Below, one piece after another: positions 1 to 13,138 of a stretch of 13,138 bases of DNA (positions are counted from its first letter, which is position 1; the number at the start of each line of letters is the position of its first letter). The stretch is from Candidatus Eiseniibacteriota bacterium. GTDB lineage: Bacteria > ARS69. A program made the position numbers and the translations under genes. The notes beneath the pieces were generated by a model. The model was not told where the DNA came from, ran no database searches, and saw only the letters and a program-made list of their open reading frames with translations. The stretch is from NCBI GenBank assembly GCA_052390515.1, contig JBQTGV010000101.1:1-13138 (forward strand). Direction: 5' to 3'.

Positions 1-87
1 CCGATCATCCCCCTTCGCCCTCCGCCGCCGCGGGGCCGCCGCGGTCGTTCCGGAGGGCAGGCTATCGGAGCCCCTCAAGGGATCATA

Positions 88-136
88 TTTTCCGGAAAAG
101 GTGGGGTCAGAGTTTCCGGAACTCACACGTGTGAGT
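88..136. repeat. cluster of short palindromes and a direct repeat at the toxin truncation point
   Basis: TTTTCCGGAAAA (88-99) is a perfect 12-bp palindrome. TTTCCGGAA occurs at 89-97 and 113-121. ACTCACACGTGTGAGT (121-136) is a perfect 16-bp palindrome. Confidence 0.6.
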
Positions 137-304
137 CGCCGTATCAAGCGGCTGCGAGGGATGCGGCAGCCCCAGTATCGCCTTCGTGTGGGCGAGATGC
201 GAGTTTTCTATGACGTCACGGAGACCGAAGTTCAGGTCCTCGCCATCGTCTCGAAGGATGAGGTCCGGGCGTGGCTCGAGCAGGAGGGCCAGCCGGAGGC
301 GTAG
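101..304 (+). pseudogene. RelE/ParE-family type II toxin, probably 5'-truncated (C-terminal ~60 aa)
   Basis: RIKRLRGMRQPQYRLRVGEMRVFYDV...VQVLAIV is a typical RelE C-terminal motif, and the gene lies directly upstream of a Phd-type antitoxin. The frame is open to the window edge, but sequence upstream of ~119 does not resemble a RelE N-terminus. Confidence 0.7.
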
Positions 305-305
305 C

Positions 306-542
306 GTGGCGCTGGCCGAGGTGAAGGACGACCTGTCACGGTATCTGCGGATGGCCGAGCAAGAGGAGATCCTGATCACCCGCCACGGCAAGCCGGCCGG
401 CGTTCTGATCGGGTTTTCCTCGGAGGAGGACTGGCTGGAGTATCGTTTGGAGAACCATCCTGAGTTCCTGGATCGGATTGCGCGCGCGCGCGTGGATCAT
501 CGTGAAGGTCGAGGTGTGAAGCTGGAGGACCTTCCGGAGTGA
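306..542 (+). CDS. Phd/YefM-family antitoxin
   Basis: VALAEVKDDLSRYLRMAEQEEILITRHGKPAGVLI matches the Phd/YefM N-terminal DNA-binding motif. GTG at 306 has GGAGG at 295-299 and follows the toxin stop at 304. Confidence 0.85.
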   Translation: MALAEVKDDLSRYLRMAEQEEILITRHGKPAGVLIGFSSEEDWLEYRLENHPEFLDRIARARVDHREGRGVKLEDLPE

Positions 543-544
543 CG

Positions 545-603
545 GGCTAACAGCGGCATGGAGCGGACGCGCTTCGCGCCGCCGCTGATGCCGAGCGTTA
601 GGA
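545..603 (+). mobile_element. attC: integron attC site (59-base element)
   Basis: R'' GGCTAAC 545-551, 5-bp spacer, L'' CATGGAGC 557-564, central palindrome, L' GCTGATG 584-590, 6-bp spacer, R' GTTAGGA 597-603. It is 59 bp long, begins 2 bp after a stop codon and ends 5 bp before the next ATG. Confidence 0.88.
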
Positions 604-608
604 CGCAT

Positions 609-1370
609 ATGACATCTATCGCAATACTTGGTGCGACCGGCAACTTGGGGCGACACGTCGCAAAACAGGCCCTCGCTCACGGTTGGGAGCTCTCGGTCGC
701 TGTCCGCAATCGTGGACGGCTTGCCCCTGATGTCGCCTCGAGCGCGCATGTAACCGATCTAGATCTCACCATGGCGACGACCGAGCAGCTTGCCTCCTTC
801 GCTGCCGGTCACGATGTCTTCGTATCGTGCGCTGGAGTTGTGACGGAAGGCGAGGCGTTCGTTCGCCTAGTGGACGGAGTTGTCACGGCGCTGGAGTCAC
901 TCCAGCCCGACAAGCGCCCAGTGTGCTGGTTTCTCGCCGGTGCGGCGCTCTTGCCGCTGGATGCAACGGGAAGGATGGGCGTGGATCTTCCCAAAGTGAG
1001 CGACACATACTGGCCCCACCGGAAGAATTACGAGCGACTGCAGCGCTCTAGCCTCGACTGGCGTCTCCTGTGCCCTGGGCCAATGGTCGAGGAACCTGCC
1101 ATTGGCTTGCAGCGGCTTCGTGTGTCTATTGACAGCTTGCCTGCTTCGCTACCAGCAATCGCTCGATCCCTGCCTTCCCTTCTGGTGCTTCCCTTGTTCG
1201 CAATGAAGATCCCGGAAATGATCATTCCATATGCCGACGCGGCTTCAGTGATCCTCGCGAATGTGGAAGCGCATGGCTCGACTACAAGGCACAGAGTCGG
1301 CGTGGCTTTGCCTATCGGCATGAAAGGCAAGAAGCAGGTATGGTCAGCCCAGCCGCGAAGTGCGCCTTGA
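609..1370 (+). CDS. NAD(P)H-binding Rossmann-fold protein (NAD-dependent epimerase/flavin reductase-like), integron gene cassette
   Basis: N-terminal IAILGATGNLG (GxxGxxG), plus FLAGAALL and SSLDWRLLCP motifs. ATG 609 lies right after attC R', where AGGA (600-603) can act as RBS. Codon third positions are visibly more A/T-rich than in the genes beyond 2.9 kb. Confidence 0.85.
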   Translation: MTSIAILGATGNLGRHVAKQALAHGWELSVAVRNRGRLAPDVASSAHVTDLDLTMATTEQLASFAAGHDVFVSCAGVVTEGEAFVRLVDGVVTALESLQPDKRPVCWFLAGAALLPLDATGRMGVDLPKVSDTYWPHRKNYERLQRSSLDWRLLCPGPMVEEPAIGLQRLRVSIDSLPASLPAIARSLPSLLVLPLFAMKIPEMIIPYADAASVILANVEAHGSTTRHRVGVALPIGMKGKKQVWSAQPRSAP

Positions 1371-1421
1371 CAGCATACAGCTGACCGCGCTCCGCGCCGC
1401 CGCTGATGCTGGGCGTCAGGC
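1364..1421 (+). mobile_element. attC: degenerate attC site
   Basis: CAGCATACAGCTGACCGCGCTCCGCGCCGCCGCTGATGCTGGGCGTCAGGC shares CGCGCCGCCGCTGATGC with the first attC and keeps paired CAGCAT/ATGCTG arms. The R boxes are altered: GCCTTGAC and GTCAGGC instead of RYYYAAC and GTTRRRY. Confidence 0.7.
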
Positions 1422-1455
1422 AGGACGAGCACCTTACAAGCAGTAGGACAAGGGC

Positions 1456-1560
1456 ATGATCCACTGCTACCGTGAGGGTGACGAGGTGATTCGAATCATC
1501 TCCGCTCGGAAGGCGACTCGGGCGGAGCGGGAGCAGTACAGCCGTAGGTGGATGAGATGA
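1456..1560 (+). pseudogene. brnT: BrnT-family toxin, C-terminal fragment only (34 codons)
   Basis: Translates as MIHCYREGDEVIRIISARKATRAEREQYSRRWMR*, and IRIISARKAT is the BrnT signature. An in-frame TAG at 1444-1446 means the N-terminal part is missing. The stop overlaps the antitoxin start (ATGA 1557-1560). Not in the supplied ORF track. Confidence 0.8.
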
Positions 1561-1775
1561 AGAAGGAGTACGACTTCTCGAAGGCGAGACGGAATCCCTA
1601 TGCGGGCCGGCTCAAGCGGCAAGTGACCATCCGCCTGGACAACGGGACGATCGGCTATTTCAAGGAGCTGGCGGACGAGACGGGCATTCCCTATCAGACG
1701 CTGATCAACCTGTACTTGAGGGAGTGTGCGGCGAGCCGCAAGAAGCTCTCGATGAACTGGAGGCCCGTCGCTTAA
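1557..1775 (+). CDS. brnA: BrnA-family antitoxin (ribbon-helix-helix)
   Basis: MKKEYDFSKARRNPY...KRQVTIRLD...YFK...GIPYQTLINLYLR is a characteristic BrnA/CopG-like sequence. It is coupled to the BrnT remnant by an ATGA overlap. Confidence 0.88.
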   Translation: MKKEYDFSKARRNPYAGRLKRQVTIRLDNGTIGYFKELADETGIPYQTLINLYLRECAASRKKLSMNWRPVA

Positions 1776-1824
1776 CGTCGGCCGGCGGCCAAACACGTAT
1801 GAGGCCCCCGGTGGTCAATAGGTA

Positions 1825-2261
1825 GTTGTTCCCCTCCGTCCGCCTGGTCGGCGTCACCGCTGGGGATCGGCTGGTCGTCCCGACTTCGTTTCCCACGGGT
1901 GCAGACGGTCCACCCTGCACCAAACACGTATCGAGGGTCGCGGCCCGGCGTCGCCGGTCCGAGCGGAGCAGGTTCACTCCGCAGCCCTAGAACTCATGGG
2001 TGCCCTCGTTCCGGCTCACTCACGACGGACGGGCTGAGCGCGCTGCTCTCCAGTTGGTCTCGAGCTCGGCGAGGGGCAGGACATCTCGCGTCGATCCGAA
2101 TCTTTGGGGAGCGGGACGGTCGTCCGTTCAAACGGTGCAGGATCCCTGGGCTTCGCTCCGGCAATCACCGGGGTCTTCGCCCCAGACGCTTCCTCTCGGT
2201 TGCCACACGAGCTTCTCCGTCAGCGGGTCCCAGTTAGACAAAGGGCTCGACCGTCCCCTCC
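1825..2261 (-). ncRNA. putative bridge/seek RNA of the IS1111-type element (three guide loops); boundaries approximate
   Basis: Inverted-repeat pairs at 2113-2122/2248-2257 (perfect 10 bp), 2001-2008/2070-2078 and 1898-1904/1915-1921. The internal 12-mer at 1920-1931 is identical to the element end/junction at 1789-1800. The motif CGAGC-N8/9-AACTGG occurs twice. Confidence 0.65.
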
Positions 2262-2262
2262 T

Positions 2263-2337
2263 TCACGAGGCCAGGAAGGCGTTCATGTCGAAGGCCTTCC
2301 TCCGCTTCAGCATGTGGAAGACGGCCCGTCCCAGCCG
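2263..2337 (-). pseudogene. IS110-family transposase C-terminal fragment
   Basis: RLGRAVFHMLKRRKAFDMNAFLAS* resembles the (H/R)KL(G/A)RAVYxML-type C-terminal helix of IS110 transposases. The stop is TCA at 2263-2265 on the plus strand. Confidence 0.7.
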
Positions 2338-2801
2338 ACGCCGAGTTGATCGAGGAGCTGCGCCGCTTCGCGCGGGGCGAGGGGTTCGACGAGCAGCCCA
2401 TCCCGGGGCTCGACTCGGAAGGGCTCGACTTCCGAGCGGCTACCGAGTCGTTCGCGCCCGTCCGCGCGATCGCCCGCCGCGATCTGGAGACCCTGCGCCT
2501 CCTCACGGAACACCAGAGCCGCAAGGTGCCGACTGTGGGCGGGAGGATCCTCTTCGGGCGGGAGCGCGAGCGGCACTTCCCGGACGCATGGATCCAGGCG
2601 GGGCGCTTCGCGGGCGCCGACAAGAGCCACATCCTGGACCGCGCTGAGGTCCGCTCCATCCCTGCGCGCAGCGTAGAGGAAGCCGTCGCCTTCGTGCAGA
2701 AGCACGCCTGGCACGGCGCCGCGATCGGCGCGGTGCGCCGGAAGGACCGATGGAGCCTGCCCCCGGAGGCGGTGCGCGAGGCCGTCATCAACGCGGTGGC
2801 G
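2334..2801 (+). pseudogene. internal fragment of an AlbA_2 (Schlafen-like)/RecG-C-terminal (HATPase_c_4)-type putative regulator
   Basis: ADAELIEELRRFARGEGFDEQP...VPTVGGRILFG...FPDAWIQAGRFAG...LPPEAVREAVINAVA resembles this family. Similarity stops just before the His expected after REAxxNAxA, and the frame continues as antisense of the FG-GAP gene. There is no N-terminal AlbA domain. Confidence 0.72.
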
Positions 2802-2888
2802 CCGTCGCGTTCCACCACAGGTCCACCGCGCTCGCGCCGGTGCGCCGGCCGAAGACCGAAGGGGACATGCGTCGGGAAGCGGAGGTGG

Positions 2889-5800
2889 TCAGCGCAGGAG
2901 CACGAGCTTCTGCACCCGCGTCTCCCGACCCGCCTGCACCCGCAGGAAGTAGACGCCGGCCACCGGGACGCGGGACCCGCTTCGCGCGTCCCAGGTGAGG
3001 GGGTACGAACCGGGCTCGTAGACCTCGCCAGGGATCAGCTCCACCACCCGTCGCCCGGCGACGTCCACGACGTCCGCGTGGACGCGGGCGCGTTCGCCCA
3101 GGGTGAGCCGCAGCGCGAAGTTCCCCCAGGACGGGTTCGGGCCGGCGGGCACGAGCTCGATGCGTCCCGCGCCTCCGGGCGTCCCCACCACCGGCGCGGC
3201 CACGACCAGGACGCCGGCGGTGCGCAGGTGCGCCTCGTTGTGGCCGTTGATCGTCCCCTGCGTCCAGGGACCCCGGCTCTGAAATGGGGTCTTCGCCGGG
3301 TCGTACTTCGCGCGGACCCGCCAGTGGTACTGCATCCCGGAGGAGAGGCCGCTCACGAGCCGCTCCAGCTCGATCACGCCGTCCTGCCCGACGTCGAACC
3401 AGGGGCCGGTCACGGTGCCCTGCCCGTCGAAGGGAGTGCTCAACGGCTTCACCTCGTGCTCCATCTGCAGGCGGGTGCGGCCGTAGCCGGAGCTCAGGAT
3501 GGCGCGGATGCGAAACTCCGCTTCGCCGTCAGACCGGCCCAGCGGCGCGATCGGTGTCGTCCCGTCCGTTCGCAGCTGGCGCGCGTGCGTGGCGCGGCCG
3601 GCGCCGCCGTTCCCGTAGAACGCGAAGATGCGCCCCTCGTCGAGGTGTCCGTTGTCGAAGAGGCAGGCCGAGGCCACCACGTCGGAGAAGCCGTCGCCGT
3701 TCATGTCACCGGCAGCAGCCACGGAGACGCCGAAGGCCGCGCCGGCCTGCTGGCTTTCCGCGGTCCACGCCGCCGCCGGCGAGAGCCCCGTTTCCGAACC
3801 GAGGTAGACGAAGGCGCGCCCTTCGTCGGTCTCGCCGTTGTCGAAGAGGTACGCGCCGACGATGACGTCGGAGAAGCCGTCGCCGCTCACGTCTCCGGCC
3901 GTGGCCACGCAGGAGCCGAAGTAGGCGGCGTCCTGATCGCCCTCCGCGGACCACGCGGCGGTCGGCGAGAGTCCCGTGGGCGAGCCGTGGTAGACGAACG
4001 CCGCTCCCTCGCTGCCCTGTCCGTTGTCGTAGAGGTACGCGCCGGCGATGACGTCGGAGAAGCCGTCGCCGTTGACGTCGCCCGCCGTGCTCACCGAGAG
4101 GCCGAGTCGGTCGCCGATCTGCACGCCGTCCGCGGTCCATGCGGCCACCGGAGACAGCCCCGCCGGCGATCCGTGGTACACGAAGGCGCGTCCCTGGTCG
4201 GCGAGGTCGTCGTCGTACAGGAAGCTCCCGACGATGACGTCCGAGAAGCCGTCGCGGTTCACGTCCCCCGCGGTCGCGACGCAGACTCCGAACTCCGCGC
4301 CGGCCTGGTCGCTCTCCGCGGTCCATGCGGGGGCCACCGAGAGTCCCGCCGCCGAGCCGTGGTAGACCCAGGCGCGCCCTTCGCTGGTCTGTCCGTTGTC
4401 GTAGAGCCGGCTCCCGACGATGACATCGGCGAAGCCGTCGCCGTTGACGTCTCCCGCGCCCGCCACGACTCCGAACTCCGCGGCGGCTTGGTCACTCTCC
4501 GCGGTCCAGGCTGGCGTCGTCGACAGGCCGCCGGCCGATCCGAGGTACAGGAAGGCGCGCCCCTCGTCGGTCTGACCGTTGTCGTAGAGGTAGGCGCCGA
4601 CGATGACGTCGGCGAAACCGTCGCCGTTCACGTCGCCCGCACCCGCGACCGAGGAGCCGAAGCGCGCGCCGGCCTGATCGCCTTCGGCGCTCCACGCGGG
4701 TGTGGTGGACAGCCCCGTGGCCGACCCGTGGTAGATGAACGCCCGCCCCTCCAGGCTCTGCCCGTTGTCGTACTGGAAGGCGCCGACGATGACGTCGGCG
4801 AACCCGTCGCCGTTCACGTCGCCGGCGCTCGCCGCCGAGCGGCCGAGCTGCGAGGCGGGCTCGTCGCTCTCCACCGCCCAGACGGCCGCCGCCGTCGGCC
4901 CCGAGGGCGTTCCGAGGTACAGGAAGGTCCGTCCCTCGTCGGGTTGGGCGTCATCGAGCCGTGGGCTCCCGACGAGGACATCGGAGAAGCCGTCGCCGTT
5001 CACGTCTCCCGCCGGCGCGACGCAGTGGCCGAACTCGGCGTAATCCTGCGCACCGTCCACGAACCAGACCGGGCTCGGCACGAGCCCCGCAGCGGATCCG
5101 TGGTAGAGGTAGGCACGTCCTCTCGTTATCAGGCTCGAGTCATAGTAGTTGTAGGCTCCCACGAGCACGTCGGCGTAACCGTCGCCGTTCACGTCCCCCG
5201 CGGTCGCGACCGAGGCGGCAAACAGGGAGAACGCGAGGTTGGACTCGAGGGCCACGGCGGGAAGGGCGGCGAGCCCCGCCGGCGAGCCATGGTAGACGAA
5301 GGTCAATCCCTCGTTGGTCTGCCCGTTGTTGAAGGCGGGCGCGCCGACGAGGATGTCCGAGCATCCGTCACCGTTCACGTCGCCGGCAGTCGCCACCGAT
5401 TGCCCGAGGCCGGCGTAGTCCTGTCCGCCCTCCACGCTCCAGGCGGAGGAGAAGGCGAGTCCGACGGCGGAGCCGTGGTAGACGAGCGCCAGTCCCTCGT
5501 TGACGTTGCCGTTGTCGAGGCCGTGCGCGCCGACGATAACGTCGGCGTAGCCATCCCCGTTGACGTCCCCCGCGGTCGCCACCGACCAGCCGAGGTAGGC
5601 GTTCGCCTGGTTTCCCTCCGTCGTCCAGGAGTGGAACACGCTGAGCCCCGACGCCGAGCCGTGGTAGACGTACGCCAGACCCTCGTCGAGCTCGCCGTTG
5701 TCGGTGTAGGGCGCGCCGACGATCACGTCGGAGTACCCGTCACCGTTCACGTCTCCCGCCGTCGCCACCGAGGCTCCGAAGCGGCTGTCGCTCTGGTGGC

Positions 5801-6413
5801 CGTTCATCACCCACGCCGGGATGGTGGAGAGCCCGGCCGGCGAGCCGTGGTAAACGAACGCGCGCCCCTCGTCGGTCAGATCGGCGTCGTAGTACGAAGC
5901 GCCGACGATCACGTCGGAGTAGCCGTCGCCGTTCACGTCTCCGGCTGTCGCCGCGCAAGAGCCGAAGAAGGCCTGGTGCTGGTTGCCCTCCCCGGTCCAT
6001 GCGGGCGTCGTGGACAGCCCCGCGGCCGAGCCGTGGTACACGAAGGCCGCCCCTTCCTCGAAGGCGCTGTTGCTCCAAGCCGGGGCCGCCACGATGACGT
6101 CGGAGTAGCCGTCTCCGTTCACGTCACCCGCCGTCGTCACGGAGGCGCCGAACAGGGCGCCGTACAGGTCGCCGTCCGCGGTCCACGCGGGCGTCGTCCC
6201 GGCGCCCGAGACGGTGCCGCTGGCTCCGCCGCGAGCAAGCTGCTCGGCCACCACGCGCCACCAGTCCTCGTCGGCGCCGGCGGCGAGAACGGCGGGGTCC
6301 GGCTCAGGGGCCGTGGAGGCCGCGAAGGCCGGGTCGGCAGCGTTTGCCGGGCGGGCCGGCCCAGCCGGGGCGAACACGAGGAGGAGCGTGCAGAGCGATG
6401 GAGCGGCGTTCAT
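2889..6413 (-). CDS. secreted FG-GAP (integrin-alpha-like beta-propeller) repeat protein with C-terminal FlgD-Ig/T9SS-like sorting domain, ~1174 aa
   Basis: Signal-peptide-like N-terminus (MNAAPSLCTLLLVFAPAGPA) with a GGGAGG RBS upstream of ATG 6413. There are 14 AGD(V/M)(N/S)(G/R)DG-x-x-D repeats. The C-terminus reads PNP...DVAGRRV...WD...AGVYFLRV...KLVLLR. Confidence 0.9.
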   Translation of the reverse strand: MNAAPSLCTLLLVFAPAGPARPANAADPAFAASTAPEPDPAVLAAGADEDWWRVVAEQLARGGASGTVSGAGTTPAWTADGDLYGALFGASVTTAGDVNGDGYSDVIVAAPAWSNSAFEEGAAFVYHGSAAGLSTTPAWTGEGNQHQAFFGSCAATAGDVNGDGYSDVIVGASYYDADLTDEGRAFVYHGSPAGLSTIPAWVMNGHQSDSRFGASVATAGDVNGDGYSDVIVGAPYTDNGELDEGLAYVYHGSASGLSVFHSWTTEGNQANAYLGWSVATAGDVNGDGYADVIVGAHGLDNGNVNEGLALVYHGSAVGLAFSSAWSVEGGQDYAGLGQSVATAGDVNGDGCSDILVGAPAFNNGQTNEGLTFVYHGSPAGLAALPAVALESNLAFSLFAASVATAGDVNGDGYADVLVGAYNYYDSSLITRGRAYLYHGSAAGLVPSPVWFVDGAQDYAEFGHCVAPAGDVNGDGFSDVLVGSPRLDDAQPDEGRTFLYLGTPSGPTAAAVWAVESDEPASQLGRSAASAGDVNGDGFADVIVGAFQYDNGQSLEGRAFIYHGSATGLSTTPAWSAEGDQAGARFGSSVAGAGDVNGDGFADVIVGAYLYDNGQTDEGRAFLYLGSAGGLSTTPAWTAESDQAAAEFGVVAGAGDVNGDGFADVIVGSRLYDNGQTSEGRAWVYHGSAAGLSVAPAWTAESDQAGAEFGVCVATAGDVNRDGFSDVIVGSFLYDDDLADQGRAFVYHGSPAGLSPVAAWTADGVQIGDRLGLSVSTAGDVNGDGFSDVIAGAYLYDNGQGSEGAAFVYHGSPTGLSPTAAWSAEGDQDAAYFGSCVATAGDVSGDGFSDVIVGAYLFDNGETDEGRAFVYLGSETGLSPAAAWTAESQQAGAAFGVSVAAAGDMNGDGFSDVVASACLFDNGHLDEGRIFAFYGNGGAGRATHARQLRTDGTTPIAPLGRSDGEAEFRIRAILSSGYGRTRLQMEHEVKPLSTPFDGQGTVTGPWFDVGQDGVIELERLVSGLSSGMQYHWRVRAKYDPAKTPFQSRGPWTQGTINGHNEAHLRTAGVLVVAAPVVGTPGGAGRIELVPAGPNPSWGNFALRLTLGERARVHADVVDVAGRRVVELIPGEVYEPGSYPLTWDARSGSRVPVAGVYFLRVQAGRETRVQKLVLLR

Positions 6414-6525
6414 GGGCGAGCCTCCCGTCGATTGGAGTGGTCGCCCGCACATGCGACGCCCAGCGGCGAATGGTGCCACTCACCTCCGGATCACGACCCG
6501 GCTCGGTCGGGTCTCGCCTCACGCA

Positions 6526-7095
6526 TCAGCCGGCGGCGGATTCCCCCAACGCGCCGAAGAGCCAGGCCCGCGCGAAGGTCCAGTCGCGCTTCACGGTGCG
6601 CGCGGTGACGCCGAGCACGTCGGCGACCTCGTCGACGCTCAGGCCGGCGTAGAAGCGGAGGCGGACCACGGTCGCGCCGCGCTCGTCCACCGTGTGCAGC
6701 CGCTGCAGCGCGCCATCCAGCGCCAGGATCTGGTCCAGGTCGTAGTCCACGGCGAGGTCGGCGGCCGCCAGGTCCGAGAGGGACACCTTCTCCCGAGGCC
6801 GCCCCTCGATGCCGCCGCGCTTCTCCCGGCCGCGGGCTCGCGCCCGTTCGATCAGGATCCGGCGCATCGCCTCGGCGGCCGCGGCGAAGAACTGCGCGCG
6901 GCTCGCCCACAACTTGGGTCCCTCGCCGGCCAGGCGCAGGTAGGCCTCGTGCACGAGCTCGGTGGAGCGGAGGGTCCCGCCGGCGCGCTCGCTGCGGAGC
7001 CGCGCGTGGGCCAGCTCGCGGAGCTGGGCGTACAGGGCGCCGAGCATCTCGGAAGTCGGCTCGGCGGGATCGGGGGCGTCGGGCTGGTCGGTCAC
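6526..7095 (-). CDS. ECF-type RNA polymerase sigma factor, Ser/Thr-kinase-associated type (TIGR02999/ECF43-like)
   Basis: LYAQLRELA...TLRSTELVHEAYLRL...FFAAAAEAMRRILIERAR (sigma2) and VVRLRFYAGLSVDEVADVLGVTARTVKRDWTFARAWL (sigma4). The start is taken as GTG 7095 (or 7098); the longer ORF-track start overlaps the kinase. Confidence 0.9.
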   Translation of the reverse strand: MTDQPDAPDPAEPTSEMLGALYAQLRELAHARLRSERAGGTLRSTELVHEAYLRLAGEGPKLWASRAQFFAAAAEAMRRILIERARARGREKRGGIEGRPREKVSLSDLAAADLAVDYDLDQILALDGALQRLHTVDERGATVVRLRFYAGLSVDEVADVLGVTARTVKRDWTFARAWLFGALGESAAG

Positions 7096-7101
7096 CACCC
7101 G

Positions 7102-7110
7102 ATCGTAGCA
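7102..7110 (-). promoter_or_regulatory. possible extended -10 element (TGCTACGAT) for a leaderless sigma factor mRNA
   Basis: TGnTACGAT lies 6 nt upstream of GTG 7095, and no clear Shine-Dalgarno sequence is present. Confidence 0.35.
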
Positions 7111-7126
7111 CGCGGTTTCACGCGGC

Positions 7127-9946
7127 TCACTGCCGGGCGAGGCTGTCGATCTGCGCGTGGAACGCCGCGGCCTGCTCCGGCCGGCCGAGCGCCTCGAGAA
7201 CCTCGGCGGCACTACGGAGCGCCGTGCGCTTGCTTCCTTTGGCGAAGGCGGCATCGGCCATCAACGGCTCCACGCTGTCCACGAGCAGCGTTTCCGCCGC
7301 CGCCGCGTCGCCCGCTCGGAGGATGCACTGCCCGAGCAAGTTCCGGCTCCACGCCAGCAGCACGGGATTCGGGTCGGTCGCCTGGCGCTGGCCGGCCAGG
7401 CACGTCTCCATCAGCTCCCGCGCCCCCCCGGTCTCCCCGCGCGCCAGCAGCACCGTGGCGAGAAACTGGCTGAACCGCGCGACGTCCGGGTGCGACGGAC
7501 CCAGCAGCTTCCGGTTGGTCTCCAGCGCGCGTCGCTCCAGATCCGCGGCCTCCTCCAGCCGGGAGACCCGGTACATGAGCCCGGCGAGCAGGTGCTGCAC
7601 CAGGGCGACCTCGGTGTGCTCTTCGCCGTACAGCCGGACGCGGATCGCCAGCGCCTCGCGGTAGAGGCGCTCGGCGTCCTCGAACCGGTCCTGCTTGAAG
7701 TAGAGGGCGCCGAGGTTGCCGAGGGACGCGGCCACGTCGGGATGCTCGTCGCCGAGGACCTTCCGCTGGATGGCCAGGCTCTCGAGGTAGAGCGGCTCGG
7801 CCTCGTCGTATCGCCCGAGGGACTTCACCAGTACGGCGAGGTTGTTCAGTCCGGTGGCGAGCGCGGGGTGGCTGTCGCCGAGGACGCGCCTTTCCAGCGC
7901 GATCGTCGCACGGTAGAGAGACTCGGCCTCGGCGTATTTCCGCTGGTTCTTCAGCACGTGAGCGAGGTTGGACATGCCCATCAGGACCGAGGGATGATCG
8001 TCGCCCGAGGCGGCGCGATGGATGGCGAGCGCCTCGCGCTGTGCGGCCTCCGCTTCCGCCAGGCGTCCCTGGGAGCGCAGCGCCTCGAACAACGTGAACA
8101 GCGCACCGGCGTACCGCGGGTCGGCGGCGCCGACGCTGTCCCGGTAGAGCTCGACGGACTCCCGCGCCAGCCGCTCCGATTCCTCGTACTTGCCGAGCGC
8201 ATGCTGCACGTTCGAGGAGAGGCCGAGATTGTACGCTGCCTCCTCCGCGTGCGAGGCCCGCTTCGGCCGCAGGATGGCGGCGGCCTCGTCCAGCACGACC
8301 TGCGCGGTGTCGGCGCGTCCGGCATCCAGCAGCACGTCGCCGAGCGCATCGAGCGCGGCGGCCCGCTCGACGCTGCCGCGTCCATGACGAGCGGCCGCCA
8401 CTTCGGCGCGCTCCCGAGCCAACGGAAGCGCCTCCGCCGGAAGCCCGAGGCCGTCGTAGGCCTGCGCGAGCGTGCCGAGCACCGCGGCCTGCACGTCCGG
8501 CTCACCGGCGAGCTCGGTGGAAACGCGCGCCGCCGCGCGGTCCAGGATGTCGCGCGCCAGCACCTGCTCGCCGCGCGCGCTGGCCGGATCGGAAGCGGAG
8601 AGCATCTCCTGGAGGAACGTGTTGATGTGCTCGGCCTTGAGCCGCTCGACACGCTGGCGGTGGTACATCACGGTCATGCCGAAGGCGAAGACGATCAGCG
8701 CGACGACGAGAGCACCCGCGAGCGCTGCCACGCCCCGGTGTCGTGCGACGAGCTTCTGGATCTGGTACGCGGTGCTCGGAGACCGGGCGAGAATCGGCTG
8801 ACTCGCCAGGTGGCGCTCCACGTCCTCGGCGAGCGTCGCGGCGCTGGAGTACCGCCGCGCGGGGTCCTTCTCCAGCGCCTTCAGCGTGATCCACTCGAGA
8901 TCGCCGCGCAGCCGCCGCGCGAGGGACTGCGGTTCCGTCCGGCGCATCGCCGCGATGGCGGCGGCCGACGCCCCGAGGGAAGAGAGCCGGGTCGTGAGGC
9001 GGGGAGGCTCGGTGTCGCGGATGAGCTGCAGGAGCTCGAGCAGTCCGCCTCCCGGCGTCTCGCGGCGGTCGAACGGCAAGTCGCCGACCAGCAGCTCGTA
9101 CAGGATCACCCCCAGCGAGTAGACGTCGCCGCGCGTGTCCACGCCGGCCGGGGAGGCCGAGGCCTGCTCCGGGCTCATGTACTCGGGAGTGCCGACGACG
9201 ACGCCCGCCTGAGTGTGCAGCGTCTCCTGCGTGAGGCGCGCCCCGAGCGCCTTCGCCACGCCGAAGTCGATCACCTTGACGAGCGGCTTCTCGCCCGCAC
9301 GCGTCACCAGCACGTTGGACGGCTTGAGATCGCGGTGGATCACGCCCTTCTGATGTGCGTGCTGGACCGCCTCGCACAGCTGCAGGAAGAGGCGCAGGCG
9401 ATCGTCGAGCCCGAGCCGCTCCGCGTCGGCGAACTTCGTGATGGGCAGACCCGCGACGTGCTCCATGACGAAGTACGGATCGCCGCCGGGCGTGACCCCG
9501 GCATCGTGCACCACCGCGATGTTGGGGTGGTCCATGAGGGCGAGCACCTGCCGCTCCGCCTCGAAGCGGGCCAGGACCTCGCTCGAGCCCGCGCCGGCGC
9601 GGAGGAGCTTCAACGCGACGTTGCGCCGGATGGGCTGGCGCTGCTCCGCCAGCCAGACCGTGCCGAACCCGCCCTCGCCGAGCCGCTCGAGAAGCGTGTA
9701 CGGACCGATCTCGCGGCCCACCCCGCCGGGGCCGGCCGAGGGCGGCGCCGGAACGGCGGCAGCATCCGCCGAAGGGAGGAACGATCCCGCCGCGTCGTGC
9801 TGTCCGAGGAGCTGCTCGATGCGGGAACGCAGCTCGGGCTCCCCTCCGCACTCGCGGTCGAGCAGGTCCCCTCGGGCGCCGGGCGGGAGCTCCGCGGCGC
9901 GCTCCAGGATGCTCTTGAGGCGGTCGAGGGGGTTGCCTGGGCTCAT
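7127..9946 (-). CDS. Hanks-type Ser/Thr protein kinase with transmembrane helix and C-terminal TPR repeats, ~939 aa
   Basis: Kinase motifs GEGGFG, VALK, HRDLKPSN, DFG, GTPEYMSPE and DVYSLG are all present. TM segment VAALAGALVVALIVFAFGMTVMY. TPR repeats of the LGxxHPxxAxxLNNLA...YxEAExLY type. Likely start ATG 9946 (MSPGNPLDRLK). Confidence 0.93.
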   Translation of the reverse strand: MSPGNPLDRLKSILERAAELPPGARGDLLDRECGGEPELRSRIEQLLGQHDAAGSFLPSADAAAVPAPPSAGPGGVGREIGPYTLLERLGEGGFGTVWLAEQRQPIRRNVALKLLRAGAGSSEVLARFEAERQVLALMDHPNIAVVHDAGVTPGGDPYFVMEHVAGLPITKFADAERLGLDDRLRLFLQLCEAVQHAHQKGVIHRDLKPSNVLVTRAGEKPLVKVIDFGVAKALGARLTQETLHTQAGVVVGTPEYMSPEQASASPAGVDTRGDVYSLGVILYELLVGDLPFDRRETPGGGLLELLQLIRDTEPPRLTTRLSSLGASAAAIAAMRRTEPQSLARRLRGDLEWITLKALEKDPARRYSSAATLAEDVERHLASQPILARSPSTAYQIQKLVARHRGVAALAGALVVALIVFAFGMTVMYHRQRVERLKAEHINTFLQEMLSASDPASARGEQVLARDILDRAAARVSTELAGEPDVQAAVLGTLAQAYDGLGLPAEALPLARERAEVAAARHGRGSVERAAALDALGDVLLDAGRADTAQVVLDEAAAILRPKRASHAEEAAYNLGLSSNVQHALGKYEESERLARESVELYRDSVGAADPRYAGALFTLFEALRSQGRLAEAEAAQREALAIHRAASGDDHPSVLMGMSNLAHVLKNQRKYAEAESLYRATIALERRVLGDSHPALATGLNNLAVLVKSLGRYDEAEPLYLESLAIQRKVLGDEHPDVAASLGNLGALYFKQDRFEDAERLYREALAIRVRLYGEEHTEVALVQHLLAGLMYRVSRLEEAADLERRALETNRKLLGPSHPDVARFSQFLATVLLARGETGGARELMETCLAGQRQATDPNPVLLAWSRNLLGQCILRAGDAAAAETLLVDSVEPLMADAAFAKGSKRTALRSAAEVLEALGRPEQAAAFHAQIDSLARQ

Positions 9947-10152
9947 CGGGAGTTCGTCCGGCCGGGGGAGATTCGATCCTAGCTCATGGGCGAACCGGCC
10001 GGTACCGGCTGCCGCCGCCTCTCCCACCGGCGAATCCGCCTGCCGGCCGCGCCTCTCCCGCGGTGACGGTTTTCCCCCGCGGTCCACGCAATGGCAGGGG
10101 AGCGGCCACCGCCGGGGCATCGGGCCCCCGCCGGCCGCAAGGAGGCGGCATC

Positions 10153-10461
10153 ATGCAGATCGAGAGGAGCCCCATGCTCCGCTTGGACAAGGCCATGGTC
10201 CTCGGCTACCTCAAGTCCGCGGGATCGAGCGATCCGGACGTCCTTCACACGCAGAAGAAGAACCTGCTCTCGCTCGCCCAGTTCCCGAAGTTCGTCGGCA
10301 CCTACCTGATGGTGATGGGCGGGCTGTGCACGGTCATGATCCTCACCGCGGTGATCGGGATCCCGCTCCTCTTCTTCGGTTGGTGGATGCGCAAGCGCGG
10401 CGTGGCCAACATCAAGGTGGTGGAGGCCGGCTGGAAGGAGTTCTCCGGCGCGACCGCCTGA
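10153..10461 (+). CDS. small hypothetical membrane protein (102 aa, hydrophobic hairpin)
   Basis: GGAGG at 10141-10145 precedes ATG 10153, and codon usage is host-like. It has the hydrophobic stretch FVGTYLMVMGGLCTVMILTAVIGIPLLFFGWW. Confidence 0.75.
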   Translation: MQIERSPMLRLDKAMVLGYLKSAGSSDPDVLHTQKKNLLSLAQFPKFVGTYLMVMGGLCTVMILTAVIGIPLLFFGWWMRKRGVANIKVVEAGWKEFSGATA

Positions 10462-10549
10462 GCGGCGGACGAAGCACCGATACGTCCTGGCTCGGGGACG
10501 GTCCGGCCGGTACCATGCCGGCGGCGGTGGATCCCGAACAGGAGCGGAC

Positions 10550-11251
10550 ATGAAGCTGAACGACTGCATCGCCCTCGTCACCGGGGGCAGCGCCGGCATC
10601 GGGCTGGAGACGGCGCGGCTGCTGAAGGCGAACGGCGCGAAGGTGGCCATCTGCGGCCGCACGCAGGACCGCGTAGAGAGCGCTGCGAAGGAGATCGCCG
10701 CGCTGCCGCTCGTCGGAGACGTGGGCCGCGAGGCGGACGCGGTCCGGATGGTGGAAGCCGTCGTCGGCGAGTTCGGCGACTACAACACGCTCATCAACAA
10801 CGCCGGCTGGGGGCGCTTCGCCCCGCTGCTCGACCTCGAGCTCGACGAGTTCAAGGCGGTGATGGACACGAACGTCTTCGGCGCGATGCTCATGGCGCGC
10901 GAGTCGGCACGCCACTTCGTGGCGAAGAAGCGCGGCAACATCGTCAACGTCTCGTCGACGGCCGGCGGGCGCGGCTTCGCTGGCGGCACGGCCTACGTCG
11001 CGACGAAGTTCGCGCTCGGCGGCATGACCGAGTGCTGGCGCGCGGAGCTGCGCAAGCACGAGATCCGCGTCATGCAGATCAACCCCAGCGAGGTGCAGAC
11101 CGAGTTCGGGTCCTCGCAGGGGCGGGTCCGCAAGCTCAGCGAGAAGAAGCTGCGAAGCGAGGAGATCGCCCACGCGATCCTGGCCATGCTGACCATGGAC
11201 GACCGCGGCTTCACCACCGAGCTGACCGTCTTCGCCACGAATCCGGACTAG
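10550..11251 (+). CDS. short-chain dehydrogenase/reductase (SDR) family oxidoreductase
   Basis: TGGSAGIG, NNAG, NVSS and catalytic YVATK motifs. AGGAG RBS upstream. Confidence 0.93.
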   Translation: MKLNDCIALVTGGSAGIGLETARLLKANGAKVAICGRTQDRVESAAKEIAALPLVGDVGREADAVRMVEAVVGEFGDYNTLINNAGWGRFAPLLDLELDEFKAVMDTNVFGAMLMARESARHFVAKKRGNIVNVSSTAGGRGFAGGTAYVATKFALGGMTECWRAELRKHEIRVMQINPSEVQTEFGSSQGRVRKLSEKKLRSEEIAHAILAMLTMDDRGFTTELTVFATNPD

Positions 11252-11423
11252 CGCCCGGTCACGGTAACTTCGCCCGACCCCGGAGAAACGACCGGCCCGG
11301 GCGGTGGACGGCGTCGTCCCCGGCGCGCCGGCCGGACTCTTCAAGCCCCGGCCCCACCGTCGATTCCGCGGCCTCGAGCGCCGCCCGGGGCGCGTGGCAT
11401 GCTCCGTGCAGACTCCGCCGGGC

Positions 11424-12701
11424 ATGACACGCTTCCTACCCTGGCTCGCCTTGCCGCTCGCGCTCATCGCCCCCCTGCCGGGATCGGCCGGCGGGAACTG
11501 CTCGGGCACTTCCGTCGGCCTTGCCCCGATCGACGAGCTGGCCGCGCCGTACCTCCTGACCGCCGCCGGCGGGCTGTATCCCGGCGGCGCGAACACGAAG
11601 CCGCCGGCGCACGAGGCAGACGGCCTCGCCGAAGCGGCGCACGTCGTTCCGCTCGATCAGGCCGGGAATCCGGATCCCGTGTCCGGGAAGATCGTGATCC
11701 TCACCGTCGGGTTCTCCAACACCTCGCACGAGTCCGCCGTGCTCGTGTCGCTGAGCAACGCCGACCCGCTGCGCCACCCTGCCGTGCGCGTGGTGAACGG
11801 AGCCCACGGCTCCGCGTCGGCCGAGGTCGTCCAGGATCCGGCGAACAAGTACTGGCCGTGGCTGCTCGCGACGCTCTCGCAACACGGGTACTCGCCGCTC
11901 CAGGTGCAGGCAATCTGGTACAAGCAAGCGACCGCTTCGCCGACCGCGCCCTTCCCGCTCCATGCTCTCGCGCTGCGCCAATACAACGTGAAGATCATGG
12001 GGATCCTGCGATCGCACTTCCCCAACGCGCGGCTGTGCTACGTGTCCAGCCGCATCTACGCAGGCTACTCGGTGACCACGGTGAACCCGGAGCCGTTCGC
12101 GTACGAGTCGGCGTTCGCGTACAAGTGGATGATCGGCGACCAGATCCGCGGCGTGCCGGAGCTCAACTTCGATCCGCAGCGGGGTGCTGTGACGTCGCCG
12201 TGGATCGCGTGGGGACCGTACCTCTGGGCGGACGGCACGCGGCCCCGCTCCGACGGCCTGGTCTGGCGCTGTCAGGACTTCGTCACCGACGGCACGCATC
12301 CTTCCCCGTCGGGAACGGCGAAGGTCGCCGCGCTGCTCCTGTCCTTCTTCCAGACGGACGCGACCACGCGCGGCTGGTACCTCGCCAACCCGACCACGGG
12401 AGTCAGCGTGCTCCCACCCGAATCCGACTGGGTCGTGCTCTCGCCGCGGCCCAATCCGTTCCGTACCCAGCTCGTGATCCCCGTGCAGTTGGACCGGGCC
12501 GGCACCGTGGCCGCGTCGGTTTACTCCATCGCCGGCCGGCGCGTGCGCACTCTTCCGCCCGCGGTGCTCGGTCCGGGCCTGCACGAGCTGACCTGGGACG
12601 GACGCGATGAGCTCGGGCGCGGAGTCGCCGCAGGCATCTACTGGATCCGCATCGAGGACGGCGGCTCCGCGCATACCCTCCAGGCGACCCTGATTCGCTG
12701 A
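11424..12701 (+). CDS. secreted protein with putative SGNH/GDSL-like hydrolase domain and C-terminal FlgD-Ig/T9SS-like sorting domain
   Basis: Signal peptide MTRFLPWLALPLALIAPLPGSAG. TVGFSNT, NGAHG and DGTHP resemble SGNH blocks I, II and V. The tail reads PRPNPF...YSIAGRRVRTL...TWDGRDELGRGVAAGIYWIRI. Confidence 0.75.
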   Translation: MTRFLPWLALPLALIAPLPGSAGGNCSGTSVGLAPIDELAAPYLLTAAGGLYPGGANTKPPAHEADGLAEAAHVVPLDQAGNPDPVSGKIVILTVGFSNTSHESAVLVSLSNADPLRHPAVRVVNGAHGSASAEVVQDPANKYWPWLLATLSQHGYSPLQVQAIWYKQATASPTAPFPLHALALRQYNVKIMGILRSHFPNARLCYVSSRIYAGYSVTTVNPEPFAYESAFAYKWMIGDQIRGVPELNFDPQRGAVTSPWIAWGPYLWADGTRPRSDGLVWRCQDFVTDGTHPSPSGTAKVAALLLSFFQTDATTRGWYLANPTTGVSVLPPESDWVVLSPRPNPFRTQLVIPVQLDRAGTVAASVYSIAGRRVRTLPPAVLGPGLHELTWDGRDELGRGVAAGIYWIRIEDGGSAHTLQATLIR

Positions 12702-12717
12702 CAAAGGAGAAAGTCCG

Positions 12718-13138
12718 ATGACTCCATCGAAAGCATGGTGGGCAGTTCTGGCAGTCGTTCCCGTCGGCCTCGTTTCGGCCCTCGTCATCGACGGGGGAGA
12801 AGGGCGGCGGGAAGTGATCCTGCCCGCGGGCACCTCGATCGTCGCGGCGCTCCAGGGCGAAGTGTCCACGGCGCGGAGCCGGCCGGGAGAGGGCGTCGAG
12901 CTCCGCAGCGTGCGGCCGCTGCCCGTGGAGGGCGAAGCTCCTATTCCCGCGGGCGCCATCATCCGCGGCCAGGTCACCGAGGCGGAGGGCGGCGGACGCA
13001 TGGGCGGTGCGCCGGAGCTCGGTCTGTCGTTCCGGGAGCTCGAGATCGACGGCGAGCGCTATCCCATCCAGGCGAACATCTATTACCTGAAGGGCAAGGG
13101 CGACACCATGGAGACGGTCGCGGAGATCGGCGGCGGAG
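12718..13138 (+). CDS. membrane-anchored TrbI/VirB10-like domain protein, partial (runs off window end)
   Basis: AAAGGAGA RBS, then ATG 12718. Translates as MTPSKAWWAVLAVVPVGLVSALVI...ILPAGTSIVAALQGEVST...IPAGAIIRGQVTEAEGGGRMGGAPELGLSF..., open to the window end. Absent from the ORF track because it has no stop. Confidence 0.7.
   Translation, partial: MTPSKAWWAVLAVVPVGLVSALVIDGGEGRREVILPAGTSIVAALQGEVSTARSRPGEGVELRSVRPLPVEGEAPIPAGAIIRGQVTEAEGGGRMGGAPELGLSFRELEIDGERYPIQANIYYLKGKGDTMETVAEIGGG

Follow-up and report, generated by a model that had tools for sequence, protein, structure and literature searches.

The bridge RNA of IS621, about 177 nt long, and the seekRNAs of the IS1111 group are the closest described counterparts of the RNA considered here. 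In IS1111 elements the guide RNA is encoded 3′ of the transposase gene (tnp), with the segment matching the top strand 5′ of the segment matching the bottom strand (PMC11187229); the donor-binding nucleotides lie 'in a multi-loop' 'in many IS1111 orthologues' (PMC11208160), and handshake guides have been described (PMC11208158). The window analysed here, a stretch of 13,138 nt from Candidatus Eiseniibacteriota (contig JBQTGV010000101.1), probably carries at 1792–2337, on the minus strand like all element features given below, a non-autonomous, 5′-truncated IS110-family element of IS1111 type, the complete 3′ non-coding end of which encodes a long bridge/seek-type guide RNA. As with the seekRNAs of ISEc11, ISPa11, ISKpn4 and ISPst6 in the account of Siddiquee et al. 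2024 (PMC11187229), the RNA lies in a long non-coding region 3′ of a gene for a transposase of ~340–350 aa, subterminal inverted repeats are present, and a top-strand segment stands 5′ of a bottom-strand segment, the two overlapping at the insertion point. Published IS1111 seekRNAs are 82–96 nt (short) or 151–172 nt (long) in the accounts available (PMC11187229, PMC13604230), whereas the predicted RNA here would span ~380 nt of a 471-nt end and, unlike the seekRNAs in the accessible text of PMC11187229, has a second target-type loop, placed after the first one and before the strands of the donor part. It shares with the bridge RNAs of IS621 and the IS1111 group (Durrant et al. 2024, PMC11208160) separate target and donor parts and a core in each guide, and with those of the IS1111 group the donor nucleotides in a multiloop and subterminal repeats that flank the donor sequence; IS621 has two internal loops in an RNA 5′ of the gene, in contrast to the two target-type loops plus multiloop found here 3′ of the gene. 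In the literature searched we found no paper describing an RNA of this three-module architecture, although figures or supplements of Durrant 2024 and Siddiquee 2024 may already show one, and no solved structure of an IS1111-type complex.

Kept in the window are the last 24 transposase codons (RLGRAVFHMLKRRKAFDMNAFLAS, 2266–2337), the stop codon of that frame (2263–2265) and the entire 3′ non-coding end, which at 471 nt, with its right end at ~1792, agrees with the ~470 bp first estimated from the sequence. The stub is identical at 22/24 positions to residues 324–347 of P0002, a 347-aa IS110 transposase (E 7e-13), which supports its assignment as the C-terminus of an IS110-family transposase; the relatives show IS1111 traits, and the IS110/IS1111 affiliation proposed in the sequence-only reading thus holds. 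The profile NF033542, 'IS110 family RNA-guided transposase', gives P0002 a score of 184.5 bits, and this protein carries ..HESSGKR.., as read by eye, at the expected place of the S/T-G motif in the C-terminal domain. Length and domain content are judged on the relatives, the stub consisting of the 24 C-terminal residues: where a DEDD transposase of this group should have a RuvC-like N-terminal domain and a C-terminal PF02371 domain, P0002 and genomic relatives at 58–62% identity carry PF01548 and PF02371 and pass NF033542, and the relatives' length of 347–349 aa falls within the 330–350 aa of the IS1111 group. Pfam returned no match for the stub alone (58 aa, of which 24 are real). Homology to L009, the closest metagenomic copy (85% DNA identity across 556 nt), begins at 2337. 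A transposase gene was not found in the assembly (95% complete, 223 contigs), and a search of the same genome for the left end of the element by its left repeat returned noise only; donor and left-target readings for the window copy are therefore transferred from relatives.

The element occurs at five further places in its own genome, with a right end common to all, alongside two additional short right-end remnants, and nhmmer detected no copies in that genome beyond those. On the left these solo copies start at different points, as a nested series of 5′ truncations. They recall ISPpu9 and ssr9 (Pares-Guillen et al. 2025, PMC12288879), where 3′ RNA modules occur without a transposase gene and one of them retains a 3′ stub of tnp, but ISPpu9 belongs to the IS110 group, its Ssr9 is dispensable for transposition, and its solo modules are bounded by A′/B′ boxes. 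Contigs of run X1 placed on the stretch accumulate extra pieces toward the right end, with extra short contigs at 2247–2337. Since copy number cannot be read from summed contig depth, this pile-up is only a hint of more copies in the sample. With the 43-aa C-terminus of L009 as query, 221 of 229 candidate proteins matched at E ≤ 0.01, and those of full length have 347 aa with PF01548 and PF02371. Full-length relatives were present in 7/401 genomes at E ≤ 1e-40, and the non-coding end was homologous by nhmmer in 7/11 loci (E 4e-28 to 2e-13). The same end is found on plasmids of Ca. Manganitrophus (E 1e-51), Alteromonas (7e-10) and Vibrio campbellii (5e-5). Five metagenome loci were recovered, with L011 and L012 dropped for having only a 19–20-mer in common; L015, L018 and L020 encode related transposases and were left out of the RNA alignments, their non-coding ends being non-homologous except for the last 35 nt of L020, and G304a, G304e, G067a, G067b, G067d and G409a, which comprise the 3′-most part only, were left out of the guide tables. 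A DNA search of 60 relatives' genomes gave a single 25-nt match at chance level, exact 19- and 20-mers gave 0 and 0 matches in the genome-contig collection, and viral-contig scans with P0002 and with the RNA alignment returned no relative.

The 3′ tail and right end occupy 1792–1877, and it is at this right end that all copies stop. The segment holds a −35-like hexamer, TTGACC (1813–1818), the right subterminal inverted repeat GGGGGCCUC (1801–1809) 8 nt from the element end, the donor end AUACGUG (1794–1800) and the core UU (1792–1793); copies diverge from the right target flank UGGCCGC (1785–1791) onwards. This flank directly adjoins the stop of a BrnA-like gene on the opposite strand. The pattern TTGAC-N-GGRGRCCTYATA occurs 12 times in 4/5 genomes and not at all in the reversed control. 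Full-length relatives have 9-bp subterminal inverted repeats, within the 7–17 bp of the IS1111 group, the right one being present in the window and the left one, GAGGCCCCC, the complement of GGGGGCCUC, in relatives only, 8–11 nt inside the left end. Their left ends read TTGAT-N7-8-AGGCCCCC and their right ends GGGGGCCT-YATANGNG-TT, and they show the IS1111 layout, with ~500 nt 3′ of the gene versus ~95–110 nt before the start codon. A boundary model that assigns TTGAT and GTGTT to the target was ruled out: five G379 copies are identical from GATC.. to ..GTGTT, and their flanks differ. No promoter-like or terminator-like sites were found in 1650–3000. The right flank GTTAGGC and the L010 strand CGGCUUGAA bear some likeness to integron attC sequences, the target listed for ISKpn4 (PMC13604230), a resemblance on which we base no conclusion.

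The evidence for a conserved structured RNA comes from the relatives' 3′ ends, which were aligned and folded as the sequence-only reading had proposed, and in which stems are kept with compensatory changes. Across 15 sequences, 82.4% of cells are paired versus 35–47% in slid controls, covariation is 0.351 versus ~0.10, and 27/44 pairs show double changes; across 19 sequences the corresponding values are 83.3% versus 35–48% and 0.381 versus ≤ 0.153. These data support the assignment of the 3′ end as a conserved structured RNA, which we read with good confidence as a guide RNA with a ~380-nt structured core, or 471 nt to the element end. Folding of the single sequence was no better than that of shuffles (z = +0.92, with 85/100 shuffles folding as well), so the case for RNA structure is wholly comparative. 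Rfam gave no match over the window at the gathering score and, at E ≤ 10, only a chance-level lncRNA match (E 2.6).

Module A, as drawn from the sequence, survives intact. Its stem pairs 2248–2257 (5′ arm) with 2113–2122 (3′ arm), all ten pairs being perfect in the window, and compensatory changes affect 9/10 pairs in 15 sequences and 10/10 in 19. This 10-bp stem would close an internal loop that serves as a target-binding loop. Its 5′ strand (2228–2247) includes GUCUAAC at 2233–2239, which is complementary to the G-TT-AGAC of right junctions and would therefore pair with the top strand of core and right target, as a likely right-target guide plus core; the right flank of C120, GTTAGAC, matches this strand at 7/7 positions, and in an offset scan its reverse complement scores highest at right junctions (z = 6.0). 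The strand does not tell lineages apart when compared with right flanks (3.15 versus 3.04 of 7, p = 0.13), because right flanks are alike everywhere, and the window's own right flank, GTTTGG, mismatches it at the first flank base. The 3′ strand (UGCACCGUUU-GAACGGA, 2123–2139) is the likely left-target guide, with a core UU at 2130–2131 followed by GAA. In relatives it equals left flank + TT + GAT, and its general form ..NNNN-UU-GA.. would be identical to left target plus core, giving the IS1111 order in which the top-strand match lies 5′ of the bottom-strand match; TT would be the core, with GA(U/A) and C beside it as putative handshake bases. The 3′ strand covaries with the left flank of its own element (3.00/8 versus 1.77/8 across lineages, p = 0.0024, n = 12), as had been anticipated for guide loops; the offset scan peaks at offset 0 (z = 4.6), and two alleles of the strand in G379 (GCGAUUGAU and GUAUUUGAU) each lie beside better-matching left flanks. 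These flank-tracking tests were made on relatives, the window copy having a right flank only, and the permutation tests, here and below, include four copies from one genome, so that their p-values are optimistic. The agreement with left flanks supports loop A as the probable reader of the target.

Beyond module A, helix H1, formed by 2077–2081 and 1878–1882, encloses loop B and a donor multiloop. Four of its five pairs are compensatory and 84% paired in 15 sequences; the lower values in 19 sequences (2/5, 62%) come from a stretch where the alignment is shifted. As module A lies outside this domain, one can conceive of an RNA made of A only. A precedent for a target-loop RNA beside a complete one is CazIS110-1 (Sun et al. 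2025, 10.1101/2025.10.25.684509), in which a TBL-only RNA cooperates with the full bridge RNA, although there the shorter RNA derives by truncation from one and the same loop, whereas the present element has two distinct loops in tandem. Within the H1 domain, the multiloop strand J1 (GCACCCAUGAGUUCU, 1989–2003) contains the conserved motif GAGUUUCUAGG; the window copy lacks one U of a near-invariant GUUUCU. The 'intact' guide RNA of the sequence-only reading accordingly needs qualifying on two points, this missing U and an assembly in which no transposase gene was found, although the 3′ end as such is complete. Neither a right-donor guide nor a guide for the left end was identified; J1 could conceivably be the right-donor guide. 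In L017, 7 nt (AUAUUAU) agree with the bottom strand at that element's left end. Helix H5 (1985–1988/1934–1937; 2/4 compensatory pairs, 93% paired) encloses two variable hairpins within 1934–1988, drawn by RNAalifold at 1963–1982 and 1939–1961 with compensatory changes.

Strand J2 (CGAUACGUGUUU, 1922–1933) follows and copies the right end plus core (AUACGUG-UU), which makes it the likely left-donor guide. In the window, 12 nt are identical between J2 and the right junction (1790–1801), and 6–8 of 8 positions agree in 12/15 relatives' copies. The variable base of AUA-N-G, at which all four bases occur, is the same in J2 and right end in 9/10 lineages; over all eight positions, within-element and across-lineage agreement are equal (5.47 and 5.47, p = 0.27), and the covariation of J2 with the right end thus consists of one position together with high identity. 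The G379/G409/G067 clade differs at one base, G in J2 against A in the end, and G379b and G379e have a different J2 region, the only full-length G379 copy being among them. Taken together, these matches support the view that the donor end is probably read by J2, and the H1-closed domain would contain the donor-binding part. The inner hairpin GGUGCAG/CUGCACC (1898–1921, pairing 1915–1921 with 1898–1904) had been recognized from the sequence and is upheld by compensatory changes at 3/7 and 4/7 pairs (75% and 90% paired in 15 and 19 sequences, respectively). A rival pairing from RNAalifold, GCAC/GUGC (2000–2003/1917–1920), shows 0 compensatory changes and is broken in G379. The highly conserved strand J3 (CGUGGGAAACGAAGU), which with the 3′ arm of H1 (1878–1882) spans 1878–1897, includes TGGGAAACGAAGTCGGGAC, identical in 5/5 copies of the own genome and near-invariant in relatives. 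The stem once thought to close module C had to be abandoned: only CGAC/GUCG (1937–1940/1881–1884) can pair, at 80% paired and 0/4 compensatory, and both arms are claimed by the covarying helices H5 and H1, so that the region is a multiloop. The donor part is accordingly drawn as strands of this multiloop and no longer as a stem-closed internal loop.

Module B (2004–2074) lies inside the H1 domain and comprises three helices, two loop strands and a hairpin (2036–2048). The longer stem originally drawn at 2001–2008/2070–2078 is retained only in its core, CCUC/GAGG (2071–2074/2004–2007), which has compensatory pairs (2/4, 92% paired, in 15 sequences; 1/4, 67%, in 19, where the alignment is shifted and support is lower for that reason); the rest of that stem is unsupported. 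Two helices absent from the earlier drawing close the loop, one at 2068–2069/2011–2012 and one at 2061–2064/2015–2018, the latter with 3/4 compensatory pairs and 98% and 91% paired in 15 and 19 sequences. The loop strands (5′, ..CCAACUGGA, 2049–2060; 3′, ..CCGUCGUGAG, 2019–2035) would form a second internal loop like that of A, with AACUGG on the 5′ side and U/G-UGA on the 3′ side. The motifs AAC.G and UGA.U are invariant in 15/15 sequences, and loop B is conserved in all 19 aligned sequences, a layout other than the canonical one target loop plus one donor part. These motifs and pairings mark loop B as under selection and as a conserved paralogue of its counterpart in module A. We also considered loop B as a donor loop and rejected this assignment: agreement of its 3′ strand with the right end is weak (2.20 versus 1.89 of 8, p = 0.03), and that of its 5′ strand with the left end is absent (0.90 versus 1.02, p = 0.90).

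Two readings of loop B deserve weight. It may have arisen as a duplicate of a target-type loop and be retained as a scaffold, for docking of the recombinase dimer or for folding or processing of the donor domain, and devoid of a guide role; we give this something short of an even chance. Such a role fits the selection evident in the conserved core motifs and covarying helices combined with absent flank tracking, since the 3′ strand of B does not follow its own left flank (1.92/8 versus 1.77/8 across lineages, p = 0.23, n = 12), nor the 5′ strand its own right flank (2.23/7 versus 2.33/7, p = 0.75, n = 13). The covariation with insertion flanks expected from the sequence-only reading is in this respect missing from loop B, with the exception of G409b, where 10 nt of the 3′ strand match the left junction, versus 9 nt for A. 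Loop B also sits inside the H1 donor domain, where IS621-type RNAs would have a protein-bound stem-loop, as we infer from the available account (PMC11208158), and in nature a deletion from the motifs of A to those of B has given rise to single-loop derivatives (G379c, probably L008). However, the variable positions of B change fast between close copies, which a pure scaffold does not need, its guide positions stay A-like within lineages, and long matches are seen in G409b and in Alteromonas.

The same features lend some credit to the second reading, in which B is a working second target-binding loop and the element is aimed at two alternative sites or holds two target duplexes; this we regard as unlikely, though not negligible. 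Besides its possession of A's loop motifs and covarying helices, B varies in a guide-like manner between close copies (G304b/d, G379a/d), and within one element the 3′ strands of A and B resemble each other more closely than they do between lineages (3.58 versus 2.81 of 8, p = 0.012), both strands of A and B being nearly identical in the Alteromonas element. That likeness could, however, reflect gene conversion, G379c having recombined between two AACUGGAC motifs. In the offset scan B is best at the same junction positions as A (z = 3.0 and 5.0), but these scores come largely from the shared core TT/GTT. Right flanks starting with GG accompany a B 5′ strand of CCAAC in two families (own C66 and L009; G304b and G304e), yet the match is 2 nt long and post hoc, with 4 matches versus ~3 expected by chance in a hand count. 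In addition to the lack of flank tracking on either side, the contiguous match beside the core is 0–1 nt in 11/12 elements, and of five further plasmid elements the four other than Mang2, compared by eye, gave a mixed picture, B being better in 2 and A in 2. A third reading, that the conserved stems act as DNA (recombinase sites or cruciforms) or belong to an unrelated non-coding RNA, is very improbable, for although the end carries DNA signals in its subterminal repeat and −35-like TTGAC, the G-U pairs and compensatory changes are those of a single strand, the loop strands copy junctions in the pattern reported for IS1111 seekRNAs (PMC11187229), and in all 14 full-length or deleted copies examined the region comes after an IS110 transposase gene and points the same way.

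Under the guide-RNA reading, the RNA would be transcribed and taken up by the recombinase in the manner of ISEc11 or IS621, and the window copy could act in its genome only with a recombinase supplied by a full-length copy elsewhere. The initial proposal of one donor and two target loops is plausible as a description of form, in that three guide-type modules are present and A and B share a target-loop architecture; as a description of function it is putative, the strands of B failing to track flanks. The three-module architecture recurs in several phyla, having been seen in the element's own candidate phylum, several other uncultured lineages, Nitrospirota and marine Gammaproteobacteria. It is possible, though on balance unlikely, that these elements form an IS1111 clade with a tri-modular bridge RNA, in which two tandem, independently evolving target-binding loops accompany a donor multiloop.

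In its own genome the locus is a dead-end remnant of a repeat that breaks the assembly at several contig ends, where the copies C66 and C221 lie. For the family the implications are broader. A new class of programmable recombinases builds on bridge and seek RNAs, which have so far been described as bispecific, with one target and one donor loop. A conserved extra target-type loop would either show a way of adding a third specificity or point to something that IS1111-type complexes require structurally. The family is also carried on plasmids of culturable marine bacteria (Alteromonas macleodii, Pseudoalteromonas, Catenovulum), and the question of loop B can therefore be taken to the bench. If two target loops do operate, one recombinase–RNA complex could be aimed at two target sequences, or one loop might serve insertion and the other a different reaction, for instance excision or direct transfer.

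The minus-strand frame that ends at the stop codon at 2263-2265 reads ..RLGRAVFHMLKRRKAFDMNAFLAS and has, at this short length, no Pfam match. The closest metagenomic copy of the element, L009 (85% identity over 556 nt), lengthens the frame to 43 residues, and this peptide matched 221 proteins at E ≤ 0.01 among 229 candidates, the full-length matches being 347 aa with PF01548 and PF02371. The 24 residues of the stub agree at 22 of 24 positions with the last 24 of P0002, the best full-length match, which itself passes the NCBIfam model NF033542 'IS110 family RNA-guided transposase' (184.5 bits; cut-off 140). The transposase stub proposed from sequence alone is thus a real IS110-family C-terminus, yet a stub only. 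Going upstream, similarity to relatives ends at 2337; the truncated stub adjoins an unrelated frame fragment on the opposite strand (2346-2818, +; no Pfam or NCBIfam match), with the element breakpoint at 2338-2345. A different run from the same study also contains contigs related to the fragment region.

Element DNA found no match in 60 sampled relatives, nor, searched as exact 19-20-mers, any in the species collection. Relatives of P0002 at E ≤ 1e-40 were present in 7 of 401 sampled genomes, several as complete genes (347-349 aa, 47-62% identity to P0002). Their left ends read TTGAT-N7-8-AGGCCCCC, ~100 nt upstream of the start codon, and their right ends TTGAC-N-GGGGGCCT-YATANGNG-TT, ~500 nt downstream of the stop codon; the G/C blocks of the two ends are inverse complements and therefore constitute subterminal inverted repeats. 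Siddiquee et al. (PMC11187229) and Durrant et al. (PMC11208160) distinguish the IS1111 group by its short left end, its long non-coding stretch 3′ of the gene, its subterminal repeats and its transposase of ~347 aa. All four hallmarks are found in this family, and we place the element in the group as a new member. Genome G379, which is complete, has five copies with identical sequence from GATC.. through ..GTGTT and different flanks; this pattern places the predicted crossover at TT (once GT), the left junction being left flank-TT-GAT.. and the right junction ..GTG-TT-right flank.

The stretch 1787-2337 is repeated within its own assembly. Copies lie at C120:3569-4010 (87% identity, beginning at window position 2231), C66:13-267 (at the contig start), C221:4157-3974 (at the contig end) and C188:6867-6756 (the last 113 nt only), and two end-only remnants of ~22 and ~37 nt lie at C36:3679-3696 and at a second C120 site, C120:5065-5092. 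All copies share one 3′ boundary, ..GGGGGCCTCATACG-N-G-TT, beyond which the sequences diverge, and the 5′ boundary is different in every one. The solo copies (both on C120 and those on C188 and C36) are nested 5′ truncations whose right end is fixed and whose left boundary varies, and they may have arisen by recombinase-mediated deletion or by repeated insertion at one end. Contigs of the best DNA run heap up toward the right end, with extra short pieces over 2247-2337, a hint that the sample contains more copies; depth summed over contigs does not give a copy number. Among scored candidates in the assembly, 0 of 5 matched PF01548 and 0 of 34 matched PF02371; as the assembly is 95% complete and in 223 contigs, this does not prove that the organism lacks a recombinase gene. 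At C118 ~11238-11275 (minus strand), a sigma-70-like promoter (TTGACA, 17 nt, TATAGT) upstream of a gene resembles the element right end, TTGAC..GGGGGGCCT..CATA; the likeness could be chance or an old remnant.

Folded alone, the sequence of the window copy did no better than shuffles (z +0.92), and no Rfam family matched. A profile of the window's family nevertheless matches the 3′ ends at 7 of 11 relatives' loci (E 4e-28 to 2e-13) and those of plasmid-borne elements of Ca. Manganitrophus, Alteromonas macleodii and Vibrio campbellii, and the same layout is visible by eye in Pseudoalteromonas, Catenovulum and a second Alteromonas type. With 15 sequences and a nine-helix model, 82.4% of cells are paired (35-47% in slid controls), covariation is 0.351 (slid ~0.10) and 27 of 44 pairs show double changes; with 19 sequences and seven helices, the values are 83.3% (slid 35-48%), 0.381 (slid ≤ 0.153) and 23 of 36. 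In both alignments, none of 500 column shuffles matched the observed paired cells, double changes or covariation score; the number of further pair types was not remarkable in the 15-sequence alignment (462 of 500 shuffles as high). Despite the absent single-sequence signal, this strong covariation argues that the non-coding end encodes an RNA with a conserved structure, the structured part covering ~380 nt of the 471-nt end.

The three modules of the sequence-only reading fared unequally. The stem of module A (2248-2257/2113-2122) is the best helix, differing in sequence per lineage while staying complementary, with 9/10 and 10/10 pairs compensatory in the 15- and 19-sequence alignments. For module B, only the core of the drawn stem, CCUC/GAGG (2071-2074/2004-2007), is supported; the module continues as helices 2068-2069/2011-2012 and 2061-2064/2015-2018, which enclose an internal loop with a variable hairpin inside it. 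Support extends to the inner hairpin, GGUGCAG/CUGCACC (3/7 and 4/7 pairs compensatory); a rival pairing chosen by RNAalifold was rejected, having no compensatory change and being broken in exactly the place where the hairpin shows compensation. For module C, the proposed closing stem failed (0/4 compensatory pairs), both of its arms being taken by covarying helices H5 (1985-1988/1934-1937) and H1 (2077-2081/1878-1882). The layout is therefore module A, a linker, then an H1-closed domain comprising module B, H5 with two hairpins, the inner hairpin and the single strands J1 (1989-2003), J2 (1922-1933) and J3 (1878-1897 together with the H1 3′ arm). This domain is of the 'multi-loop' type noted by Durrant et al. 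for many IS1111 orthologues (PMC11208160). Two very different H5-to-J2 versions coexist in G379, one in copies b, c and e (L037, L038, L040) and one in a and d (L036, L039); G379e, the only full-length copy there, carries the one in which J2 is a poor fit to the right end. Three-module 3′ ends also occur on plasmids of cultured marine bacteria, in elements L060 (V. campbellii ATCC BAA-1116), L062/L067 (A. macleodii), L064/L065 (Pseudoalteromonas) and L066 (Catenovulum), none of which is annotated beyond 'IS110 family transposase'; L066 has a tandem duplication of its right end, and in L065 an IS3 element interrupts the RNA region.

To relate loop strands to junctions, strands were taken from the alignment by position and flanks by end motifs, and each element's own junctions were compared with those of other lineages. 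The loop A 3′ strand fits its own left flank better (3.00 of 8) than those across lineages (1.77; p=0.0024, n=12), and the reverse complement of the loop A 5′ strand scores 3.15 of 7 on its own right flank and 3.04 across lineages (p=0.13, n=13), these p-values being optimistic because four elements come from one genome. In an unbiased offset scan, the 3′ strand matches best exactly at the left junction (z 4.6); the match extends over 9 nt in L017 and G409b, and G379 carries two alleles of this strand, each beside better-fitting flanks. The reverse complement of the 5′ strand, GTTAGAC, has its maximum at the right junction (z 6.0); it does not tell lineages apart, since right flanks are similar throughout (mostly TT-AG..). 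J2 is a copy of the right end plus core, with 12-nt identity in the window and 6-8 of 8 in 12 of 15 relatives' copies. The variable base of its AUA-N-G equals that of the right end in 9 of 10 lineages, with all four bases represented: C in the window's family, G in five lineages, A in G096 and Manganitrophus, and T in Vibrio and Alteromonas, the G379/G409/G067 clade being the one that disagrees. These flank and junction comparisons point to loop A as the target-binding loop and J2 as a donor guide. The strand order of loop A is the IS1111 order, top-strand match first (PMC11187229), and the core-adjacent bases that come from the opposite partner (C after AA, GAU after UU, UGG after J2's UU) would agree with the handshake guides described by Hiraizumi et al. 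(PMC11208158). No guide for the left donor end was found among the element strands; J1 has partial, lineage-specific matches to that end (7 nt in L017). Right junctions often read GTTAGGC or GTTAGAC, and the loop A 3′ strand of L010 (1-475) reads CGGCUUGAA; the ISKpn4 attC target in Table 1 of PMC13604230 contains both the GTTAG-type junction string and the L010 strand string.

Loop B is built as loop A, with AACUGG on its 5′ side and U/G-UGA on its 3′ side. These letters are invariant in all 15 sequences and the loop B helices covary, which argues that the loop is under selection, and we read it as a paralogue of the target loop. It may have a scaffold role, a possibility we hold tentatively. 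That it works as a second target loop is rather unlikely, although several observations favour it: its variable positions differ between close copies; the 3′ strands of loops A and B are more alike within an element (3.58 of 8) than across lineages (2.81; p=0.012); in the Alteromonas element both strands of the two loops are almost identical; and the B 3′ strand of G409b has a 10-nt match to the left junction. However, loop B does not track flanks across the elements examined, under the same optimistic p-values (3′ strand, 1.92 of 8 own and 1.77 across lineages, p=0.23, n=12; 5′ strand reverse complement, 2.23 of 7 and 2.33, p=0.75, n=13), and its core-adjacent match is 0-1 nt in 11 of 12 elements; GG-starting right flanks in two families with the B 5′ strand CCAAC give a 2-nt match that is post hoc and near chance by hand count. 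Nor do the strands of loop B fit the donor ends. From the proposed one donor and two target loops, a target loop A, a donor J2 and a target-type build of loop B thus remain, without flank tracking by the last. In the miniature derivatives G379c (L038) and probably L008 (2040-2410), natural deletions between the two AACUGGA motifs have apparently left one hybrid loop, in which the 5′ strand comes from loop A and the 3′ strand from loop B.

In the window copy all helices pair and every invariant column has the family residue. One U is missing from the nearly invariant GUUUCU of J1, the first base of the right flank mismatches the loop A 5′ strand of the same copy, and the copy has no recombinase gene, all of which count against full function. 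No promoter-like or terminator-like site was found near it, and the runs listed for the sequence include none of RNA, which is neutral as to expression. The copy directly follows a BrnT/BrnA-like toxin-antitoxin pair (1324-1775, +), which adjoins its right end. PF14384 is matched by the BrnA-like frame (1548-1775, +); the BrnT-like toxin gene looks broken, because only the last 21 positions of PF04365 are matched, in a frame different from that of the preceding stretch. The gene for a 1196-aa repeat protein (2889-6479, minus strand), whose C-terminal T9SS sorting domain (TIGR04183) scores just below cut-off, is transcribed toward the remnant.

Published seekRNAs measure 82-172 nt (PMC11187229; Table 1 of PMC13604230); compared with these and with IS1111 bridge RNAs, the element RNA is larger (~380 nt structured) and has a conserved third module. 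In the literature text searched, no description of a duplicated target loop in a guide RNA was found. ISPpu9/ssr9 (PMC12288879) is a precedent for solo RNA modules without a transposase, a state that the window copy shares, and CazIS110-1 (bioRxiv 10.1101/2025.10.25.684509) for a separate target-loop RNA acting with a full bridge RNA. Overall, the sequence-only reading was partly confirmed in observation and partly supported in interpretation. As far as can be told, the element works in the manner of ISEc11-type seekRNAs and of the bridge RNAs that Durrant et al. predicted for the IS1111 group; what the window holds is a genuine, well-conserved guide RNA with an unusual extra loop, in a dead copy.

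Follow-up and report, generated by a model that had tools for sequence, protein, structure and literature searches.

A contig of 13,138 nt from a Candidatus Eiseniibacteriota bacterium (JBQTGV010000101.1 in assembly GCA_052390515.1; this whole stretch is referred to as the window) carries a sequence element whose terminal bases are repeated a short distance inside its own end. The locus raises the question of what the internal copy does, and whether the bases that face it allow the missing left end of the element to be read from the remnant. A sequence-only reading of the window had answered that the copy forms one arm of a donor-binding RNA loop and that the other arm predicts the lost left end. 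The first part of that answer fares well when related elements are compared and the second part does not.

The repeat was said to consist of CCAAACACGTAT at 1789-1800 and 1920-1931 on the plus strand, and these are exactly its two matches in the window; it did not occur even once in 200 dinucleotide-preserving shuffles of the window (mean 0.00). The element part of this 12-mer is only ATACGTGTT (1800 to 1792), as T1791, G1790 and G1789 are flanking DNA, and the identity over 12 bases in the window copy is partly luck because the flank in other genome copies begins A/G-G-G/A/C. The internal repeat of the element end exceeds chance, and the same relation between internal copy and end is found across related elements. 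On the minus strand, which is the RNA sense, TACGTGTTT lies at 1930 to 1922 and the order of segments is ...CGACCCTCG-ATACGTGTTT (1931 to 1922), a hairpin, CGTGG-GAAAC (1897 to 1888) and GAAGTCGGGACG.... The hairpin had been given as 7 bp, and GGTGCAG (1921 to 1915) and CTGCACC (1904 to 1898) around a 10-nt loop can be read directly. The right arm CGTGGGAAAC is likewise present at 1897 to 1888, with its reverse complement GTTTCCCACG at 1888-1897.

The minus strand of the window from 2340 to 1792 probably represents a dead IS110-family insertion sequence of IS1111-type layout that is truncated on its 5' side and keeps its 3' part, and the flagged stretch would then be the donor-binding part of its guide RNA (Table 1). 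An IS1111-type layout consists of a transposase gene followed by a long non-coding region and then a subterminal inverted repeat. A long non-coding region does lie downstream of the transposase in the window, and 43 full-length relatives have the same layout. The minus strand from 2340 to 2266 codes for RRLGRAVFHMLKRRKAFDMNAFLAS, followed by a stop codon, and this peptide is identical at 18 of 24 positions to the last 24 residues of P0038, a protein of 347 aa (BLASTP, E 4e-11). P0038 contains the domains PF01548 and PF02371, which are expected in the DEDD transposase of this family, and scores 202.6 bits (cut-off 140) against the NCBIfam model NF033542, 'IS110 family RNA-guided transposase'; the 25 C-terminal residues that survive in the window fall past both domains. 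The match to P0038 and five further partial copies in the genome uphold the earlier assignment of the remnant to the IS110 family on the minus strand. The transposase gene is lost 5' of ~2337-2345, and a metagenome copy (L091) with 85% DNA identity over 556 nt lengthens the same frame to 43 aa. Nothing transposase-like is found beyond 2345, where an unrelated plus-strand open frame begins that has no Pfam match, and the window is therefore taken to hold the 3' end of a 5'-truncated element. A tentative assignment of 2346-2815 to an AlbA_2-like gene fragment has no Pfam support. The remnant adjoins toxin-antitoxin genes. A search of Rfam with both strands of 1400-2800 (E up to 1) gave a chance match to CRISPR-DR20 as its sole result (E 0.5, 19.7 bits against a gathering score of 42).

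Table 1. Features of the element remnant in the window, all on the minus strand, and positions of its further copies in the source genome (C, contig; A2, alignment of 50 sequences described in the text)
Feature	Position	Strand	Basis
Target-side flank TGGCCGCCGGCCGAC, 16 nt past the stop codon of a brnA-like gene	1777-1791		Sequence, copy comparison, Pfam
Right-end terminal 9 bases ATACGTGTT, core TT at 1793-1792	1792-1800		Homology stops after GTGTT in 6 genome copies; likewise in 43 relatives
Element 3' non-coding region, 471 nt, presumed to contain the bridge/seek RNA	1792-2262		Kept at 5 other genome places; blocks kept across relatives in many phyla
Right-hand subterminal inverted repeat GGGGGCCUCAT	1799-1809		Genome copies and relatives
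Conserved TTGAC(A) box, 21 nt ahead of the element end	1814-1818		Alignment
AAGUCGGGACG, probable outer-helix 3' strand, partner CCGUCCG (~2030-2024)	1876-1886	minus	By eye
H2 3' strand GAAAC, predicted to pair with GUUUC	1888-1892	minus	A2 count
Variable linker CGUGG (CCUGG in other genome copies)	1893-1897	minus	Copy comparison and A2
Hairpin GGUGCAG-(10 nt)-CUGCACC	1898-1921	minus	Direct reading; kept with G-U and compensatory changes in A2
Single-stranded junction CGAUACGUGUUU, left arm, putative donor guide, same sense as right end	1922-1933	minus	Sequence and covariation
H1 3' strand CCCU	1934-1937	minus	A2 count
H1 5' strand AGGG	1985-1988	minus	A2 count
H2 5' strand, GUUUC in relatives, C120 and C66; GUUC in the window, one U lost	1990-1993	minus	Copies and A2; other contigs carry an extra base at 1990
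AUGAGU, candidate left-end guide, complementary to ACTCAT (+4 to +9)	1992-1997	minus	33-locus match and column scan
Conserved block CCUGCCCCUCGCCGAGCUCGAGACCAACUGG, holds a second CUAACUGG-like motif	2050-2080		Alignment and listing
GUCU-AA-C, candidate target guide just past the transposase stop	2233-2239	minus	Complementary to target top strand G-TT-AGAC/AGGC; covariation
IS110-family transposase, last 25 codons and stop (TGA 2265-2263)	2263-2340	minus	Reading frame and BLASTP
Genome copy, 3' piece	C120:3569-4010		
Genome copy, 3' piece, contig start	C66:13-267		
Genome copy, 3' piece, contig end	C221:3974-4157		
Genome copy, 3' piece	C188:6756-6867		
Genome copy, 3' piece	C120:5065-5092		

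The source genome (223 contigs, 95% complete) holds five more pieces of the element with 87-96% identity in a DNA search. All genome copies finish, with few substitutions, at ...GGGGGCCTCATACGTGTT, also given as ...CATACGTGTT, and then diverge. This common end places the right end of the element at window base 1792, inside the interval of about 1791-1793 that had been proposed for the boundary. Subterminal inverted repeats of 7-17 bp are expected in the IS1111-type layout; in the window the right half of such a repeat is GGGGGCCTCAT, and the left half is absent. Full-length relatives show GGAGGCCTCAT paired with AT-n-GAGGCCTCC, and in 84% of 43 of them left-end base +11 complements right-end base -8 (z 7.9). 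No claim of a promoter at the circle junction, made up of the right-end TTGACA and a left-end GATACT, is put forward because the spacing is 21 nt.

The relatives were gathered indirectly. The peptide of 25 residues is too short for a protein search, and entry was gained by tblastn against plasmids, which found an IS110-type frame without annotation in a plasmid of Manganitrophus (L009). The C-terminal region of L009 as query returned 6623 proteins; among the best 120 of these, the C-termini most like the window peptide end in ...LAHKLGRAVYYMLKRQKAFDMNKFLSS. An alignment of 22 of these proteins (A1) was scanned over one genome per species and gave 79 loci, mostly in metagenome-assembled genomes, belonging to the Desulfobacterota, Nitrospirota, Planctomycetota, Acidobacteriota, Gemmatimonadota, the Eisenbacteria (two) and others, with transposases that are 58-72% identical to the query. 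When the non-coding region of the window was compared with the 79 loci by BLASTN, two blocks proved far better kept than the rest, one around and including the left arm and the other formed by the last 35 nt, and the left-arm block is present with at most 4 substitutions in 63 of the 79. Left end, loop and right end could all be located by patterns in 43 of the 79 loci, with a span of 1.55-2.8 kb; a strict left-end pattern is found in 54. Upstream of the gene 10 of the 79 loci offer fewer than 130 nt, and the remaining misses mostly show a visible variant. A second alignment (A2) of 50 sequences comprises the window, two genome copies and 47 relatives, six of 53 candidates (L029, L036, L040, L063, L083 and L088) having been left out for unusual length, and the 33 loci in A2 that have both ends served as the test set. 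The relatives include near-duplicates (L076/L082, L011/L012, L034/L040/L041 and L035/L053) and are not independent, so the shuffle tests reported here overstate significance.

That the left arm copies the right end of the element holds in the test set. The segment AUAnGUGUU matches the last 9 bases of its own element at a mean of 8.52 of 9 positions over the 33 relatives and is perfect in 24, the shuffled mean being 7.89 and none of 2000 shuffles reaching 8.52. At the variable fourth position arm and end are identical in 28 of 33 loci (A/A 17, G/G 9, C/C 2), and a column scan gives 88% identity between column 327 and right-end base -4 (z 7.3). Across elements the right end reads GG(A/G)GGCCT(C/T)ATAnGTGTT and the internal copy (C/T)(G/A/T)ATAnGTGTTTGG. 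The variable bases are paired between the two places as AAG/AAG, AGG/AGG and ACG/ACG, and rarer variants are also matched at the end and the internal copy, namely GGCG in L032, TGTA in L035 and L053, and ATGAG in L069. Covariation of this kind argues strongly that the left arm is a real donor guide. It fits the account of bridge RNAs by Durrant et al., in which such agreement is expected of the guide for the left half of the donor, a half formed in the circle by the right end of the element (PMC11208160).

The setting of this guide differs from the loop that had been drawn. In A2 the flagged 'loop' is predicted to be a three-way junction composed of H2 (GUUUC/GAAAC), H1 (AGGn/n'CCU) and the hairpin GGUGCAG/CUGCACC, and it is read as a junction instead of a simple internal loop because the helices count as paired and covarying in the alignment. 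With H2 in columns 104-108 and 276-280 and H1 in columns 110-113 and 202-205, 88.2% of cells are paired over the 50 sequences, compared with 34-50% in controls that shift the 3' partners by 1-3 columns. Changes on both sides occur in 8 of 16 pairs, amounting to 35 cells against 11.8 in shuffles, and the observed covariation score is reached by none of 500 shuffles. The H1 pair 113/202, for example, takes the forms UA 13, GC 10, CG 9, UG 5 and AU 1, and the H2 pair 104/280 the forms GC 22, GU 8, AU 6 and UA 1. The compensatory changes around the end copy thus indicate selection on the RNA fold. In the mechanism proposed here the donor guide would be the strand that runs from H1 to the hairpin, (CG)AUACGUGUU(U), which equals the last 9 element bases with the TT core; once the circle is excised, this strand would base-pair with the right end on its bottom strand. 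The right arm would then be made up of a variable 5-nt linker and the GAAAC strand of H2. The window copy itself is probably not functional because it has a 1-nt deletion in H2 and a hairpin of 7 bp instead of 8 bp, and in its own genome the feature is an ordinary dead insertion-sequence remnant.

The right arm does not predict the left end. Under the right-arm rule the left end should start with the 6 bases that precede AAAC, reverse-complemented, and in the 33 relatives the mean is 1.48 of 6 matches against 1.45 in shuffles, with no perfect locus and 692 of 2000 shuffles as high as observed; even the best of three registers gives a mean of 2.2 of 6 and a maximum of 4. The linker, which has 5-9 bases between hairpin and GAAAC, differs in almost every element, whereas the left end is nearly invariant. 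Four other genome copies that hold the right arm read CCCTGGGAAAC and not CCGTGGGAAAC, and in run X1, which contains 73% of the words of the stretch, all six contigs over base 1896 read G on the plus strand. The C of 'CACG' (1896), which had been thought to start the inverted partner of the right-end repeat, is therefore a private substitution of the window copy.

Since the linker is the sole freely variable single strand in the junction and faces the donor guide, it might itself be another guide, for example one of a 'handshake' kind that would read the target DNA once strands have been exchanged. This is unlikely, as the linker shows no excess of matches to either target strand within 24 bases of the core, at any ungapped register, in 25 loci (|z| at most 2.4). 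It is more doubtful still that the internal end copy works as DNA, being a second transposase-binding site or the relic of an end duplication. A direct repeat of the terminal 9-10 bases just ~130 bp inside the end would suit such a role, but the copy sits between helices with compensatory changes and keeps step with the end across transposases as divergent as those compared here, and the family transposase is annotated as RNA-guided, with guide RNAs described for this region in the published accounts (PMC11208160, PMC11187229). Least credible is the model of the sequence-only reading, a two-armed IS621-like loop in which the left end begins (TT)CCCACG, continues TATGAGG and has its top strand bound by the right arm CGUGGGAAAC: the loop does have a shape like that of the donor loop in IS621, the left arm and the reverse-complemented right arm overlap at GTTT and the AA of GAAAC could face the TT core, but besides the failure of the right-arm rule, the variable linker and the private C, GAAAC is predicted to pair in cis with GUUUC, and the genome has no other TTTCCCA(C/G)G that is followed by element-like sequence.

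The left end is better read from the full-length relatives. In this clade it has the form (T)T-GATACT-C-AT, 1-2 bases, then (G/A)AGGCC(T/C)CC, which may also be written (T)T-GATACTCAT-n-GAGGCC. Among 43 relatives G at +1, A at +2 and T at +6 are found in all 43 and T at +3 in 42, and the two bases of the TT core are T in 33 and 38 of 43. An inverted partner of CCTCAT, which the earlier reading expected at the left end, does exist in the relatives (CAT-n-GAGGCC); it lies about 7 bases inside the end and follows GATACT, not CCCACG. The TT core of the circle junction proposed in that reading fits both ends of the relatives. The closest relatives (L048, L027 and L022) have the left end TTGATACTCATTGAGGCC, and because of these ends and the right repeat GGGGGCCTCAT of the window the lost left end of the element should read TT-GATACTCAT-n-GAGGCCCCC. 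It would then start with TTGATACT and not with TTCCCA(C/G)G, and the junction of the excised circle would read ...GGGGGCCTCATACGTG-TT-GATACTCAT....

The segment that may recognize the left end is AUGAGU, which lies just 5' of H2. In the 33 loci the bases at this position complement left-end bases +4 to +9 at a mean of 4.06 of 6 positions against 3.54 in shuffles; none of 2000 shuffles is as high and 4 of the 33 loci are perfect. For the one left-end base that varies freely (+7), column 205 supplies the complement in 69% of loci (z 5.9). Variants that change together include AUCAGU/ACTGAT (L069) and AUUAAU/ACTAAT (L021 and L034). This modest excess is suggestive of a left-end guide; covariation has little power at the left end because that end is so conserved. 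The left end would accordingly be read by AUGAGU just 5' of H2 and not by the right arm. With the bases that follow it, AUGAGU becomes AUGAGUUUC, which is complementary to GATACTCAT at 8 of 9 positions, and the 3' strand of H2, GAAAC, is like the GATAC of the left end at 4 of 5 positions. A bold reading of this likeness is that H2 is a built-in decoy: in the free RNA a mimic of the left end could keep the left-end guide closed, and donor DNA could displace GAAAC and open the junction. Such a decoy is rather unlikely.

The left end of this particular element was not found in the searches of its own genome, the phylum, plasmids, metagenome contigs and contigs of four runs. In the source genome PF01548 and PF02371 have no matches, a DNA search for a full-length copy returned 3'-end fragments only, the left-end motifs predicted by the earlier reading occur only as loop copies and at unrelated coding sites, and the clade-type left-end motif gives only chance matches in coding DNA. 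An all-against-all comparison of contig ends, together with a scan for N-terminal transposase motifs at contig ends, found no intact copy; the comparison also exposed an unrelated abundant repeat. The element is absent from all 11 further genomes of the phylum (G005 has a 39-nt match, which belongs to no insertion sequence), blastn with the element found no match in plasmids, and an exact 20-mer gave no match in genome contigs and metagenome contigs. A 19-mer from the right arm is present at five loci in metagenome contigs, all partial, and the closest outside copy, L091, extends just 58 nt further upstream before it is cut. Contigs of the four runs compared with 1650-2450 contained no circle junction and no left end, and none of the pieces listed reaches across the whole stretch; the ends that hang loose at the right end belong to other flanks, and other contigs cover the transposase C-terminus. 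Seven runs contain the stretch, and none of the seven is recorded as RNA. The summed depth of these contigs is 78-182 over the last ~80 nt of the element and 5-15 just outside its right end (1650-1784), and the sample therefore holds many copies of the element.

On the target side, the flanks of the six genome copies are AGGCCAC, AGGCCGC, GGGCCAC, TGGCCGC, AGACAC and AGCTGG, which follow the pattern (T/A/G)G(G/A/C)C..., four of them being A/G/T-GGCC. Flanks so alike are as expected from a site-specific element. The insertion sites of relatives, ...cgtcNgctgcaNNgNN|TT|AGGC, resemble the 3' foot of a palindromic repeat, and a specific conserved target sequence is thus seen both in the six genome copies and in the relatives. 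A candidate guide for this target is GUCUAAC, which in relatives has the form G(U/C)(C/A)U-AA-CUGG and is complementary to G-TT-A(G/T)(G/A)C. In 32 relatives the RNA bases 2 and 3 before AA are complementary to right-flank bases +2 and +3 at frequencies of 62% and 59%, compared with 42% and 34% when shuffled (z 3.1 and 3.4). A sliding scan also detects complementarity at this place, some 270-280 nt 5' of the donor loop (z 4.3-5.2). Scores of this type are somewhat inflated by differences in base composition among hosts. These matches lend modest support to GUCUAAC as a target guide. For the left flank no guide was found, and inspection by eye of the bases before TTGAC and before H1 showed no consistent register. 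A k-mer scan of the non-coding region against the targets reached at most 4 of 34 loci in any bin.

Compared with IS621, whose core is CT, the RNA here lies downstream of the transposase, its donor guide is predicted to sit in a three-way junction and not in an internal loop with two arms, the other end has its candidate guide 5' of the donor guide and outside H2, and the core is apparently TT. The IS621 bridge RNA described by Durrant et al. (2024, PMC11208160) and Hiraizumi et al. (2024, PMC11208158) and the RNA proposed here are alike as guide RNAs from the non-coding end of an IS110-family element, in having a guide with the sense of the left half of the donor and a core dinucleotide common to donor and target, and in the short inverted repeat that flanks the donor site. 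According to the bridge RNA account, IS1111-group bridge RNAs sit in the right end, and in many IS1111 orthologues the donor-binding bases are in a multi-loop instead of a simple internal loop (Durrant et al., PMC11208160). Six short motifs have no occurrence in six supplementary files of that paper (PMC11208160).

Siddiquee and coworkers described seekRNAs of ISEc11, ISPa11 and ISKpn4 that come from a non-coding region downstream of the transposase in elements with subterminal inverted repeats (Siddiquee et al. 2024, PMC11187229), a layout that fits the remnant here. These elements are also similar in having a transposase of ~330-350 aa. Their short RNA segments match the target, as the candidate GUCUAAC would here, and the order of top- and bottom-strand matches in IS1111 seekRNAs is reversed relative to IS110, which would apply here too (PMC11187229). 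The segments that paper describes match the target and not the donor. The clade to which the window remnant belongs has proteins of 347 aa in the Desulfobacterota, Nitrospirota, Eisenbacteria and others, and it is called IS1111-type on the strength of its layout.

ISPpu9 and its small RNA Ssr9 in Pseudomonas putida offer another likeness, drawn from the published description (PMC12288879): ISPpu9 is an IS110-family element that inserts into repetitive extragenic palindromes, with a small-RNA gene downstream of the transposase and extra copies of the RNA gene that have no transposase. Five of the six copies in the present genome have no transposase and keep the right end and guide region alone, and a second bold reading is that they might be non-autonomous modules that supply guides in trans, not mere debris. 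This is as improbable as the decoy proposed for H2, and unlike the copies described for ISPpu9/Ssr9 those found here look like nested 5' truncations and not defined modules.

The feature is of a kind already known, a guide RNA in an IS110-family element of IS1111-type layout, and this one is a new member. Guide RNAs of IS110 and IS1111 elements are under development as programmable recombinases, and donor recognition in the IS1111 type is the less described half. In a clade that is spread over many phyla the putative right-end donor guide can be read off directly, in a predicted three-way junction. Reading both arms of the loop by analogy with IS621 is a tempting shortcut and leads to the wrong left end. 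The wider interest lies only in the architecture of the junction and in the possible decoy helix which, if it is true, would couple donor recognition to a change in the fold of the RNA.

The four contig-internal copies of the IS110-family element in the genome of the window form a nested series of 5' truncations, and the right end is retained in all four (see table). This one-sided loss suggests deletions that begin at the left end or the use of internal pseudo-sites. The open frame that adjoins the truncation point of the transposase in the window has no Pfam matches at E values up to 0.01.

The remnant in the window lies beside two toxin-antitoxin pairs. In the nearer pair, BrnT has been cut down to its last ~23 residues, which match profile positions 57-77 of 77, and the neighbouring BrnA is intact; the right end of the element is found 16 nt past the stop of brnA. 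Two palindromic repeat units in the window are similar, by eye, to the insertion sites of related elements (...gctgcaNNgNN|TT|AGGC). The first unit, again judged by eye, may represent an empty target-like site at about 596-603.

Coordinates of element copies, neighbouring features and repeats (G000, genome of the window; C, its contigs; L, loci with related elements)
Feature	Location	Strand	Remark
IS copy	window 1792-2340	-	about 550 nt left
IS copy	G000 C120:3569-4010		about 440 nt left
IS copy	G000 C188:6756-6867		about 112 nt left
IS copy	G000 C120:5065-5092		about 28 nt left
ParE-like frame (weak) and Phd/YefM antitoxin	window 2-542		
BrnT toxin remnant and intact BrnA antitoxin	window 1456-1772		profile match
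Open frame adjoining transposase truncation point	window 2346-2815	+	
Palindromic repeat unit, GGCTAAC...CGCCGCTGATGCCGAGCG-TT-AGGAC	window 545-606		by eye
Second, similar palindromic repeat unit	window 1381-1425		by eye
Palindromic repeat of ~190 nt	e.g. ends of G000 C3, C9, C35, C61, C63, C99, C159, C173, C191		outside window
Right end/loop copies	L020: 75 and 2837		
Right end/loop copies	L066: 1942 and 4062		
Right end/loop copies	L034: 1275 and 4161		
Second loop copy	L076: 6007		

A palindromic repeat about 190 nt long, with TAGTGTTCCGTCTCGAAAGAAATGATCAGATGGCC as its inverted ends, is abundant in the same genome. It breaks at least 18 contig ends (nine right and nine left among those listed) and looks like a MITE inserted at (C)TAG. 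The sequence GGCCGGCGGCCACGAAG in the middle of this repeat is similar to the DNA that flanks two of the IS remnant's copies.

In the alignment, a TTGAC(A) box is kept 21 nt before the right end, both in the window (1814-1818) and in the right ends of relatives, and the left end begins with GATACT. Joined in the excised circle, these two motifs could form a putative junction promoter, but their 21-nt spacing is unusual for sigma-70. The motif (C)UAACUGG occurs twice in the non-coding region of the window, about 180 nt apart (2231-2240 and 2051-2058), and the relatives likewise have two copies; of the two, the first alone (2231-2240) shows a link with the target.

At several of the related loci, a further right end or a second copy of the loop (the part of the presumed guide RNA that contains the donor guide) lies no more than a few kb from the full element, an arrangement that suggests clustered or tandem insertions.

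Follow-up and report, generated by a model that had tools for sequence, protein, structure and literature searches.

A truncated IS1111-type insertion sequence at an integron attC site and a conserved third loop in the probable guide RNA of its lineage

The founding papers on attC-seeking elements of the IS1111 family are said to be those of Tetu & Holmes 2008 and Post & Hall 2009. That IS1111-family elements target attC has long been known (PMC11187229, in the part bearing on this group), and for the IS1111-attC group, to which ISPst6, ISKpn4, ISPa21 and ISPa25 belong, the same part of that paper (Siddiquee et al. 2024) describes a seekRNA derived from the non-coding region (NCR), which contains matches to the top and the bottom strand of the attC target, the former lying 5' of the latter. 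It also gives terminal extensions of 7 bp on the left and 3 bp on the right beyond the repeats. The relevant passages of PMC3001079 place IS1111-attC elements near the 5' end of attC and antisense to the cassettes, and a portion of PMC13604230 gives the ISKpn4 target as CGGCTTGAA followed by CGAATTGTTAG, with the insertion between them several bases inside the arm. According to the section of Durrant et al. (PMC11208160) on this family, many IS1111 bridge RNAs hold their donor-binding bases in a multiloop. Since RNA-guided attC targeting by IS1111-type elements (the ISKpn4/ISPst6 seekRNA) is already published, the principle that we discuss here is not new.

We analyzed a 13,138-nt stretch of Candidatus Eiseniibacteriota DNA (contig JBQTGV010000101.1; hereafter the window, at its full length), which retains, at 2334-1792 (minus strand), the 3' stump of an insertion sequence of the IS110 family and IS1111 type. 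Like the IS1111-attC group, its lineage consists of elements with an RNA-guided DEDD transposase, in which the guide RNA follows tnp and the inverted repeats are sub-terminal, and in the window as well as in one plasmid relative (L091) the insertion lies close to the 5' end of attC in an orientation antisense to the cassettes. There are also clear differences: 1) unlike ISKpn4, which inserts between GAA and CGAATTGTTAG, the present lineage inserts at the R-box complement GTT, giving N/TT/AGGC; 2) the non-coding region is ~500 nt long with three loops, as against the 82-nt short and 151-nt long RNAs of ISKpn4; 3) the terminal extensions, ~11 and 8 nt, are longer than the 7 and 3 nt given for IS1111 in the cited part of PMC11187229. 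A tblastn search of 72,556 plasmids with the transposase of the intact relative L013 yielded 45 records at E<=1e-20, and Klebsiella is absent among the ten genera listed for these matches (nine further genera being unlisted), which hints at a clade separate from the ISKpn4 group. Compared with IS621, as described in the pertinent parts of PMC11208160 and Hiraizumi et al. 2026 (PMC13626964), the predicted guide RNA likewise offers one arm per DNA strand flanking a dinucleotide core, and its short core-side matches (TT-GAT in loop A, TT-TGG in module 3) recall the IS621 handshake guides; it departs from IS621 in its location at the 3' end, its reversed order of arms, the placement of the donor strands in a multiloop and the presence of three loops where IS621 has two. 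The literature covered, which lay outside supplements, the founding papers and ISfinder, yielded no description of the third loop or of this lineage's targeting.

On the plus strand, positions 1-1780 of the window resemble an integron cassette array of toxin-antitoxin and small enzyme genes, with attC traits at 545-601 and 1366-1428 between the toxin-antitoxin cassettes. The features of the array are as follows.

2-542, plus strand: ParE-like/Phd pair
545-601: attC-like site between cassettes
558-1370, plus strand: gene for an NAD(P)H-binding protein
1366-1428: second attC-like site, with GAC/GTC in place of AAC/GTT
1456-1557, plus strand: BrnT, N-terminally truncated, of which the last 34 residues remain
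1548-1775, plus strand: BrnA, whole
1770-1776, plus strand: perfect RYYYAAC (GCTTAAC), overlapping the BrnA stop codon
1776-1794, plus strand: surviving half of the attC that was hit, read from the window sequence with the target anatomy taken from relatives
1788-1794, plus strand: R''-like box GCCAAAC, split by insertion after 1791

The insertion sequence tail occupies the 560-base gap between this array on one side and chromosomal genes on the other, those past ~2880 being ordinary ones (an FG-GAP protein, an ECF sigma factor and a TPR kinase). It entered the R'' box of the attC behind the BrnA cassette, antisense to the cassettes, and its right end abuts GCCA/AA, 14 nt past the BrnA stop. 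An ORF at 2343-2816 on the plus strand has no start, adjoins the truncated element and runs on as a spurious frame antisense to the FG-GAP gene; a Pfam search gave no match for it, and it is probably the remnant of a gene broken when the rest of the insertion sequence and attC were lost. It may resemble regulators with AlbA_2 and HATPase_c_4 domains.

What survives of the element's coding end and right end is given below, all on the minus strand.

2263-2334: last 23 transposase codons, LGRAVFHMLKRRKAFDMNAFLAS, and stop, from translation, tblastn and alignment to L013
1792-1818: right end, consisting of TTGACCACC, then GGGGGCCTCA, ATACGTG and the core TT, common to five copies in the same metagenome-assembled genome (MAG) and to relatives
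1809-1800: sub-terminal inverted repeat GGGGGCCTCA, of which the window has kept the right copy alone
1800-1794: ATACGTG of the right end
1793-1792: core TT

The transposase upstream of these 23 codons is lost, with a junction to unrelated DNA at ~2335-2342, so that the window holds the 23-residue tail and no DEDD transposase. This tail aligns to the C-terminus of L013, with a weak tblastn value (E 0.75), and tblastn against the 72,556 plasmids likewise gave weak matches in 7 records (E 0.2-2); all five of the seven that have an annotated feature are IS110-family transposases, and in H2, the one annotated record that was opened, the match sits at the C-terminal end of the transposase gene. From the stop codon (2263) to the right end (1792) there follow ~470 nt of non-coding DNA homologous to the guide-RNA region of the relatives. 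Neither PF01548 nor PF02371 matches anywhere in the MAG (223 contigs, 95% complete), and no transposase or left end is assembled in these 223 contigs; lacking both, the window copy is an immobile, dead stump, and the functions assigned below refer to its intact relatives. At least five tail copies are present in the MAG (C101, C120 at 87% identity, C66, C221 and C188), with differing points of truncation, which for two copies coincide with a contig end, and a left end is missing from all of them. All six clear right-end junctions in the MAG continue with (A/G/T)G(G/A)C. The tail repeat was absent by DNA search from 11 other genomes of the family, was not found as a pattern in genome contigs and gave one chance match by blastn against plasmids; a tRNA scan returned none.

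The lineage can be followed through L007, on a Candidatus Manganitrophus plasmid, in which a frameshifted IS110-family gene precedes a non-coding region homologous to that of the window, the two having in common a pair of xCTAACTGG boxes, GTGTTTGGTGCAGG, AAGTCGG and a terminal GGCCTTATAAGTGTT. With the L007 protein as query, we kept 80 loci of 540 tblastn-confirmed stretches; their transposases are 61-74% identical and come from many phyla, Candidatus Eisenbacteria included, and the intact protein of L013 has matches to PF01548, PF02371 and NF033542 ('IS110 family RNA-guided transposase'). Two relatives from cultured hosts, L091 on Alteromonas macleodii pTE101a and L090 on a Vibrio campbellii plasmid, have transposases ~55-57% identical to that of L013 and the same three-module tail. 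The 47 complete elements, with both ends, define the ends, sub-terminal repeats, core and target: the left end reads TT-GATACT-NNN-T(G/A)AGGCCYCC and the right end TTGACA..GG(G/A)GGCCTYA-TAAGTG-TT, with sub-terminal inverted repeats TRAGGCCYCC / GGRGGCCTYA whose length lies in the range of 7-17 bp. A simple inverted-repeat search in L007 missed these repeats, which became clear once many elements were compared. Counting the TT core, the left extension (TTGATACTNNN) measures ~11 nt and the right one (TAAGTGTT) 8 nt, and TT is assigned as the core from same-genome copies in which the element is common and the outside flanks differ. A Pseudomonas aeruginosa plasmid record (H23) was considered as a known IS1111-attC member and rejected, since it lies outside any integron.

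In the element's sense, the flank consensus is ...CCGTC-N-GCTGCA-N5 before the core TT and AGGC(G) after it; the target in relatives is the 3' arm plus GTTRRRY of the folded attC bottom strand. Many insertion sites form hairpins of the attC kind, in which a T and a C stay unpaired in the insertion-proximal arm: GTY occurs at -18..-12 in 28 of the 36 sites with full flanks vs. 38 of 220 control windows, and the arm is paired with upstream sequence in 18/36 sites vs. 40/220 controls. As the extrahelical bases lie in the 3' arm, the sense strand of the element is the attC bottom strand and insertion occurs at the R'' box. This agrees with the position of the right end in the window and with L091, where the element runs antisense to each of the five small genes beside it. 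By splitting attC sites, such elements freeze cassette arrays or cut them short, an example being the end of the array in the window. Some insertions (L063, L054, L066 and L007) lie in AT-rich DNA that forms no hairpin and match loop A poorly; these may be off-target events or decayed sites. A separate peculiarity concerns one Nitrospiraceae MAG, the source of L072, L073 and L075, where the last 244 bp of the element (past the GTTTCTAGG strand to the right end) form a tandem repeat in L073 and are displaced by ~1.1 kb in L072, which suggests recombination at the internal end-like strand.

The ~470-nt region contains three modules, loop A, loop B and module 3, which emerged from aligning 28 sequences. 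Besides the window and the C120 copy, these comprise 26 of the 47 complete relatives, selected by a filter on length and pattern; the near-duplicates L010, L019 and L022 were left out, and so were L031 and L033, which have no AACTGG box. All of the following lie on the minus strand.

2113-2258: loop A (module 1), from alignment and covariation
2258-2248 with 2123-2113: outer stem of loop A
2243-2233: 5' arm of loop A, CTTTGTCTAAC, with AA at 2235-2234
2139-2126: 3' arm of loop A, TGCACCG-TT-TGAAC, separated from the 5' arm by a long variable insert
2001-2083: loop B (module 2), a paralogous internal loop, from alignment with compensatory pairs
within 2001-2083: stems of loop B, CCCCTCG/CGAGGG, CCG/CGG and CTC/GAG
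2061-2053: 5' arm of loop B, G-AGACC-AA-C
2051-2032: hairpin after the 5' arm of loop B
2031-2018: 3' arm of loop B, CGTCCGTCGTGAGT
1899-1999: module 3, putative donor-binding strands of a multiloop, from a shuffle test against the element ends
1999-1988: CCATGAGTTC-TA, antisense to the left end of relatives
1936-1920: CCTCGATACGTG-TT-TGG, a sense copy of the element's own right end and core
1920-1899: hairpin of module 3
1875-1881: 3' half of a helix pairing with 2083-2077 and enclosing modules 2 and 3 (RNAalifold)

The structure rests on covariation, since a single-sequence fold of 2262-1869 was no more stable than shuffles (z = 0.24; 57 of 100 shuffles equalled it) and Rfam returned no match, either at the gathering threshold or at E<=10. 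Of the ten pairs in the outer stem of loop A, nine have changed on both sides (27 sequences); in loop B, 5/11 pairs are compensatory (28 sequences), two of them occurring, for example, as UA 12 / CG 11 / GC 3; and in the enclosing helix, the RNAalifold pairs 248-254/652-658 have changed on both sides in up to 9 sequences. In 41 places among the 80 loci, a pattern scan located both boxes at constant positions downstream of the transposase gene, and we therefore take the likeness of the loop A and loop B arms to be more than chance; among the 47 complete elements, the AACTGG-like box was not seen in L017, L031, L033, L054 and L066. The initial annotation is borne out in part: the region is the guide (bridge/seek) RNA part of an attC-seeking insertion sequence, and relatives do insert at attC-like hairpins. 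Its left arms of loop A (CGAGCCCTTTGTCTAACTGG, 2248-2229) and loop B (CGAGCTCGAGACCAACTGG, 2067-2049) and its right arm of loop A (CTGCACCGTT, 2140-2131) lie on the minus strand where it had placed them, GTCTAAC (2239-2233, minus) is indeed a perfect RYYYAAC, and GACCAAC (2059-2053, minus) is one with a single mismatch. Its suggestion that the arm order is swapped relative to the donor loop was not upheld, for in all three loops the antisense (..AA) arm is 5' and the sense (..TT) arm 3'.

In the family, loop A has a 5' strand N3-CG(T/C)CTAAC, a variable insert and a 3' strand N6-TT-GATT, and its 5' arm CGYCTAA is antisense to TT-AGRCG. This agrees with the earlier reading of the arm as an R''-type box, as the antisense of the core TT and the right flank AGRC. 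Over 37 insertions, the 5' arm forms 113 of 222 possible Watson-Crick matches with the six right-flank bases vs. a shuffle mean of 93.3, a value reached in 0/5000 shuffles; among sites with both flanks, complementarity holds between arm position -3 and flank +3 in 19/29 (p=0.001) and between arm -2 and flank +2 in 17/29 (p=0.007), in exact antiparallel register. Individual elements illustrate this, with GCACAA in loop A facing TT-GTGC in L030 and GTATAA facing TT-ATAC in L053. Across 35 distinct arm pairs, the positions that loop A conserves by information content are C-G-Y-C-T-A-A. The match between the 3' arm and the left flank was not significant (44/150 vs. 37.3, p=0.10), and 11 of the 37 insertions fit loop A poorly (<=3/6 with wobble). 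In the window, loop A predicts AGAC, and the C120 copy sits at AGACAC. The two arms of the window do spell the composite GTCT-AA-CGGTGC, as had been proposed; the MAG contains no such site, and its 12 matches at <=2 mismatches include the loop itself and look random. The covariation with the right flank supports loop A as the putative target-binding loop reading an R''-type box.

Module 3 is the second place where a predicted guide follows its DNA partner, here at both ends of the element. Its family pattern is a ATNNGTTTC-TA strand antisense to the left end GATACTNNAT, and a CCTC(G)ATA(N)GTG-TT-TGG strand that repeats the right end in sense orientation, followed by the core and by three bases that resemble the right flank; in the window, the internal ATACGTG (1930-1924) equals the terminal ATACGTG (1800-1794), with a rare C in both. 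The right-end copy matches the right end at 411/470 positions vs. 395.2, and the antisense strand matches the left end at 321/598 vs. 281.6, each reached in 0/5000 shuffles, figures that are inflated by shared descent since both partners lie in one element. Module 3 is thus shown, by its covariation with both element ends, to be the probable donor-binding loop.

Based on these data, we surmise with a probability of about 0.72 that the locus is a decayed RNA-guided element of the IS1111 type, in which loop A serves as the target loop, module 3 as the donor loop and loop B not as a second attC guide. In intact members, the TT core of the insertion falls exactly on the GTT that belongs to the R''-box complement in the bottom strand of attC, with the element antisense to the cassettes, and the ~500-nt 3' non-coding region contains three loops of one topology. 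The 5' arm of loop A, CGYCTAA, would pair with the top strand TT-AGRCG and so reads like an R'' box, and its 3' arm, N6-TT-GAT, may pair with the left flank, the core and the first left-end bases, the flank part of this match being non-significant. Module 3 would bind the donor via both element ends, and loop B, nested in the donor multiloop, keeps only the core-proximal CTAA...TTGA signature.

The family scaffold of loop B is like that of loop A (GAGCC ... CTAAC-TGG [hairpin] CC ... TTGA(A/T)T-NGG-CGG), and we conclude that loop B is a conserved paralogue of the target loop. Its arm conserves CTAA alone, the three preceding positions carrying ~0.05-0.18 bit over the 35 distinct arm pairs. There are nonetheless observations on account of which loop B may read something after all: 1) one clade (L056, L059, L075 and L082) keeps loop B as TGATACTAA; 2) in L026 and L030, the two bases beside AA have changed alike in loops A and B (60 vs. 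55.4, p=0.011), and the flank of L030 (GT) agrees with the parallel change in both loops; 3) in L091, loops A and B have nearly identical 3' arms, which share CAGCCACTACG(C)TTTGA. A three-loop bridge RNA, with loop B as a working programmable reader in which CTAA/TTGA reads TT-AG and the three hypervariable bases read a further partner, is an unlikely reading. That partner could belong to the folded attC, as its second R box or arm, or be another DNA molecule of the synapse. When we looked for a partner of the loop B 5' arm in the element plus 150-nt flanks, we found the arm itself alone, plus the left end in one clade, and for the 3' arm (all but L039) nothing consistent; an unbiased 5-mer scan of flanks vs. 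the alignment had too little power at 20 sequences. A role as scaffold or recombinase-docking arm, or as a relaxed reader of TT-AG, seems most likely for loop B.

The initial annotation had instead proposed that loops A and B are alternative target guides, by which one element could enter two attC variants. The shared scaffold and topology, the retention in both loops of CTAA (antisense of TT-AG), the parallel arm changes in L026 and L030 and the near-identical 3' arms in L091 would all fit this proposal, and yet the variable bases of loop B show no correspondence with the insertion sites, as evidenced by: 1) matching of its 5' arm to the right flanks at chance (73/222 vs. 74.2, p=0.62, 37 insertions), and of its 3' arm to the left flank likewise (44/150 vs. 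41.5, p=0.31); 2) two marginal and mutually inconsistent matches in the 108 tests of a position-wise scan; 3) a better fit of loop B in just two (L057 and L079) of the 11 insertions that are poor for loop A; 4) no exact match to the 14-nt composite loop-B sites in any of three host genomes, in which one-mismatch matches are as frequent as those of a reversed-pattern control. The dual-guide proposal is accordingly not supported, and we consider it improbable.

A different division of labor, in which loop B is the ancestral or working short seekRNA-like loop that reads TT-AG and loop A a later accessory duplicate that sharpens the choice, draws on the length of loop B (~85-100 nt, close to the 82-96-nt seekRNAs in the cited part of PMC11187229), on its place beside the donor strands inside one closing helix and on the restriction of attC conservation to the R box. 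It has to contend with the seven conserved guide bases of loop A that follow the flanks and with four base pairs alone being insufficient for the observed site specificity, and we hold it to be unlikely.

It could also be argued that the internal end copies are alternative ends at the DNA level, like the A'/B' boxes of ISPpu9, which move transposase-less modules, and not RNA guides. The precedent in the relevant part of PMC12288879, the transposase-less tail copies in the MAG and the tandem 244-bp tail segment in L073 speak for this reading. Against it, the MAG copies break off at differing points and all are without a left end, the loop that carries the internal copy has conserved helices, and an antisense partner of the left end is found at the matching place, as fits a donor-binding loop; we regard it as very improbable. 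The likeness to ISPpu9/MITEPpu9, as portrayed in that part of the paper, lies in solo copies of a transposase-less RNA module in one genome, one of them here with a short end fragment of tnp; unlike MITEPpu9, the solo copies here are without a left end and truncated at different points, and for these reasons look like decay products rather than mobile modules. Finally, a structured RNA cassette linked to attC or a group IIC-attC intron remnant, to which the position in a cassette array antisense to the cassettes would lend itself (as for group IIC-attC introns in the pertinent passages of PMC3001079), has next to no probability given the base-for-base homology to the region behind an IS110-family tnp in at least 40 loci and the lack of an Rfam intron match, and both the intron and the non-coding cassette were dropped as candidates after the homology of L007 with its IS110-family gene was seen.

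Returning to the RNA-guided element with loop A as its target loop, the window copy itself is of low interest and loop B of moderate interest. What is new lies in 1) a lineage, present in many phyla and on plasmids of cultured Alteromonas and Vibrio, that inserts at the R-box GTT itself; 2) the mapping of its target and donor guide segments by covariation; 3) a third loop, conserved and of the target-loop type, that is left unexplained by the two-loop bridge-RNA model. If loop B only serves as scaffold, the finding is an ordinary one; if it reads DNA, it matters for understanding and engineering bridge recombinases; and if the three-loop reading were true, it would imply three-site synapsis or dual specificity, unforeseen by the two-loop IS621 model.

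Some further observations were made in the MAG. Two right-end footprints of 30-40 nt, C36:3664-3693 and C120:5054-5085 (L002 2986-3017), lie at GTT/AGGC sites, and the complement of the C120 footprint supplies ATG and the first codons (MRPPVGVV...) of a 147-residue ORF that looks HNH-like by eye. An integron-integrase-like gene at C66:1068-2015 on the minus strand (L092/L093) covers positions 1-315 of the TIGR02249 model in three pieces of 63, 166.5 and 152 bits, each below the 265-bit cut-off. The open-frame length of the middle piece differs (348 vs. 359 aa), so that this piece is perhaps in another frame and the gene perhaps frameshifted. A remnant of the insertion sequence tail, C66:13-262, lies ~800 bp past the 3' end of this integrase-like gene.
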